Assembly (NCBI GenBank): GCA_963824385.1
Contig: CAWGPD010000001.1
Coordinates: forward strand, 96,001 to 160,000
Direction: 5' to 3'
Source of the DNA: an uncultured Nitrososphaerota archaeon
Lineage (GTDB): Archaea > Thermoproteota > Nitrososphaeria > Nitrososphaerales > Nitrosopumilaceae
DNA length: 64,000 bases
The notes beneath the pieces are model-generated. The model was not told the DNA's origin and made no database searches. It was given only the letters and a program-made list of their open reading frames with translations. Shown piece by piece: positions 1 through 64,000 of the stretch (the first letter of the stretch is position 1; each line of letters starts with the position of its first letter). The position numbers were made by a program, and so were the translations under genes.

Positions 1-164
1 GTAGCATCATCTTCAATCATTTTACAGTATAATTTTGCCGCATCACCAAGTTGTCGTGCGTTGTAACCCGTACTAGCAAATATGTCCACTAGGTCATCTA
101 TCCCCATATCGGGCTTGATCTTAAGGTGTGGGATGTCTTTTCCTTTAAAATTATGATGGTCCAC
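1..164 (-). CDS. Deoxyhypusine synthase-family protein, 5' part only (continues off the window edge)
   Basis: Manual translation from GTG at 164: MDHHNFKGKDIPHLKIKPDMGIDDLVDIFASTGYNARQLGDAAKLYCKMIEDDA. The GxxAxxL segment resembles DHS N-termini. Confidence 0.7.
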   Translation of the reverse strand, partial: MDHHNFKGKDIPHLKIKPDMGIDDLVDIFASTGYNARQLGDAAKLYCKMIEDDA

Positions 165-263
165 GAACGACTAACTTATTTTTGGGCTAAATAAATACTT
201 GTAAGGGTTTTACCAAAATAATAATTCAAGACATATGCAGTACAAAAAATAAAAAGTAGAAAC

Positions 264-383
264 CTATTCAGGTAGTTCTACTTCTCTCGTTTCGTGATGG
301 GAGATTTCTTTATGCATAACAACATGAGACTTTTCTTTGAAAGTCAGATTACATCTGTAACAATGCCATGCTGTCATGCTCAT
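264..383 (-). CDS. Small C2H2-type zinc-finger protein (39 aa)
   Basis: Manual translation MSMTAWHCYRCNLTFKEKSHVVMHKEISHHETREVELPE; CxxC-x12-H-x4-H spacing. Below the ORF-track length cutoff. Confidence 0.65.
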   Translation of the reverse strand: MSMTAWHCYRCNLTFKEKSHVVMHKEISHHETREVELPE

Positions 384-567
384 GTCATCTATAACGTATT
401 TTCAATATTTAAGATGTGTGTACAATTCGTTCATTTGATAACAACCTAAATTATTTTGGAAAAATCCTCAAGCGAGTTACAATGGCACATAATCAGAGAG
501 CATCAAATCAAGAAAAAACAGGTTGTTTGCCACATAGTATTTTAAGAAGAAACCCAACCTTGAATCA

Positions 568-2340
568 GATGCAAGTTTTCAAAGAGGAAAAATGGGTTCT
601 AAGTGAACTTGTAAAAGATTCAGATTCCCCACAGTTCACTAAGCGTCTTAATGCCATACAGTTAGATGTTAAAAATTTTGAAAAGAACAAGAAAATTCTT
701 AAACCTACGTTAAATGAAAAAAAATTCATTTCAATGCTTCACACTTTGGAAAAGATAACAGAAGATTTTAGCAGTGTCTCAGGATATGCTTCTCTAGAGT
801 ATTCGGCAGATACACAATCGGACAAGGCAACCGCATTGCTTTCAAAGATGCGAAAATTAGGAGCACAGTTAGAGAATCAGACATTATTTTTTGATCAATG
901 GTGGAAGAAACAACTTGATGAGAAAAATGCTCAAAGACTAATGAAAACTGCAGGAGAATTACACGAATTTTTACGATATAAAAGATTACTTGCAAAATAT
1001 TCCCTTACTGAACCTGAAGAGAGAATAATCAATACGCTAGATGTTACAGGCCACTCAGCCCTTGTAAAGATCTATGACAAGATAACAAATGCGTTTGTGT
1101 TTGAAGTAAAGATAGACGGCAAGATAAAGAAATACAATAGAGAGGAATTATCAGTTCTAATTCGAAACCCAAAACCAAGAACAAGGGAGATTGCATACAA
1201 GGCATTATTATCAGAATTTGATAGAAACAAGGGAGTTCTAGGAGAAATTTATCAAAACATAGTTTCAAACTGGAAAGATGAGTGCATTCAGATACGAGGA
1301 TACACATCCCCAATATCAGTTCGGAACATAGGAAATGATGTAGATGACAAGACCGTAGATGCACTTCTTTCAGTTTGTAAGAAAAACTCGGATGTATTCC
1401 GAAAGTTCTTTTTGCAAAAAGCACGCATCTTAAAAATGAAAAAATTACGCAGGTATGATATTTATGCACCAATTCAGAAAAAGGAAGAAAAAATATACAG
1501 CTATGACAAAGCAGTAAAATTAGTTCTTGAGACTCTAAATGATTTCAGTCCAAAACTAAGCGAGTATGCCAAGAGAGTATTTGTCCAAAGACATGTGGAT
1601 TCTACTATCAGACCAGGAAAGAGAAGCGGTGCCTTTTGCAGTACAATATCCCCAAAGATAACACCATATGTCATGATAAATTTCAAGGGTAGAACTAATG
1701 ATGTCTTTACTTTGGCGCATGAGATTGGTCATGCAATACACAGCATAGCAGCATCGGATAAATCAATATTCATATCAGAAGCACCCCTGCCACTAGTCAG
1801 ACAGCTTCAACATTTTCTGAAATGCTTTTGTTCAACAAGATTCTTGACCAGATATCAGATGAAGAGCAACAATCTAGACTCATGGAACACTTGGATGACT
1901 TGTATGCAACAGTAGGACGACAGGCATACTTTACACTATTTGAGATAGCAGCACATGAAAAGATTGGGAATGGGGCAATGGTGCAAGACATAACATCAGA
2001 ATACATGAAGACGTTAAAAGATCAGTTTGGTAACTCGGTGGATATTACTCCAGACTTTGGAACCGAATGGACGTGTATTCCACACTTTTACCATTCACCA
2101 TTTTACTGTTATTCCTACTCTTTTGGAAATCTGTTATCATTATCACTATACCAGCGATACAGAAAAGAAGGAAGATCGTTTGCTTCCACATATGTAGACA
2201 TTTTAGCTGCGGGCGGTTCAAAAAAACCAGAGGACTTACTCAATGAACATGGAATAGACATAACATCAGAAAGTTTCTGGCAAGAAGGTTTTGAATATAT
2301 TAGAAATCAAACACAGCGACTTGGAAAAGTAATTAATTAA
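568..2340 (+). CDS. pepF: Oligoendopeptidase F (M3B), frameshift near 1797
   Basis: GKRSGAFC and HEIGH motifs in ORF 416..1915; IPHFYHSPFYCYSYSFG in ORF 1822..2340. The junction restores PLPLAETASTFSEM with one base. Start uncertain (ATG ~569). Confidence 0.88.
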
Positions 2341-2415
2341 AGCGCCTGGCAGTCAAGCGCCCCCAACTGCCAGGCAATGTTCCCCTACGGTTTGAACCGA
2401 TGTCAAGGACATTAA
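2340..2415 (-). ncRNA. Putative structured small RNA (two GC-rich hairpins)
   Basis: Perfect 10-bp inverted repeat 2344-2353/2366-2375, extendable by G-U pairs on the minus strand. Second stem 2376-2413 contains CGG-UUCAAA-CCG. TATA-like TTTAAATTATAA lies upstream on the minus strand. Confidence 0.4.
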
Positions 2416-2466
2416 ACACGCATTATAATTTAAACCTAGAGTTTAGATCGAGAACTGTTTTATTTC

Positions 2467-2643
2467 ATGGGAACCATTACTGCACGAGTGAAATATCTAA
2501 GATGCTGTAATAGAGAATCAGAGTATTTGATTACTTATGACTGCGGACCTGATCCACAACAAACCATGCTAGTCTGCAAGTATCATTACAAGGAAGAACC
2601 TTTTCAGAGATTTGCAGTAAAGATAGAAAAACTACGAGAGTAA
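2467..2643 (+). CDS. Small Cys/His protein (58 aa), probable Zn-binding
   Basis: Manual translation MGTITARVKYLRCCNRESEYLITYDCGPDPQQTMLVCKYHYKEEPFQRFAVKIEKLRE; CC and CxxH motifs. Confidence 0.55.
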   Translation: MGTITARVKYLRCCNRESEYLITYDCGPDPQQTMLVCKYHYKEEPFQRFAVKIEKLRE

Positions 2644-2675
2644 ACTTAATAGTTCGATTTCAAAAGTTGCTTTAA

Positions 2676-3875
2676 ATGAAAAACCTACTTGCATTATCGA
2701 TGATTTTTGCATTATTACTGACTTCATTTACTTCTGTTTATGCGCAACAACCCCAGCTTGCATCATACCGAGAAACGGCCAACATACTGATTGATGAAAA
2801 AGTACAAAATAAGACTAGCGCGTTTATCACCCTGGCATCTACAAGCCCAGTGGAAATGAGAGTTCCCTCAGGACTTAATGAAAATATTACAAATACGGCC
2901 AATGTAACTTCAGTAGTAATAACAAATGCAGAGAAGTGTGTAGAAGGAGTTACTGAAGACCAAGGGTGTGTCATAATAAACATAGTTTCTCCATCACTTA
3001 TTGAGACTTACAACATTACAACAATTCAGACAACTGCCAAGCAAGTAGGAGACACTTTGATTGGCGGTATCAACAAGGCATTTGCCACAGATGCCACATT
3101 TTGGTCTACGTTTGTCAATCCAAAAGGAGAACTTAACAATGCTCTTGGCACATCAGGAACAATATCAGGAAACAGAACTATATCAGTTGTATATACAATG
3201 TCAAGACCAGATTCTTCTTATCTTTTTGATGGGTTATCTACCATATTGATACCAAAACAAATTCGTGACGACGGAGGATTTTTTGATGCAGCACAAAAGA
3301 TGGCTCAAGATTCCAATTCTTCAGTTACATTTGTAATTACGCCGGGAAAAGCAGCATCACTTTATCAATTACAAGTCTCAAAAGTCGTTCCAATCAAGGG
3401 CAAAGTAACTACAGTCAACCCACTTGAGTTGCTAGGTGTTGACAAACTAGAAAGATCAAGTTACTATAGTGTGGGTTTCTTTCCTTTGAATTCCATCCTG
3501 CAAGTAACAGCAATATCTAATGATAATATTGCAGTAACAGGATATAGTGGAGATTTAACTCCTACTACTATCAAAGACGGCCAAAAATTTCCAACAGATC
3601 TGACTAAAGCAGGTTGGATATTTGACCCAGACTCGGGCAATAGAATTTCCGCAATATACCTATTTGGAACAACAACGTCATTTACAGGTAATCAATCTTC
3701 ATTGACATTAGGTAGTGCATCAGCACAGAGCCAAATCACACAAACCAATACTACAACCATACAACCAACATTACCAACAGTTACACAATCTTCCAACAAT
3801 TATTCCACTTATGCTCTAATTGGAATAATTGCAGCAGGCGCAGTTGCAGTATACATATTCATAAGAAGAAGATAA
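2676..3875 (+). CDS. Exported, C-terminally membrane-anchored hypothetical protein
   Basis: N-terminal signal peptide, Thr/Gln-rich linker, C-terminal TM helix followed by RRR. Confidence 0.8.
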   Translation: MKNLLALSMIFALLLTSFTSVYAQQPQLASYRETANILIDEKVQNKTSAFITLASTSPVEMRVPSGLNENITNTANVTSVVITNAEKCVEGVTEDQGCVIINIVSPSLIETYNITTIQTTAKQVGDTLIGGINKAFATDATFWSTFVNPKGELNNALGTSGTISGNRTISVVYTMSRPDSSYLFDGLSTILIPKQIRDDGGFFDAAQKMAQDSNSSVTFVITPGKAASLYQLQVSKVVPIKGKVTTVNPLELLGVDKLERSSYYSVGFFPLNSILQVTAISNDNIAVTGYSGDLTPTTIKDGQKFPTDLTKAGWIFDPDSGNRISAIYLFGTTTSFTGNQSSLTLGSASAQSQITQTNTTTIQPTLPTVTQSSNNYSTYALIGIIAAGAVAVYIFIRRR

Positions 3876-3878
3876 AAT

Positions 3879-4429
3879 TTAGAGAATCAGTACTGCTGCA
3901 GTAAATACTGTAGTCCAGTGACCTTTTGCATCCCCTACTGCACTCTGTGTGATGTTTCTAGTCTTGTATATTTGTCCAGATATCTTCCACTGTTGTCTTT
4001 TTTCATCCCACTCTTGTTTACATCAAAGGATATTCCAAGCGAGGATGCAAGCATCTGCGCAGCAATATCTTCGGCATAATCACCTGCTTCTTTTTCAGTC
4101 TCTCCAAATGAGATGTATTCAGATAGATAACCATACTTTGTCTTGTCTTTAGGTTCTGCGATTCCAACTGATGCAGCCATCAATCTATGAGGCTCATTAC
4201 TTTCCTGTCTTGAATAAATTGCAAATGTAACACTACCAGGGCGTATCAGTTTCAGGCCTTCAGCTTTTGAAATCAGTTTGCAGCCTGGTGGAAATATACT
4301 AGATATCAAAACCAAATTTGTTCCGGCTATTCCAGCATCTCTTAATGCATATTCAAAACTTGTTAGTCTGTCAGGATGTACGCCCTTACCTTTAGTAAGA
4401 AATATTTTTTTTGCTACTAAATCCAGCAC
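3879..4429 (-). CDS. pdaD: Pyruvoyl-dependent arginine decarboxylase, frameshift near 4010
   Basis: SFEYALRDAGIAGTNLVLISSIFP self-cleavage region. The other frame continues WDEKRQQWKISGQIYKTRNITQSAVGDAKGHWTTVFTAAVLIL to a stop at 3879. Confidence 0.88.
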
Positions 4430-4483
4430 AAATCAAGTCTTAACTCACATCTTTAAAAATATATTGAATTGATAAAAATTCAA

Positions 4484-4939
4484 TTATTTTAAATTCTGTA
4501 ATGACGAAATTATTTCTTGACCATGTTTTTCAGGACTTATATCTCTGAAAATTTTTGAAATCTTACCATCTTTATCTATAATGAATGTAGAACGTTTTGC
4601 AAGTCCTGCAATATTTAATCCGGCATAAGTCTTGCAAGCGATCTTTTGCATATCACTTAGATGAAGATATGGGACATTATACTCCTCAACAAATTTCTTT
4701 TGATCTTCAACTGTGTCTATAGATATTGCAAAGAGTTCAGCTTGCTCTTTTATCTTAGGATATGCCGCAATTATGGCCTCTGCCATTTGAAATACCTTCT
4801 TTGATGGGCATGCAAAGAGATGATTTTTAGGATAGAACGATAGTACGACATTCTTTTTTCCTTTAAACGAACTTAGTTTTATGGTATTACCATCATTTGC
4901 TACAAGCTCAAAATCGGGAGCCAGGTCGCCTTCGTTCAC
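4484..4939 (-). CDS. Peroxiredoxin (BCP/AhpC-TSA family)
   Basis: [15 protein letters not shown]...[14 protein letters not shown] motifs. Confidence 0.85.
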
Positions 4940-5013
4940 ACCTATTCATCTACAAATACAGGTTAATACCATTTCTGTTGTAATTTTTTTATCCCAGAAC
5001 TAAATCTATCAGA

Positions 5014-5544
5014 TTACTTTTTGAATTTCTTTTGATACAACTTTATTCCAGCAAGGACTTCTTTCTTTGCGCTAACAGCGTTTTTCCATCCCAATATCTC
5101 GACTTTCTTTCCTTCGAGTTGTTTGTACACTTCAAAAAAGTGAGCAATTTCTTGCAAATAGTGTTTGTCAAGGTCAGCAATATCCTTTAGATTATCATAT
5201 CTTACGTCGTCTTTTGCAACACATAAAATCTTGTTATCCATTTCACCTCCATCTTTCATACGAAGTATTCCAATCGGACGTGATTCTATTAGAACGCCTG
5301 GATATGTGTGGTTAGTAACAAGTACAAGTGCATCCATTGGATCGCCATCTTCTGCATATGTTTGTGGAATTATGCCATATTCTCCTGGATAGAAAAATGG
5401 TGAAAATAATACTCTATCAAGTTTAATGATACCTCTTTTTTTATCATATTCGTATTTGTTCTGAGAACCTTTTGGGATTTCAACTATAACGTTAATCACA
5501 GATGGGGTTTTCGGGCCAGTTTCAATGTCATGCCACAAGTCCAT
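5014..5544 (-). CDS. ppa: Family I inorganic pyrophosphatase
   Basis: EIPKGSQNKYEYD, YGIIPQT, DGDPMD signature. Confidence 0.97.
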   Translation of the reverse strand: MDLWHDIETGPKTPSVINVIVEIPKGSQNKYEYDKKRGIIKLDRVLFSPFFYPGEYGIIPQTYAEDGDPMDALVLVTNHTYPGVLIESRPIGILRMKDGGEMDNKILCVAKDDVRYDNLKDIADLDKHYLQEIAHFFEVYKQLEGKKVEILGWKNAVSAKKEVLAGIKLYQKKFKK

Positions 5545-5684
5545 GACGAATTGTCAGAAATATGTCCTATTTAATTTACATCATACGACGAAAATTTCCT
5601 TATAACGAATTTCTTATTTTTCAAGACATCAAAATAGGATTACTTCGGAAAAAGATAAAACGCCAATCAAGATTCATCTGAATA

Positions 5685-6728
5685 ATGAAGGCAGCATATG
5701 TTTCAGGACCAGCAGATGTCCAGATAAAAAATGTAGAGAGACCACAAGTTGGCAAGGGAGAGATACTAGTTACCATGAAAGCATGTGGCGTATGCGGTTC
5801 TGACTTGGAAAAGATTTATGGAAAATACAGTCAGCCTTCCATGAGATTAGGCCATGAGCCTTCTGGAATAGTTTCTGCAGTAGGTGAAGGTACAATCGAT
5901 TTTAAAAAAGGAGATAGAGTATTTACGCATCACCACGTACCATGTTATTCTTGTCACTTTTGTACACATGGAAATGAGACAATGTGTCAGAAATATTCAG
6001 AGACAAATCTTTCACCGTGTGGACTAGCGGAGGAGTTTATTGTTCCCGAGTGGAATGTATCACATGGCGGGGTTATAAAATTACCAGATCATGTAAGTTT
6101 TGAAGAAGCATCTATGATAGAACCATTAGCATGTTGTGTACGAGCATGGAATAAAATAAAATTCAAAAAAGGAGACTCGATTGCAATTCTCGGAGCAGGG
6201 CCAACAGGCCTTATGCACCTCATGTTAAGCAAGGTGTATGGAATTGAAGAGGTATTTTGTTTTGACCTCAATGATTTTAGATTAGATTTTACAAAAAAGT
6301 TTGGCATAACAGAAGCAATAAGATCAGATGATAAAGACGCATATCAAAAAATTCTTTCAAAGACTAGTAATCGTGGAGTAGACATAGTGATGGTTGCAAC
6401 TGGAAGTCTTGATGCCATATCTCAAGCAATTGATTTTGTAAGAAAAGGCGGTACTGTCATGTTATTTGGAGTTCCTTCAAAAGATGCAAAGATGTCACTT
6501 GATATGAGTAAAGTATATTCTAAAGAAATTACAATCACACCAAGTTACGCATCTTCTGAAAGGGATACAAATGAAGCATTCAAGCTAATTGAACAAGGAA
6601 TAGTGGATGTAAAAAAATTGATCACCCACAAGTTTGATCTTACTGAATCTGCAAAAGCTTTGGATTATGCTCATCAAGGAAATGATTCCATGAAAATAAT
6701 AATTACAAATTCAGAAACGCTTAACTAA
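5685..6728 (+). CDS. Zn-dependent alcohol/polyol dehydrogenase (MDR family)
   Basis: CGVCGSD, GHE, CxxCxxC...C structural Zn site, GAGPTG Rossmann motif. Confidence 0.92.
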   Translation: MKAAYVSGPADVQIKNVERPQVGKGEILVTMKACGVCGSDLEKIYGKYSQPSMRLGHEPSGIVSAVGEGTIDFKKGDRVFTHHHVPCYSCHFCTHGNETMCQKYSETNLSPCGLAEEFIVPEWNVSHGGVIKLPDHVSFEEASMIEPLACCVRAWNKIKFKKGDSIAILGAGPTGLMHLMLSKVYGIEEVFCFDLNDFRLDFTKKFGITEAIRSDDKDAYQKILSKTSNRGVDIVMVATGSLDAISQAIDFVRKGGTVMLFGVPSKDAKMSLDMSKVYSKEITITPSYASSERDTNEAFKLIEQGIVDVKKLITHKFDLTESAKALDYAHQGNDSMKIIITNSETLN

Positions 6729-6750
6729 GGCAAATTTTTTTGATGAAGAT

Positions 6751-7588
6751 ATGGATTGGGGACTCAAAAACAGGCTTGCAAAAATAATCAAACCGCAAAA
6801 CAGGCGCGGTGTCATGCTTGCAGTAGACCATGGATATTTCCTTGGACCTACAGAGAGATTAGAAGTGCCCAGAAAAACCATAGCCCCATTGTTACCTTTT
6901 GCTGATTCTCTCATGCTTACAAGAGGTGTTCTAAGAACATCGGTTGACGCAAATTTTCCAGTACCAGTTGTGCTCAGAGTATCAGGAGGAGCAAGCATCA
7001 TTGGAAAAGATCTTTCAAATGAAACAATAACCACATCGGTAAAAGAGGCAATTAGGCTAAATGTATCAGCCCTTGCAATGTCAATATTTATCGGAGCACC
7101 TCATGAACATGAATCACTTGTCAGCCTAGGCAATCTTGTAAATGAAGGTGAAGAATATGGAATACCAGTACTAGCAGTTACCGCAGTAGGTAAAGAATTA
7201 GAAAAACGTGATGCAAGATATTTAGGATTAGCATGTAGAATGGCTGCAGAATTTGGCGCACACCTAGTCAAGACATATTATTGTGAGAACTTTGAAAAAG
7301 TAGTAACAGCATGTCCAGTGCCAGTCATAATTGCCGGAGGTCCAAAACTTGCAACAGAACTTGACGTATTTAATTTAACATATGATGCATTACAAGCAGG
7401 TGCATCTGGAGTTGACATGGGACGAAACATTTGGCAAAACGATCATCCAGTTGCCATGATAAAGGCAGTAAGAGTCTATAGTACACCAAAAAGTCACAGT
7501 CAAGGAAGCCAATGAAATTTTTAAAAAAATAAAGGGAGAGTTGCCTCAAAAAAGTAAACCGGCACCAAAAAGTAAATCAAAAAAATAA
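6751..7588 (+). CDS. lsrF: Class I aldolase / LsrF (DhnA) family, frameshift near 7474
   Basis: MDWGLKNRL, AVDHGYFLGP, VKTYY, AGGPK, GVDMGRNIWQ. Removing one base at GTCT (7474-7477) extends the ORF to TAA at 7588. Confidence 0.8.
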
Positions 7589-7592
7589 ATTC

Positions 7593-7997
7593 TTAATCTG
7601 AAATTTTTGTCAAATGTATGTGGACTATCTTCCACTTTGTATTTTTTATAAAAACAAAGGTTGCTCTGCTTTCCATTGCAAGGTGTTGTCCTCTAAAGCT
7701 ATAATTATCTACAATCATTCCAGATTGTTTTACAGTAAAGGTTGCAACCGCAAAAGTCTCAAACAGATCCACTCGAGTATTTTTTAATTCAAAATCATAA
7801 TCAGAGATGCTTACAAATCGTAATTGTTCTAATGCAGTTGTAGTTGCAAAGTCTTTTAGATCAAATGGGGGAACATCACTGTATGAAGAAAATCTCGGAT
7901 CATCAAGTTGGATGACACTTAACGGTGCAACGTTCTTGGTCCTTCCGGCAGTAAAAAATGTCACAATTACATCAAGAATTTCTTCTTTATCGCTCAA
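7593..7997 (-). CDS. NTF2/SnoaL-like fold protein
   Basis: C-terminal RATFVF...KWKIVHIH pattern typical of SnoaL-like proteins. Confidence 0.65.
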   Translation of the reverse strand: MSDKEEILDVIVTFFTAGRTKNVAPLSVIQLDDPRFSSYSDVPPFDLKDFATTTALEQLRFVSISDYDFELKNTRVDLFETFAVATFTVKQSGMIVDNYSFRGQHLAMESRATFVFIKNTKWKIVHIHLTKISD

Positions 7998-8114
7998 AAT
8001 CGGTATTGCTTAAGACAAATCTACTTTAAGTCTTATGACATGCTAAACGCAGGTTAAATTTGTGCCTAGCAATATCCAATACATGGTGGATTTAGGACAA
8101 TCTCTATTACAAAT

Positions 8115-8381
8115 TTATGAACGCTTAATGGCCCGTTTGACTGATTCCCTATTTTTTAGAAGATAAAATGTAGAACTACTGGATTTGAAGTTCACTTTTA
8201 CTATGCTGCTTGTTACTAACCTGACAAGTTTTGCTGGATGAGTCTCTACATCAAACCATTGCCAACCCTGGTATTGCTTGTTGGACAGATTCTCTTCCTC
8301 TTTTTGTACGGCTAGTTGAAGTGTCTTGAGATATTCGGGCTTCTGAGTGAGTAATTGTACCGTGTTGTTAAAATCTTGCAT
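8115..8381 (-). CDS. Small hypothetical protein, possible winged-helix, divergent from the hyf-like operon
   Basis: 88 aa from ATG 8381 (MQDFNN...); a helix followed by a KVNFKSSSSTFYLL hairpin suggests a wHTH (inference). Confidence 0.55.
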   Translation of the reverse strand: MQDFNNTVQLLTQKPEYLKTLQLAVQKEEENLSNKQYQGWQWFDVETHPAKLVRLVTSSIVKVNFKSSSSTFYLLKNRESVKRAIKRS

Positions 8382-8519
8382 TAATACACATACATATACA
8401 TACACATATACCTTTTTCTCATAAACAATTAAATGCATATTGCATGAATTTAGCCTCAAAGATCCATTCTATGAAAAATAATTTCAACAACATTATGGGA
8501 TCAACACTGGCTGACAATA

Positions 8520-10556
8520 ATGATTAGTAGTCTTGTTTTATTTCAAATTCTAATTGTGCTATTCATAGTAGGAGCACTATCTGGGTTATTATCACGAAAT
8601 AGCAGACTTACACGACATCTGACATTTGTCCCTGCCATGATTGGTTCGATTTTTACCATCATATTTTCAATCGAGATCATAACTGGCGCACCACTAAAGT
8701 TGGCCGTATCAAACATACTTCCTTTCTTCAATCTTGAGATCTTGGTGGATGGAGTATCTGCATTTTTCATGTTAATAATTGGATTAGCATCATTTGCGGT
8801 TTCATTATACTCTATCGGATATTCAAAGGAGTATGAAACTAAAAAAAGAATATCTGCTTTTGGATTTCTATTTAATATTTTTATTTTATCAATGATTCTC
8901 GTCGTGTCATCAAACAACGCATTTTTCTTTTTGATATTCTGGGAATTAATGTCGCTTGTTTCATTTTTCTTGGTAATCTATGATCACGACAAGGAAGAAA
9001 ATCTAAAATCAGGAATTACATATCTTGTCATGACACATTTTGGAACTGCTCTTATTTTTGTATCATTTCTACTTGGATATATTCAGACAGGCAGTTTTAG
9101 TTTTGATTCACTGCGTGAATCTTCTGCTTCATTTCCGTTATTAGTAAAAAATCTCGTATTTGCTTTTGCGTTTGTTGGATTTGGAGTAAAAGCAGGAATT
9201 GTTCCATTACATACTTGGCTGCCCCATGCACATCCATCTGCTCCAAGCAATGTTTCTGCATTAATGTCTGCAGTTATGATAAAAATGGGAATCTATGGTA
9301 TAGTTAGAACAGTTTTTGATTTTTCCGGCTTTGGTGCCTCCCCAGACTTTGCATGGTGGGGCGTACTCATGATTGCCGTAGGTTCCATATCTGCAGTAAC
9401 CGGTGTGCTATATGCCGTAATTGAGCGGGACATAAAGCGAGCCCTTGCTTATTCCAGCATAGAAAACATAGGAATAATCCTAATCGGATTGGGGCTCTCT
9501 GTAGTCTTTTCCGCATATCACCTCATAGCACTCTCAGTCTTGGCATTTATTGCAAGCATGTATCACACCATAAACCATGCAGTCTTCAAGGGATTGCTTT
9601 TCATGGGCGCGGGCTCTGTCGTATACGCCACCCATACTAGAAACATCGAAGATCTTGGTGGAATAATCAAGCAAATGCCATGGACTTCGTTGTTATTTCT
9701 AATTGGAGCTGTCTCAATTGTTGGATTGCCACCATTCAATGGTTTTGTAAGCGAATGGTTAACACTGCAATCTTTTCTTTCAAGTTATCAGATACCATCT
9801 ACAATACTGCAAATATCAATCGCATTTGCAAGCTTGCCCTTTGCACTCACAATAGGGATTGCATCTGCAACATTTGTCAGATTGTTTGGAATAACATTTC
9901 TTTCAAGAGCACGAAGTAAACATGCTCTTAACATCAAAGAAGTTCCACGCAGTATGATTGTAGGAATGGCAGTGTTGGCAGCTGTTTGTATCTTACTTGG
10001 AATACTTGCATCCTTAGGAATTTCGTTGGTAAGTTCTGCATTCCATTTACCATCACAACCTTCCAGTCCATTGGACAGTATAACATTACACAACAATGTA
10101 AATCCAGTACATCTCTCCATGCCATTTATTCTGATTTTGTTTTCAGCTATTACAGTGGGCGCTTTTGGTTTTATTCGAACAATTGGTGGAAAAACCAGCA
10201 AGACAATCTATGGAACATGGGATTGCGGATTTGGAAATCTAAATGAAAAAATGGAATACACTGCAACATCATTGTCTCAACCAATACGTGCAGTCTTCAA
10301 AGTTTTTTTCAAGCCACACAATATAACCAGTAAGGAATTTTTTGTATCGACAAATCAATACTTGATAAAATCCATCAAATTCAGTTCCATAACAAAAAAT
10401 ATCTTCGAAGAAAGCCTATACCAACCAATAATATCTTCAACCCTTAGAGTCTTGGACAAGATTCGGAAAATCCAGACAGGAAAGATAAACGCATACTTGC
10501 TATACATAATGATAACCGCAGTCTTACTTCTCTTGTTTGTGAGGTTGAGCCATTGA
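8520..10556 (+). CDS. hyfB: Hydrogenase-4 component B-like antiporter subunit (NuoL/MrpA family)
   Basis: Polytopic; FWELMS, KAGIVPLHTWLPHAHPSAP, LAYSSIENIG, TWDCGF motifs. Confidence 0.9.
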   Translation: MISSLVLFQILIVLFIVGALSGLLSRNSRLTRHLTFVPAMIGSIFTIIFSIEIITGAPLKLAVSNILPFFNLEILVDGVSAFFMLIIGLASFAVSLYSIGYSKEYETKKRISAFGFLFNIFILSMILVVSSNNAFFFLIFWELMSLVSFFLVIYDHDKEENLKSGITYLVMTHFGTALIFVSFLLGYIQTGSFSFDSLRESSASFPLLVKNLVFAFAFVGFGVKAGIVPLHTWLPHAHPSAPSNVSALMSAVMIKMGIYGIVRTVFDFSGFGASPDFAWWGVLMIAVGSISAVTGVLYAVIERDIKRALAYSSIENIGIILIGLGLSVVFSAYHLIALSVLAFIASMYHTINHAVFKGLLFMGAGSVVYATHTRNIEDLGGIIKQMPWTSLLFLIGAVSIVGLPPFNGFVSEWLTLQSFLSSYQIPSTILQISIAFASLPFALTIGIASATFVRLFGITFLSRARSKHALNIKEVPRSMIVGMAVLAAVCILLGILASLGISLVSSAFHLPSQPSSPLDSITLHNNVNPVHLSMPFILILFSAITVGAFGFIRTIGGKTSKTIYGTWDCGFGNLNEKMEYTATSLSQPIRAVFKVFFKPHNITSKEFFVSTNQYLIKSIKFSSITKNIFEESLYQPIISSTLRVLDKIRKIQTGKINAYLLYIMITAVLLLLFVRLSH

Positions 10557-11497
10557 TGCCTAACCTTGCAGATATTGTAATTGGCATAGTCCAGACTCTT
10601 TTCATCATAGCATTTGCGCCTTTGATGGTTGGAATAATGAACAAAACCAAGGCAAGAACCCAGAAAAGAATCGGCTCAAGTGTATTTCAGCCTTATTATG
10701 ACATCATAAAACTTGTCCACAAAGATGAGGTAGTAACAGACCAGAGTTCGTGGATTTTCAGATCATCACCGTGGATTAACTTTGTAGCTATAGGTACTGC
10801 CGCATTTTTTATTCCCATATTTATTTCATATTCACCATTTGGATTGGTAGGTGACATACTGCTAGTCATTGGCCTGTTTGCTCTTGCCAGATTTTTTACA
10901 ATGTTGGCAGGCCTTGATGTATCTAGTTCCTTTGGTGGATTTGGAGTAAGCAGAGACATGATGATGTCTATGCTTTTGGAACCTGCATTGTTTCTTACAA
11001 TATTTGTTACATCTCTCACATATGGAGGATCAAACATCAGTGGAATAGTAACCGCATCTGCTAATTCCTCATTGGTTTTGCATCCACAACTAATCTTTGC
11101 GCTGATTGCAATGTTTGTTATAACATTAGGTGAAACGGGTAGATTGCCATTTGGTAATTCTTCAACACACCTTGAACTTACCATGATTCATGAGGCAATG
11201 ATTCTAGAATATTCAGGCAAGAGCCTAGCACTGGCAGAATGGTCATCAGCAATAAAGCAACTCATACTGTTATCATTAATTATCAACATCTTTGTTCCAT
11301 TTGGAATATCTACAACAGTATCAGCGCCATTACTAACAACAGGACTGTTATTGTTTGTCGTAAAAGTTTCATTACTTGCTACATCTATTGCATTTCTAGA
11401 ATCAAGAGTTGCAAGGTGGCGTCTTTTTAGATTACCAGATTTGATTGCAATGGCAATTGCAAGTTCCATGATTGGAGTGGTCTTTTTCTATCTCTAG
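10553..11497 (+). CDS. hyfC: HyfC/NuoH-family membrane subunit
   Basis: QPYYDIIKL, ETGRLPF, ELTMIHEAMILEYSG. Confidence 0.9.
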   Translation: MMPNLADIVIGIVQTLFIIAFAPLMVGIMNKTKARTQKRIGSSVFQPYYDIIKLVHKDEVVTDQSSWIFRSSPWINFVAIGTAAFFIPIFISYSPFGLVGDILLVIGLFALARFFTMLAGLDVSSSFGGFGVSRDMMMSMLLEPALFLTIFVTSLTYGGSNISGIVTASANSSLVLHPQLIFALIAMFVITLGETGRLPFGNSSTHLELTMIHEAMILEYSGKSLALAEWSSAIKQLILLSLIINIFVPFGISTTVSAPLLTTGLLLFVVKVSLLATSIAFLESRVARWRLFRLPDLIAMAIASSMIGVVFFYL

Positions 11498-12166
11498 TTG
11501 ATGATTATGGACACAAATCAAATCATGATGTTTTCTGGTGCAATTCTTCTCATTGCTACCTTTGGTATTGTCACAAGGCGTGGATTTGCAGACTGGCTTG
11601 GCGCATATCGATATCAATCAATTGTTCTTGCAGCAATCACTGCACTAATTGCATATGTTACAGGAATTTGGGAGATCTATGTTGCTGCAGGTCTTACCTT
11701 TGTAATAAAATCAATAATAATTCCCAAAGTCTTGCTGTACGTAACAAGAAATCTTGAGATAGAATTCAAGGTAGAGACAAATCCATACGTAAGTCTTAGG
11801 GCGTCAGTAATAATTTCCGCGTTTCTTGTTGCATTGTCATATTTTCTAACACAGCAAATACCGTTCAAGTCAGATCCGATAGTAAGCACTTACTTGCCAA
11901 TATCTATCGCATTATTTCTCATAGGTCTTTTTGTTATCGTAAACAGGAGATCTGCACTCAATCAGGTAGTAGGCCTTTTGATTATAGAAAACGGACTCTT
12001 TCTTTTCACCCTGACATTGACACATGGCGTATCACTCATCATCGAGATGGGCATTTTTGCAGACATATTGGTTGGAATCATAATTTCATCCATACTGCTG
12101 CTCAGGATTAGTCGCACCTTTGATAGCCTAGATGTTGGAAAACTGCAAAACTTGAGGGATGATTAG
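11498..12166 (+). CDS. hyfE: HyfE membrane subunit
   Basis: Hydrophobic, QVVGLLIIENG motif, operon position. Confidence 0.88.
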   Translation: MMIMDTNQIMMFSGAILLIATFGIVTRRGFADWLGAYRYQSIVLAAITALIAYVTGIWEIYVAAGLTFVIKSIIIPKVLLYVTRNLEIEFKVETNPYVSLRASVIISAFLVALSYFLTQQIPFKSDPIVSTYLPISIALFLIGLFVIVNRRSALNQVVGLLIIENGLFLFTLTLTHGVSLIIEMGIFADILVGIIISSILLLRISRTFDSLDVGKLQNLRDD

Positions 12167-13672
12167 ATGGAGTTGACAGATATTTTCAGCGGATCAAACG
12201 GTACTATACTTGCACTACTCTTCACTCCAGTCATCGGAGCAATTCTTGTTACTGTAACAAGACAAAAAAGAATATCGGAGATTGTAACAGTGGCTTCCGC
12301 ATTTTTGATTCTGATACAGGTATTTTTTATTGTATCAAGAATCATTAGCGAAAAAACAATCACGGCATTTGGCAATACATTTTACATCGATTCATTTGGA
12401 GCAATAATACTTTTACCAATATCTATTGTCGGTCTAGTTTCTGCGATGTATTCTGTAAATTACATGGGAAGACAGTATGACAATGGGATGATAGACATGA
12501 AACATGTTACAAGATACTATCAAGGCCTCAATGTTTTTCTGCTGACCATGCTTATTGTTCCAATTTCAAACAACATGGGAATAATGTGGGTCACAGTTGA
12601 AGCTACCACACTTGTCTCTGTTCTTTTGATAATGCTGTATTTCAAACAAAATGCCATTGAGTCTGCATGGAAGTATCTGATAATTGCAACAGTCGGATTA
12701 TCTTTTGCCTTGATAGGTACAACATTTTTTTATTACGCAAATATCAATGTGGAAAATTCAGCAGATGCAATGAACTGGACTTCGATGATGCATAATTCAA
12801 AACTCTTTGATCCTAATTTGGTTAAGATTGCATTTGTTTTCATACTGATTGGTTTTGGGACAAAGGCAGGTCTTGCCCCAATGCACACGTGGCTCCCAGA
12901 CGCACATAGTGAGGCGCCTACACCAGTTAGTGCATTATTGTCAGGAGTTCTCCTCAATTGTGCTTTTTACTGCATAGTACGTTTTCATATAATCAGCAGC
13001 AGTACCATAGGCCCTGCATTTTCAAGCCAACTTTTGATAATACTTGCCGTAATATCTGTAGGAATAGCAGCTGCATCCATCTACTTCCAAAAAGACATGA
13101 AGCGAATGCTTGCCTTTTCCAGTGTAGAACACATGGGTGTAATATCCCTAGGAATTGGTTTTGGGGGCTTACTTGGCGTCTATGGCGCTCTGCTTCAGAT
13201 AATCAATCACGCAATAGTAAAGCCAATGATGTTTTTTGCAAGTGGAACAATCACCCAGAAATACGAGACAAAAGCAATTTCAAAAATAACTGGAGTGATC
13301 AAGGTGATGCCAGCTACAGGTGTTTTGTTTTTGATTGGAGGGCTTGCCTTGGTAGGAATGCCACCATTCAATATTTTCTTGAGTGAGTTTTTGATACTCG
13401 GTGCTGGTCTAAAGTCAGGACAATTTCTTGCCACATCACTTGTAATAATTTTCCTTGTCATCACATTTGCAGTATTTCTCAGACATGTAATCAGGATGGT
13501 TTTTGGAAATCCATCTCCCGAAATAAAAAATGGTTCAATGGGAAGACTTGCAATAATTCCAGTTGTAATTCTTGGCTCACTTGTATTCATACTTGGAGTA
13601 TACATTCCACAACAGTTACAAACACTTGTACACAATGCATCAGCCATAATTAATCTAGGAGGAGTCACATGA
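12167..13672 (+). CDS. hyfF: HyfF antiporter-like subunit
   Basis: WVTVEATTL, ESAWKY, GFGTKAGLAPMHTWLPDAHSEAP. Confidence 0.9.
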   Translation: MELTDIFSGSNGTILALLFTPVIGAILVTVTRQKRISEIVTVASAFLILIQVFFIVSRIISEKTITAFGNTFYIDSFGAIILLPISIVGLVSAMYSVNYMGRQYDNGMIDMKHVTRYYQGLNVFLLTMLIVPISNNMGIMWVTVEATTLVSVLLIMLYFKQNAIESAWKYLIIATVGLSFALIGTTFFYYANINVENSADAMNWTSMMHNSKLFDPNLVKIAFVFILIGFGTKAGLAPMHTWLPDAHSEAPTPVSALLSGVLLNCAFYCIVRFHIISSSTIGPAFSSQLLIILAVISVGIAAASIYFQKDMKRMLAFSSVEHMGVISLGIGFGGLLGVYGALLQIINHAIVKPMMFFASGTITQKYETKAISKITGVIKVMPATGVLFLIGGLALVGMPPFNIFLSEFLILGAGLKSGQFLATSLVIIFLVITFAVFLRHVIRMVFGNPSPEIKNGSMGRLAIIPVVILGSLVFILGVYIPQQLQTLVHNASAIINLGGVT

Positions 13673-15294
13673 ATAAAATTTTGTTAGAAAAATATAAAAA
13701 AGACATTCTAGGAAAATTTGAAAATAAGATAGACAAGACATTAGAAAACCATAATGAATTGCATCTCTTCTTGAGAAATGATCAAGACATACCTGAAATT
13801 TGTAATTATATCTACATTGAATTGGGCACACGTCTTGCCACAATGATATGTACCGATGAAAGAAAATTAGGAAATGGTTTTGTAATTCGTCATGTCTTTG
13901 GAAAAGATAACGGCGAAGATGTGTTTATTTTTGTCACTTCAAAGATAGATGAATCCATTTTATCATATCCAAGTATTACCACAACAATTCCTGCTGCAAC
14001 TCTTCATGAACGTGAGATACATGACATGTTTGGAATCATTCCAATCAATAATCCTGATGCCAGACCCCTTGTTTTACATGATCACTGGGACAGAACCATA
14101 TTTCCTCTGAGAAAGGACTTTGGCCTAAACACGAATATCCCAAGACAAAAAGAGGAATACCCATTTCTCAAGGTACACGGAGAAGGAATCTGCGAAATAC
14201 CTGTAGGGCCTGTTCATGCTGGAATCATAGAGCCGGGTCATTTTCGATTTAGTGTAATGGGTGAGAACATAATCAATCTGGAAACACGCCTATTTTACAC
14301 CCACAAGGGAATCGAAAAACTTGCCGAGTCTATGAAAATAGACGATGTTCTGCTTTTAACTGAGCGCATAGCAGGTGATGAATCAGTTGCAAATTCTACT
14401 GCCTTTTGTCAATCAATAGAAAAAATTGCCAACGTTACAATCCCAAGGAGAGCACAGCAGATAAGAACAATCTTTGGAGAATTGGAAAGACTTTACAATC
14501 ACATGGGTTCACTGGCAGGAATTTCAGCAGATGTTGGTTTTCCATTTGGTTCAGCAAGACTCAACATACTCAAAGAGAGATTGATGAAACTAAATGAATT
14601 ACTTAGTGGAAGTAGAATTCTTTTCGGTGTAAACAGAATTGGAGGAGTAAGATGCGATATTACAGATGAAAGTAAACAAACAATTACAGAATCCACAGAA
14701 TCCATTTTATCTGACTTTGAAAATGTTGTAACACTTCTCAAATCAAAATCATCTTTTATTGACAGACTAAAAGATACTGGAATGATATCAAAACAATTTG
14801 CACATGATCTTGGACTGGTCGGAGTTGCTGCAAGATGTATCGGAATAGATGTAGATACAAGACGCGATCACCCCTACTCTGCATATTTACTGCATAGAAA
14901 AGAAACCCCGCAAGAAGTAATGCAACGAGAGATATCAATGCAAAAAAGAAATGGGGATGTTTTGACAAGATTTGAAGTCAGAGTGCAAGAGGTACGAGAA
15001 TCAGTTGATATCATAGGAGCATCTCTTGATTTAGAAAATGATAATTTGTATGTCAATATACAGCAAAATCTAGAACCATTCAGATCCGCTCTTGGGTATG
15101 TAGAATCACACAGGGGACAAACAGTTCACTGGGTTATGACAGGTGAGAAGAATTCCATATTCAGATACAAGATAAGAACGGCCTCATTTTTCAACTGGCC
15201 AATAATTGAGCAGGCTGTGTTAAACGATATTGTTCCTGATTTTCCTCTAGTCAACAAAAGTCTAGACTTGTCATATTCGGGGAATGACCTATGA
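13669..15294 (+). CDS. hyfG: HyfG/NuoCD-like large subunit lacking NiFe-binding cysteines (Ehr type)
   Basis: GPVHAGIIEPGHFRF and ELERLYNH motifs. The L1 site reads ERIAGDES and the C-terminus reads SLDLSYSGNDL, with no CxxC pairs. Confidence 0.88.
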   Translation: MNKILLEKYKKDILGKFENKIDKTLENHNELHLFLRNDQDIPEICNYIYIELGTRLATMICTDERKLGNGFVIRHVFGKDNGEDVFIFVTSKIDESILSYPSITTTIPAATLHEREIHDMFGIIPINNPDARPLVLHDHWDRTIFPLRKDFGLNTNIPRQKEEYPFLKVHGEGICEIPVGPVHAGIIEPGHFRFSVMGENIINLETRLFYTHKGIEKLAESMKIDDVLLLTERIAGDESVANSTAFCQSIEKIANVTIPRRAQQIRTIFGELERLYNHMGSLAGISADVGFPFGSARLNILKERLMKLNELLSGSRILFGVNRIGGVRCDITDESKQTITESTESILSDFENVVTLLKSKSSFIDRLKDTGMISKQFAHDLGLVGVAARCIGIDVDTRRDHPYSAYLLHRKETPQEVMQREISMQKRNGDVLTRFEVRVQEVRESVDIIGASLDLENDNLYVNIQQNLEPFRSALGYVESHRGQTVHWVMTGEKNSIFRYKIRTASFFNWPIIEQAVLNDIVPDFPLVNKSLDLSYSGNDL

Positions 15295-16095
15295 AGAAAA
15301 AATCAGATAAGGAAATACTTGGAAATGGCATTGAAACAGTTAGGCATATTGACGAACAGTTCATTTCATCAAATTATAGGGGTAGTATTTCATTTAATGC
15401 CGAGTCTTTCAAAGGAAATGAAGAATCCATTTTAGATTCATGCCCCACAAGAGCATTATCTGCCACCAAGGATAATCAACATGCAATAATCGCAGTAGAC
15501 CATGGCAAGTGTATAATGTGTGGACATTGTAATCAGGTAGCACCAGAATTTATTACGATTAAAAATAAACCTGCGGCACCTACTAAAATCAAAAAACAGT
15601 TATCAGAATATTCTAATTCTCAGGTTCAATCTGAAAAATCATTTGAGGAGATTGGAAAGGAACTCAGAGAAAAAATAAAAAAAATGTTTGGACGTTCACT
15701 GGCCATACGTGAAATTGATGCAGGCTCATGCAATGGCTGTGAAATAGAAATCACTGCTCTGAATAATCCAACATATGACATTGAAAGATTTGGAATTCAT
15801 TTTGTTGCATCACCAAGACATGCAGATGTCTTGCTTGTTACAGGGCCAGCTTCAAAAAATATGGAACTTGCTCTACGCAGAACATATGAAGCAACACCTA
15901 GCCCCAAAATCGTAATTGCAGTTGGTGCATGTGGATGTAGTGGAGGAATATTCGGCGATACATATGCAACAACAGGGGGCATTGACAAGATAATTCCTGT
16001 CGATGTGTACATTCCCGGATGTCCTCCAAGACCAGAAGTGTTGATTCAAGGATTGTTGTTAGTCTGTTGATAGGATGACTGTAAATGGGGAGTAA
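15291..16095 (+). CDS. hyfI: HyfI/NuoB-like Fe-S small subunit with an N-terminal ferredoxin-like domain; frameshift near 16063
   Basis: GSCNGCEIE, SPRHAD, GACG, PGCPPRP; N-terminal CP...CxxCxxC. Removing one base extends the ORF to TAA at 16095. Confidence 0.85.
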
Positions 16096-16412
16096 GGAGA
16101 TTTACTGTTCAACATGTAAGAAAAATCTAGGCAAGTATAATGAGAAATATTTTTCTGATGAAAAATTAAATTCAATTATTGCTACCAATCATACTCAGTG
16201 CATACGCGAAGGTCATAATGTGGTAATTTTAAGACCATAGGGAGTACAAGGTAGTTTTAATGAAAGCGAACAACTGTGATGACCCTTTAAAGTGGGTTTT
16301 CCACCAGAATTCCACAAATCATGCCTAAGCGTGCCTATTTGATCAATAAGATATTAAGACTTTTAGACAAAATGCTTATTAATAATTTTAGAGGGAAAAT
16401 CATTAGATAAGT

Positions 16413-16475
16413 ATGAAAAAAGTAGATTCGACAAGCATTTCAAGTATTTTGTTGCTAGTCGAGGTTATGCTGTAA
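16413..16475 (+). promoter_or_regulatory. Putative Ile/Leu/Val-rich leader peptide (attenuator) of the ilvB operon
   Basis: ORF MKKVDSTSISSILLLVEVML (9 of 20 residues branched-chain) ends 29 nt before the ilvB ATG and overlaps alternative hairpins. Confidence 0.6.
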
Positions 16476-16504
16476 AATACAGCAATTTTCGGAGATAGAA
16501 AATT

Positions 16505-18194
16505 ATGGAAAAAATTTCAGGTGCAAGGTCTTTGATGATCGCTTTGGAAAAAGAGGGCGTCGATATTGCCTTCGGACTACCGGGAGGTGCAAACTTGCCA
16601 ATATACGACGAACTTTACAAAAGCAACATACGACATATTCTAGTAAGACATGAACAGTCTGCGTCACACATGGCAGATGGATATGGCAGAGTAAGTAGAA
16701 GACCAGGAGTATGTTTTGCAACATCAGGTCCAGGTGCAACGAACATTGTTACAGGAATTGCAACAGCTCAGGCAGACTCCTCTCCAATGGTTGCAATCAC
16801 AGGTCAAGTTCCTTCAAAAATGATTGGTCGTGACGCATTTCAAGAAAGTGACATCATAGGAATTACAAACCCCATTGTAAAATATGCATTTCAGCCAATG
16901 ACTCCTGGAGAAATTCCAGAAGTAGTAAAGAAGGCATTCTATATCGCATCAACTGGAAGACCTGGTCCTGTTTTAATAGACATCCCAAAAGATGTGCAAC
17001 AAAACGAAGCAGAGATTCAATTCCCTTCCGAAGTTAAAATTAGAGGATATCATCCATGGGTAGATCCTGACATAAGAGAAATTGAAAGGGCAACTGAGAT
17101 GTTACTATCTGCAGAAAGACCAATTATTCTTGCAGGTGGAGGAGTCATAATTTCAAGTGCATTTGCAGAACTTCAATCAATTGCAGAATTACTCATGATA
17201 CCGGTTGTAACAACTTTCAAAGGAAAGGGTTCATTTCCAGAAAATCATCCACTTTCACTTGGACCAATTGGAATGCACGGTCATGCAGAAGCAAATAAGA
17301 TGATGACAGAAGCTGACTGTGTGCTAGCTTGTGGTTCCAGATTTTCAGACAGGTCAGTTGGTACATTTGAAGAATTTGAGAGAAATTTGAAGATAATACA
17401 CATGGATGTAGATCCTGCAGAGATTGGAAAGAATCAGACTACAAACGTAGCAGTTGTTGGAGATGTAAAGACATCACTTAGAATCATGGTAAAGATGCTA
17501 ATTCAAAAGGCTATCAAACGAAATGGAGAAAGCGCATGGGCAAAAAGAGTTAAAGAAACTAAAGAATACTATAGAGAAAACATCAAGATTCACCCACATC
17601 CATTAGCAGCCTCCAAAGTTCTCAAAAAGTTAAGAGAGGTTCTTCCTGGTCAGTCTATTGTTACTACCGAAGTAGGTCAACATCAGATGTGGGCATCATT
17701 ATTCTTTGATGTCATACACCCAGGGACATTTTTTAGCTCTACAGGTCTTGGGACGATGGGGTGGGGATTCCCAGCAGCAATAGGTGCAAAAGCTGCAAGA
17801 CCAGATGTTCCAGTTTTAGACATTGCAGGAGAAGGAAGTTTTAACATGACAGAAAATTCACTTGCAGTATCAGTATTAGATGATCTTCCAGTAATTGTAT
17901 TCTTACTAAATAATTTCTCACTTGGTATGGTAGCCCAATGGCAGAGAACATTTTATGATAGAAGAATGATAGGAATCGACCTTAAGAATTGTCCAGATTA
18001 TGTCAAAGTAGCAGAAGCATACGGTGCACAAGGAATCAGAGTCGACTACAATTGACGAGATTGGAAAAGCAGTCCAGACAGCATTAAAGAGTAACATTAC
18101 AACTGTCATAGACATACCAATTGATCCACTAGAAGACGTATTACCATTTGTAGCACCTGGAACATCTCTCAAGGACATGATCTTACCATCATAG
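16505..18194 (+). CDS. ilvB: Acetolactate synthase large subunit, frameshift near 18047
   Basis: FGLPGG, VRHEQ, TSGPGATN, VGQHQMW, GEGSFNM. The shifted frame continues to VLPFVAPG and a stop at 18194. Confidence 0.95.
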
Positions 18195-18203
18195 TGAAAT
18201 AAC

Positions 18204-18695
18204 ATGTGGTCAATTATTTCCGTTCTAGTAGAAAACAAGCCAGGTGTCTTGTTCAAGATTACAAACTTGTTTAGATCAAGAAACTATAACATTGACAGCA
18301 TATCAGTAGGGATAACTGAAAATCCCGAAGTCTCTAGAATGACAATTACTACAGAAGCAGATGAAAAACAGCTAAATCAAATAATAAAACAACTAGACAA
18401 ATTGATTGATACAATAGAAGTAAAACTATTAGATGAGAAGAAGAGCATATACCGAGAACTTGTCATGATGAAGATCAAAGTAACAAAACCAACTGACATC
18501 AAAGAGATAACAGACCTTGCAAACGCCTTCAAGTGTGACGTTCATGATGTAAGAAAGTCTTCCATCATATTAGAGATAACTGCAACGCCAGATAGAATTA
18601 ATGCCCTTGAAGACCTTGTCAGAGGATATGGAATACTTGAAATGGCAAGAACTGGAATATGTGCATTAGCAAGAGGAGAAAGAAATGAAGGTTAG
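18204..18695 (+). CDS. ilvH: Acetolactate synthase small regulatory subunit
   Basis: ACT domain ENKPGVL...YNIDSISVG; EMARTG. Confidence 0.93.
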   Translation: MWSIISVLVENKPGVLFKITNLFRSRNYNIDSISVGITENPEVSRMTITTEADEKQLNQIIKQLDKLIDTIEVKLLDEKKSIYRELVMMKIKVTKPTDIKEITDLANAFKCDVHDVRKSSIILEITATPDRINALEDLVRGYGILEMARTGICALARGERNEG

Positions 18696-20208
18696 AATTT
18701 TTGATACCACATTAAGAGATGGAGAGCAGACACCGGGCATAGCCTTGACTCCAGATCAAAAACTTACCATAGCACAAAAATTAGATGATCTAGGTGTTGA
18801 TGCAATAGAAGCAGGTTTTCCAATTGTTTCAGAAGGAGAGATGACAGCAATTAGATCAATAACAGGCGCAGGATTGAAAGCAGAGATTTGCGGACTAGCG
18901 CGAACAGAGAAAAAAGACATTGATGTAGCTGTAGCAGTTGGGTTAAAGTACATCCACACATTCATTGCAACTTCAGACATACATCTCAAGTACAAGCTAA
19001 AATTAACTAGAGAGCAAGCATTAGAAAAAGCAGTTGAAGCAGTCCAGTATGCCAAGTCACTTGGATTACAAGTTGAATTCTCTGCAGAAGATGCTACAAG
19101 GACTGATAGAGAATTTCTAAAAAAAGTATTCAAAGCAGTAACAGAAGCAGGCGCAGACAGATTAGACATTCCAGATACGGTGGGATATTCCACTCCACAA
19201 TATATTGCCGAAATTACAAGAGATACAATTGATGCAACACATCTACCAGTAAGTGTTCACTGTCACAATGATTTTGGTCTAGCTGTTGCAAATGCATTGT
19301 CTGCGATACAAGCTGGTGCAAAATGTGCACATGTTACAATCAATGGAATAGGAGAAAGAGCAGGTAATGCGTCTTTAGAAGAACTAGTAATGGGATTACA
19401 ATGCCTCCAATGGGATAAGGACAGAAAATTTGAGACAAATATTAACACCAAACTTCTTTACGAGACTTCACGATTCATCTCAAAGATAGTAGGAGTACAG
19501 GTTCAGCCAAACAAGGCAATTGTGGGAGAAAATGCATTTGGTCATGAATCTGGAATTCATACACATGGAGTATTGAGCAATCCGTTAACCTACGAACCAA
19601 TCAGTCCTGAACTTGTGGGTAGAACAAGATGGTTCCAAGTAGGAAAACACGCAGGAGCACATGGAGTTTCTGCCATGCTTGAAGAATATGGAATCCAACC
19701 TTCAAAAGAGCAGACGCATGAAATTTTAGAGAAGATCAAAAAGCTTGGAGACCTAGGAAAACATGTAACAGATGTTGAGCTTTTAGGAATTGCCGGAGAG
19801 GTAATGCAACAACAGGGATTAAAGAGACTAGTCCACCTCGTAGGTTTTTCAGTATCAACGGGAATTGGAAATATGCCATATGCATTTGTAAAGTTAAACA
19901 TTGAAGGAAAGGACTTTATCAGTACAGATTACGGGGTAGGCCCAGTAGATGCGTCAATAAACGCAATACAGAAAATTACTGGGGAAATATCCAAAGTCAG
20001 GGTAAAAGATTACAAGTGAGATTCAATCTCGGGAGGTTCAGAGGCATTATGTGAAGTTACCATCAAAGTTGAAGACGCATATGGAAACCAAGCCTCTGCA
20101 AAATCAGTAGGAGAAGATATTGTAATTACAAGTGTACAAGCAGTAATAGATGGCATAAATAGAATAATGCTTAAAAAAATTCTTAAACAAAAAAACTTGG
20201 GACAGTAA
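18685..20208 (+). CDS. leuA: 2-isopropylmalate / citramalate synthase; in-frame TGA at 20017-20019
   Basis: DTTLRDGEQ, HCHNDFG, GIGERAGNA, HESGIH. The same frame resumes after TGA (DSISGGSEALCEV) to TAA at 20208. Confidence 0.88.
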
Positions 20209-21225
20209 ATGTACAAAATATCACTTATCACCGGAGACGGAATAGGTCCAGAATTATCAGAATCAGTTATCGAAGTATTGAATGCAGTAAATGACAAATT
20301 TGGAGTAAAGTTAGATATTACAAAATTACAAGCAGGTGATACAGCACTCAAAAAAACAGGAAAGGCACTTCCAGATGAAACATTAGATGCAATAAAAAAG
20401 TCTGATGCATGTCTCAAGGCACCTGTTGGTGAAAGCGCCGCAGATGTGATTGTGGTATTGCGAAGAATGTTAGACCTTTATGCAAACATCAGACCTGCCA
20501 AGTCTTATCCAAACATGCCAGCATTAAAGCAAAACATAGACATGATAATAGTAAGAGAAAATACGGAGGACCTATACACAGGTATGGAATTTGACCTTGG
20601 AGAGACATCTGTTGCATTACGTACAATCTCAAAGAGAGCATCAGAGAGAATTGCAAAATATGCATTCATGACAGCAGAGCAGCGAAATGGAAAGAAAAAG
20701 GTAACATGTGTACACAAATCAAATGTGATGAAAAAGACAGACGGTTTGTTTTCAAGGTCATGCCAGGAAGTGGCAAATAACTATCCTAAAATTTCATTTG
20801 AGCAGATGTATGTAGATGCATGTGCCATGAATCTAATAAGACAGCCAGAGGATTTTGACGTTATAGTAACTACCAATTTGTTTGGGGACATTTTATCAGA
20901 TGAGGCATCACAGGTTGTAGGAGGATTGGGAATGGCACCGGCAGCAAACATTGGAGACAAATTTGCATTATTTGAGCCAGTTCATGGCGCAGCATTTGAC
21001 ATAGCAGGAAAACAAGTTGCAAATCCATCCTCGTTTATTTTATCTGCAAAGATGATGTTTGAGTGGCTTGGAATGAAAAATAATGACAAGGCATGTTATG
21101 ATATAGCAAAAAAGATAGAAGATGCAGTATATGGAATTGTCAAAGAAGGAATCAAGACAAAAGATATTGGCGGTAACAAGAGCACTGTGGAATTTACACA
21201 GAGTGTAATATCAAAAATTACTTGA
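20209..21225 (+). CDS. leuB: 3-isopropylmalate dehydrogenase
   Basis: GDGIGPE, RENTE, NLFGDILSD, EPVHGAAFDIAG; operon context. Confidence 0.88.
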   Translation: MYKISLITGDGIGPELSESVIEVLNAVNDKFGVKLDITKLQAGDTALKKTGKALPDETLDAIKKSDACLKAPVGESAADVIVVLRRMLDLYANIRPAKSYPNMPALKQNIDMIIVRENTEDLYTGMEFDLGETSVALRTISKRASERIAKYAFMTAEQRNGKKKVTCVHKSNVMKKTDGLFSRSCQEVANNYPKISFEQMYVDACAMNLIRQPEDFDVIVTTNLFGDILSDEASQVVGGLGMAPAANIGDKFALFEPVHGAAFDIAGKQVANPSSFILSAKMMFEWLGMKNNDKACYDIAKKIEDAVYGIVKEGIKTKDIGGNKSTVEFTQSVISKIT

Positions 21226-21559
21226 CGTCAGACGCAGGTGGTTCTCTTGACCAAAAGAACATTGCAAGACTAATTGGAACCATAATCATTATTGCAACTC
21301 CTAATGAAATCCAATAAAATGCAGGATCAATTCCTTTGATAAAAGGAACTGGAAATACGGTATACGCCCAGACAAACGCAATAAATCCTAAGAGTACTTT
21401 ATTTTTTTTAAAAATACGCCATCCAAGTTTTCTTTTTGCTATATAGCAACGCTTGCATCTAGTCCTGTCATCAGTCATGCATGAAGTGCAACAGTGTTTT
21501 TCACAAAAGTAGCATGTTCTATCACCAAATTCAGAACCGCAAAAATCACATTGTCGCAC
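21218..21559 (-). CDS. Cys-rich zinc-finger membrane protein
   Basis: Four CxxC-type pairs followed by two TM helices. Confidence 0.75.
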   Translation of the reverse strand: MRQCDFCGSEFGDRTCYFCEKHCCTSCMTDDRTRCKRCYIAKRKLGWRIFKKNKVLLGFIAFVWAYTVFPVPFIKGIDPAFYWISLGVAIMIMVPISLAMFFWSREPPASDVK

Positions 21560-21657
21560 AATTCACCTGTATGTGATCAAAATTTATCTTTTTATGAGTA
21601 CATTTTGTACACGGATAATTCTGTGATAGTATTTGAACCACGAGACATCTAGCAATA

Positions 21658-22967
21658 CTACCTTGTAGGGAAGTGATGTATGTTATGTTGGTGATGTGGT
21701 ACATGTATTGGGTGACCACTAGTCTCAACTACAAGATCTGCAAACCATGTGGATCCAGGCACTCCAAGTGCCTCATTATTTACCACATTGTTCATGAATT
21801 GATCATTTATGCTAGTCACATTTGCATTAGATGAATAGTCTGTGACTAACAATCCTACAGGATTATTCTGGAAGAAGTTATTTGTGCTCGTTCCGTTGAA
21901 GCTGTCAAAGACAACCCCATAGCCATAGTTTTTCAGAAAGACATTATTACTTGCATCATTATTTGCTGACAATGTATTGTCACCTCCTACCCACATTCCA
22001 ATGTCACTGAGTGACACTGCATTGTTTGATATTACTACACCAGGTGCATCAAATAACAATATACCAGTTGCCTGATAAAGGGAGGTGAAGTAGTCTTCAG
22101 TATCAGATGCAGTCTGAATAACTATCACCGCTTATCTGACTGTTCTCTATTGTTCCTGTTGCACCATATGCTATCTGGACACCATTTTGTGCCGTAAGAG
22201 TGGTCTGTCCAATGCCTGCTACAACATCATTAGAAACATCACATGAGGTACCAGCATCATTACATGTTATTCCATTTTTTTGATAATTAGTTATGCTACT
22301 ATCCTTAATCAGTACATTTGAGTTTAGACCTGTTGCGGTCTGTACAAATATTCCAAGACCCGCGTCATCCTGACATCCAAATAATGCCTGGTTGCTTTCA
22401 ACATCAAGGCTAACAACATCATCAATTGTTCCAGATGCACTCTGGAACATAATCCCTACAGGTTCAGGATTACTTGCATCCAAACCACAGTCAGTTAGTT
22501 TGCTTCCAATTATGTTACCATTTACCTCAAGATTTTGTATGGTTACACCAGTCAAGCCTGCTGATCCTCCTTGTACAAGTATTATAGGAGCACTGAGATT
22601 ATGCGAATTATCAATATCTGAAGTTGTTGACACAAGATTTGTTGGCTCCAATATTGCAATATCATTCAAGTTATGCGATTCACCGTTTTGTATTGCATGC
22701 CCAACGCCCTCCAATGTCAAAGGCTTGGTTATCACAATATTTTCATGATATACAGTCTGCATCTAGACATATTGTAGAACCAGAGGCAGAAGCATCTATT
22801 GCAGATTGAATTGCATTATCTCCAACATTTTCTCCGTTTATTGTAACTGTGCAGTGTTGATTCAGAGTAATGTTATCAGGGTCATTTGTCGCAAAGGCAA
22901 CACTGCCAAAAAGTAATGAACTGATTGCAAATATGCTTAATATCGATAGAAACGCCTGCAAATTCAC
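21658..22967 (-). CDS. Secreted parallel beta-helix (pectin-lyase-like) protein split by two frameshifts (~22755, ~22113)
   Basis: Signal peptide plus IQSAIDASASGSTICL; YHENIVITKPLTLEG; YQKNGIT and QNGVQIAYGATG repeats; three consecutive ORFs. Confidence 0.75.
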
Positions 22968-23000
22968 TGACGAATAGTTCTTCTACAACTTATTATAGAT

Positions 23001-24290
23001 TTATGGGAATAGTCTTTCAGGATCACGAGGATATAGTACAACCTCTCTAACATTGTCAATCTGCGTTAAAACAGCCATCAGCCTATCCAAGCCTAATCCC
23101 CAACCAGAATGAGGTGGCATCCCCCAGTCAAATGCTTTCAAGTGGTCTTCAAATTGTACAGGATCTAGTCCTTGTTCTACCAGTCTAGATCTTATCTTGG
23201 CAGGATCATGTAGTCTTCTACCTCCAGAAGACAATTCAAGATATCCAAATTGGAGATCAAATGATTTTGAAGTTGTAGGATCATCTTCTTTTTCATGGAT
23301 GTAAAACGGTTTTAGTTTAAGTGGCCAATCAGTCAAAAAGTAAAATCCAGGATGAATCTCACCAAGTTTTCTCAGATGCGAGTCAAGTAAATCATCCCCA
23401 AATGTAAGACCAAGTCCTTGTTTTCCAAGATCTTCAATTGCTTGTCTGTATGTCACCCTATCAAAAGGTGTTTTTGGCGTTTTAATTTCAATTCCCAAAT
23501 TCTTTTGTTCTTCAGTACAGTTTTTTTCTACATACTCAAAAACAGATACAACTAGTTTTTCTAAAATTTCCATAACATCGGTATAATCCATAAATGCAGA
23601 TTCAATGTCAACGCTTGTAAATTCTGTCAGGTGTCTTACAGTATGAGAGTTTTCAGCTCGATAAAAAGAAGATATTTCAAATATTCTCTCAAGTCCAAGT
23701 GTTAGTTGTTCTTTGTAAAGTTGTGGACTCTGTGCAAGATATGCTTGCTTGTCAAAATATTTTAAAGAAAATAAATCAGCTCCACCTTCACTTGCACTTC
23801 CTATAATTTTTGGAGTAGTCACTTCAAGAAAACCAAGTTCGGTCAGTGTCTTGCGTATGGAAAGAAGAACATGATGTCGTATCTTAAAGATGGATGCAGT
23901 TTTTTGGTTGCGAAGATCAAGCGCTCGTGCATTTAACCTGTTATCAATTCCACTTTCTAATCTACCAAGTGGGTCTATTGGTAGAGGATGTATTGCTCTT
24001 GATAAAATCTCAATTTTCTCAGCCTTTATCTCATATGTAAAATCTCGCGCTTTAGATTCTTGTACTGCGCCTGCAATTCTCACAACACTCTGTCTGCTAA
24101 GGTCTTTGACTTGCTGCAGGTTTTCTGGACCTGCAACTACAATCTGCGATACGCCTGTGACATCTCTCAAAGTAAGAAATGTGAGTTTTCCCAATTCTCG
24201 TAAATCTTCCACCCAACCTGCAACTATGACTTTTTGACCTTTCATCGAAGGTCCAAGTGAACCTATATTGTGAGTTTTTGTAATATCCAT
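23001..24290 (-). CDS. aspS: Aspartyl-tRNA synthetase (archaeal type)
   Basis: N-terminal OB fold, YLAQSPQLYK, YRAENS, GMPPHSGWGLGLDR. Confidence 0.95.
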   Translation of the reverse strand: MDITKTHNIGSLGPSMKGQKVIVAGWVEDLRELGKLTFLTLRDVTGVSQIVVAGPENLQQVKDLSRQSVVRIAGAVQESKARDFTYEIKAEKIEILSRAIHPLPIDPLGRLESGIDNRLNARALDLRNQKTASIFKIRHHVLLSIRKTLTELGFLEVTTPKIIGSASEGGADLFSLKYFDKQAYLAQSPQLYKEQLTLGLERIFEISSFYRAENSHTVRHLTEFTSVDIESAFMDYTDVMEILEKLVVSVFEYVEKNCTEEQKNLGIEIKTPKTPFDRVTYRQAIEDLGKQGLGLTFGDDLLDSHLRKLGEIHPGFYFLTDWPLKLKPFYIHEKEDDPTTSKSFDLQFGYLELSSGGRRLHDPAKIRSRLVEQGLDPVQFEDHLKAFDWGMPPHSGWGLGLDRLMAVLTQIDNVREVVLYPRDPERLFP

Positions 24291-24300
24291 TAAATCCAGC

Positions 24301-24810
24301 CTACTTTCTCTCAAATTCCACTACTAGTTCTATCTTTCTAAGATCGTGTGCAATTGCAATTACCCTGTTTACATCTATTGGAAATTTTGCGGTCTTTTTT
24401 CCAGACACTATGACTTTGGTTTTTCTAAGACCACCCAAAGCCCAAACTTGGTTTATTGCAAGTATTTTGATTGGAAAGAATACATCTTCGATGAATTTCT
24501 TGTCATCAGAGTTTTGATGGACAAGCCAAATTTTTCCTGAAAATTCACCTTGAAGTATACGATAAAGTTCTCTACTTTGTCTAATAGTCATAATATCCTG
24601 ACTCCCAAGATAGATTACAAAATCACCGTTTGATTCACTGCATGAATTTAAGGTGAATTTTTCTATTTGTGGTATCTTTTGAGAAAGTTTTACAAGTTTT
24701 ATGGAGGCATTAACATCTGCCTTTGTTAGTACTCCATGATCTAATTTTGACTCACATTGAGGACACAGTATACCATTCATTGCATCAAAATTACAAATTG
24801 GTGTCCTCAT
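24301..24810 (-). CDS. nusA: NusA-like KH protein with N-terminal Cys motif
   Basis: PICNFDAMNGILCPQC N-terminus; adjacent to aspS. Confidence 0.7.
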   Translation of the reverse strand: MRTPICNFDAMNGILCPQCESKLDHGVLTKADVNASIKLVKLSQKIPQIEKFTLNSCSESNGDFVIYLGSQDIMTIRQSRELYRILQGEFSGKIWLVHQNSDDKKFIEDVFFPIKILAINQVWALGGLRKTKVIVSGKKTAKFPIDVNRVIAIAHDLRKIELVVEFERK

Positions 24811-24852
24811 GGAAATCGATTTTTTGCTTACAAAACTGGAAGATAAACTATG

Positions 24853-24860
24853 CGAAATTA
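24853..24860. repeat. 8-bp target-site duplication CGAAATTA, copy 1
   Basis: Identical to 28673-28680 and 32555-32562; abuts the GGTTCTGT terminus. Confidence 0.93.
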
Positions 24861-24935
24861 GGTTCTGTTCATTTGACGATTGATCTTCTCCGTGTTCAAA
24901 ATCGGTTGATGATTAAATAATTTGACACTGGTAAA

Positions 24936-25418
24936 TTAACATGGTACGGCATACTCTTCACCAGCCTCGAATAACCGAACTGGCGTATGCCTTGGATCCA
25001 ATCTTCTCACATTTTTATAGTTATGAAGAACCCCCCCATCACTTGTTACAATAATTACTTCAGGTTGATTTAATAAATTTAAAAAAGACAATTCACCAAC
25101 CTGACACTCAGGAATAAGTGGTAGTAAACCTATTTTGTTAGTTATCTCTTTCACTATTTGTTTGTCAATGGATGGTATACTCACTCTGCGAAGAACATTG
25201 GTAAGATGTTTAATTGCCAAGTTTACGCCCTTACTACTTATTTTTCTAGCATAATACAGTCTCATTACTAATTCAATCACTACTACTGGGGTAACGATGA
25301 ACATGCCCTCATTACTACTAATTGTATTTTTTAGCCACTCTCTTACATTACTATTTTTGTTAACAAAGTAGTCTTCCCATACTGTAGTGTCTGTTACATA
25401 GAGAGGGGAAAGACTCAA
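24936..25418 (-). CDS. PIN-domain (VapC-like) ribonuclease toxin
   Basis: YVTDTTVW, IVTPVVVIEL, GE, IVTSD acidic PIN pattern; coupled to an AbrB-like gene. Confidence 0.72.
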   Translation of the reverse strand: MSLSPLYVTDTTVWEDYFVNKNSNVREWLKNTISSNEGMFIVTPVVVIELVMRLYYARKISSKGVNLAIKHLTNVLRRVSIPSIDKQIVKEITNKIGLLPLIPECQVGELSFLNLLNQPEVIIVTSDGGVLHNYKNVRRLDPRHTPVRLFEAGEEYAVPC

Positions 25419-25810
25419 TTCTCTGCTGAATCCAATATCTCATCAATCTTATCTAACGCTTTTACCGCATCTTCGCCTTCAAGTTTTTTCCCTATTACAA
25501 TCTGTTTTAGGTCTTCATCATATATGTCTGCAAATAATTCATCCCCTACTTTCCAATTGAGTTTATTGGTTAGATCGAATGGGAGTACTAATCCATTATT
25601 TTCATTAAGCATTACTTTTGGTTCAACATTAAAAAATGACATATTTTGGAAAGACTCTGGATAATTTAATTCAGCATAGTAAGGAGTTTTGTATACACCT
25701 TTAACTTCAGCTAATAGCCATATTTTTTCTTGTTTTCTCGGGATAACTTTGATTGGTTTTTGTTCCTTTGGAACAATATCATACCATTCATCTTCTTTTT
25801 GTTTACTCAT
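25415..25810 (-). CDS. AbrB/MazE-fold antitoxin-like protein
   Basis: NGLVLPFDLTNKLNWKVGDELFADI swapped-hairpin motif; ATGA overlap with the PIN gene. Confidence 0.68.
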   Translation of the reverse strand: MSKQKEDEWYDIVPKEQKPIKVIPRKQEKIWLLAEVKGVYKTPYYAELNYPESFQNMSFFNVEPKVMLNENNGLVLPFDLTNKLNWKVGDELFADIYDEDLKQIVIGKKLEGEDAVKALDKIDEILDSAEN

Positions 25811-26433
25811 TGTCCTTTCACCTTCTTTACATAAGATTCAGCCTTCTCTATTTGTTTTTCCATATTCTGAAGTTCTTTGATTAGTTTTTTTACTTCGGTT
25901 TTGGTGAGTTCAAAACTTACTGGTCGTTTGTCTCCTGCTTCAGTAATTTTAAAATTTATGTTACAACATGGATAAAGATATTCGTCAAAATGAGGTGGTG
26001 ATAATAATCTTACATCATAATCAAATGAACGAATGTCTAAAGTAGGAGTTGCAGAATGAAATTTGTAATCTATATCATGTAATATTCCTTCTTTTTCTAA
26101 TCTATCTGAAAGAGTTAGTAATCTATCAGCATCCTGTTTTGAAATTTTAAGACTACTTTCCAGTGTATTTTTATTTTTAACATAATGTAATAGAGTCTGA
26201 GTAGCATCCATTATTTCACCCAATATTGTGACTAGTTGTTTTGTCTCTAATCCTTGTATTTTGATTTTGTTAACTTCAGGTGCATGTGTGTACAGTCCTA
26301 CTCCCTCGTCTACAGGTTCAACTACAATTGTACAGTCAGACCATAATCGTACAAATGTATCTAAAACCTGATTAAATTGATCGGGAGTTAATTTGAATAA
26401 ATTGGGAAATCCAAAAGTATTTTGTTCAGACAT
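25807..26433 (-). CDS. Hypothetical protein with a C-terminus resembling a COMM domain
   Basis: PTLDIRSFDYDVRL...YPCCNINFKI...VSFELTKTEVKKLIKELQNMEKQIE pattern, judged by eye. Confidence 0.55.
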   Translation of the reverse strand: MSEQNTFGFPNLFKLTPDQFNQVLDTFVRLWSDCTIVVEPVDEGVGLYTHAPEVNKIKIQGLETKQLVTILGEIMDATQTLLHYVKNKNTLESSLKISKQDADRLLTLSDRLEKEGILHDIDYKFHSATPTLDIRSFDYDVRLLSPPHFDEYLYPCCNINFKITEAGDKRPVSFELTKTEVKKLIKELQNMEKQIEKAESYVKKVKGQ

Positions 26434-26598
26434 AGTATTATCCTGCAAAAAATTCTATTTAAACATAAGCAAGTAACTATGATGTAGGTTTCCAGTATTC
26501 CGTAATTCTATGTCTACAATCATCACACCATAAATATTTGATTTGATAATCATAGTCAGCATCCATTCGGATTTTGCATGAGGGACATTCGTATGTAG

Positions 26599-27729
26599 TC
26601 AAGATTCTCTTCTGCTGGCATTCTGTATCAAGGTAATCCACTTGTTATCTCCCTCAATCTTGATTCCTGCAACTTCGCTAGGAGTTTTTCCTTCTAATCC
26701 CATATGAGGTCTAATGTAGTTGTGATAGATTTGATAACCTGTGAGAATTGGTGTATTGTTTATTTTCAATCCTCTCATTACTTTCTCACGGTCACGAATC
26801 TCACCGTTTAGTCTTTCCATCATGTTGTTGTGTCTATCACCTTTGAGAGTTATATGAGATTCATGAACTACTCTTGGTAGTTCTCTTGTCCAATATTCCT
26901 TCAAAAATGCTTCTCGGTATGCAGGTAATCCATCAGTGATTAGTTTGGTTGGCTTCTTTTCTGCTATTGCTCTAGCCATTCTAAAGAGATTCTTTGCATC
27001 ATGATTGTTCTTTGTTTCTGCCACTTCTTGAGCAATCAAGAACCTTGTTTCATCATCCATCATTGCAAATAGATATTTTCGATTTCCTCGAATCTTGATG
27101 AATACTTCATCTGCTCTCCAAATGTCTCCTACTTGTGGTGTAATGTCATCTAGGTATTTTTCCATAAGATTTGTGTATTTTTTGATCCAGTTGTAAACAG
27201 TAGCATGAACTACATCAACACCAAGCAATTTTAGAGATTTTGTGACATTTCTCAGTGATTCTCCGCTAAAGTATAGTTGCATGGCGGTTGTAATTGCTCT
27301 AGGATTGTGCTTCATTCTCTCAAAGCCTATATTGAGACTGAAAGTTTTGTGGCAATCAGAGCAAACGAATCTCTGAATATCATAATTCTTGTTGTGTCTT
27401 ATTCCAAATTTCTTAATGTTGTTCGATTTGCAGAATAGACAGGAATCAATGTTTATTGGTTGAATTGTTACCTTGTTCTTCTGTATTACCTGTTCTCTGA
27501 TCTTGATACTAAGTTCTACGCCATGAATATGCTTACAACAAATATGTCTGAATGCGTAATCTTTACAATTACAAGTCCATCCTGCATCTGTAAATACTAC
27601 AGCATATTCGCCTTTAGTTGTTTGTGATTTTACTTTGTATTGGTTTGCGTTGATTCTGAAAATCTGTTGATTCGGATTCTGTGCAATCTGTTTTCCTTTT
27701 TCTTCACGTGGATTCGCTCTGTTTTCCAT
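26599..27729 (-). CDS. IS6-family DDE transposase with N-terminal SWIM and Zn-ribbon domains
   Basis: CNCKD...CKH (SWIM), CLFC...CSDC, HTH, and the WRADEVF / ITDG / NNMMER catalytic triad. Confidence 0.92.
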   Translation of the reverse strand: MENRANPREEKGKQIAQNPNQQIFRINANQYKVKSQTTKGEYAVVFTDAGWTCNCKDYAFRHICCKHIHGVELSIKIREQVIQKNKVTIQPINIDSCLFCKSNNIKKFGIRHNKNYDIQRFVCSDCHKTFSLNIGFERMKHNPRAITTAMQLYFSGESLRNVTKSLKLLGVDVVHATVYNWIKKYTNLMEKYLDDITPQVGDIWRADEVFIKIRGNRKYLFAMMDDETRFLIAQEVAETKNNHDAKNLFRMARAIAEKKPTKLITDGLPAYREAFLKEYWTRELPRVVHESHITLKGDRHNNMMERLNGEIRDREKVMRGLKINNTPILTGYQIYHNYIRPHMGLEGKTPSEVAGIKIEGDNKWITLIQNASRRES

Positions 27730-27730
27730 G

Positions 27731-27787
27731 TATGTGTATTATACACATAACTATAAAAGTATTGTGTATAATGTGTATAATGCACAA
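27731..27787. promoter_or_regulatory. Divergent promoter region with TGTGTA...TACACA palindromic operators
   Basis: TATGTGTATTATACACATA at 27731-27749 and TGTGTATAATGCACA at ~27772-27786; TATA-like boxes for both genes. Confidence 0.6.
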
Positions 27788-27818
27788 ATGATAAATAGTT
27801 GATAGTAATAATTACAGC

Positions 27819-28046
27819 ATGGGAAGAATAGACATCATACTACCAGATGATTTAGAAGATAAATTGAAAATGGAGGCAGGAAAAAGATTAGGTGCAAAAA
27901 GAGGAGCATTTACTGAAGCAATCAAGGATGCAATTGGTCTATGGTTAGATCCAAAAACAATGGAATTGATGGAAAAATATACTGGCAAGTCATTAGATGC
28001 AGAAACTAAAGAAATTTTGAAGAAGTATCGGGGTAATGTTGATTGA
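27819..28046 (+). CDS. Ribbon-helix-helix (CopG-like) regulator
   Basis: MGRIDIILPDDLEDKLK...FTEAIKDAIGLWL strand-helix-helix pattern; divergent from the transposase. Confidence 0.72.
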   Translation: MGRIDIILPDDLEDKLKMEAGKRLGAKRGAFTEAIKDAIGLWLDPKTMELMEKYTGKSLDAETKEILKKYRGNVD

Positions 28047-28453
28047 TTATAGAGTATGATCCGAGAAAAGAGACAACCACTGTGAATGGACTCTGTGAAA
28101 AATGTGACAACAAATGGATCGTGAGTCGGGATAATAGTGTTTATCAACTTCCAATGGAATTAAAAGAAAAATGTCCGAAATGCGGTCATGTTAACATACT
28201 TTTCTATCCAGACGAAGAAATGAATAAACAAATGATGAATCAGAAATATGTCTTAGATTTACCCCTAAAATTTGAGAATGCAAAAAAGACAATTGAGAAG
28301 TTAAAAGAAGAGAGAGATGCCCTAAAGGTAAGAAATACCGAATTATTTGATGAAAATAAGATTCTAGTAAAAGCGATTGACATACTTACCGCCAAACTTG
28401 AAAAACTAAATATCAAATTGGACGGTGGAACTGAAAATCCACTTGCTAAATGA
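28043..28453 (+). CDS. Zn-ribbon + coiled-coil passenger protein
   Basis: CEKC...CPKC followed by heptad repeats. Confidence 0.68.
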   Translation: MIIEYDPRKETTTVNGLCEKCDNKWIVSRDNSVYQLPMELKEKCPKCGHVNILFYPDEEMNKQMMNQKYVLDLPLKFENAKKTIEKLKEERDALKVRNTELFDENKILVKAIDILTAKLEKLNIKLDGGTENPLAK

Positions 28454-28672
28454 GTAGTCAAATGTCAAATACGATACTATGCCCTAAATGTGAGGCGTTG
28501 TTAATAAAGGAGGAATTTGAAACCCATGATTGTATTTCTAATTACAAATTTGATGGAAAATATCTATTAATTAGACGAAACGGAAAATGGCGTTCAATTT
28601 ACTTGCCATTATTATTCAGATTATCAACCGATTTTGAACACGGAGAAGATCAATCGTCAAATGAACAGAACC
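28450..28672 (+). CDS. Small Zn-finger ORF running out through the right TIR of element 1 without its own stop
   Basis: MSSQMSNTILCPKC...HDC; ATGA-coupled to the upstream gene; the frame stays open across the TIR and TSD. Confidence 0.5.
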
Positions 28673-28680
28673 CGAAATTA
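28673..28680. repeat. 8-bp target-site duplication CGAAATTA, copy 2 (junction of elements 1 and 2)
   Basis: ACAGAACC-CGAAATTA-GGTTCTGT junction. Confidence 0.93.
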
Positions 28681-28800
28681 GGTTCTGTTGCGATCACGGG
28701 TGATAGACGTTTGACACAAAAATTTTCTGCCTGTTACAGTCGGGTGATGGATCACCCTCGATCATTAAAAGCAAAAATAACCGCATGGTTCAAAGTTTTC

Positions 28801-29514
28801 ATGGCACGTTCAATCAAGATATACCGTTTTTTCACAGCAAAAAAATCCTCTGAAATATACGATATTCTAAAAGCAAGAAAAACTTCACAGAGCGTTAATA
28901 CTTATCCTGAAATCGCTACGATACAAAATAATCCCGATAGTGTTAGTGGTTCATTTCACATAAGAAAAAAAGTATTAGGATCTTGGGAAATTCTTTTCTA
29001 CGAATTTACTATAAAAACAAAAAAGGCTACACTTTTTCTACAAGGTAAAACTGTGGGAAGATCAGATGCTAATGAATTTCTTGCTGAATTAATTGAAAAT
29101 GGAACTTCCAGATATGATGTGATAAAAGAATATGAGTTAACCAATGGTCAGATGCTACAAATTTTCAATAATGTTACAAAACAATATGCAGATAACATCA
29201 TTATGCGATTGAAAGTTCTTTTTAGTCCTCTAAGCGGATATAAATATAAAGATAAAGAGGTTTATGGCGAGTTATCTTTTCAGTTTATTGGAAATAAATG
29301 TGCAAGCAAACATAATGATTTTAGTAATTTTTTAGAAAACAGTATGGAAGTAGAACTGACGTTTGGACTTCTTAAATGTGCAGGATTGGCAAAGGAACTG
29401 AGAAATACACATATTAAATTAATAGCCAAATCTGATTGCAGTTTTAGAATGTATGTGGAAGTTCCACATGACGATTGGATTACTTTTGTTGAAAAGGTCT
29501 TGAATGTGATATGA
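28801..29514 (+). CDS. Passenger hypothetical protein (probable true start 28801)
   Basis: 3' part of ORF 28450..29514; ATG 28801 (MARSIKIY) lies inside element 2. Confidence 0.65.
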   Translation: MARSIKIYRFFTAKKSSEIYDILKARKTSQSVNTYPEIATIQNNPDSVSGSFHIRKKVLGSWEILFYEFTIKTKKATLFLQGKTVGRSDANEFLAELIENGTSRYDVIKEYELTNGQMLQIFNNVTKQYADNIIMRLKVLFSPLSGYKYKDKEVYGELSFQFIGNKCASKHNDFSNFLENSMEVELTFGLLKCAGLAKELRNTHIKLIAKSDCSFRMYVEVPHDDWITFVEKVLNVI

Positions 29515-29524
29515 CAGGGAATGA

Positions 29525-30058
29525 ATGATGAATGAAACCGAAACTTATTATCAACTGTTTGGGAATACAATTACCTTGTCATTAGCAGATCTTCTTGGTT
29601 ATATCGGAATAGGTGTTTCCGTTGGAGTTGGAGTATTATTTGCATCATTAGATTGGAGAAGGCGTGTTACAACCGATAAAAATCATAAAAAAATAATTTG
29701 TTATCACATGAATGAACTTGAAACAATTTTTGCCCACATTATGGTTGATTTCAACAAATTGGAAGAAGATGAAGATGGAGTACCAGAACGTTTGAATCAT
29801 TTTTTAATTGGAAAATATAGACATATTGAGTATTTGATTGATAACATAAAATTGAATAAAATTCAATGTTCAAAATTATCTGATGATGAAGAAAAAGATA
29901 TAGAAAATACATTGAAAATTTCTCAGTGGTTATTGGAAGAATACTGTCCACAGGATGTACTTGAAGCAAGTCGAGTGAGTCTTTGGCGAGAGTACAATCC
30001 AAAACTTAAAGAAAATGCTGAAACATTGGCAAACTCAGTAAAACATTTTGCTAACTAA
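29525..30058 (+). CDS. Passenger hypothetical protein with an N-terminal TM helix
   Basis: LLGYIGIGVSVGVGVLFASL helix followed by a helical soluble domain. Confidence 0.7.
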   Translation: MMNETETYYQLFGNTITLSLADLLGYIGIGVSVGVGVLFASLDWRRRVTTDKNHKKIICYHMNELETIFAHIMVDFNKLEEDEDGVPERLNHFLIGKYRHIEYLIDNIKLNKIQCSKLSDDEEKDIENTLKISQWLLEEYCPQDVLEASRVSLWREYNPKLKENAETLANSVKHFAN

Positions 30059-30060
30059 TA

Positions 30061-30252
30061 TCATTTCGATTTACTATCTTTGTGACTAGTAACTTCTATT
30101 TTGTTTCCCCTAATGATGAATTTTATCATATCGGGATTTCCAAGAAAATCCATTATAGGTTTTGGCAGATAACTTTGCCATCCCCTAGTTTCATGATATG
30201 AAACATTGACAGGAAATTCTTTTTCACCTTTTTTCCATTTAGGCACACTCAT
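30061..30252 (-). CDS. Small AbrB/SpoVT-like regulator divergent from the transposase
   Basis: QSYLPKPIMDFLGNPDMIKFII motif. Confidence 0.65.
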   Translation of the reverse strand: MSVPKWKKGEKEFPVNVSYHETRGWQSYLPKPIMDFLGNPDMIKFIIRGNKIEVTSHKDSKSK

Positions 30253-30278
30253 AATTCAGCAAACTAATATTTATACAT

Positions 30279-30321
30279 TCCACGTGGATAATCATAATAT
30301 TAATATATCCACGTGGATATA
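30279..30321. promoter_or_regulatory. Twin palindromic operators TCCACGTGGA between the regulator and the transposase
   Basis: TCCACGTGGA at 30279-30288; perfect 18-bp palindrome TATATCCACGTGGATATA at 30304-30321, 7 nt before the transposase ATG. Confidence 0.65.
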
Positions 30322-30328
30322 CTATAAC

Positions 30329-31444
30329 ATGCAAAATTCCGATTCAAGAAAAGAAAATGGAAAAAAACTTGCCGAATCAAACAATCATGTTAAGAGAATT
30401 GATGAACACCATTACAAAGTAAAATCACAGTCAGGAAATGGCGAATATGATGTAGTTTCTACGGAATCTGGCTTAAACTGCTCATGCCCAGATCATATAT
30501 TTCGAAAGATATGTTGTAAGCACATTCACGCTGTTGAATTTAGTAAAAAGATTAGAGAGCATGTAAAAAATCATGTTACTGTTCAACCAATCACAGTTCA
30601 TTCATGCCAATTCTGTAAATCAGATAACATAGTCAAGAACGCTGTTAGACACAACAAGTATGGAGATCTTCAGAGGTACCTATGCAAGTCCTGTAACAAA
30701 CGATTCTCAATCAATCTAGGTTTTGAAAGAATGAAGGCTAGTCCAAAGACCATCACAAGTGCCATGCAGTTGTACTTTACAGGAGAATCGTTAAGAAACG
30801 TACAGAAATTCCTAAACCTTCAAGGCATTAACGTTAATCATGTTACAATTTACAGATGGATTGACAAGTATGTAGGTTTGATGAAGAAATACCTTGAACA
30901 AATGACACCGCAAGTTTCTGATACTTGGAGAGCAGATGAGGTTTTCATAAAAGTAAGTGGCAATCTCAAATACCTTTTTGCCATGATGGATGATGAAACT
31001 AGATTCCTAATTGCTCAAGAGGTAGCAGATTCAAAGAATAACCATGATGCTAGAAACCTATTCAGAAAGTCAAATGAGGTAGCAGGAAAGAAACCAACTA
31101 AACTAATCACCGATGGATTACCTGCATACAGAAATGCATTTTTAAAAGAATATTGGACAAGGAAATCGCCTAGAATTGAACATGAATCTCATATTACTCT
31201 CAAAGGTGATAGGAATAACAACAAGATGGAGAGGTTAAACGGAGAGATTCGGGATAGGGAAAAGACCATGAGGGGATTGAAGAAATCAGATACGCCAGTC
31301 CTTACAGGTTATCAGATCTATCATAACTACCTTAGACCTCATATGAGCTTGGATGGTAGTACACCATCAGAAATGGCAGGAATTAAAATTGAAGGCGATA
31401 ACAAATGGATTACGCTAATTCAGAATGCAAAGATAACTCAGTAA
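30329..31444 (+). CDS. IS6-family DDE transposase with N-terminal SWIM and Zn-ribbon domains
   Basis: CSCPD...CKH, CQFC...CKSC, WRADEVF / ITDG / NNKMER; clear paralogue of 26599..27729. Confidence 0.92.
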   Translation: MQNSDSRKENGKKLAESNNHVKRIDEHHYKVKSQSGNGEYDVVSTESGLNCSCPDHIFRKICCKHIHAVEFSKKIREHVKNHVTVQPITVHSCQFCKSDNIVKNAVRHNKYGDLQRYLCKSCNKRFSINLGFERMKASPKTITSAMQLYFTGESLRNVQKFLNLQGINVNHVTIYRWIDKYVGLMKKYLEQMTPQVSDTWRADEVFIKVSGNLKYLFAMMDDETRFLIAQEVADSKNNHDARNLFRKSNEVAGKKPTKLITDGLPAYRNAFLKEYWTRKSPRIEHESHITLKGDRNNNKMERLNGEIRDREKTMRGLKKSDTPVLTGYQIYHNYLRPHMSLDGSTPSEMAGIKIEGDNKWITLIQNAKITQ

Positions 31445-31640
31445 CTTTTTTTGTTACACAATCTGGACATAGAATCAACCCTGCATTGTTAGTAAGAATA
31501 CTCATTGTTGAACAATATTCTTTGAAGAATTTTTTATTTTCACCAGACCAAACATCTTGAAAGAAAAAAATACAACACAGTGGAAATTTTTCTTCAACGC
31601 CAGCATACAAATATCCATGACCGATCTTTTCTTTAGGCAT
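31410..31640 (-). CDS. Small Cys-rich passenger protein
   Basis: FPLCCI and LCPDC motifs in a 76-aa ORF. Confidence 0.5.
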   Translation of the reverse strand: MPKEKIGHGYLYAGVEEKFPLCCIFFFQDVWSGENKKFFKEYCSTMSILTNNAGLILCPDCVTKKVTELSLHSELA

Positions 31641-31928
31641 AATTATTTAGATTTTAAACGTAATAGAGATCTAAAAGTTTTGTTGTTTTTAATTTGATCT
31701 TTTTATTAAATAAGATGAATCATGAGTCAAGTTTATACGAATCAGGCTCACTGTAATACTAGATTTGCGTCACGAATGTCCAAAATGTCTTAGAACTTTT
31801 GCAACAGATGATACTACACTAGAAAAATTTGTTGGTTTTCGGCTATTTCGTGGAATAAAATATGTGCAATCTTGGTGTAGAAAATGTAGAAAAGAAGATC
31901 TACAGGAAAAACGTAAAAATCAAAAGTA

Positions 31929-32255
31929 ATGAATTGGGTAAATGATGTTACAAGATTAAGGCATGACATATTCATCACTTTCATAGAATGCAAAATATCT
32001 CAAAAGGGAAATTGGGAAAACTACACTGCCTTTGGTGATACGTACAAAGTGTTGAGGGCACTTGATAATTCAGGGGAAAATATAGTACAGATGATAGAAC
32101 CAGACGGATTGAAAAGAACGTTACTAATTAGACAGGCAGGAACGATAAGCATGAATCAGAATGTACTATCCTACAATTCTGGTTTTGTATCAGAAATAGT
32201 AGTTGATGAAAAAGAGCAATCAGGTAAAGGCAAAACTAGAGACAAATTGTTGTAA
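31929..32255 (+). CDS. Passenger hypothetical protein
   Basis: 108-aa ATG ORF with no recognisable motif. Confidence 0.5.
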   Translation: MNWVNDVTRLRHDIFITFIECKISQKGNWENYTAFGDTYKVLRALDNSGENIVQMIEPDGLKRTLLIRQAGTISMNQNVLSYNSGFVSEIVVDEKEQSGKGKTRDKLL

Positions 32256-32268
32256 TTTTATTTTAAAA

Positions 32269-32427
32269 CTAAAGTGTGGTAGAAGGTGGGCTGGGCAGAT
32301 ATTTCAATGAAAGCCATCCACATGCAGGACATTTTGTGCCAGTTAATGAACCGCCAGTTGGAACCTCTACTTCTCCAACAAATTCGCACTCGGTACGACT
32401 ACATTTGGCATTTAATTTATTTACCAT
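32269..32427 (-). CDS. Small Zn-ribbon passenger protein (52 aa)
   Basis: Manual translation MVNKLNAKCSRTECEFVGEVEVPTGGSLTGTKCPACGWLSLKYLPSPPSTTL. Confidence 0.55.
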   Translation of the reverse strand: MVNKLNAKCSRTECEFVGEVEVPTGGSLTGTKCPACGWLSLKYLPSPPSTTL

Positions 32428-32554
32428 AATTTCAGTATCGGTAACGTAGATTTAAGGATTAATCATAAAGACAAATGTTTAGGTCATCACCCGACCTGTA
32501 ACACGTAGAATTTTTGAGTGAATTTCCCATATCACCCGTGATCGCAACAGAACC

Positions 32555-32562
32555 CGAAATTA
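32555..32562. repeat. 8-bp target-site duplication CGAAATTA, copy 3
   Basis: ACAGAACC-CGAAATTA-GGTTCTGT junction again. Confidence 0.93.
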
Positions 32563-33004
32563 GGTTCTGTGTAATCTACGTGGGCTGTCATAAAATTTTC
32601 TCTGTGTTTACTTTCGGGGGCTGGCTTGCATTTCGAATTAGTGTTATCCATTTGTTATTACCTTCCACTTTGATTCCTGCCATCTCACTAGACGTCTTAC
32701 CGTTTAATGCCATGCGTGGTCTGAGGATAGAGGTCTATGCAGTAGGCAACTTCATGATTGAAGTCAAGTTATTCCTGTTATACCATAATTGATTACCGTG
32801 TAATTTTATGATCGAGTTTTCTTTCCTGAATTGTAGTCTGAATCGACCATTAGGATTTTCTATGAACACTGCAGGTATTTGGTCACATGATGCCAATACG
32901 TTATAAATAAAATTCTCTTCAGTACTTGTTTCCTCATCATATGCCCAACTCAGATTCAGGTCAATGTCTGAAAAAGGTAGACTCTCAAGTGTTATTGTAT
33001 TCAT
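32563..33004. mobile_element. Remnant of a third related element (one end only; right boundary not located)
   Basis: Begins GGTTCTGT directly after the third TSD; subterminal AAAATTTTCT..TGTTAC..TCGGG resembles the left end of element 2. Confidence 0.6.
32735..33004 (-). CDS. Hypothetical protein, probable passenger of the remnant element
   Basis: 89-aa ATG ORF in an otherwise non-coding stretch. Confidence 0.4.
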   Translation of the reverse strand: MNTITLESLPFSDIDLNLSWAYDEETSTEENFIYNVLASCDQIPAVFIENPNGRFRLQFRKENSIIKLHGNQLWYNRNNLTSIMKLPTA

Positions 33005-33219
33005 ATCTAGTAAATATCCTATTTTACGTTGAGTTTAGATCTATTTTCAGACTATTATTGACAATTTACCAAATATCGTATCACCCTAATTCTGCACAAA
33101 GGCGATTCGTAAATTATCAAGATTCGATTTTACTTGTATTTGGGATTAATGTGACCGCCCATCATGACGTATTGATGAAACATACAAAACTCAAATGTAC
33201 CACCGTCCATAGTGAAATC

Positions 33220-34155
33220 ATGGCATTTCTGTCTGTAAATGATCTTGATGTTCAATATCAGAGTCAAGGAAAAAAGATACATGCCGTAGACCACATATCA
33301 TTTTCCTTGCAAGAAAATGAGTCAATCGGGATAGCAGGAGAAAGTGGTTGTGGTAAGAGTACACTTGGTCTTGCAATCATGAAAACACTTCAGGAAAATG
33401 CAAGTGTGTCAGGGGAGATTCTTTTTGATGATAAATCAATTTTGGCCATTCCAGATCAAGAGTTTACAAAAAATATTCGATGGAAGCAGATATCCATGAT
33501 ATTTCAAGGTGCAATGAATTCTCTAGATCCCGTATTTACCATTAAAAAACAATTTGAGGAGATTTTAAAAAAACATGATTATCAAGGGGATTACAAACCA
33601 GCAATAGAGTCTGCAATATCTTCAGTCGGATTACCACGTTCAGTTTTAGACAAATATCCACATGAGATAAGCGGTGGTATGAAGCAGCGAGTCGTAATTG
33701 CGATGGCATTGATTTTAAAACCAAAGATGGTGATTGCGGACGAGCCAACCACTGCATTAGATGTATTGGTTCAAGCGCAGATCATGATAGTATTAAAAAA
33801 TCTCAAAAAAAGTGGACTTGGAATCATGTTAATATCTCACGACTTGGGCATAATTTCTGAAATTGCTGAAAAAATAGCCATCATGTATGCAGGTCAGATT
33901 GTAGAGTTTGGCATGCTATCAGAGATTTATAAAAATCCAATGCATCCCTATACGTCTGCGCTATTGAATTCAATTCCTAGGCTAGGCAATACCGTAAATA
34001 TCACGTCATTGAAGGGCAGCCCACCCAGCATGATAAACCCCCCAAGCGGTTGCAGGTTTTATGATAGATGCCCGCAAGCAATGGAAAAATGTAAGAGAGA
34101 ACCTCCCAAAATTAAAACATTATCAGGTTTTGTAATGTGTTGGTTACATGAATAA
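33220..34155 (+). CDS. dppD: Peptide ABC transporter ATPase (DppD/OppD)
   Basis: GESGCGKS, YPHEISGGMKQR, IADEPTTALD, GCRFYDRC; ATG at 33220. Confidence 0.9.
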   Translation: MAFLSVNDLDVQYQSQGKKIHAVDHISFSLQENESIGIAGESGCGKSTLGLAIMKTLQENASVSGEILFDDKSILAIPDQEFTKNIRWKQISMIFQGAMNSLDPVFTIKKQFEEILKKHDYQGDYKPAIESAISSVGLPRSVLDKYPHEISGGMKQRVVIAMALILKPKMVIADEPTTALDVLVQAQIMIVLKNLKKSGLGIMLISHDLGIISEIAEKIAIMYAGQIVEFGMLSEIYKNPMHPYTSALLNSIPRLGNTVNITSLKGSPPSMINPPSGCRFYDRCPQAMEKCKREPPKIKTLSGFVMCWLHE

Positions 34156-34194
34156 ATAATTTTTAAAAATATTTGTTAAAACAGAATTGTAGTT

Positions 34195-35139
34195 TTACTT
34201 TAGACCTGTACCGTTATAGTAAGAGTTGTAGTCGTTTAATGCATTGGTCAATGATGCAGTTTGTGCTTGTGCTATTGCTGTATTTCTATCGACGTGTACT
34301 TGTTCATTGGTAGGTGTGCTACTCAAACCATTGTAGTTTGAGGTGTAAGAGTTAAGGCTTGCGTGTTGAATTTCATTGTAGATCATTACAGCTTTTTCAA
34401 GTGAATATGCTTCTTGTGGTGGCAAATTGCGACCTCCGTAATTGAATTCACCGGTCGTCGAACCAGCCTTGAATGCATATGGACTAGTGGTGTCAGAATA
34501 TGAACCTAGGTTGACATAAACTTGGTCAGTCCTTGCAAGTGAGTTGACTAGTGCTGCGGCTTGAGCTACAGCGGTTTGTTCATTTTGATTAATCATCATT
34601 TGTCTATCATAAGTAGTAGTTTCATCGGTTGGAATGCTTTGGCCAAAGTTGTTATAATTTTGCTGAATCTTGATGAGTTGACTTAGAACATCATTTGCTG
34701 ATACAAGAGATGATGCAGTTGCACTGTTAATCATGGCAGTTCTATCTCTACCTTGTTCATCAGTAGCAGTACTAGTAAGTCCAGTATAGTCAGATGCAAT
34801 ATTTGCTAGTGGATTTGAGTGAATTCCATCAAATGCAGATATAGCATTTTGAGCAGAAAGTGTTGAAGCATCAGCAATATCTCTACCTCGGCTTGTTTCA
34901 TCAGTAGCAGTAGTGTTAAGTCCAGCCCAGTTTGTCTTTGATGCATCCATGTTAGCAAATTGGTAATAGGTATTGTACTTTTCAATAGCCGTTTGCTCGG
35001 ATGATTGCTGTCGAGCTACAATATCTGACCAAGGATCATCTGCAAAGACTAATTGGTTCAAGTATGATGAGCCTGCGCTAAATAGAAATCCGGTAATCAT
35101 TACAACGGCCAATAATTTTGAGTTCACGAATTCTCTCAT
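34195..35139 (-). CDS. Secreted protein with internal repeats
   Basis: Signal peptide; recurring GLxxTxTDE..GRD units. Confidence 0.75.
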   Translation of the reverse strand: MREFVNSKLLAVVMITGFLFSAGSSYLNQLVFADDPWSDIVARQQSSEQTAIEKYNTYYQFANMDASKTNWAGLNTTATDETSRGRDIADASTLSAQNAISAFDGIHSNPLANIASDYTGLTSTATDEQGRDRTAMINSATASSLVSANDVLSQLIKIQQNYNNFGQSIPTDETTTYDRQMMINQNEQTAVAQAAALVNSLARTDQVYVNLGSYSDTTSPYAFKAGSTTGEFNYGGRNLPPQEAYSLEKAVMIYNEIQHASLNSYTSNYNGLSSTPTNEQVHVDRNTAIAQAQTASLTNALNDYNSYYNGTGLK

Positions 35140-35221
35140 ATATTATGCCTTTTAAAACTTTGCGATGGATAGGTTTTGAGCATATGATCGCTTGATATAT
35201 TTCCAATCGTAACAAATACCA

Positions 35222-36188
35222 ATGGAAGAGATTCTATCAGTCAATAATTTAAAAAAATACTTTGTAAAAAAAGAACTTTCAGGGGCAAGTAAAGAGACCA
35301 TAAGAGTAGCAGACGGAATATCATTTTCAATAAAAACAGGGGAGACCCTGGTATTAGCTGGCGAGTCAGGCTCGGGCAAGACTACAATCGCCCGTATGAT
35401 ACTACGAGCAATAGAACCAGATTTGGGAACCATAAGTTTTGAGGGAGAAGAGATAACAAATCGTCAAGACCGCCTAAGAAAAATAAGACTTGGTTGTCAG
35501 ATGGTTCACCAGGACCCATATGCATCAATCAATCCAAGAATGACTGTTCTAGATATCGTAAGGGAACCACTAGACATTCATTCCATTGGAAATAAAAAAG
35601 AAAGAAACCAGTTAGTGTTGCAAGCACTAAGTCAGGTAAATCTAGAACCAGTAGAAGAGATTGCAGCAAAATATCCTCACATGTTATCAGGCGGACAAAG
35701 GCAAAGAGTTGCACTAGCCCGTGCAATTGCAACAAAACCAAAAGTAATCATTGCTGATGAACCCGTTTCAATGCTTGATGTATCAGTAAGAATCGGAGTT
35801 TTAGAGCTTATGAAAAATTTGCAGGAAAAGCTAAAGATTTCTTTTTTGTACATAACACATGATTTGGCCACTGCAAATTATATCGGCAACAGAATTGCAA
35901 TTTTGTATCTTGGAAAGATTGTAGAGATTGGACCAATCAATGAAATTTTATCAGGCCCACGCCACCCATATACTCAGGCACTCATAGATTCAATTTCATA
36001 TCCAGATCCAGAGAATCTAAAGAAGGACAGAAAAATTCGAATCAACGATCCCATAGATGTGGATGTGTATCAAGGCTGCAGATTCAGAGACTCGTTGTCC
36101 TCATGCTATTGAAAAATGTAAGCAGGAACCACTACTTGAAGAAATTTCAGACGGCCGTCAAGTTGCATGTTTTGTAAAGATAAACTAG
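35222..36188 (+). CDS. dppF: Peptide ABC transporter ATPase (DppF/OppF), frameshift near 36092
   Basis: GESGSGKT, LSGGQRQR, IADEPVSMLD. The shifted frame restores RCPHAIEKC...QVACF. Confidence 0.88.
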
Positions 36189-39100
36189 TTTGCTACTTCA
36201 GATACATTAGAAATTCTATGTGAGACCACATGTGATACACCATTTCTTGGAAATACACCATAAATGAGAGTTGCTTTCTTTACCACAGAGTCTTTAAGTG
36301 AAACCATAATCATCTGACTTCCTTTTGATCTATCTTCAAGTATTGTAGAGAGTCGTTCAGTGTTTAATGCGTCAAGGTGTGCATCAACCTCATCTAAAAG
36401 ATAGAAGGGGGACGGCTTTAGTTTTTGAAGAGCTAACAAAAATGTAATTGCAGCAAGCGTTTTTTCTCCACCACTAATTGATGTAGATTCTCGTTTTGGT
36501 TTATTTGGAAACTGGACCAAATATGATATACCTGATGAAAATATGTCATCTTCATTTTGAATCTCAAGCCATGCATTACCCCCAGTCATCTTGCTAAATA
36601 TTTCACGGATATCCTTGTCTACCTTATCATATGATTCCAAGAATGTCTGACGTTTGCCCTTGTCAATCTCTTCAATAAATTTGACTATAGAGTTTCTTTC
36701 TTCTTCAAGTTCATTTTTTCTTGAGGACATGGAACGATATCCGTTTGAGATTTCAACATATGTTTCAGGAGCCCTAGTATTCAAAGAGCCTGACAGATTT
36801 CTCTTCTCTGATTCCAATTCAATTAGAATTTGATCAACATCAAAGGACTCCAAAAGTGTGTCATACCCATAAGATTCTAATGTCTTTCTGATTCGGCTCT
36901 CGTTTTCTGCTAGATCCTTAATATCTCGCAATATAGAATCGGATTGTCTTTCCATGCCGTTTACCTCTTTGCTTAATGCCCTTTCAGATTCATACAGTCC
37001 TTTTAGTTTAGAATCGTATTCTTTTAGCGTGGATACAGAGGTACCAGAAGTGGATATCAGTTGTTGCTCTTTTTCTCTCAAAGTTACAAGTATCAAGTCA
37101 ACACTTTCTTTCTCTTTTGCAAGTGCCCTTGACTGGACTTCGATATCATATTTTTCATTATTTATCGATGACTGTTCCTGAGTCAAAAGCCTAACATTTG
37201 CTTTGAATGAATTTTCTTCATTTCCAAGGTTGGTCAAATTACCAGTTAACTCTCTAAACTGAGTCGAGATAGTGCTATGAGAACTTAGAAGATTAGAGCG
37301 CTTTTCATTTAATGCAGAGAGCAGACTTGCCACTCTTGTCTGGCCCTCATCGGCATAGTTTTCATTGGTAAGAGAGATGCGTTCTTCAAGAGATGCCTCG
37401 TATGATTGTAATTTGGATAGATTAACCATAATGCTCTCTTCTCTTCTTCGCAATTGAGAGATCCTTGAGGTATGTTGTTCCTCGGACAGATTTAGTGTTT
37501 TTAATTTTGCTTTGATGTCAGAAAGACCAAGGTTGACATTTGTAAACCCAGTCTCAGACGAGTTGTATCGATTATCAAGACTGTCCATAATTCTTTCAAG
37601 TTTTTTTCACTGCCCCTTTTTATTTTGAATAAATCTTCGCAATAATTCTATAGATTCAACCAGTCCATCTACTGAGGTGCTTAGTAAAATTATTTTTGTT
37701 AGGTGTGATACCTTGGAGTTTACATCAATTACAACAGCATTTGCATCAGCTTCAAAGAATTGTCCGTCAGTAGTTACTGATCTATAACCGTTCTTTGACA
37801 ACTCGTATGCTTTCTCCTTGGAATCCACAAGTACAATGTTTCCAAAAATAAAGTTCTTTAGTGACTCAAACTTTTCCTCACACTTGACAAATTCAGATAG
37901 CACTCCAAGCACTCCAGGTTCTTTAGTGATTGAGATTTTAGAGTTGGATATTGCATCAAGCGGTATTATCCTAATCTTTGGTAATTTTTTCTCTTGTGCA
38001 AATTCTGCCAGTCCAAGTAAAGTCGCAAAGTCATTTACAACCAATCCCTTGAGCCAGTCAGAACCAACTGCCAATAGTGGTCGTTCATATTGTTTATCCC
38101 ATGTTAGAATCTCAAAGACTAGGCCTTGTATTCCAAGTCGCTTTGAATCTTCTTTGAGTTTTGCAATAGAATAATCTTCATGCATTACTTCTTTTACAAC
38201 TTTGATCTTTGCTTCATATTGTGCTGCAGCCTTGCTTGCTTTTTCAAAGATCAGTGCTGTTTCTTCTATGTCTTTTTCTATCTTGACACGTCTTTCGCGT
38301 AGATTTCCAAGTCTTGATTTTAGATCATTGATTGCCTCTTCATGACCAGTTCTTACCTGACGAAGTCTTCTCTCAAGATCAAGGAGATTCTCCTTCTCAT
38401 CAAGTATGGATTTTATTCGAGAAGAGTTTTGTTCTATTTTATTTTTAATGTCACCGCGTTCTTGCTCTAGTTTTGATAAAGAAAGTTTTGTGTCGTTTAA
38501 TTGGTCTGAAAGATTTCGTATCTTTTCATCAACGCGCATTTTGTTTGTGGCAATCTGCGATTGTTGTTTTAACACCTGATTGATTTCAGAGTCTACTGAC
38601 GCAAGTTCTACATTTGCAGTCTTTCTTGTTTCATTAATCGTAGCGATGGAATTTTTTAGTTCAATTATTTGAGTTTCTAATATGGTACGTTGTTCGTTTA
38701 ATTTTGTAAGATCAGATTGAATTTCGGGCAATCTAGAATCAATCTGTGAAAGCCTTCTTGCATTTGTAGCAAGCTTACTGTTTGCAGCTTCAAATTTATG
38801 CATTGCATCTGCAAGTTCAGAATCAATTGTAGCCTTTGCTTGATTATACACATTTACTTCGTCCATGAACTTTTGTTTTTCTTCTTCAAGTTTTTTTATT
38901 TCATCTCGAAGTTGGGTACGTTGCTCATCAAATTTTTTGGATTCAGACAGGATTGAGTGCAAGTTTCGTTCTTTGGAAATTTTAGTTGATTCAATATCAC
39001 GTAGTTTATTTGAAGACTGAATAGCGTATAGCCTTTTTAGTTCCTTATCAATAACATCATATCGGAGTTGGTTGTTTCTTTCTTCTTCTAGCTCATCGAT

Positions 39101-39709
39101 GCGTTTTTTGATCTCATCCATTCTAGCAAGTGCGATCTCAAGTCTTCTGTCTGCCTCATCTAGTTGTTTTAACGACTCGGTCTTTTTTTCATCAAAATAT
39201 GCTAGCCCTATGATATCCTCGATAATCTTTCTTCGTTCTTCGGCATTAAATTCAGAGATTCTGGTGATGGTTCCCTGCTGTACAATGTTGAGTTTATGAA
39301 TGCCACAATTTGCCACCTCAAGTATATCTAAAACATGGTTTCGGAGCACCTTTTTTTGGTTTAAATAGTAAATGTTCTCTCCGTTTTCATCCATCTCCCT
39401 TGTAATTATTACAGCGTTAGAATCCACCGGAATCTTCCTGTCAGTATTATCAAAATGACAGCTTACACGCGCTATCTTGGCACCATGCTTTGCATTATCA
39501 ACATCATGCAGTAACGAACGAAGCTTGTCTACTCGCATTACCTTTGGAGAGTTTTCCCCAAGCGAAAAAGAGATGGCATCAAGTATGTTACTCTTGCCAG
39601 AACCGTTTGCCCCAGATATTGCAACCAATCCTTGCTCAAAATTTACTATAGTATTCTTATATCCAAAGGATTTGAAGCCAAAGATCTCTAGCTTGCGTAT
39701 ATGTACCAA
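36185..39709 (-). CDS. smc: Chromosome segregation ATPase SMC; in-frame TGA at 37607-37609
   Basis: GANGSGKS Walker A, hinge, ISGGEK and LDEVDAHLD. The two ORFs share a frame and total 1175 codons. Confidence 0.95.
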
Positions 39710-39791
39710 TGCATCCGATAGCGTTTGAGCTGAAATAACAGATTATTGCCAAGTTTCATTGAGCTGCTGAATAAAAATTATAATGTGAGAT

Positions 39792-40859
39792 CTAACTGTC
39801 TCGCTTGCCTTCTACAAATTCTGCAAAGGCCTTCTTTGCTTCAGCATACGGCATCTGGATAGGAGGATGTTTGAAGCAATAAGACGAGATGCTTGTCATC
39901 GGTCCTGATAGTTTTCTGTCTAGTGCAATCTTTAGTCCTCGGATTGCATCGATCATTATTCCTGCACTATTGTATGCATCAATTACTTTGAGTTTTAAAT
40001 CCAACTTGACTGGGATCTTGCCAAAATATTTTCCTTCCAAGTTTATGTAACATATTTTTTCATTATCTATAAAATCAACAAAATCACTAGGACCTATTCT
40101 CATTGGTATATCATAATCTGCCATTGCTTTTACTGCACTTGTCTTACTGATTCTTTTATCTTCCAATCTCTCTTCGTCCAGCATGTTATAGAAATCCATG
40201 TCTCCACCAATGTTTAGCTGATAAGTTCCATCAATCTGTACGCCTCTATCTACAAAGAGTTTGACAAGGGTCTTATGAACAACTGTTGCACCAAGCTGGC
40301 TCATCACATCATCACCTGCAAGCGGGATCTTTTTGTCAGAGTAAGCCTGTTGCCATTTTGGTTCTGATGCAATAAACACTGGAATTGCGTTAAGAAATCC
40401 TATCCCTGCCTCTAATGCCTGACTTGCATAATGCCTTACTGCATTAGTGCTACCTACAGGAAGATAATTTACAAGCATCTCTGCCCCGGTGTCTTGAAGA
40501 ACCTTTTTGACATTGACATCAGGCTCAGAAGAATTTGTAACAATTTGGCTCAAGTGTCTGCCTAGACCGTCAAAGGTTGGGCCTTTTTGAACAGTTACGC
40601 CCATGTTAGGGACTTCGGCTACGGTAATAGTATTATTTGGTTTTGCATAGATGGCCTCAGATACGTCTTTTCCCACTTTGGTATCTGCAACATCAAATGC
40701 TGCCACCACTTCAATATCTCCTGGTTCATATCCACCTAGGTTATAGGCTGTCAAGCCTATTGTATCACGAGTATTTTCTGAATAATATTTTGCGCCCTGA
40801 ATAATTGCAGAAGCACAGTTTCCCATACCTGCTATTGCAATCTTGATTTTCTTACCCAA
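39792..40859 (-). CDS. ino1: myo-inositol-1-phosphate synthase
   Basis: GMGNCAS, NYLPVGS, GDDVMSQLGAT, YQLNIGG, KRISKT. Confidence 0.93.
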   Translation of the reverse strand: MGKKIKIAIAGMGNCASAIIQGAKYYSENTRDTIGLTAYNLGGYEPGDIEVVAAFDVADTKVGKDVSEAIYAKPNNTITVAEVPNMGVTVQKGPTFDGLGRHLSQIVTNSSEPDVNVKKVLQDTGAEMLVNYLPVGSTNAVRHYASQALEAGIGFLNAIPVFIASEPKWQQAYSDKKIPLAGDDVMSQLGATVVHKTLVKLFVDRGVQIDGTYQLNIGGDMDFYNMLDEERLEDKRISKTSAVKAMADYDIPMRIGPSDFVDFIDNEKICYINLEGKYFGKIPVKLDLKLKVIDAYNSAGIMIDAIRGLKIALDRKLSGPMTSISSYCFKHPPIQMPYAEAKKAFAEFVEGKRDS

Positions 40860-40947
40860 CTTCGATAGACTAGCAAATAATCCATCATATTAATTACTTG
40901 TGATTCCGAACAGAGGATTTTATAGCCCAGAACTGAATTATGGAATT

Positions 40948-41887
40948 ATGATAAAGCCCGGCAAACCTGTCAAGGATATTTGTATAAAAAAAGGAGATAC
41001 CATTGATACAATATTTGATCAAATGTCAAAGTCAGGTGGGTTTGAATCAAAAAATCTTGTGGATGGTCTCAATATTTTAACTTCGATGATAGAAGACAAA
41101 AACTGTCTGAAATTTATGTCGTTTGTTGGTGCCATAATATCAACAGGTCTGAGAGGAGTAATTACAGACATGGTAAAAAATAGAATGTGTGATGTCATAA
41201 TTACTACTTGTGGAGACTTTGGACCATGACATAGCTAGACATTATTCTAATTATCTAGAAGGTTCGTTTACAATGGATGATAGTGAGCTTATGGAAAAAG
41301 AGATTCACAGACTAGGAAATGTTCTAGTTCCAATGAAAAGCTATGGTCCATTAATTGAAGAAAAAATGCAAAAATTTCTTCAACAAGCATACAAAGATGG
41401 CAAGAGAGAGATGTCAACTAGAGACATAACAAAAATGATTGGAGAACAACTCGGAGAGGATTCGTTTCTTTACTGGGCCAACAAAAATAACATCCCTGTC
41501 ATAGTTCCAGGAATAATGGACGGTGCAGTAGGAAGTCAAATCTGGATGTTTTCACAAATTCATGCAGATTTTAAATTAAATATTTTATCTGACGGAGATT
41601 TATTATCAGGATTAATCTTCAAGGCAAAAAAATCTGGTGCACTAATGATAGGAGGAGGCATATCAAAACATCATACTTTATGGTGGAATCAATACAGAGA
41701 AGGTCTTGACTATGCAGTATACATTACAACTGCTCAAGAATTTGATGGTAGTTTGAGTGGAGCACTTGTTAGAGAGGCAATATCATGGGGAAAAGTTACA
41801 AAGAATGCAAAACAGACTACGATACATGCAGAGGCAACAACAATTTTGCCATTTCTTTATTCGGCACTACTTGCAAGAATCAAATAG
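40948..41887 (+). CDS. dys: Deoxyhypusine synthase, frameshift near 41216
   Basis: GAIISTGLRG, HRLGNV, GGGISKHH, FDGSLSGA, EAISWGK. Confidence 0.92.
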
Positions 41888-42581
41888 TATAGATGTTTTT
41901 TTGATAGATATCCTCAAACCCTAGATTAGCATAAAATTTTGATAGATTATCCCGCTCGTAGGCCTCAAGCATTAAAAACTCTAAATTTCTAGAGTGGACC
42001 TCGTGTAATGCAAAGTCAATCAAAGAGGCAGCATAGCCTTGTTTTCTCCCAGATGGGACGGTTCCAAGACAATAAAGTCCCAAGATTGAATTTTTTTCAT
42101 ATAAAACCATGCATGAACTGCTTGATTTATCCACATAATACTCTGCCAGGGAAAGCGAGTTTTTCAATATAGAACTAACAGGTTCTGCCCACTCTTTGCA
42201 ATCATATGCTTCACAAAAGATCCTAGTCCATAAAGAAACAGTATCAGTTGTTATCTTTATCGCAGAAGGTGTCTTCGATGATAATGTTCTTTTTTTTAAT
42301 ACGTGTTGAGAATCATGATATACAAAGCCCTTACTTTTGAGAAAGTTCTCAAGTTCGGGATAGTTTAGAGAATAGACGTATGGGGTAGAATTATTTTTTT
42401 GAAATAGTTCCATTGATTCTGTAATCATTTTTTCGCTTGTACATGTTACATTTGTCAACTTGTTAAAAAAAATGTCATCTGCAAGTTTTGGATTTAAAAA
42501 TACAGTGCCGCATTCCAGTTGAGTTTGATTACTCCATATTTGTGTAAAACCATTGTCATTTGATTCTGTGTTTTGCATCAT
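41880..42581 (-). CDS. GNAT-family acetyltransferase
   Basis: LGTVPSGRKQGYA motif A and FYANLGF; ATGA overlap with the upstream CysRS-like gene. Confidence 0.85.
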   Translation of the reverse strand: MMQNTESNDNGFTQIWSNQTQLECGTVFLNPKLADDIFFNKLTNVTCTSEKMITESMELFQKNNSTPYVYSLNYPELENFLKSKGFVYHDSQHVLKKRTLSSKTPSAIKITTDTVSLWTRIFCEAYDCKEWAEPVSSILKNSLSLAEYYVDKSSSSCMVLYEKNSILGLYCLGTVPSGRKQGYAASLIDFALHEVHSRNLEFLMLEAYERDNLSKFYANLGFEDIYQKNIYTI

Positions 42582-43738
42582 GGTATGATTCCAAGTATTT
42601 TGCATATACGATCAAAATCATTTTGGTTTATTCCCTTTCCATTTTTCACTTCGATGCAGATTTTTTCTAGTGTGTCAAGAGCCTTTGGAGAATCAAGATC
42701 ATCATATAGCGATTGTATGAAATCGCCAATTAGTTTACTTATATCGTTATGAGTTTTATCAGAGACTCTAGATTTTGCCAACTGGATTAAATCCAGTAAT
42801 GGTTTTTTTATCAATAGTTCTTTTTCAGAAAAATCCATGTCATCACGATAATGTTTAGAAAAAATATACAGTCGTATTATATTCTGGTCGTACTTTTTAA
42901 TCAAATCTTTTACCCATACAACATTTCCAAGAGATTTTGACATCTTTTCTCCTCCAGATAAAACAAGACCCACATGTACCCATGCTTTAACAGGAATATC
43001 GGTATCCGATAGGAGTTGATACTGTGCAAGATGCGCCTCATGATGAGGATACAAGAGTTCTCTTGCACCACCATGAATATCATAATTCTTGCCAAAATTC
43101 TCAAATGCGACAGCTGTATCTTGCATGTGCCACCATGGAATTCCCTCTCCAAGTTCACTCTTCCATGAGAAATCAAAATCATCAGTGCAGTTCCACAACA
43201 TGATATCTTCTGGATTTTTCTTTCCGGGACCAATGTCTAGTCGGTGTAGGCTCAATTGTTGCTTTGTTTGATGCGAAATCTTGCCATAGTTTTTCACTTT
43301 GGAGATATCAAGATAGACATTTCCATGAGCCATGTAAGCAACTTGTTTTTGAATCAATGTACCAACTTGATTTTCTATATGGGATACATAGTCTGAAACA
43401 AATGCAAGTCTAGTAATACTTTGTATATTTAGTGATTGAATGTCAGTTAGAAATGCGGACGCATAAAATTTAGCGACGTCTTTGTAGGTGGTAGAATTTT
43501 CTTTAGCTTTGTTAAAGACATTTTGATTGATATCTGTAATATTTACAAGAATGTCAGTTCCAAGACCTTGATCATTTAAGCATCTAGCTAGAAGGTCATA
43601 TGTTAAAAATATCCTAGCATGACCTAAATGAGTATAGTCGTATACAGTGGGACCACAGATGAATACTTTGACAAGATTTTTGTCAAATGGAACAAAGTCT
43701 TCTTTAGATGATGAAAAAGAATTAAAAAGTTTGAGCAT
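42578..43738 (-). CDS. Cysteinyl-tRNA synthetase-like protein (short paralogue)
   Basis: CGPTVYD, HLGH, IHGG, KMSKS. Only 386 aa, with PWWHMQD in place of PGWHIEC. Confidence 0.85.
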   Translation of the reverse strand: MLKLFNSFSSSKEDFVPFDKNLVKVFICGPTVYDYTHLGHARIFLTYDLLARCLNDQGLGTDILVNITDINQNVFNKAKENSTTYKDVAKFYASAFLTDIQSLNIQSITRLAFVSDYVSHIENQVGTLIQKQVAYMAHGNVYLDISKVKNYGKISHQTKQQLSLHRLDIGPGKKNPEDIMLWNCTDDFDFSWKSELGEGIPWWHMQDTAVAFENFGKNYDIHGGARELLYPHHEAHLAQYQLLSDTDIPVKAWVHVGLVLSGGEKMSKSLGNVVWVKDLIKKYDQNIIRLYIFSKHYRDDMDFSEKELLIKKPLLDLIQLAKSRVSDKTHNDISKLIGDFIQSLYDDLDSPKALDTLEKICIEVKNGKGINQNDFDRICKILGIIP

Positions 43739-43746
43739 TTTTTGAC

Positions 43747-43992
43747 TTAACGTCCACCCTGAGACAGGATTGGAGTTAATGTCACAGTAGATCGAACCTT
43801 TGCAAGTCGTCTAATTTTGTGAGTTATGATTGACTCTAGTGAAGATTGGGAATCAGCTTGCAATTTTACAAATATATCATATATCCCATATGTTCCTCGT
43901 ACCTCTTTTACTTCGGGAATTTTTGCAAGCTCTGATATAATATCAACTTCAGAGCCCAGATCACAGTTAATCAGTATGTAAAGTGATTCCAT
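43747..43992 (-). CDS. Lrp/AsnC ligand-binding (RAM) domain protein
   Basis: GTYGIYDIFVK and VRSTVTL motifs. Confidence 0.88.
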   Translation of the reverse strand: MESLYILINCDLGSEVDIISELAKIPEVKEVRGTYGIYDIFVKLQADSQSSLESIITHKIRRLAKVRSTVTLTPILSQGGR

Positions 43993-44060
43993 GACTAAAG
44001 TCTATTTTTGCCACATAAAATGATATCCATATTTAAAAAGGCGTATTCGATAACTCGTAT

Positions 44061-44780
44061 ATGGCAAATGAGACTGTATTTGTAAGAGAGATAATTCCAA
44101 TCGATGTAAAAGACGGCTATCTCATTGATGGTTTTCCATATACAGGATTGGCAAATGCCATAGCAACAGAATCACTTGTCAATAACACCGCTCAGTTTGA
44201 ACTAGCAGGTGTTCTTGATTCAGAATTATTTCCTCCAATTAGCATAGTAAGAGATGAAGTGCCAAACTTTCCAGCAAGAATTCTGGTTAATAAAAATCTA
44301 AGACTAGCAGTATTTTCATCATATCTTACTCCTCATGAATCAATTCATCGTGAAGTGGCAAAGACCATGTTAAAGTGGGCTAGTGACCACAAATGCTCAC
44401 TTATCATCAGCAGCTCTGCAATCAAAAGTGATGAGGATGCACCTTTTGTAATAGGAGTTGGAAGTACTGATGCGGCCAAGAAGAAACTGCGTGATGCATC
44501 TATTCCAGTATTAAAAAATGGTACAATACCCGGCATTCCAGGAATTTTACTAAATGAGGGATTGATATCAAACATCAATGTCATTGTACTCTTGTGCAAA
44601 GCCAGAGAATCAGGTCCTGACTTTAGAGCAGGTGCAGAGATTTGTATGGCAATGTCAAAACTAGTTCCAGGTGCCTCATGTGATCTTAAATCATTACTAC
44701 GTGAAGCTGAAGGCATAGAAGAAAACCTCAAACAGACAGAGCAAGATGCAGGTCCACTCCGAGATGCAATTTACGGATGA
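44061..44780 (+). CDS. PAC2-family proteasome assembly chaperone
   Basis: LIDGFPYTGLANAIA, GPDFRAG, C-terminal IYG. Confidence 0.85.
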   Translation: MANETVFVREIIPIDVKDGYLIDGFPYTGLANAIATESLVNNTAQFELAGVLDSELFPPISIVRDEVPNFPARILVNKNLRLAVFSSYLTPHESIHREVAKTMLKWASDHKCSLIISSSAIKSDEDAPFVIGVGSTDAAKKKLRDASIPVLKNGTIPGIPGILLNEGLISNINVIVLLCKARESGPDFRAGAEICMAMSKLVPGASCDLKSLLREAEGIEENLKQTEQDAGPLRDAIYG

Positions 44781-45025
44781 CATACCAAGAACGTTCCATT
44801 ACAAAAGACAACTTGGAGAAATTTTTAAGATTATTAGATTCTGATGAAGGCATAAGAATCGATAATGAATCAGGTCACATATTTATCAACAAGACTTTGA
44901 AAAGATACTGCATAAATATTTCAAATAATGACAAAGACGAGTTTATCTACAAAAATACAGTAAAAGATACAATTGAATTTTTACAAGATCATATTACTGA
45001 AACATCAAAGATTGTCGCATACTAG
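44777..45025 (+). CDS. Hypothetical protein
   Basis: 82-aa ORF with ATGA coupling. Confidence 0.6.
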   Translation: MTYQERSITKDNLEKFLRLLDSDEGIRIDNESGHIFINKTLKRYCINISNNDKDEFIYKNTVKDTIEFLQDHITETSKIVAY

Positions 45026-45100
45026 ATATTCATCCACAGTCTAATCCTTTGACATCGGATTTACATTCAGAGATATTAAGAAATTTTTGTATTTAGAATT

Positions 45101-45379
45101 CTAGCCTTTTGAGACGTCTATCTCTATAGTTGAGACATTTCTTTCTTTTCCATCTTTTGATTGCAATCTCTCAGAGAAGATCCTCACACTGCTTACTTTG
45201 TATCCCATTGCATTCATTCGTTTAACTATCATTTGGGAAACATCTACGGCAGTGATTATGCTCCTGCCTCTTGCCTTTATAGTAACAGTGGGCTCGTTTG
45301 CTAAAAGTGTCAGAGTAGCATTAAGATATGTCAAAATGGGTTTTTTACCAATAAATATGATATTAGGCGGTCTTGACAT
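45101..45379 (-). CDS. albA: Alba DNA/RNA-binding protein
   Basis: IFIGKKP..Y, IKARGRSI..AVDV, VSTIEI. Confidence 0.92.
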   Translation of the reverse strand: MSRPPNIIFIGKKPILTYLNATLTLLANEPTVTIKARGRSIITAVDVSQMIVKRMNAMGYKVSSVRIFSERLQSKDGKERNVSTIEIDVSKG

Positions 45380-45596
45380 ACGACAACTTTTGTTGTGTTT
45401 TATTTAATGGTTAGTCTAGCAAAACTGGGCTTGACTAATTAACAGGCTCATTTGAACACATCTAAAAGATCTTGTTACAATATAGTAAATCAATTTCTAG
45501 TCAGACACAAAATAATTTTAAAAAAACTAGACTAGTCATGATATAATTGATAATCTATTTGAATTTTAAATATTAGTTGAGGCATTTACAATACCC

Positions 45597-45914
45597 GTGA
45601 CAAAAAATACAAAGAAAAAACCGTTTGACCCAGACAGATTATCACTTCAAAAAAAGGACATTTTAGAATTCTGTGAAAGAGTATTGGCAAACTGGCAAAA
45701 AGAGCCGCTAACTACTGAAATGACTCGAAATATTTCAGCAATGGTTGCAGTAAGAACTGCGATTTATTTTACAGATGAGGAATCACTAAAGGCCATTTGG
45801 TCAGAGATTGTAAAATGGATTTATCAGTTATTATATGAAAATGCAATGGCGCAAGGAAAAGAAGAAAAATCAGAATGGGCAGAAACCATGGAAAAAATAA
45901 AAAAAGAAAAATAA
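45597..45914 (+). CDS. Hypothetical protein
   Basis: 105-aa ORF with an upstream TATA-like sequence. Confidence 0.6.
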   Translation: MTKNTKKKPFDPDRLSLQKKDILEFCERVLANWQKEPLTTEMTRNISAMVAVRTAIYFTDEESLKAIWSEIVKWIYQLLYENAMAQGKEEKSEWAETMEKIKKEK

Positions 45915-45944
45915 ATCATAAATCCGGTTAGTTTGCACCTTTCC

Positions 45945-46190
45945 TTAATGGTTAAGGTTTTTTTTCTCGATATATCGTTGAAGGATATTTTCAATATCTT
46001 CAGATTGAGATTGTTTTACCTCTTCGATTACATCTTTTTCTGCTATTTCATAGCAATTTAGCATATCATTTTTTTCTTTGTAAAATAACAGGATTTTTTC
46101 TTGATATATACAATAATACAGCTTGTCAACTTCCATCTTCTCTGATCTTATTTTGACACCTTCAGGTTCTACTGCAATGGGATAATCCAT
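45945..46190 (-). CDS. Hypothetical protein
   Basis: 81-aa ATG ORF filling the intergenic space. Confidence 0.6.
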   Translation of the reverse strand: MDYPIAVEPEGVKIRSEKMEVDKLYYCIYQEKILLFYKEKNDMLNCYEIAEKDVIEEVKQSQSEDIENILQRYIEKKNLNH

Positions 46191-46288
46191 ATGTGATCCA
46201 TGATGAGAGTATATTTAGATTATATCAATAGACAAAACTTCAAAAACATAACAATAACGTAATAAGGATTTCAAATCATAAATTCATT

Positions 46289-47383
46289 GTGTCAGGCAGA
46301 GTCGTACTCCATATTGATTTTGATTACTTTTATGCCCAGTGCGAAGAGATCCGCAAACCAGATTTGAAAACAAAACCTATTGTCGTATGTGTTTATTCAG
46401 ATAGAGGTGGAGACAGTGGAGCAATTGCTACTGCAAATTACTTGGCAAGAAAATACGGGGTAAAGTCTGGAATGCCAATAAAATTTGCAAAAAAGAAACT
46501 AGAAGAGATTCCAGAGGCAGTATTTCTACCAACAGATTTTGATTATTACACCGAAGTTTCAGATAGTGCAATGGGAATAATCAGAACATATGCCGATGTT
46601 TTTGAGTATGTTGGAAGAGATGAGGCATATCTTGATGTTACAAAGCGAGTGGAATCTGATTTTAAAAGAGCAGCACATCTTGCTCAACAGCTAAAGAACG
46701 CATTACGCAGTACTGTAAAACTATCAAGTACAATAGGAATATCTGCAAACAAGCTTGTCTCCAAGATTGCCTCTGATTATAAAAAACCAGATGGTCTAAC
46801 TGTAGTCGAACCAGAAAAGGTCGAGTCATTTTTAGACCCATTACCAATAAGATCAATTCCAGGAATTGGAAAAAAATCGGAAGACCGGCTTGCAGAAATT
46901 GGTTTAGAAACAATATTACAACTTCGTAGTGCAGATGTCTTCACATTAAACGGACTATTTGGAAGAAAAGTCGGGACATACATCTACAATGCAGCACGTG
47001 GCATAGATGAAGAACCAGTCTCTCCAAGACACGACCCAGTCCAGTATAGTAGAATTATAACACTAAAGCAAGATTCCAAAGAGTTTAATTTTTTGGTAAA
47101 CAATTTAGAAAAATTATGTGGCGATCTACATGAAGCAATTGTTAAAGATGGAATATTGTTCAAGTCAGTTGGCATCCAGTTTGTAAATTCTGATCTTTCA
47201 AGCAGAACAAAATCAAGGGCTCTAAAAAATCCAACATCTGGTCTTGACGAATTAAAAAAAGCATCAAGCCAATTACTAAAAGAATCACTAGAAGACCAAA
47301 AGCTTCCAATCAGACGACTAGGAGTTAGAGTTTCAGATTTTTCACAAATTCATGGACAAGTAGACATTACACGATTTTTTTAA
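46289..47383 (+). CDS. dinB: Y-family DNA polymerase IV
   Basis: HIDFDYFYAQ, ATANYLARKYGV, RDEAYLD, C-terminal PIP box QVDITRFF. Confidence 0.95.
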   Translation: MSGRVVLHIDFDYFYAQCEEIRKPDLKTKPIVVCVYSDRGGDSGAIATANYLARKYGVKSGMPIKFAKKKLEEIPEAVFLPTDFDYYTEVSDSAMGIIRTYADVFEYVGRDEAYLDVTKRVESDFKRAAHLAQQLKNALRSTVKLSSTIGISANKLVSKIASDYKKPDGLTVVEPEKVESFLDPLPIRSIPGIGKKSEDRLAEIGLETILQLRSADVFTLNGLFGRKVGTYIYNAARGIDEEPVSPRHDPVQYSRIITLKQDSKEFNFLVNNLEKLCGDLHEAIVKDGILFKSVGIQFVNSDLSSRTKSRALKNPTSGLDELKKASSQLLKESLEDQKLPIRRLGVRVSDFSQIHGQVDITRFF

Positions 47384-47865
47384 ATTTGTACCCCTACTCG
47401 GGATGCCAGCCTCTTGTGTTCGTCATGAGATATCCATTCCACATGTAGATACTCAAATATCTCGGCATCTTTCATGCCTAGTCTTCTTGCCTCCTCAACT
47501 GCAATCTCATATGCTTCAATCTCAGTAGGTCTATCAACATAAGAGTAGGAACTATCATAGAGATCAAGTCCTGCCCTTTGCTGTTTCACATGGACTAGTT
47601 CATGAATTATATCTAGATAGAGAATTTTTTTCTCTGAATTTTTAAGATGGTCTCGTCCCACTACAATTGAGGCGTCTTCATTTTTAACATGCATATAATG
47701 GCTGCTCCCGTCTACTATTACAGGAGTTTTTTCAAATACATCTTCTAGAACTTCATAAGATTTGAAGACCTTGAAGAGAATTTCAACTGTTTTTAGATTT
47801 ACAAATATGTCTTCTAGATTATAGATTCCATCTTGTAGATCTCTATTTACTTGGATCCTGTTCAT
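47380..47865 (-). CDS. HExxH zincin-like hypothetical protein
   Basis: IIHELVHVKQ plus downstream EIEAY. Confidence 0.7.
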   Translation of the reverse strand: MNRIQVNRDLQDGIYNLEDIFVNLKTVEILFKVFKSYEVLEDVFEKTPVIVDGSSHYMHVKNEDASIVVGRDHLKNSEKKILYLDIIHELVHVKQQRAGLDLYDSSYSYVDRPTEIEAYEIAVEEARRLGMKDAEIFEYLHVEWISHDEHKRLASRVGVQI

Positions 47866-48787
47866 GTTTTGCAATCTCTAGTTTTTTGATACGTTTTGTT
47901 TCAACATACGTAACTATAAGCAAGAAGATAAAGAGCCACGGCAGAAACATAATCTCTCCTGCAATTCCATGAAATGACTCAAACTCGTTTACATTTGTTG
48001 ATACCTTGAGTACAAAGATGGATAATGAAAATATCCTAATTACGTTTACAGTAATTGTTCCTATCACACCCATGATAAAGTAGCCAATTTTCCTATTCCT
48101 TGGAATATTCATCTTTAACAAGAATGCCATCATCACAAGAGAATAGATGATCATACTATGGACACCAGCAGAGGGCCAAAACACCTGCAACGCAAATGGA
48201 CCGTGATCTCCATTTAGAAACATGACATTGCCTTGTGAAGTGGCATGACCCACGTGGAATAAACCAATTAGAAGAACATCAAGTTTTACAAGATATGGTA
48301 CAACATATTGCAACGGACCTAGAGAATCATATGGAAAAAATGCATCAAGTGAAAGTATGATTGCAGTTCCTGCTGTATATATCGGTCCTGCAGGAGATAT
48401 TCTAATCCATCTCTTGCCAAATAATATGGTCATACTTACCATAAAAAATGCCCCAAGTACAATAAAGTCCCACATCCAGGTCCAAGAATATATCACCTGT
48501 ATGTGGAACTGAGGAGCAACAGAAACGAGGTAATCCTTCAATCCTACCTGTAAAGCTATAAGGTAAGCAATCACAGCCCCTGCAAGAGGTATCAATGTGA
48601 GCAATTTTTTCTTTGGAATATCTAATTTTAGACCGATCAATTCTGCTGCAATAAAGGCCATTGCAAAGAGAAATCCGCCCCTGCCCTGATTCCAGCCAAG
48701 ACTAAACGTATCTGGAAATGCGGCTAGTGCAAATAATATCGGAGATGCAAGTATTGCCAGTGCAAAAATGACGCTTTTGTTTTGCAA
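47843..48787 (-). CDS. Thaumarchaeosortase (exosortase/archaeosortase family)
   Basis: Polytopic; FWPSAGVHS, NVIRI and FH at the exosortase triad positions. Confidence 0.82.
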   Translation of the reverse strand: MQNKSVIFALAILASPILFALAAFPDTFSLGWNQGRGGFLFAMAFIAAELIGLKLDIPKKKLLTLIPLAGAVIAYLIALQVGLKDYLVSVAPQFHIQVIYSWTWMWDFIVLGAFFMVSMTILFGKRWIRISPAGPIYTAGTAIILSLDAFFPYDSLGPLQYVVPYLVKLDVLLIGLFHVGHATSQGNVMFLNGDHGPFALQVFWPSAGVHSMIIYSLVMMAFLLKMNIPRNRKIGYFIMGVIGTITVNVIRIFSLSIFVLKVSTNVNEFESFHGIAGEIMFLPWLFIFLLIVTYVETKRIKKLEIAKHEQDPSK

Positions 48788-48827
48788 TATATCAAGTCCA
48801 AATTGTGTTAAATAAAAACTCTAGCAA

Positions 48828-49988
48828 CTAGAAAAAGTCTGAAATGGATTTCTGTTTTTTTGCCCGATACAACCTGCTGTGGGAGAGCCACTCATTTTTT
48901 CCTACGCTTAATCCTTTGCAAGCAGTGTCAAGTCCCTCTAGAAAATTTGGAACTAGAATAGGTTTTTGTTTTAATGCCATGCGTACTCCTTCTCTGACTT
49001 GCCAGACACCTACAGGTACTGCATATTCCGGCCTTATTTCACGCAATACCATCACACCTGCTTGCAATTTATGTTCATCAAGATATTCAGATACTGCAAG
49101 CCTTGATGCAAAGTGACCACCCGCAGTTTCAGGATAGTGTTTTAGCCCTGTGATATCTTCAAAATCACTGCCAAATCCTATATTTCCATGTTCGTCATAC
49201 CATGCTTCTTGTCACTCAAACATCCACCTGCTTGGAAACATTATGACATAAAAATAGTTACCAAGGTGATTATATGAAAATACTAGAGTTGTATCAAGGA
49301 TATCATATTCAATTATTTTTTCTACAAGTGCTTTTGATATAGTATCATCTGTTGCAGTAATGCTCCAGCGAGTTGGGACAAGTTTGCGGTTTTTTCCAAA
49401 CATTCCAATGCTAAAGCACTTTTGAATTCTTGAGATCTCTATACCCTTGTTGAAAAGATCAACTATGGCATCAGTAGCCAAGAGATCCTTGTCATAATAT
49501 GACTTTTGGATTTGTTTATCAGAAGACGAGTTTGAAAAAGTGGCAGATTTTATTTCTCCGATCGGTCCAAAGATAGGACTGTCACCATCAACAGATACGA
49601 TAGGTGAGGCATTTTTTACAAGTTCCATCTGTGCGTCAGTTGATCTTTCTGACATGGACATTTCTTGCAGACTTTCAATGTATCTTTGCCCAACATCCCA
49701 TACCTTTACTGGTTTTATTCCACGAACTAGACTTAACCTGTAATTTACTATATCTTCAAGACTTTTTCCAACCCATTTTTCTGGAGAATCAAGTATTGCA
49801 GTATCTCCATGAATTGGGGGCAACATAGGACCCACCAAAACTTTGGGATACCCATATGCTCCTACAAATACAGATGGAGGAGTAGAACCGTCAACATGAT
49901 TAGATGAGAAAAGATTTCCGTAACGTGAAAGATATTCCTTCCAGTTTGATTCTATCGCCTTTCTAATATCTGCACCAGTGCGCTTCAT
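48828..49988 (-). CDS. Nre-family DNA repair protein; in-frame TGA at 49212-49214
   Basis: TPPSVFVG..GYPKV, LVPTRWSITATD, PVGVWQVRE, C-terminal PIP box QKSISDFF. The two ORFs share one frame (387 codons). Confidence 0.88.
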
Positions 49989-50071
49989 GGAATTTCTAGT
50001 ATGATCATGCCAATAATATTATTCAAGTAATCTGTTTTGAGTTATATTCAGCTTGGTTCCAATTTTATAAC

Positions 50072-50455
50072 ATGGACTCGGAAACTTTTGGTGTAGAAAA
50101 AGGATACGGAGTGTTAGCTGTAGAATGGATGAATGAAGAGGCAAAAAAAGCAGGTCTAAAGTTTGAGGCAAGATTGTACAATCAAGAAATCACAACAAAG
50201 AATTTTGGCACATTTGAGATGTATTCGTTAATTGCAGATCCTAAAGCTGCAAGAGAATTAACAATGAAAGCAAGTAAACGATTTAAGATCAAGGTCATAG
50301 AAGGAGGATACAAGACAAGAAAACTTTTGGTCAAAGTTGCCAAAAATGAATATGGATTAATAAAAAAAGTGGACAGGATAATAGGCCAAATAGAATTTGA
50401 GTCATCTAGGTTTTCACGTGGCGACTGGAAAGTAACAAAAGAAGAGAGAAGGTAA
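50072..50455 (+). CDS. Hypothetical protein
   Basis: 127-aa ATG ORF with typical codon usage. Confidence 0.7.
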   Translation: MDSETFGVEKGYGVLAVEWMNEEAKKAGLKFEARLYNQEITTKNFGTFEMYSLIADPKAARELTMKASKRFKIKVIEGGYKTRKLLVKVAKNEYGLIKKVDRIIGQIEFESSRFSRGDWKVTKEERR

Positions 50456-50500
50456 CACAATAGTTTTGTGACCAATATCACATATTATAACAAAAAGTCC

Positions 50501-51073
50501 TCAGGCATTTACAGTAAGATTACTTTTTCCATTTTCATAAATCAGATATGCATGATGACTTTCTTGCAATTCCTCGAGCCATTTCATCCATTGATTAGTT
50601 GCTTTTATTTCAGATAGTTGATAGGTACACAATATAGAACCATTTAGTTTGTCAAACATACTATTATGGAATATTTTTTCGAATTTGACTTGAATAGCCA
50701 TTGCAGTCTCTGTTTCCACATAAGGAAGTAGCCTTCCCACAATTCTGAAAGGAGTTTCGGGATTTGGAAGTATCCTTTGCATTAATGCTTGAACTGAATC
50801 TAAAAAATCTGCAGAGTCTTCCATAGGATTTCCAATACTGAGAATTTTTAGCAATCCTTTCTTTTTATAATGACTAAGATCAATGCCAAAAGACAGCATT
50901 TCTTTTTCAACTGGCTTTACGTCACCATGAACAAGATAAATCGATAATTCATTTCTATCAAGTCCCTCTTTTATGAATTCAAATTCTATTTTACGACCCA
51001 TTGCTACATCATCATATGCAACCATAAAGTGTTTTTTAGAATCAAACTTTCCAAAAGATAGAGGTGGATTCAC
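50501..51073 (-). CDS. MEDS sensory-domain protein (start uncertain)
   Basis: HFMVAYDD...FIKEGL..NE, RIVG, ILCTY, HH pattern. Confidence 0.7.
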   Translation of the reverse strand: MNPPLSFGKFDSKKHFMVAYDDVAMGRKIEFEFIKEGLDRNELSIYLVHGDVKPVEKEMLSFGIDLSHYKKKGLLKILSIGNPMEDSADFLDSVQALMQRILPNPETPFRIVGRLLPYVETETAMAIQVKFEKIFHNSMFDKLNGSILCTYQLSEIKATNQWMKWLEELQESHHAYLIYENGKSNLTVNA

Positions 51074-51104
51074 ATATGATGATAAGTGCTTTAATCTATA
51101 TGCA

Positions 51105-51681
51105 TTATGGACCAAATCCCAAGGATGCTTTTGCAAGCAATTGTGCAACTTTTATTGGTTCTGGCACAGAGCCCCGCAGAGTAACCAAGTCTAGAAATTT
51201 TTTTGCCTCTTCCAATGGACAACCTTCGTGTCTCAAGTATAGTTTGTAACCAGTATGTAAAGTAATTTCTGTTCTCTTTCCAAGTTTATTATATTGTTCA
51301 AGTTTAGATTCATAAGAATTTGGAAAATGACGTCGTATTGCATCCTTCAATTCCCCCCGAATCTTCAAAAGTAACACCGATGACTGGAATTTTTGTTCTC
51401 TCCCAGATTTTTTTTATGTCTATAATATTATACATGGAAATTACAAGCCCTGAAATTATGATATAACTAATGTCGTCTCGATTTAATCTAGAATACATGC
51501 CAAGAATTGCATCAGTTGCATCATCTCCTTCTACAGTACATCTTCCAAACACAAATCCATCAATGATAAAATCTCTTCTAATAACTACGCCTGCAAGCCT
51601 TGAGAAATTATCCCCCTGCTTGAAACTCTCGGCAATTGCAAGCCCTCGTAGGCCTTTCTTTTCAAGATGCATGTGATTCAT
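51105..51681 (-). CDS. DUF99 / endonuclease V-like protein, frameshift near 51344
   Basis: GLAIAESF, TVEGDDATD, YNIID, VPEPIKVA. Confidence 0.82.
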
Positions 51682-51787
51682 TATTTTTTAATCTTGAGAA
51701 TCTCTTGTAAACAAGACCTATGACAACCATGCAAATTGCTGTTATAGCAGACCATGAAGCCAAGGCAGTAGTATCAAGTAGAGTCAA
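51662..51787 (-). CDS. Possible small membrane peptide (41 aa)
   Basis: TTG start; MTLLDTTALASWSAITAICMVVIGLVYKRFSRLKNNESHAS has one TM and a basic tail. Confidence 0.35.
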   Translation of the reverse strand: MTLLDTTALASWSAITAICMVVIGLVYKRFSRLKNNESHAS

Positions 51788-51867
51788 CTTATGAGTCAGT
51801 ATGATATAGATCTATTTTAGTGAATTTAGAAGACAATGTACGTCAGGCATATTCAGAAAAGTTGAAT

Positions 51868-52785
51868 TTATTTTATTTTTCCACTGCCAACTATACGAAT
51901 TGATGTAGACTCGGGTTTGAGTATAACACAAACGTCGCCTTTTTCATATGATGTGGGCTTTCCAAGGGAGAGTTTCATTGGATTTAGAGTTACAATCTTG
52001 ACTGGTCTTATTTGCAAACCTATACTTGCAAGAAACATCTGGTTTTCAGCCAATTTATCTTTAAAGAACTTGCTTTGCATGTAATCAATTTCAATCTCTT
52101 TGGATGTTAGAACAGTATCTGGAAGACATAGTGTATCACCTCTTTGAATGTCATCAGGTGTTACACCCTTTGCTGCAATACCTACTCTTGCAGGAGAGAC
52201 TGCGTCTGCCACAGTATCATCGTGCATTTGAATTGATTTTACCATTACATCTATACCTTTTGGAAAAAGTTTTAGTGTGTCATACTGTTTTATTTTTCCC
52301 TGTACAACCTTACCTAGAATTACTGTCCCTACACCCTTGACATCAAAACAATGATCAATTATGATTTTTGGTTTTCCATCTGTTAAGATAGGTGCTAGTT
52401 GATCAATTTCTTTTTTTAAATTTTCAGGTTCTACTATTTTATATTGTTCCACAACAGTACCTTTAATCATTGAGAGCAATGTGTTTCTGTCAACATCAAA
52501 GGTATGAGACAAGATACCAAGTTTTTTTCCTAAAACATCTAGTGCAATTATTTGCTCTCCTGTAAATTTATCTAATTTTGATACATGTAGTATGACATAC
52601 TCACCCATACTGATTGCCTGAAAGAGTGGTTGGATCTTGTCTGGAAACGAAGTTGGTATAGTCCACGTACGCAGCGTATCAGCCTCTTTTCTATCATAAA
52701 TCGTAATATCAGTTGAAGTTCCTTTCTTTCCAAAATCTTTGGCAAGTGATTCATCTCCAAGTAATGTAAAATTTATTGATTTCAT
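51868..52785 (-). CDS. EF-Tu/SelB-like translation factor homologue with a degenerate G domain
   Basis: GKKGTSTDIT, IDHCFDVKGVGTVILG, VKSIQMHD, RVGIA. Confidence 0.8.
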   Translation of the reverse strand: MKSINFTLLGDESLAKDFGKKGTSTDITIYDRKEADTLRTWTIPTSFPDKIQPLFQAISMGEYVILHVSKLDKFTGEQIIALDVLGKKLGILSHTFDVDRNTLLSMIKGTVVEQYKIVEPENLKKEIDQLAPILTDGKPKIIIDHCFDVKGVGTVILGKVVQGKIKQYDTLKLFPKGIDVMVKSIQMHDDTVADAVSPARVGIAAKGVTPDDIQRGDTLCLPDTVLTSKEIEIDYMQSKFFKDKLAENQMFLASIGLQIRPVKIVTLNPMKLSLGKPTSYEKGDVCVILKPESTSIRIVGSGKIK

Positions 52786-52900
52786 CGATTTGTGAAAACA
52801 AGCAAACCAGTAAAATATCTTGTGGAAATTAACTCAGGGATCAATTAGAAGAAAGAATGTGAAAAACAAATAATGCTCTTGAATTCGTTTTTATCAGTTA

Positions 52901-53390
52901 TTATGAATGGGTTGCCCATCCACGTGTAATCAGTATTGTGGCAGTAGAAGAATCCACACATGCCGCAGAACCATCCTCTGCTTTCATAATCAGAGAAGTA
53001 CCTGCTGTACATTGTACGTCCTTAGGGGCAACTCCTGCTTTTACCTGCTGCAATGGTGTTTGCATTTTCAGCTGTAGGTGTTACTGTTGGAGTCATCATA
53101 GGCATCGCTCCTGTTTGGTTCATACCATGATGATGCATCATTCCTGTGTAGTTGCCGCCCATACCGTGCATACCAGTATAGTTGCCATGCATACCAGTAT
53201 AGTTGCCATGCATTCCAGTGTAATTACCGTGCATACCAGTATAGTTGCCATGACCATACATCATTCCAGTTTGATTCATGCCTGCCATGCCACTCATATT
53301 TGCATTCTGAGCATATGACATACCAACTGGTAAAACTAGTGCACTTGCCAAAAACATAATTAAAATCGACATTGTTGTAATCTTCAACAC
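52901..53390 (-). CDS. Secreted His/Met-rich repeat protein with a C-terminal two-Cys domain; frameshift near 53066
   Basis: Signal peptide, GMHGNYT repeats, then the shifted frame TPLQQVKAGVAPKDVQC...DGSAACV...RGW. Confidence 0.75.
53140..53262 (-). repeat. 21-bp coding tandem repeat (GMHGNYT) x ~5
   Basis: GCATACCAGTATAGTTGCCAT units repeated with synonymous variation. Confidence 0.88.
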
Positions 53391-53466
53391 ACATACTTTT
53401 TCAGATGGCTATTTAAATTTAAAGAAGAAATTCTCAATGTTGCGACTGTGAATATTTTTACACCAT

Positions 53467-53781
53467 TTAGAGGCAGTCTACTTCATGCATGGTCACAAGA
53501 CCATTTCCATCCACTATTTTTTTTATTTCAGGAAGAATTGATTCTATTTTGGATTTATCGTCAACAATCTCCATTATCAGAGGCATGTTTACAGTGATTC
53601 CCTCAATGTGAAGATCGGATGTGCCATGTTTTCCATATCCGCCAATCCCAGTCCAAACAGTGGCACCTGTTATCTTAGATTTTTTTAAAAGATCAAGAAT
53701 TACAAGGTGTGCTCTTTTCCCGTCTACAGTATCATTCTTTTTTATCCGTATCATAAGACAGTACATTTTGACTCTGCTCAT
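53467..53781 (-). CDS. DUF190 (PII-like) protein
   Basis: GATVWTGIGGYG and MPLIMEIVD; adjacent to crcB as is typical. Confidence 0.88.
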   Translation of the reverse strand: MSRVKMYCLMIRIKKNDTVDGKRAHLVILDLLKKSKITGATVWTGIGGYGKHGTSDLHIEGITVNMPLIMEIVDDKSKIESILPEIKKIVDGNGLVTMHEVDCL

Positions 53782-54171
53782 CTAATGAAAGCCTCCTTGA
53801 AGAATTACTGTCATCAAAGATTTTCCACCAAATATAGCACCTATTGACAGTCCTACATTAGCAATTATATTTACTGCCATAAATCCCAATTGCTTGTTAT
53901 CAAAAAGATTAGTTGTTTCCAATGCAAAGGATGACATTGTTGTAAGAGAGCCGCAAAAGCCTATTGCTACTAGCATAGTATATTTTTGATCAAGGCTCCA
54001 TTGTTGAGACATGACTGCAAACAAGCCTAAAATGAAACTTCCAATAATATTTACAATCAATACATTTACTGATAGAGTTCCTAAAAGTAGTGGAGACGCT
54101 GTTATTTTATACCTAAGAAAAGTTCCTACTAGTCCACCCATTGCAATAAATATTATTACGATTGGCTTCAT
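53782..54171 (-). CDS. crcB: Fluoride channel Fluc/CrcB
   Basis: GGLVGTFLRY, VNIIGSF, GFCGSLTTMSSF. Confidence 0.93.
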   Translation of the reverse strand: MKPIVIIFIAMGGLVGTFLRYKITASPLLLGTLSVNVLIVNIIGSFILGLFAVMSQQWSLDQKYTMLVAIGFCGSLTTMSSFALETTNLFDNKQLGFMAVNIIANVGLSIGAIFGGKSLMTVILQGGFH

Positions 54172-54187
54172 TTTTAATCAACTCATA

Positions 54188-55066
54188 TCATTTGCTCAAT
54201 ATAACTGCAAGAATCAGATCTACTTTGTAATTCAATTCAAGTCGTGAATTTACGATTAGTTTCCAAGGTATAAAACTGGGTTTATTCGTATTCTGTAAAA
54301 GCCTGAATCCCATTTTATTTAGTTGTAGCCTTAATGATTTTGCGTCAAGTTTGACTTTGACAGAGTTCTTACCTCTTTCATAGTCATAAGGATCTGAGAG
54401 TATTACAAATCTTCCAGTTTGGCGATGTATTATTTTTAAAAATTGCAAAGGCTCAATTAATTCCAATACATTTAGTGCCACACTTAGATCAAACTTTTTA
54501 TCTCCAAATGGATGAGATAAAGAATCTGCTAGAAAAAAATCAGAGTTTTTTATTTTACGTTTCTTTGCCTCAAGCAATGCAAAAAATGATTTATCTATTC
54601 CAAAAACTCGACTGTGATATTTTGCAAGAATCTCAGATATTGTGCCAATAGAGCATCCGTGTTCTACAACAGAGGCACATTTTGGAAGTGTCCTAATGAT
54701 ATTTTTCACTTTAGTTTCAAATGAAGTATGTTTGCTTTTTTCATATATGCCAACCCAGTTCTTTTCTAAATCGCTAGTATCTTCTCCAACGCGTTTTATC
54801 TCTTGCAGAGATTTTTTTGTCATAGATTTTATTTTTGGATTTTTTGCATGCAATAATAGATATCCTCCCAATTTTGTCCTAATTGAAAAATAGGAAGACA
54901 AGTCTTTTAGCAAAAATGGAATTGATGAAATTATAGGATATTTACTATCACAATATACACATGAAAGAATTCCCTCAACAACCTCACTTGTCTTTTCAAA
55001 GACTTCAAGTTCCAGATTGTGTCCACATTTGACACATCTCAGATGCAATAGGCTGGATTCGTGCAA
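54188..55066 (-). CDS. SAM-dependent methyltransferase with an N-terminal Trm112-like Zn domain
   Basis: CVKC...CVYC..YPI; VEHGCSIG motif I; FGID. Confidence 0.82.
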   Translation of the reverse strand: MHESSLLHLRCVKCGHNLELEVFEKTSEVVEGILSCVYCDSKYPIISSIPFLLKDLSSYFSIRTKLGGYLLLHAKNPKIKSMTKKSLQEIKRVGEDTSDLEKNWVGIYEKSKHTSFETKVKNIIRTLPKCASVVEHGCSIGTISEILAKYHSRVFGIDKSFFALLEAKKRKIKNSDFFLADSLSHPFGDKKFDLSVALNVLELIEPLQFLKIIHRQTGRFVILSDPYDYERGKNSVKVKLDAKSLRLQLNKMGFRLLQNTNKPSFIPWKLIVNSRLELNYKVDLILAVILSK

Positions 55067-55147
55067 CAGAATCCAACTATCATCAAGAGATTAATGTCAA
55101 AGTTGTAATTTGTTAGACTAAAATATCAACAAACAATTGAGATATGC

Positions 55148-55525
55148 ATGATTACAGTAGATTGCAAGAGCGTCTTGTCTTTAAAGTCACCACTGGCCAT
55201 CTACACATCTGACCAAGTAGGGGCAGTACCCGCATTAAAGATAAATGAGTTTATGCTCGCTCCCCTAAATGAAGAAGAGATAGATTCGTCCAGAGTCATA
55301 AAAGCAATCAAGAGTTTTCTTGAATCACTGTCTATTGAAAAACACTTTGCAGTCATACAGAAAAAAGATACGATTTCCATAATACCGCTAGATGATTACA
55401 AATTAGAGCCACAGCCAACACAGCCAACACAGCCAACAGACCAGTTTTTCACGTGTGTACATTGTGGTCATCTCACCCAATTTGAAACAGTTCACAGAAA
55501 TCACATGAAGATACATTATCTGTAG
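55148..55525 (+). CDS. Hypothetical protein with a C-terminal C2H2 finger
   Basis: CVHC...HMKIH; (QPT)3 linker from CAGCCAACA x3. Confidence 0.72.
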   Translation: MITVDCKSVLSLKSPLAIYTSDQVGAVPALKINEFMLAPLNEEEIDSSRVIKAIKSFLESLSIEKHFAVIQKKDTISIIPLDDYKLEPQPTQPTQPTDQFFTCVHCGHLTQFETVHRNHMKIHYL

Positions 55526-55549
55526 ACCGGTAAAAAATTTGGAATTTGT

Positions 55550-55834
55550 TTATTGAGATACGACTTCGTAAAAGGTTGGCTTGGGAAGACCATCCATGAA
55601 AGAATGTCCCTTTGATTGTATTCTAAAGTGTTCCTGAGTTTTATGCATAGTTTCAAACTTTTCCTTTGTCTCAAATTCTACCAAGATGATATGCTTGCCA
55701 TTATGTGTCTCAAGTAGCCTTCTTCTTACAAAGCCATCAAACTTTGATAGTTCAGCATTGGACTCTTTGATCCAATTCTTAAATTCATTCTCAGAGCCTT
55801 TCTTTATCTGAATTTCTGCTGTAACTACAAACAT
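55550..55834 (-). CDS. Antibiotic biosynthesis monooxygenase (ABM) family protein
   Basis: IKKGSENEF, FDGFV, FETKEKF..MH...H pattern. Confidence 0.8.
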   Translation of the reverse strand: MFVVTAEIQIKKGSENEFKNWIKESNAELSKFDGFVRRRLLETHNGKHIILVEFETKEKFETMHKTQEHFRIQSKGHSFMDGLPKPTFYEVVSQ

Positions 55835-55972
55835 GATATCAGTCAGTATCGATTTACCATAAGAGTATTTCTAAGATTCTCACATCCGGTAAATGGTATT
55901 TACAAATACCTGATGCTAACACAATACTTTACCTCAATAGTGCTAAATAACGGATGAATTCGATCAAAATGT

Positions 55973-56230
55973 ATGAATGATAAGCTTGTGGCATATGGCG
56001 CAATTGCTGCAGCCATAATTGTCATGTCAACTATAGTGTTCCCATTTTGGAATTTAATTCCAACCATGGTTACAGAAAAAATGAAGGTAGTCTATGTAGA
56101 GGATGGTAAATGTACCGCACAGACAGTTGACGGATACATAATTCGAAACATACCTTGCACTGCAAAGATTGGCGACAACATCACTGCATCATATGATGTC
56201 AAGGTAAAAGACAGAGAACGCAAAATATAA
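55973..56230 (+). CDS. Small membrane-anchored hypothetical protein
   Basis: N-terminal TM helix and a two-Cys beta domain. Confidence 0.65.
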   Translation: MNDKLVAYGAIAAAIIVMSTIVFPFWNLIPTMVTEKMKVVYVEDGKCTAQTVDGYIIRNIPCTAKIGDNITASYDVKVKDRERKI

Positions 56231-56587
56231 TCAAAGAAGTTTTAGATCTTTTGTAACTTTATCTATCATCTCTTCTGGTGCAGGGCCTATAGAGATACAA
56301 GTGACTGTTCCAGGCTCTATCTGGGTGTGTCCGGCATCTGTCACTTCAGACCATGGTAGATCATGAGATATTGCATCTCGCTTTACTTTATCAAGTTCTG
56401 ACAAGCTTGATACCTTGAGTACTACCTTTTGCTGGCCGTATCTCTCCCATTGATCATACCATTCTCTTTTTGATTTGCGTACATGTTCTGCACCTAGGAC
56501 ACATGCATGCCCTACCTGTGCTGCAATCTTTCCAGCACCCATGCCAAGATCTTTTCTCACAACTATAACCTGTTTGATTATACCCAT
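56231..56587 (-). CDS. pth2: Peptidyl-tRNA hydrolase 2
   Basis: VRKDLGMGAGKIAAQVGHA and DAGHTQIEPG. Confidence 0.96.
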   Translation of the reverse strand: MGIIKQVIVVRKDLGMGAGKIAAQVGHACVLGAEHVRKSKREWYDQWERYGQQKVVLKVSSLSELDKVKRDAISHDLPWSEVTDAGHTQIEPGTVTCISIGPAPEEMIDKVTKDLKLL

Positions 56588-56712
56588 ACCAGATTGAAAT
56601 AATATTAGGACATGTTAAACTTTTGAATTATTTTCTAGTAAGAAAAAACAACAAGAGATTGACTAATCCTTAATGTCATATCCATAAATAACGGGTTTAT
56701 GATATAGTATAC

Positions 56713-56856
56713 ATGCCAGGTATGAAATGCGTATCATGCGGAATTGGATTCTTTTCTGCTACTGGATCAGACAAATGTTCCAAGTGTTCAGACAAGGGAG
56801 GCCATCATGAAGCCGCAGAAAGTCATGACTCTTGTGGTTGCGGTCATAGCCACTAA
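56713..56856 (+). CDS. Small Cys/His-rich metal-binding protein (47 aa)
   Basis: Manual translation MPGMKCVSCGIGFFSATGSDKCSKCSDKGGHHEAAESHDSCGCGHSH; ATAAATA TATA ~25 nt upstream. Confidence 0.7.
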   Translation: MPGMKCVSCGIGFFSATGSDKCSKCSDKGGHHEAAESHDSCGCGHSH

Positions 56857-56940
56857 AACCCATTTTTTCATACAAACATACAATAAAAAATTTTCAAAAT
56901 ACACATTGAATTAATAGTGAATACATTGATAAAAAATATC

Positions 56941-58077
56941 ATGGATTATGATGTAGTAATAGCAGGCGGAAGTGTTGCAGGACTATTATGTGCTCGAGAG
57001 ATTGCAGCAAAAAACCACAAGGTTCTGGTAATAGAAGAAGACCATGAGATTGGAACTCCAGAGCATTGTGGAGGAGTAGTAAGCATTCCAGCAATGGACG
57101 ACTTGGGAATAATTCCAATGAGGGCTACACTTGACAACAAGATACGTTCTGCCAAAATTGTGGCACCGTCTGGAAAAAGTTTTACACTTGATGCAAGACC
57201 ACAACAGGTCATAGTCTTGGACAGACGCGAGTTTGACAAGCAGCTTGCCCATCAGGCCCAAGTCAACGGAGCAGAGATTAGAGTAAAATCATCACTAAGG
57301 GAGATAACAAAAGACGGTGTAAGAACTTCAGACGGAGAAATAAAGTGCAAGATAATAGTAGATGCAAGAGGAGTATCATCTTTGATTCACAAGGACAGGA
57401 CTGGTACACTCCAGTCAGCACAGTACGAAGTCTTTGCAGACTGGATAGACAAGGAAAGAATCGAAGTTTATCTAGATAAAGAAAAATATCCAGGATTTTT
57501 TGCGTGGGTCATACCAACAAGAAGAGATGAAGCTAAAATCGGAGTTGCAGGAAGAGGAATAAATCCAGCACTTGCCATAGAAGAATTTCTCAATAAAAAA
57601 GGAAAATATTCAACAATTAGAAAAATATTTGCCCCAATTTGGATTAAAGGTCCAATTAAGGAATTTGTCACAGGAAATGTAATCACAATAGGCGATGCCG
57701 CAGGACAGGCAAAGCCCACAACAGCAGGAGGAATTTACTCGTCTGGAATTGGCGGCATATTTGCAGGAAGATCAATTTCCAAATTCTTAGAATCTGGAAA
57801 AGAATCTAGTTTATCAGAATACCAAAAAAAATGGACTGGAAAATTTGGTAAAGAGTTTGAGCATATGCTTCTTGCACGTTCTTTACTTGAGAGACTGGAC
57901 AACAAATCAATTGATTCAATATTTGATTCAATTACGCCAAACATACTAGAAGAGATCTCAAAGGAGGGAAGCTTTGATTTTCATACAGCATCAGTTGCAA
58001 AAATATTAGGAGTACGTGGATCAGTCAAAGCAGTCCAGACAATTCTTGGAAATGAATTGCGAAGATTGTTGAACTAA
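56941..58077 (+). CDS. Geranylgeranyl reductase family FAD oxidoreductase
   Basis: GGSVAG, PEHCGG, DRREFD, PGFFAWVIP, GDAAGQAKPTTAGGI. Confidence 0.88.
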   Translation: MDYDVVIAGGSVAGLLCAREIAAKNHKVLVIEEDHEIGTPEHCGGVVSIPAMDDLGIIPMRATLDNKIRSAKIVAPSGKSFTLDARPQQVIVLDRREFDKQLAHQAQVNGAEIRVKSSLREITKDGVRTSDGEIKCKIIVDARGVSSLIHKDRTGTLQSAQYEVFADWIDKERIEVYLDKEKYPGFFAWVIPTRRDEAKIGVAGRGINPALAIEEFLNKKGKYSTIRKIFAPIWIKGPIKEFVTGNVITIGDAAGQAKPTTAGGIYSSGIGGIFAGRSISKFLESGKESSLSEYQKKWTGKFGKEFEHMLLARSLLERLDNKSIDSIFDSITPNILEEISKEGSFDFHTASVAKILGVRGSVKAVQTILGNELRRLLN

Positions 58078-58127
58078 ATTATAAATGATAAGCAAGGTAT
58101 AAATTCGGTCAAACTGGCGTTTTTAAC

Positions 58128-58307
58128 ATGTCATCAACAATAGGATTACCTGTGTGCACTTCATGCCACAGACCAATAATGCCTAGAGACATGTGTGTAA
58201 AATTTAACTGTCCTGACTGTGGCTCATTACTACTTTGGAGATGCGAGAGTTGCAGAGAAGCAGTTAGAGTATACAAGTGCAGTTCATGCACCTTTGAAGG
58301 ACCTTAA
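58128..58307 (+). CDS. Zn-ribbon protein (DUF1610 / HVO_2753-like, 59 aa)
   Basis: Manual translation has four CxxC pairs and ends FEGP; conserved position upstream of aEF-1beta. Confidence 0.85.
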   Translation: MSSTIGLPVCTSCHRPIMPRDMCVKFNCPDCGSLLLWRCESCREAVRVYKCSSCTFEGP

Positions 58308-58311
58308 AGAA

Positions 58312-58593
58312 ATGGCACGACTCTCACTTCGAGCAAAAATTCTTCCAACTGGAACTGAAGTAGATCTAGATGAGGTTGCAAAAAAGATCCAAGGTACATT
58401 AAAGGAAGGAATAACATTTTCAAAATATACAAAAGAGCCACTAGCATTTGGGCTCTATTTTCTTAATGTAGAATTTGCTCTAGACGATAAGGAAGGACAG
58501 ATGGATTCACTTGAGAATGCAATTCGTTCAATCGATGGCGTTGGTGATTTTCAAGTATTAGGTTTAAGTCGAACGTCTGTTGATATGAAGTAG
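58312..58593 (+). CDS. ef1b: Translation elongation factor aEF-1beta
   Basis: KILP...EPLAFGL...IDGV; ATG at 58312. Confidence 0.9.
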   Translation: MARLSLRAKILPTGTEVDLDEVAKKIQGTLKEGITFSKYTKEPLAFGLYFLNVEFALDDKEGQMDSLENAIRSIDGVGDFQVLGLSRTSVDMK

Positions 58594-58601
58594 GTGGCCT
58601 T

Positions 58602-60771
58602 TTGGTAAAAAAAGACGAACTGCTTCAAATGCGGGTCGGGGAAGCAAAACAAAGAGATGTTGGAAAGAGACGAGCCAGAATAGAACCAGAGGCAATGCAG
58701 TTCTTAAAAGTAGAAGCAGGAGACATGATAGAGATCACAGGCAAGAGATCAAGCTGTGCCATAGTTTGGCCTGCCGATGATGACAACAAGTCACCAGATG
58801 TAATACGAATTGATGGTCAGACAAGAAAGAATGCAGGTGTTGGAATTAACGATCTGGTAAATGTAAAAAAAATAGTTGCAAAACCCGCAAAAAGTGTAAC
58901 ACTGATGCCAGTTAATGGAAACGTTACTGTAGACAAGGAATTTACAGATTTTGTAAAAAATAGACTCAGAGGATTACCTCTTTCAGAGGGAGATGAGATA
59001 TCAGTCATGATTCTTGGAAATTCAATGGATTTTAAAATTCACAAGATTTCGCCAAAAGCCGTTGTAAAGATTGAGCGTAGTACTGCAGTTACCATACTGA
59101 CTGAGACAACCACTGATAAAAAGATCAGAGTTACATTTGAAGAGATAGGCGGTCTCAAGTTACAGACAAAGAGAATGAGAGAGATTGTAGAACTTCCATT
59201 AAAGCATCCTGAAATATTTACAAGACTTAACATCGAGCCTCACAGTGGCATACTGCTATACGGTCCACCCGGATGTGGCAAGACACTGATTGCCAAAGTA
59301 TTAGCAAGCGAATCAGAGGCCAACTTTTATTCAATTAACGGTCCAGAGATTATGAACAAGTATTACGGAGAGACCGAAGCAAGACTAAGAGACATCTTCA
59401 AAGAAGCAAAAGAGAACTCGCCTAGTGTAATATTTATCGATGAGATTGATGCAATTGCTCCAAAAAGAGAGGAGGCATATGGAGATGTGGAAAAAAGAGT
59501 AGTTGCCCAACTCTTGGCATTGATGGATGGTCTTAACGAAAGAGGAAACGTCATTGTATTGGGAGCAACAAACAGACCAGAGAGTGTAGACCCTGCATTA
59601 AGAAGACCGGGTAGATTTGACAGAGAAATTGAGATCTCAGTTCCCAATGCAGATGGAAGATTAGAGATATTACAAATTCATACGCGTGGTATGCCTTTAC
59701 ACAATGTTGATCTCAAAACACTTGCTGCAGAATTGCACGGATATACAGGAGCTGACATCAAATCACTTTGTAGAGAAGCTGCAATGAAAGCTGTTAGAAC
59801 ATACTTGCCTGAAATAGAGAACGAGACTGAAAAAGTATCTCCAGAAATTTTACTAAAGCTAAAGATCACACTACAAGACTTCTATGATGCAATGCATGAA
59901 ATTGTTCCAACTGCAATGCGTGAATTTTATGTTGAAAGTCCAAAAGTATGGTGGAGAGAAGTTGGAGGACTGGATGAAGCAAAAAGAATCTTGGAAGATA
60001 ATTTGATAACTGCAATCAAGGAACCTGCAAAGTTTCAAAAGATGGGAATCAGACCACCAAAGGGTGCATTACTATACGGCCCTTCAGGATGTGGAAAGAC
60101 ATTGCTTGCAAGAGCTCTTGCAACAGAGAGCGGTGCAAACATGATACTTGTAAGGGGACCAGAAATACTATCAAAATGGGTCGGGGAATCAGAAAAGGCA
60201 ATTAGAGAAATATTCAGAAAGGCCAAGACTTCGTCACCATGTATCATAATATTTGATGAGCTTGACTCGCTTGCGCGCTCCAAATCAAGTGAAGAAGGAG
60301 GAATAGGAGAGAGACTGCTCAGCCAACTCTTAACAGAGATGGAAGACGGTGGTGCTTCACGAGTTGTTGTATTAGGAATATCAAATAGACCAGATCTTAT
60401 CGAATCCATCTTTGATAAGACCAGGAAGACTAGACCTAGTAATTTTTGTTCCACCGCCAGACGAGAAGGGAAGATTTGAGATAATCAGATTGCTTACAAA
60501 ACAGATGCCACTTTCTGGAGAGATTGACTTGAAAGAGATTGCAGTTGCGACAAAGGGGTATAGCGGTGCAGACTTGGTTGCAGTGTGCAGAGAAGCTGCA
60601 GTAAACGCAATGCGGAATAACACACCCAAAATTACAAGTGTTGATTTTTCCACTGCTCTAAAAAGTGTCAAGGCATCAATTACAAAAGTAGTAGAAGAGT
60701 GGTATTCAACAGTTAAGGATAATATATCATACGCATTACCAAAACCAATGGATAAGGCATTTTACGGTTAG
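58602..60771 (+). CDS. cdc48: CDC48/VCP AAA+ ATPase, frameshift near 60403
   Basis: N domain, GPPGCGKT and [15 protein letters not shown]; the second RPGRLD is in the shifted frame. Confidence 0.95.
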
Positions 60772-60773
60772 AC

Positions 60774-61100
60774 ATGGCAGTACCACTGAGAAATACAATA
60801 TATGAAAAAATAAAGATAGTAGGATCTCTTACTGATTCTGATTTATCAAAAGCTCTAATCAAGACAGGAATATCAATACCAGAAGACGAGTTTAACAAGA
60901 TACTACTCAATTTAGAAATTTATGGCATGATCAAAGTAACATGGCTTACCAAGGACGAGCGTAGAATAGAGATATCTGAAAAAATAGAAGACGAGGACGA
61001 GATAGAAAGACAGAACATGGAGAATCTGGAAAAAGAGTACGAATCAGGTTTTCCAGGTGTTGGTCAACAAGAAGAGATTTCAGAAGAAAACACTGGATAA
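60774..61100 (+). CDS. Winged-helix-like protein with an acidic tail
   Basis: FNKILLNLEIYGMIKV pattern; directly follows cdc48. Confidence 0.7.
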   Translation: MAVPLRNTIYEKIKIVGSLTDSDLSKALIKTGISIPEDEFNKILLNLEIYGMIKVTWLTKDERRIEISEKIEDEDEIERQNMENLEKEYESGFPGVGQQEEISEENTG

Positions 61101-61203
61101 AATATTTTTTTCCCCAATCGATTCAAAAAATAATCGATCAATTTTTCAATAACAATGTTAATCAACATATTATAATCCCCCAAGGAAAACTTGTGTTGTA
61201 GAT

Positions 61204-61713
61204 ATGAGTCAGACCATACTAAGCGACAAGAAAATTTTGATACTATCAATTGTAGCTGCAGCTACAACTGTCATTGGAGGAATATTACACTTGCAAATGG
61301 TTCCAAGAACATTATCTGAGAGTTTAGCCCAGGGAATATTCTTCATAATTGGAGGACTGTTACAAATTTTCTGGGCAGTTCCAGTCATAAAACGATGGGG
61401 CAGAATATGGCAAATTATTGGAATTGTAGGGACTATAGTATTGATTGCGTTATGGTATGCAAGTAGAGCACATTTAATCCCAGAAGGCGGAATACGTGAA
61501 GGAGGTCCACAGAATCATCAATCAGGACAATTTCCAAGAGGGAATATGACAGGAGGGGAGTTGCCAAGAGAAGGTGGCCCGCCAAGAGGCATAGGGGCGC
61601 AGATTGGAAGAATGTTACCATCAGTCGAGATTGCTCAGTTTGCATTCATCGGATTGTACATAACTCTAAGCATAATGATTTCAAAAAAGACAAAGGAATC
61701 AAAACAGGTTTAA
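61204..61713 (+). CDS. Membrane hypothetical protein
   Basis: Four TM segments with a Gly/Pro-rich loop. Confidence 0.7.
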   Translation: MSQTILSDKKILILSIVAAATTVIGGILHLQMVPRTLSESLAQGIFFIIGGLLQIFWAVPVIKRWGRIWQIIGIVGTIVLIALWYASRAHLIPEGGIREGGPQNHQSGQFPRGNMTGGELPREGGPPRGIGAQIGRMLPSVEIAQFAFIGLYITLSIMISKKTKESKQV

Positions 61714-61735
61714 TTTTTTCATTACCTAAAATAAT

Positions 61736-62077
61736 TTATTTACCAAGATCTTTCATATTGGCCTCAAGAATTACCAGTCTTCTTTGTGCAACGTCCATGA
61801 CACGTTTTAAAACATCAATCTCATTGCTGTTTTGCTTTCCCATCTCGTTTACACTGTCAAACAAAACTTGGGCCTCGTTTGTCAATCCACTATCTAGCTT
61901 ATCCAGCCTAGTCACAAGACGTATGTGATCCTCTTCTAATTTTTTTATCCTATTATTAGTTTCATCTATTTTTTTATTCACCGCGTCAATTTCATCATGA
62001 ATTGATGCTAATTCTTCTTCGGCTTTGTTTGATGAGGATGAGCGAAATCTGTCCATCCCTGGCATTTTTGGACCCAC
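61736..62077 (-). CDS. Coiled-coil hypothetical protein
   Basis: Heptad repeats throughout. Confidence 0.6.
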   Translation of the reverse strand: MGPKMPGMDRFRSSSSNKAEEELASIHDEIDAVNKKIDETNNRIKKLEEDHIRLVTRLDKLDSGLTNEAQVLFDSVNEMGKQNSNEIDVLKRVMDVAQRRLVILEANMKDLGK

Positions 62078-62184
62078 GATTGAAGGTATCCTCAGTTCCT
62101 AGTTAAGGATATAGTAGCAACAGAATAGGGCATGTACAAAGATCAGATGGGAAATATCTACCTGAATAGCCATGTAATGAATTT

Positions 62185-62565
62185 TTATGATGAATGATTT
62201 GATTTGCCTACCATGTTTTGAATTGTTTTCTCAAGAGATAGCATGTCAGTTGTTTTATGTATTGAACAGTTTACACCATTGTCTTGCAATATTTTTAGTT
62301 CACCTTCTGAAATATCGCCTGCTGAAAATACAAGTATTTTATTTTCAGGCATTTTGCCTGTCTGTATCAGTGATTTGACAATATCATATCCTGAAAATTT
62401 TGGCATGGCAAGATCTAACAGTATGGCATCAAACTTTTGGTCTAAAATCATTGCCAGTCCTTCCCTTCCATCGTTTGAGACCAGACACTCATGACCACGA
62501 GAATTCAGATACTCCCTAATCATGGTAGTAATAGTTCGATTGTCATCTATTGCAAGAATTCTCAA
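62185..62565 (-). CDS. Stand-alone response regulator receiver (CheY-like)
   Basis: ILAIDDN, ILLDLAMPKFSG, FSA, HK. Confidence 0.9.
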   Translation of the reverse strand: MRILAIDDNRTITTMIREYLNSRGHECLVSNDGREGLAMILDQKFDAILLDLAMPKFSGYDIVKSLIQTGKMPENKILVFSAGDISEGELKILQDNGVNCSIHKTTDMLSLEKTIQNMVGKSNHSS

Positions 62566-62649
62566 CTATATACAACCAAATCAAATGTCCTTAATAATTT
62601 TAGGTTTCAAGAATACTTGTATGTGTTTGAAGTATAATTGGCACTGAAA

Positions 62650-63531
62650 TTATTTCATTACCGGAAAGTGAAATGCCGCATCAAGTGCAATTGCCACAAA
62701 TATTATTGTAAGATATGGAGCAGTCACCTTGTATGCCTTCCATGCAAACTCTGAAGTTGGAGTCTTTGTCAACTTGTAATGATACACAAACATCAAACCT
62801 CCTGACACCAGAGCAGTTGCCAGATACACGTAACCCAATCCAAATGCCACAAGCATAACAGAATATGGCAACAAGATAGCAGTGTTAAGTAAGATATACT
62901 TGGAAGTTTTTTGCATTCCAATTAGTACTGGAAGCATTGGAACTTTGGCAGCTGTATATTCTTCTTTCATCTTCATTGCAAGACACCAAAAGTGAGAAGG
63001 TGTCCAGACAAAAACTAGAGTACCTACCAATGCACCCAGTATATCCATAGAGCCTGTTGCTGCAGACCATCCTGCCATGGCTGCACAGCTTCCTGCAAAT
63101 CCTCCAATTACAATATTGGACCAGTTATTACGTTTGAGCCAGACCGTGTAGATTATCACATAGAAAAATATCCCCAAAGCAATGAAAAATGTTGATACCG
63201 GATTTATTGTAAACCATGCATATACTACAGAGATGCAGCTTACTGCCAGTCCATAGATCAAAACATTTCGTGCGGACATTCTTCCAGAAGGAATTGGCCT
63301 AGTACTGGTTCGTTTCATCAACGGATCAATGTCTCTATCATAATAGTGATTCAGAGCACTTGATCCCGCAGATGAGAGCGCACCTGCAATTATGAGATTA
63401 AAAAATACAGCATAGTTCAGTGGTGCGTGCATTATCAGTATGCTTGCAGCATACATCGAGGTAATTGCTGTAATAACAAGTAAAACTATGATTCTAGGTT
63501 TCGATATTTCCAGTACTTCCTTTAATCCCAC
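62650..63531 (-). CDS. cyoE: Protoheme IX farnesyltransferase (heme O synthase)
   Basis: SKPRI, NHYYDRDIDPLMKRTSTRPIPSG, WTPSHFW; GTG start at 63531. Confidence 0.94.
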   Translation of the reverse strand: MGLKEVLEISKPRIIVLLVITAITSMYAASILIMHAPLNYAVFFNLIIAGALSSAGSSALNHYYDRDIDPLMKRTSTRPIPSGRMSARNVLIYGLAVSCISVVYAWFTINPVSTFFIALGIFFYVIIYTVWLKRNNWSNIVIGGFAGSCAAMAGWSAATGSMDILGALVGTLVFVWTPSHFWCLAMKMKEEYTAAKVPMLPVLIGMQKTSKYILLNTAILLPYSVMLVAFGLGYVYLATALVSGGLMFVYHYKLTKTPTSEFAWKAYKVTAPYLTIIFVAIALDAAFHFPVMK

Positions 63532-63630
63532 GGTTCTTGGGCAATTTGTAGGGAATTTAATTTCTTCGAAGATTCCCCTTTTCCCACAGTTCAAAAGAAT
63601 TAAGTATTACACAACGTGAAACTACCTCAA

Positions 63631-64000
63631 ATGAGTGACTGGGACCTAATGATGCCAGGAATGGGACTATCGGCAATAGGTCTTGCGGGAGTTATTTTAT
63701 CATACATGGGCATTGCCAATACGTTCCTTACAGGAATGCAGGCATTGTCAGGATTGACATTGTTTGTAGGGTTAGTATTTTTATCAGCTGGAATACTTAG
63801 TGGTGGAGTATCAACTAGCGGACGTGCAAAAGCAACCACTCTTGTAATCTTTGGCATAGCTGGATTTGTTGCAACATATGCCATCAGTTTGAATAAAGCA
63901 ATCACATCATTGCCACTATTTGTTGGAATACTCATAATGATACTTGTTCCAACCATAGTAATTGCATTTACTGCAATGAAAATTCCAAAATATCTTAAAC
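63631..64000 (+). CDS. Polytopic membrane protein, 5' part (runs off the window)
   Basis: Open frame from ATG 63631: MSDWDLMMPGMGLSAIGLAGVILSYMG... with several TM helices. Confidence 0.75.
   Translation, partial: MSDWDLMMPGMGLSAIGLAGVILSYMGIANTFLTGMQALSGLTLFVGLVFLSAGILSGGVSTSGRAKATTLVIFGIAGFVATYAISLNKAITSLPLFVGILIMILVPTIVIAFTAMKIPKYLK

What the first reader, a model, noticed from the sequence alone, without database searches (positions are those of the whole stretch)
16378..16507. Bacterial-style attenuator leader peptide in front of an archaeal ilvB-ilvH-leuA-leuB operon
Seen: a 20-codon ORF (16413-16475, MKKVDSTSISSILLLVEVML) with 8 of its last 12 codons Ile/Leu/Val, about 30 nt after a TATA-like ATTAATAA. 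Alternative pairings exist. GTATTTT (16444-16450) can pair with AAAATAC (16474-16480), covering the ILLLV codons. This competes with a perfect TGCTGTA-AAA-TACAGCA hairpin (16468-16484) followed by TTTT. AATTTTC/GAAAATT (16484-16504) encloses GGAGA just before the ilvB ATG. Known: bacterial ilv/leu leaders sense charged tRNA by ribosome stalling; this is poorly documented in archaea. Inference: translation-coupled control of branched-chain amino acid synthesis.
Basis: partly seen in the sequence, partly recalled or inferred. Interest (0 to 1): 0.8.

Follow-up and report, generated by a model that had tools for sequence, protein, structure and literature searches.

The report
Archaeal branched-chain amino acid leader peptide
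A tiny gene ending in a run of leucine, valine and isoleucine codons, followed at once by an RNA hairpin, sits in front of the enzymes that make these amino acids in this ammonia-oxidising archaeon and many relatives, and most likely lets ribosomes gauge their supply, a control familiar from bacteria.

Summary
The uORF (16413-16475) is real and conserved. All 75 distinct Nitrosotalea-like ilvB leaders keep an ATG-started frame; 72 are exactly 20 codons, with interchanging stops and Leu/Val/Ile swaps. Across the class, 37 of 62 ilvB leaders carry a uORF with at least 7 ILV in the last 10 codons, against 13 of 892 upstream regions genome-wide and 68 of 6200 shuffles.

The conserved layout is TATA box, near-leaderless uORF, ILV codons at the very end, a hairpin anchored on the stop, then the ilvB SD.

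Best reading: a charged-tRNA sensor (about 0.85) in which a stalled ribosome covers the hairpin and blocks premature, probably FttA-dependent, termination (about 0.45, inferred). No expression data were obtained. I found no archaeal case in print (10 searches). This scan has reported the same element before on other DNA (e1-6511978, e1-6514456, e1-2257499).

The parts
16376..16383 (+). TATA-box-like element of the leader promoter
   Evidence: TTAT(T/A)AA lies 36-37 nt before the uORF ATG in 61 of 75 relatives; conserved columns in alignment A1. The start site near 16405-16406 is inferred from usual archaeal spacing (recalled), which gives a 5' UTR of about 7-8 nt without an SD.
16413..16475 (+). 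20-codon leader uORF with TAA stop
   Evidence: ATG in 72 of 72 twenty-codon copies; stop TAA 48, TAG 23, TGA 1; 72 of 75 exactly 20 codons while the stop-to-ilvB spacer varies 29-36 nt.
16446..16472 (+). Control codons 12-20 (I L L L V E V M L)
   Evidence: Synonymous Leu changes and Leu/Val/Ile/Met swaps; summed entropy by codon position 4.9, 1.4, 3.2 bits. In 36 lineage representatives (chosen for at least 6 of 10 ILV), ILV share is 0.92-0.94 at positions -2, -3, -5 and falls to 0.33 at -10.
16428..16462 (+).
   Evidence: RNAalifold consensus; 98.2% of cells paired, one-sided G-U changes only, no two-sided change. Weak outside the family: median z -0.7, 4 of 26 below -2.
16468..16484 (+). 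Hairpin B anchored on the uORF stop codon
   Evidence: Pair probability about 0.96; stem of at least 5 bp in 69 of 75 relatives; 91.9% of cells paired, one pair with two-sided change. Class-wide, core stems start -7 to +6 nt from the stop (SD 3.0 nt, against 8.1 nt relative to the ilvB start) in the 27 of 43 hairpins at or below -8 kcal.
16486..16489 (+). U4 tract after hairpin B (kept in part of the genus only)
   Evidence: T-run of at least 4 in 40 of 75 Nitrosotalea-like leaders; 4 of 43 class-wide.
16491..16495 (+). Shine-Dalgarno-like site of ilvB
   Evidence: GGAG or (G/A)GTGA 6-11 nt before the ATG in 75 of 75 leaders. The enclosing 16484-16504 hairpin is not conserved (61-76% of cells paired).
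16505..18194 (+). ilvB, acetolactate synthase large subunit (frame broken near 18045 in this assembly)
   Evidence: TIGR00118 682 bits, over cut-off. ORF ends at 18055; one extra base against 5 of 5 relatives compared.
18204..18695 (+). ilvH/ilvN, acetolactate synthase small subunit
   Evidence: NF008864 and TIGR00119 over cut-off.
18685..20019 (+). LeuA-family synthase (isopropylmalate/citramalate type); in-frame TGA at 20017, frame reads on towards leuB
   Evidence: NF002085 and TIGR02090 over cut-off, match ends at 449 of 504; sequence. Not compared with relatives.
20209..21225 (+). LeuB-family dehydrogenase
   Evidence: TIGR02088 416.5 bits, cut-off 409.8.

Best explanation
A cis-acting leader peptide that reports charged tRNA-Leu/Val/Ile to the ilvB-ilvH-leuA-leuB operon. 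A near-leaderless transcript starts about 7 nt before the uORF and a ribosome loads at once. With amino acids plentiful, the ribosome runs through the terminal ILV codons, terminates and leaves; the stop-anchored hairpin forms behind RNA polymerase and the now untranslated spacer is open to premature termination before ilvB, most likely by FttA/aCPSF1. When they are scarce, the ribosome stalls on the last ILV codons, sits on the hairpin's 5' arm, and the polymerase reads through. The stalled ribosome itself acts as antiterminator, so no alternative helix is needed. Shown here (sequence comparison only): the uORF, its coding signature, the ILV bias, the stop-anchored hairpin, the SD, and an aCPSF1 gene in the genome. 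Inferred: transcription start, translation, stalling, the sign of the hairpin's effect and the role of FttA. Confidence about 0.85 for 'ILV-sensing uORF' and about 0.45 for this output step.
For: Coding signature in 72-75 leaders. 37 of 62 class loci against 13 of 892 genes and 68 of 6200 shuffles; at least one positive locus in 13 of 18 families of the order and 5 of 7 families of other orders, with unrelated peptide sequences. The bias is to I/L/V rather than to hydrophobicity: F/A/M/W/Y/C make up 16 of 98 other residues against 45% in 555 membrane-like windows. The hairpin is tied to the stop, has G-U pairs in 21 of 27 and loops of 3-13 nt. Masking 9 nt beyond the A site (27-nt footprint, 12 nt to the P site, PMC7261190 passages) removes a median 68% of hairpin energy for a stall on the last codon and 42% on the second last. 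No consistent change in SD access class-wide, which points away from a pure translational switch. An aCPSF1 gene is present, split by a frameshift in this assembly. FttA and the ribosome are hypothesised to exclude each other (PMC11616081 passages).
Against: No transcript or ribosome evidence was obtained for the leader. FttA prefers U-rich RNA (PMC8716108 abstract), yet U is not enriched after the hairpin class-wide (T 171, A 189). The best-kept ILV positions include -3 and -5, where a stall removes little hairpin energy (16% and 2%), and the last codon is ILV in only 67%. A terminating ribosome melts the hairpin even more (77%), so the model rests on dwell time alone. 14 of 62 class loci score 4 or less, among them 2 of 4 loci-level misses by shuffle test in f9 and 3 of 4 loci of f15. 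13 of 20 genera of the family carry a second TATA-like element 30-37 nt before ilvB that could bypass the leader. In the Nitrosotalea-like set a stall eases SD opening by over 1 kcal in 37 of 75 and never hinders it, which favours the translational rival there. Kin are not independent, so the counts overstate significance.
Confidence: 0.45

Rival explanations
1. Same sensor, translational output: ribosome position on the uORF sets access to the ilvB SD or start region, as for mycobacterial leaderless polycysteine sORFs; any termination is secondary polarity.
For: SD kept in 75 of 75 leaders. Extended stems reach into the SD in several lineages, e.g. L182, L186, L187. In the Nitrosotalea-like set a stall lowers SD opening cost by over 1 kcal in 37 of 75, median 0.98. 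Precedent: 10.1101/834739 passages.
Against: Class-wide the effect has no sign: easier in 9, harder in 12, unchanged in 22 of 43. The hairpin is fixed to the stop, not to the ilvB start (SD 3.0 against 8.1 nt). In this window the SD hairpin forms with or without the ribosome.
Confidence: 0.2
2. Classical bacterial attenuator: competing antiterminator and intrinsic terminator helices.
For: Two helices in tandem (A and B) with a U4 behind them in this genus. Archaea do terminate at U tracts (PMC8116511 passage).
Against: The alternative helix is -1.7 kcal with probability near 0 and does not beat shuffles. No U tract class-wide. The terminator scan did not call hairpin B. A ribosome at the stop would block the supposed terminator.
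Confidence: 0.1
3. Same sensor, mRNA-stability output: a stalled ribosome or the hairpin shields the operon mRNA from 5'-to-3' decay.
For: Fits a hairpin with no U tract and no SD effect. FttA has 5'-to-3' exonuclease activity (PMC11616081 passage). Ribosome shielding of mRNA in bacteria is recalled, not checked here.
Against: Does not explain why the hairpin must start within about 6 nt of the stop. Not testable with these tools.
Confidence: 0.1
4. The uORF encodes a small hydrophobic or membrane peptide that acts in trans, and the ILV bias is unrelated to sensing.
For: Many peptides have a hydrophobic C-terminus (best-window hydropathy 0.9-3.0); the peptide is well kept within the family.
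Against: Sequence and length (14-40 aa) are unrelated between families. Other hydrophobic residues are depleted and an Asp/Glu interrupts the run at -4 in 9 of 36. The position before ilvB and against a hairpin is fixed.
Confidence: 0.07
5. The inverted repeats are a DNA operator for a transcription factor (e.g. Lrp/AsnC type), or a chance feature, and the ORF is incidental.
For: 20 AsnC/Lrp-domain matches in this genome. NUN codons are common in AT-rich DNA.
Against: G-U pairs in 21 of 27 stems, loops of 3-13 nt and no shared sequence. Stop-codon interchange and frame keeping. Null rates about 1-1.5%.
Confidence: 0.05

Closest known systems
Actinobacterial ilvB leader-peptide attenuators: Corynebacterium ilvBNC / ilvB-II motif (PMC10272879, abstract) and Mycobacterium tuberculosis ilvB1 leader (PMC13236596, passages)
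   Same: BCAA-rich uORF in front of ilvB-ilvN. The Corynebacterium peptide forms without a ribosome-binding site (title of a cited paper).
   Different: They use terminator and antiterminator helices with a U tract; a ribosome at the stop favours the terminator. Here there is no conserved antiterminator or U tract, the control codons are terminal, and the hairpin overlaps the stop.
E. coli ivbL, ilvL and leuL attenuators (recalled; general scheme in 10.1101/834739 passages)
   Same: Cognate codons in a short leader before the branched-chain operon; tandem helices in this genus.
   Different: SD-led leader and intrinsic terminator downstream of the stop. No Rfam family matched this region at its gathering score (4 weak hits, best E 0.14).
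Mycobacterial leaderless polycysteine sORFs, e.g. Ms5788A (10.1101/834739, passages)
   Same: Leaderless uORF, cognate codons at its 3' end, ribosome occupancy itself blocks a helix, no terminator pair.
   Different: There the control codons pair with the downstream SD. Here SD access does not change consistently; different amino acids and domain of life.
Factor-dependent attenuation gated by ribosome occupancy, e.g. E. coli tnaC with Rho (recalled); archaeal FttA/aCPSF1 termination (PMC11616081 passages; PMC8716108 abstract)
   Same: A stalled ribosome near the stop denies a termination factor access to nascent RNA.
   Different: tnaC senses free tryptophan through the nascent peptide. A regulatory use of FttA by a uORF was not found in the papers seen.

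Membership tests
Classical ribosome-mediated transcription attenuator | Short uORF upstream of a biosynthetic operon | tested here: met
Classical ribosome-mediated transcription attenuator | uORF enriched in codons for the operon's end products | tested here: met
   37 of 62 loci against 13 of 892 and 68 of 6200; specific to I/L/V
Classical ribosome-mediated transcription attenuator | Conserved antiterminator that excludes the terminator | tested here: not met
Classical ribosome-mediated transcription attenuator | Intrinsic terminator: GC-rich hairpin followed by a U tract | tested here: not met
   Hairpin present, but U4 follows in 4 of 43 class-wide and 40 of 75 in the genus-level set; not called by the terminator scan
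Classical ribosome-mediated transcription attenuator | Terminator free to form while the ribosome is at the stop codon | tested here: not met
   With the stop in the A site, at least half of the hairpin energy is lost in 37 of 43 (modelled mask)
Classical ribosome-mediated transcription attenuator | uORF is translated and a short terminated transcript responds to amino acid supply | not testable with these tools
   Only contigs of four metatranscriptomes were available, and they cannot show starts, ends or levels
Leaderless-sORF translational attenuator (Ms5788A type) | Leaderless or near-leaderless uORF | tested here: inconclusive
   TATA-like box 36-37 nt before the ATG in 61 of 75 implies a 5' UTR of about 7-8 nt; start site not mapped
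Leaderless-sORF translational attenuator (Ms5788A type) | Control codons pair with the downstream SD and are freed by stalling | tested here: inconclusive
   No consistent sign in 43 class-wide leaders; about 1 kcal easing in 37 of 75 genus-level leaders
FttA/aCPSF1-dependent terminator | Factor encoded in the genome | tested here: met
   TIGR03675 in two adjacent pieces, C2:122147-124034
FttA/aCPSF1-dependent terminator | U-rich RNA upstream of a mapped 3' end | tested here: inconclusive
   U4 present here and in 40 of 75, not class-wide; no 3' end mapped
Any Rfam cis-regulatory family | Covariance-model match at gathering score | tested here: not met
   4 hits in 16000-16700, all far below gathering

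The most novel reading that the evidence does not exclude
Archaea have their own widespread form of ribosome-mediated attenuation, in which a ribosome stalled on terminal cognate codons is itself the antiterminator and gates FttA/aCPSF1, the homologue of the eukaryotic CPSF73 3'-end nuclease. [quoted passage not shown] The same genome may run a second, different translational sensor on trpE.
Probability: 0.35. Interest if true: 0.9.

Novelty: new variant of a known kind. Interest (0 to 1): 0.74.

Why it matters
Leader-peptide attenuation is a textbook bacterial control. In 10 library searches I found no description for archaea; the library lacks most subscription papers, so older proposals may exist. 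Whether coupling of transcription and translation has regulatory use in archaea, and whether ribosome and FttA exclude each other, is posed as an open hypothesis (PMC11616081). This 130-nt element gives a direct test: dozens of natural variants, defined control codons and a defined hairpin, including in Ca. Nitrosotalea devanaterra (L065). It also bears on how ammonia-oxidising archaea economise amino acid synthesis, and these uORFs are too short for routine annotation.

Tried and rejected
RNA evidence: 8 runs listed, all contigs. Four rhizosphere metatranscriptomes of one study laid on L065 covered parts of ilvB only, none of the leader; contigs show presence, not absence, so this says nothing either way.

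Rfam: nothing at gathering score. The sigma-70 promoter and terminator scan is not suited to archaea and found no site in the leader. PF11718 rang in no control genome and was uninformative; TIGR03675 was used instead. My first helix-A coordinates were off register and were replaced by the RNAalifold helix.

The first null (4 of 894) allowed ATG starts only; the like-for-like null is 13 of 892. Gene calls in both are crude longest-ORF calls on an error-prone assembly.

Rows dropped before counts: 5 of 108 genus-level loci had too little upstream DNA. Three loci with at least 6 ILV were left out of the 43-leader set: L167 (frame lies in sequence that looks like the upstream gene), L184 (stop only 16 nt before ilvB), L134 (10 codons, GTG start). 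Families f10 and f18 were not fetched (no close ilvB match).

No ILV leader was seen before ilvC, ilvD or the two leuC-like genes of this genome. Outside the class, 1 of 20 loci reached 7 of 10 (L152), and several of these ilvB genes look operon-internal. The peptide was not scanned against protein families. No supplementary files were read; Ribo-seq or start-site tables in supplements of archaeal papers may bear on novelty.

Full report
Setting. The region lies in a 434-nt gap between a hydrogenase/NuoB-like gene and ilvB. The closest named ilvB relatives are Nitrosotalea and other Nitrosopumilaceae. The operon is ilvB, ilvH, a LeuA-family and a LeuB-family gene. The assembly is error-prone: ilvB has one extra base against 5 of 5 relatives compared, and ilvC and aCPSF1 are split.

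Observation. All stated coordinates are right. Rfam has no match at gathering score.

Conservation in close relatives. Of 108 loci with at least 86% N-terminal ilvB identity, 5 were too short and 103 gave 75 distinct leaders. All 75 have an ATG-started frame ending 29-36 nt before ilvB, and 72 are exactly 20 codons. The other three are a 3-nt deletion (L104), a rearranged 5' end with a new in-frame ATG (L007) and a TTG start with an upstream ATG (L121). Among the 72, the ATG is invariant and the stop is TAA 48, TAG 23, TGA 1 times. Codons 12-20 vary at first and third positions (4.9 and 3.2 bits) far more than at the second (1.4), through synonymous Leu changes and Leu/Val/Ile/Met swaps. Helix A constrains some of these codons, so this signal is partly confounded with structure. 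A TATA-like box sits 36-37 nt before the ATG in 61 of 75, implying a 5' UTR of about 7-8 nt (inference). An SD-like word precedes ilvB in 75 of 75, so ilvB is probably read from a leadered mRNA.

Reach. One detector (best uORF of 10-45 codons ending 12-110 nt before ilvB; ILV count in the last 10 codons) was run on 82 loci picked about one to five per family or one per genus. In the class, 37 of 62 reach 7 or more and 43 reach 6 or more. The same detector gives 13 of 892 upstream regions of this genome, this one included, and 68 of 6200 shuffles. At least one positive locus occurs in 13 of 18 families of the order, in 12 of 20 other genera of the family, and in 5 of 7 families of other orders. 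Peptides of different families share no sequence. Misses: all 3 loci of f9 score 5 or less, 3 of 4 of f15 score 4 or less, 4 of 5 of f54 score 5 or less, and 4 genera of the family score 4 or less. Outside the class only 1 of 20 loci reaches 7 (L152; its relative L151 scores 6). Kin are not independent, so these are descriptive counts.

Is it sensing or just hydrophobic? In 36 lineage representatives, chosen for at least 6 of 10 ILV, only 16 of the 98 remaining residues are F/A/M/W/Y/C, against 45% in 555 membrane-like windows and 28% in 1527 equally ILV-rich windows of this proteome. ILV share peaks at positions -2, -3 and -5 from the stop (0.92-0.94), is 0.67 at -1 and 0.33 at -10. The control codons therefore crowd against the stop.

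Structure. In 31 aligned relatives, helix A has 98.2% of cells paired with one-sided G-U changes only, helix B 91.9% with one two-sided pair, and helix C 61-76%. Covariation is thin because the sequences are close. Stronger evidence comes from distant lineages: in 43 positive leaders the stop region folds at median z -2.1, with 23 below -2, against -0.1 for 14 ILV-poor loci in a comparable window. For the 27 hairpins at or below -8 kcal, the core stem starts -7 to +6 nt from the stop (SD 3.0 nt) but 40-73 nt from the ilvB start (SD 8.1 nt); 21 have G-U pairs and loops run 3-13 nt. This is RNA structure tied to the stop codon rather than a DNA palindrome. Marine-type genera of the family have weaker hairpins (6 of 17 family leaders below z -2). 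U4 follows the hairpin in 4 of 43, A4 in 10.

Mechanism. A classical terminator must form while the ribosome is at the stop. Here a modelled ribosome at the stop removes at least half of the hairpin energy in 37 of 43 leaders; a stall on the last codon does so in 30, on the second last in 14, on the third last in 6 (mask of 9 nt beyond the A site, from the Haloferax footprint in PMC7261190). The simplest logic of the right sign is dwell time: a fed ribosome leaves and the hairpin forms (OFF); a starved one stays and blocks it (ON). SD access shows no consistent change class-wide (9 easier, 12 harder, 22 unchanged), though it eases by about 1 kcal in half of the genus-level set. I therefore favour premature termination. 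FttA/aCPSF1 is the likely effector: it is encoded here, Thaumarchaeota orthologues function as terminators (PMC8716108 abstract; PMC13675443 passage), and exclusion by the ribosome is hypothesised (PMC11616081). Against this: no class-wide U enrichment, weak hairpin loss for stalls at -3 and -5, and no expression data. A second TATA-like word 30-37 nt before ilvB in 13 of 20 genera, including all 4 without the uORF, may be a bypass promoter there; it is not evident in this window's clade, where those bases vary.

Comparison with what is known. It works like bacterial ilvB leaders (PMC10272879 abstract; PMC13236596 passages) and shares its leaderless, occupancy-based layout with mycobacterial polycysteine sORFs (10.1101/834739 passages). 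It fails three defining tests of the classical attenuator family, so it is not filed as a member. Ten searches found no archaeal case. The phrase search for archaeal attenuators or leader peptides returned 0 papers. A review of archaeal coupling has no occurrence of 'attenuation', 'leader peptide' or 'uORF' (PMC8116511), a uORF review none of 'archaea' (PMC11550727), and a termination review none of 'attenuation' (PMC13675443). Haloferax Ribo-seq reports uORFs without this function in the passages seen. PMC7531240, PMC13158618 and PMC1854888 were seen as passages only and added no archaeal case. Most subscription literature and all supplements were out of reach.

Earlier notes of this scan. 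Unchecked AI notes describe the same ILV-plus-hairpin layout in other archaea, including an ammonia oxidiser and a Methanomassiliicoccales genome, and aromatic counterparts. My reading was fixed before that call. They are not independent support; I confirmed the layout for this class but did not test other phyla.

Verdict. New variant of a known kind; interest 0.74.

Noticed in passing
G000:C1 about 84190 (L197), and L199-L202; outside the window: An ATG 4 nt before the trpE GTG opens an overlapping 10-codon frame (MGGHIWAFKP) with a Trp codon at position 6, behind a TATA-like word, in 5 of 6 loci examined (L198 was not matched by the script). Overlap with TrpE confounds its conservation. It may be a second kind of translational sensor.
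   Followed up: partly
L168, L169 (similar DNA in L162), upstream of ilvB, other classes of the phylum: Short frames starting MGGYTLQV share the MGG start of the trpE frame but carry Leu and Val; L154, L156, L157, L160 and L163 share a related (A/G)TGAGGGAT word. Resembles the 'specifier codon' leaders of e1-5716100 and e1-5104793.
   Followed up: no
L131-L150, 30-37 nt before ilvB: A second TATA-like word in 13 of 20 genera of the family, including all 4 that lack the ILV uORF, often inside a short inverted repeat; possibly an internal promoter that replaced the leader.
   Followed up: partly
window about 18045 and 20017; G000 C4:232413-233350, C2:122147-124034: Frame break in ilvB, in-frame TGA in the LeuA-family gene, split ilvC and aCPSF1: probably assembly errors, since core genes are hit.
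   Followed up: partly
L197-L202, about 75-95 nt before trpE: A nearly invariant 20-nt block with short direct repeats of GTACC-like words in 5 of 5 printed loci; possible transcription-factor site.
   Followed up: no
window 8520-16070: Six-gene membrane-bound hydrogenase/complex-I-like cluster (NuoC/D- and NuoB-like subunits) directly upstream of the leader.
   Followed up: no
L007: The 5' half of the leader is replaced by unrelated DNA, yet the ILV-rich end stays in frame behind new ATGs.
   Followed up: no
G000, four contigs: 20 AsnC/Lrp-domain matches in a 1.7-Mb genome.
   Followed up: no

Follow-up and report, generated by a model that had tools for sequence, protein, structure and literature searches.

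Stacked IS6-like cargo transposons at the upstream edge of core promoters in Nitrososphaerota

Introduction

How do several different transposons come to lie end to end in the same 8 bp of an archaeal genome? The question is raised by a locus in an uncultured Nitrososphaerota archaeon (source genome in 5 contigs, 86% complete), at which two complete elements, E1 and E2, each lie between copies of the 8-mer CGAAATTA and a truncated third, E3, follows the third copy. Here, we describe the locus within the window, by which we mean the whole stretch of 64,000 nucleotides that was analyzed, and compare it with the sites occupied by related elements in other genomes.

Results

Anatomy of the locus

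The stack lies between a NusA-like gene and a dppD-like gene (Table 1), and tRNA and Rfam scans of positions 22000-36000 gave no match. The five copies of CGAAATTA in the window against 2.1 expected are, as a number, unremarkable by themselves; the tip word GGTTCTGT is present in six copies against 1.7 expected, a count reached in 0 of 100 shuffles, and five of the six are element tips. Across the whole genome, element ends were found solely at these five tips. The start codon of the NusA-like gene is 42 nt from the duplicated 8-mer, and its TATA-like box, 5 nt from the 8-mer, points away from the stack. A sigma-70 promoter scan, using a model not applicable to archaea, showed no enrichment (45 against 39.2).

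Table 1. Features of the stack and its host flanks (window coordinates)
Feature	Position	Strand	Remarks
NusA-like host gene, 169 aa	24301..24810	-	NCBIfam NF005013, 91.6 bits, under cut-off of 175
TATA-like box TTTATCTT of NusA-like gene	24840..24847	-	2 mismatches to TTTAWATA, offset 5
CGAAATTA copy 1, promoter-proximal target duplication	24853..24860		
E1, complete IS6-like cargo transposon, 3812 bp	24861..28672		
E1 perfect 50-bp inverted ends	24861-24910, 28623-28672		two CG(A/G)TTGAT motifs per end
E1 cargo operon, three overlapping ORFs (160, 131, 213 aa)	24936..26448	-	ORF calls
Tnp1, E1 transposase, 376 aa	26599..27729	-	SWIM finger, zinc ribbon, HTH, DDE
E1 small ORF, 75 aa, divergent from transposase gene	27819..28046	+	ORF call
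CGAAATTA copy 2, between abutting E1 and E2 tips	28673..28680		
E2, complete IS6-like cargo transposon, 3874 bp	28681..32554		
E2 small ORF, 63 aa, divergent from transposase gene	30061..30252	-	
Tnp2, E2 transposase, 371 aa	30329..31444	+	
CGAAATTA copy 3	32555..32562		bridged in contigs of runs X2, X4, X5
E3, truncated left end	32563..32725		CG(T/G)GGGCTG motifs, another end type
E3 transposase remnant	32588-32713	-	C-terminal ~41 codons only
Older remnant	32726..33104		89-aa ORF 32735-33004 (-); decayed E2-type right end ~33048-33104
Oligopeptide/dipeptide ABC ATPase host gene (dppD-like), right flank	33184..34155	+	Pfam ABC_tran, oligo_HPY

Tnp1 and Tnp2 are 69% identical and match Pfam DDE_Tnp_IS240 and SWIM; Tnp1 scores 66.6 bits against PF13610 (cut-off 27) and 128 bits against the NCBIfam IS6 model NF033587 (cut-off 125). 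Invariant in 21 transposase sequences are C53, C55, C65 and H67; C97, C100, C123 and C126; and D207, D266, E305 and R312, the last four giving the D, D, E triad of IS6/IS26 with its arginine seven residues beyond the glutamate. By sequence, Tnp1 and Tnp2 belong to the IS6-family DDE enzymes, and each has a SWIM finger and a zinc ribbon at its N-terminus. The tips, GGTTCTGT(T/G), begin with GG and contain cTGTt, again as in IS6/IS26, but the ends consist of 25-50 perfectly inverted bp plus a second, subterminal motif; the compactness of that family (0.7-0.9 kb, one ORF) is not shared by E1 or E2. The original prediction of gene-carrying IS6-family elements is upheld. This archaeal branch counts 5466 database proteins (E <= 1e-10) and is present in 89 of 201 family genomes and in further families of the phylum. 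One transposase copy, 40% identical (G000:C4:474434-475536), has no recognizable inverted ends.

The E1 arms match over 53 nt at 98% identity, the outermost 50 being perfect, and E2 has 25 bp of perfect inverted ends followed at both ends by a diverged subterminal CGGGTGAT repeat. The E1 cargo gave a weak VapC match (E 6e-4, under the cut-off) and a COMM_domain match (27.7 bits against a cut-off of 22.4); NCBIfam and Pfam searches of the E1 and E2 cargo returned nothing beyond these two matches and zinc-ribbon hints, and PADLOC found no match in the E1 operon and one sub-threshold match across 14 cargo ORFs. Because the 89-bp spacer between the E1 small ORF and the transposase gene holds palindromic repeats, we regard this ORF as a putative regulator. 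Two TCCACGTGGAT repeats lie in the spacer beside the E2 small ORF, homologues of which occupy the equivalent position in four other elements, and small divergent ORF families recur among relatives. The E3 tip (from 32563) reads GGTTCTGTG. Beyond E3, the decayed right end of the older remnant is a weak local alignment (score 24); the 89-aa ORF of this remnant is found in G169 between E2-type ends at the same site and is missing from empty sites, and the remnant likely represents a fourth and oldest layer. End motifs, cargo and transposases all differ between E1 and E2, in agreement with the earlier view that they arrived separately and did not arise by duplication. Relatives range in size from 2179 to 4801 bp (n = 32).

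Target duplications and stacks in relatives

Flanking 8-mers were identical in 22 of 25 end-paired elements, a count that omits the composite E1+E2 row and a spurious L088 row, and 8-bp direct duplications were seen at 11 of 20 further loci. The pattern CAGAACC-N(0-30)-GGTTCTG, run on 401 family genomes, returned a spacer of 8 in 29 of the 75 places among the matches listed (24 without unpublished genomes), with 32 additional matches outside these counts. Among the same matches, a spacer of 7 came next (10 places, eight of them one conserved sequence in one genus), followed by 1 (5 places, same genus as the spacer of 7), 9 (4) and 28 (4), and all others in at most 3. Clear elements were not found at the 9-bp and 7-bp spacer junctions L088-L092.

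The 8-mers agree inside a stack and differ from stack to stack: TGTTTCGA occurs four times around the four elements of G347, TGTTTGGG three times in G373, TGTTTTAG three times in G170, CAAAAGCA twice in G209 and TTAAAAAG three times in G190, with CCCAAGCG in a further stack, and single elements have unrelated duplications. Repeated insertion into the same 8 bp is supported in the window, and tandem same-site stacks recur when the ends and duplications of homologous elements are mapped, but the target 8-mer is not conserved, and CGAAATTA as a sequence-specific site, which the original prediction had proposed, was rejected on these grounds. In multi-copy relatives, 9 of 13 loci with a clear end pair lack matching 8-mers (7 further loci lack clear ends), from which later rearrangement or replicative events appear to be common there; these 9 loci are also the only hint of replicative transposition via cointegrates.

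Promoter geometry

What the sites have in common is their position, with a TATA-like box 5-7 bp away and a gene start ~36-42 nt downstream. At 7 of 13 distinct loci, an outward ORF begins at a distance of 36-42 nt, as against 5.3% of intergenic positions. As the TATA consensus we took TTTAWATA, from which the TTTATCTT of the window departs at two positions. Allowing at most one mismatch and a start 3-7 nt from the 8-mer, a box was present at 5 of 8 test-set sites, compared with a background of 4.0% taken from one genome with a crude ORF mask; these eight sites were collected after the hypothesis had been formed, loci A, B and C having generated it. Allowing two mismatches, boxes were present at 18 of 21 sites against a background of 27%, and three sites (F_G136, H_G013 and M_G100) had none even then. 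Among 39 flanks, 10 have a box with no more than one mismatch, nine of which begin at offset 5, 6 or 7, and reverse-oriented boxes show no offset peak. Orthology of loci A and B, which share the flank 'aactatg', was rejected by tblastn. Where genomes are very compact, purifying selection must likewise favor gaps upstream of promoters and could sharpen such a pattern.

The same promoters are occupied repeatedly. The site upstream of radA is filled in 10 genomes of four genera (L086 being counted by its flank), that upstream of the ribosomal P1 gene in G122, G172 and G112, and a third shared site in G190, G182 and G134. The search for empty sites in relatives, called for at the outset, found the window's site empty in 4 of 20 same-genus genomes, with an IS6-type tip directly after the 8-mer in 12 and an unclear state in 4. 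The ends found there are of at least two types, E1-like in G094, G200, G226, G219, G203 and G109 and E2-like in G169, G205 and G217. The predicted arrays at fixed loci are recurrent in relatives.

Stack polarity and alleles

In all 10 informative stacks (WIN, L081, L078, L038, L046, L047, L085, L086, L120 and L119), the transposase gene is full-length in the TATA-proximal members and reduced to a fragment or missing in the distal one, suggesting that new arrivals land beside the promoter. The 10 stacks are not independent cases, in that the distal member at radA was probably inherited in common by the stacks of a genus. In two stacks the distal 8-mer alone has decayed (TGTTTTAA versus TGTTTCGA in G347; TATTTGAG versus TGTTTGGG in G373). 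Other samples contain simpler alleles of the window's locus: in a run X4 contig the left flank and 8-mer continue into an E2 end, in a run X3 contig the left flank passes straight into the 8-mer and E3, and run X5 covers E2 and E3 at a depth of ~10 and leaves E1 uncovered. The flank-E2 and flank-E3 alleles are the intermediates that stepwise stacking predicts; precise deletion between the 16-17-bp direct repeats formed by 8-mer and tip would yield identical alleles.

Discussion

Given the observed anatomy, identical 8-mers, TATA geometry, recurrent loci, decay polarity and allele series, we think it probable that IS6-like cargo transposons home to promoter edges and thereby build chronological stacks. 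E1, E2, E3 and the older remnant would be separate arrivals of related but distinct members of a family, each bounded by long inverted ends in two parts and encoding a DDE transposase of the SWIM/zinc-ribbon kind, a small putative regulator divergent from it, and cargo that varies. The target would be set by position and not by the 8 bp that are duplicated: a staggered cut would leave the end of the 8-mer 5-7 bp from a TATA-like box pointing away from the element, so that the insertion point is the upstream edge of the core promoter, ~36-42 nt from the start codon. Because the promoter flank would survive every insertion, the next arrival would cut the same 8 bp, duplicate them again and displace earlier arrivals outward, and the outcome would be tip-8mer-tip junctions in order of age, the youngest nearest the promoter. 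We infer that it is the transposition machinery that selects this geometry, either through the DNA directly or through bound TBP/TFB.

The abutting tips, separated by exactly the length of the duplication and all sharing GGTTCTGT, could instead mean that the tip of a resident element attracts a newcomer, which cuts the 8 bp flanking the resident, the promoter position being merely where the first element survived; a preference of IS26 for inserting beside another IS26 is documented (PMC7986276). We regard this as rather improbable, since the TATA geometry is already seen with single elements, the same promoters hold single elements in other genera, and a later arrival at the promoter-distal end was seen in 0 of 10 informative stacks although residents have the same tip at both ends. 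Attraction to ends and promoter-edge homing might also act jointly. Very unlikely, in our view, is random insertion followed by selection, under which gene-dense genomes let elements survive only where a narrow, neutral gap precedes a core promoter. The empty intergenic region at the window's locus is indeed only ~70-100 bp long between divergent starts, and at the examined loci every insertion kept a distance of at least ~35 nt from a start codon, but this reading predicts neither the use of the same phosphodiester bonds 3-5 times, as attested by identical 8-mers in every stack, nor the 3-bp-wide peak of box offsets, and by our own arithmetic 7 of 13 loci against ~7.5%, given a distance of at least 36 nt, is far from chance.

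The tip-8mer-tip palindrome (9-bp arms, 8-bp spacer) resembles a recombinase core site of the lox or dif kind, whole units are present or absent with single-nucleotide precision, and the spacers of G176 and G019 are inverted, as might be expected if units were inserted and excised whole by conservative, site-specific recombination. This we hold to be extremely unlikely, because Pfam matches among 19 ORFs include neither a tyrosine nor a serine recombinase, each unit comes with inverted ends and a DDE transposase of its own, and single units are flanked by unrelated, perfectly duplicated 8-mers, as expected from staggered-cut transposition. A false tandem join through short shared junction words is conceivable in a metagenome-assembled genome of this contig number and completeness, whose E1/E2 and left junctions are unbridged among the Logan contigs listed, the 50-bp repeat of E1 being longer than the 31-letter words, but it is barely credible when Logan contigs from three other runs, of which two belong to a different study, cross the E2/E3 junction with 0 differences and single-contig genomes such as G347, G209 and G122 have the same architecture.

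If promoter-edge homing is correct, how might the promoter be recognized? Ty3 and other promoter-tethered eukaryotic retroelements integrate at a fixed distance from a TBP/TFIIB-type initiation complex. The fixed distance is common to the stacks; element class and domain of life differ, and tethering is here a hypothesis only. We raise as possible, though doubtful, that the archaeal pre-initiation complex (TBP/TFB on BRE-TATA) guides the transposase, probably via its SWIM/zinc-ribbon N-terminus, and tethers integration to the upstream edge of active promoters as a prokaryotic counterpart of Ty3-type targeting, the stacks then being safe-harbor, age-ordered archives of exchangeable defense and toxin-antitoxin cargo that turn over in natural populations. 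A predicted complex of transposase residues 1-140 with TBP and the TFB core scored 0.02, which weighs neither for nor against this possibility.

IS30 targets its own inverted repeats, and its (IS30)2 dimers, reactive intermediates of one element, have abutted ends with a 2-bp spacer. Abutting ends spaced by exactly the target duplication length are thus common to both, but IS30 has a transposase of another family, and the stacks here are stable, polar and composed of different elements. With the IS6/IS26 family (IS26, IS257, IS240; the long, zinc-finger clades h and i), as described by Varani et al. 2021 (PMC7986276), the elements share the DDE profile, GG/cTGTt tips, an 8-bp duplication and copies without duplications, as after replicative or intramolecular events; clostridial IS6 clades likewise have an N-terminal zinc-finger extension. 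Most members in that review measure 700-890 bp, and one has a passenger gene, whereas the elements here are 2.2-4.8 kb long with 3-8 passenger ORFs within two-part ends of 50-70 bp bearing type-specific motifs, and they insert at promoter edges, different elements being stacked head to tail. In IS26 arrays, by contrast, one and the same IS recurs as direct repeats on either side of the cargo. Cargo is also carried by Tn7 and Tn7-like elements at attTn7, which insert at a fixed distance from a recognized flank that is left intact, leaving the site reusable. Tn7 uses TnsABC with TnsD/TniQ, and a second insertion is prevented by its target immunity (PMC11014353); unlike Tn7, each unit here has one DDE protein, the single transposition protein recognized by Pfam, and re-insertion at the same site, the opposite of immunity, is the rule. 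The likeness to integron cassettes and to tandem casposons, the latter described in Nitrosopumilus (PMC6563490), that was proposed originally holds for the outcome, ordered cargo units at one fixed locus, but not for the mechanism, which is DDE transposition with target duplication: Pfam matches among the 19 ORFs include no recombinase other than DDE domains and no IntI, Cas1 or family B polymerase, there is no attC, and the units are autonomous, each encoding a transposase and bounded by ends of its own.

Our literature search found no description of such promoter-edge stacks. With them, the IS6 family would gain a large, cargo-carrying archaeal branch that homes to promoter edges, and position, not sequence, would define the target of a single-protein DDE element. 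Homing of this kind would account for the tolerance of such elements in compact archaeal genomes, would make the order of arrival readable at each locus, and suggests a safe-harbor insertion tool for archaea, which have few genetic tools. Since the cargo of relatives includes DNA methylases and fused restriction-modification-type proteins, the stacks may also serve as small defense islands.

Results

Composition of the stack

The two complete IS6-like cargo transposons of the window (E1 and E2) and a truncated third (E3) form a stack, an array in which element tips (the shared outermost ends) alternate with copies of one duplicated 8-bp target (8-mer).

Features of the stack and of reading frames within it
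Feature	Position	Strand	Description
CGAAATTA, copy 1	24853-24860		followed by E1
E1	24861-28672		50 perfect terminal bases per end
E1 cargo ORF	25807-26448	-	213 aa; COMM domain, 27.7 bits against a cut-off of 22.4
Open frame	28450-29514	+	begins in E1, crosses the E1 right end and the 8-mer, extends into E2
CGAAATTA, copy 2	28673-28680		between E1 and E2
E2	28681-32554		25 perfect terminal bases per end; the motif recurs subterminally in diverged form
CGAAATTA, copy 3	32555-32562		followed by the third tip, GGTTCTGTG
E3	from the third tip, GGTTCTGTG		last ~41 transposase codons retained, 32588-32713
89-aa ORF and decayed E2-type right end	near 33048-33104 (the right end)		beyond E3

A type-specific motif occurs twice per end at a spacing of ~37 bp (CG(A/G)TTGAT in E1, CGGGTGAT in E2 and CG(T/G)GGGCTG in E3), and only the outer 8-9 bases are common to all ends, so the three are different elements with their own end recognition. 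The 376-aa and 371-aa transposases of E1 and E2 are 69% identical, and the original prediction that the stack joins distinct elements stands. The features beyond E3 are weak evidence but probably represent a fourth, oldest layer. E2's own reading frame probably starts at 28747, in which case the small zinc-ribbon ORF of E1 reads through the element end.

In profile searches, both full transposases match Pfam DDE_Tnp_IS240 and SWIM; that of E1 also contains an IS1/IS1595-type zinc ribbon and clears the NCBI IS6 equivalog model (128 bits, cut-off 125). Aligned sequences of 21 family members show no variation at the SWIM residues C53, C55, C65 and H67, the ribbon cysteines C97, C100, C123 and C126, or D207, D266, E305 and R312. 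A small ORF diverges from the transposase gene in each complete element, the spacer between them containing palindromic repeats, and 5-6 of 32 relatives have homologous small ORFs in the same position. Almost none of the other E1 and E2 cargo could be assigned: it yielded a weak VapC-like match and a COMM-domain match, and none of it matched PADLOC; tRNA and Rfam scans returned no matches. The COMM domain is best known from eukaryotes, and the ORF that encodes it in E1 overlaps two upstream ORFs, one of them weakly VapC-like, in a single operon. DNA-methylase domains are present in six of the seven larger cargo proteins scanned from relatives, including an 821-aa HSDR_N+N6_Mtase fusion and a 505-aa methylase-HNH fusion. 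The same genome has a third SWIM-IS6 transposase gene (G000:C4:474434-475536; L001 4405-5573), 40% identical and split in two frames, with no recognisable inverted ends at that locus and a small ribbon-helix-helix-like ORF adjoining it on the opposite strand.

Family range and target duplications

Transposase homologues were found in 89 of 201 sampled Nitrosopumilaceae genomes and in 26 of 251 sampled across the phylum, five other families included; the closest public records, named 'IS6 family transposase', come from Nitrosotalea, Nitrosopumilus and Nitrosotenuis. The 32 delimited elements measure 2179-4801 bp. The flanking 8-mers are identical on both sides in 22 of 25 end-paired elements, reverse-complementary in one and different in two. 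When 401 genomes of the family were scanned for pairs of facing tips separated by 0-30 bp, 75 places were listed and 32 more lay beyond the list. Among the matches listed, the spacer is exactly 8 in 29 (24 without five places in unpublished genomes), and every other spacer occurs at no more than 10 places, the runners-up, 7 and 1, being one conserved sequence in one genus. Tandem same-site stacks therefore recur, as had been proposed. The 8-mers are the same within a stack and different between stacks, so CGAAATTA is not a recognition site; single elements likewise carry unrelated duplications (AGATCTCA, CTTTCAGA, AAGTATTC, GCAAAAAG, CATTTGTT and others), and the earlier view of CGAAATTA as a specific target has to be abandoned. 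Two miniature members without a transposase gene, 1293 bp (G369, L080 9826-11118) and 632 bp (G190, L119 10115-10746), have family ends and the 8-mer of their neighbours, indicating that non-autonomous derivatives join stacks.

Recurrent sites at promoter edges

In the window the insertion site is 42 nt ahead of the NusA-like gene. An empty version had been suggested as a check in related genomes, and among 20 of the same genus four are empty, 12 have an IS6-type tip directly behind the 8-mer and four are unclear, the end type being E1-like in six and E2-like in three. Elements also occupy a site 36 nt ahead of radA, in 10 genomes from four genera, and another 39 nt ahead of the ribosomal P1 gene, in three genomes from two genera; in the window's genome these two sites are empty or retain no more than a decayed trace. 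The P1 duplications are perfect yet wholly different (AGATCTCA, TGAATTAT, TGAAATTA), a pattern that favours independent insertion events at a single position. A fourth recurrent site is shared by genomes G190, G182 and G134. The radA upstream region (L045 6790-6869 and orthologues) also has an operator-like palindrome, taccgtatggtacggta, which falls between TATA box and start codon and is conserved across four genera.

For geometry, each locus was counted once, repeats in other genomes were excluded, as were elements without matching 8-mers and flanks abutting another element, and the background came from one genome. By a single crude ORF rule applied equally to sites and background, an outward ORF starts 36-42 nt from the 8-mer at 7 of 13 distinct loci, compared with 5.3% of intergenic positions. 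The archaeal TATA consensus is TTTAWATA, against which we scored octamers oriented outward from the element whose first base lay 3-7 nt from the 8-mer. At no more than one mismatch, a TATA-like box is present at one of the three loci that generated the idea, 3 of 10 already collected and 5 of 8 added afterwards (background 4.0%); at no more than two, the counts are 3/3, 7/10 and 8/8 (background 27%), leaving three of the 21 sites without a box. Over offsets 0-40 in 39 usable flanks, 9 of the 10 boxes with at most one mismatch begin at 5, 6 or 7, and the reversed box shows no offset peak. The window's genome encodes two TBPs and at least four TFB paralogues (including G000:C3:71040-71600 and C1:213980-214520), which matters for any promoter-tethering test.

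Polarity and alleles

We regarded a stack as informative when its promoter flank was known and its members differed in state; G170, whose two members are intact, and G269, which a contig end interrupts, were uninformative. In all 10 informative stacks, members on the TATA side have full-length transposase genes; the distal member is fragmentary or has no such gene. These cases span four loci and five genera and are not independent, because the radA stacks within a genus probably share an inherited distal member. No later arrival at the distal end was seen in the stacks examined. In G347 four promoter-side 8-mers read TGTTTCGA and the far one TGTTTTAA; in G373 three read TGTTTGGG and the far one TATTTGAG. 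Both fit an old first insertion whose promoter-side copy drifted, with later arrivals copying the drifted 8-mer.

The window's genome assembly, 86% complete, comprises 5 contigs. Over 24600-33200 it was compared with Logan contigs, which are built on 31-letter words, from four other sequencing runs (X2-X5); X4 and X5 belong to a study other than the likely source. The E2/E3 junction is spanned with no differences in X2 (record 7), X4 (record 24) and X5 (record 31). Among the matches listed, no piece spans the E1/E2 or left junction, as expected because the 50-bp repeat of E1 exceeds the word length. One X4 contig connects the left flank, by way of the 8-mer and GGTTCTGTT, with the E2 end, and an X3 contig opens with the final 14 left-flank bases, followed immediately by the 8-mer and E3; the loose and shared parts of each add up to exactly 31 letters, as a real branch of the word graph would produce. 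In X5, E2 and E3 are covered at a depth of ~10, and E1 has no coverage. Three alleles thus appear to coexist in nature, with E3 alone, E2-E3 or E1-E2-E3 next to the flank.

Discussion

IS6 members are mostly 700-890 bp, one having a passenger gene, and in the portion of the IS6 review available zinc-finger extensions are confined to clostridial clades and Thaumarchaeota do not appear (PMC7986276). In a survey of mobile elements in Thaumarchaeota, IS-like elements are taken to be units of 1-2 genes, and the survey reports tandem casposons but, in the text available, not these IS6-like stacks, nor 'IS6' as a whole word (PMC6563490); the available text of a 2026 archaeal IS survey has neither 'tandem' nor 'passenger' (PMC13343696). 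We found no description in the literature of promoter-edge stacking by IS6-like elements, although supplements might list them.

Not all junctions are simple. Among multi-copy relatives with clear ends, 9 of 13 lack matching 8-mers. One element of G100:C1 is present as two direct copies (L110, L111; ~1.33 Mb and ~1.84 Mb) whose flanks are swapped, GTCCGTTG...AAAATAAC and AAAATAAC...GTCCGTTG, with an extra solo end 351 bp from the first copy, which looks like a signature of an IS6-style cointegrate or of recombination. Rearrangement of the IS6 type, whether replicative or recombinational, could account for both observations. Reverse-complementary junction 8-mers in G176 (L033, G176:C134, 2296-2303 and 5339-5346; CGATTAAA/TTTAATCG) and between G019:C1:782061 and 805702, 23.6 kb apart (CGGTCAAA/TTTGACCG), could possibly reflect a spacer flip across the abutted-tip palindrome or inversion between stacks.

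Attraction to resident tips may be an added factor in stacking, and IS30 behaves similarly. For IS26, attraction to a resident element is documented (PMC7986276), but such attraction would leave unexplained both the single elements at the same geometry and the one-sidedness of stacks. Selection surely narrows the insertions that survive but predicts neither re-use of the same bonds nor an offset peak 3 bp wide. The simplest account is positional targeting to the upstream edge of the core promoter. Because insertion would leave the position-defining flank untouched, the same bonds would be cut again, and re-cutting alone would suffice to generate identical 8-mers, an 8-bp distance between abutted tips, stacking in order of age and the allele series observed in other samples.
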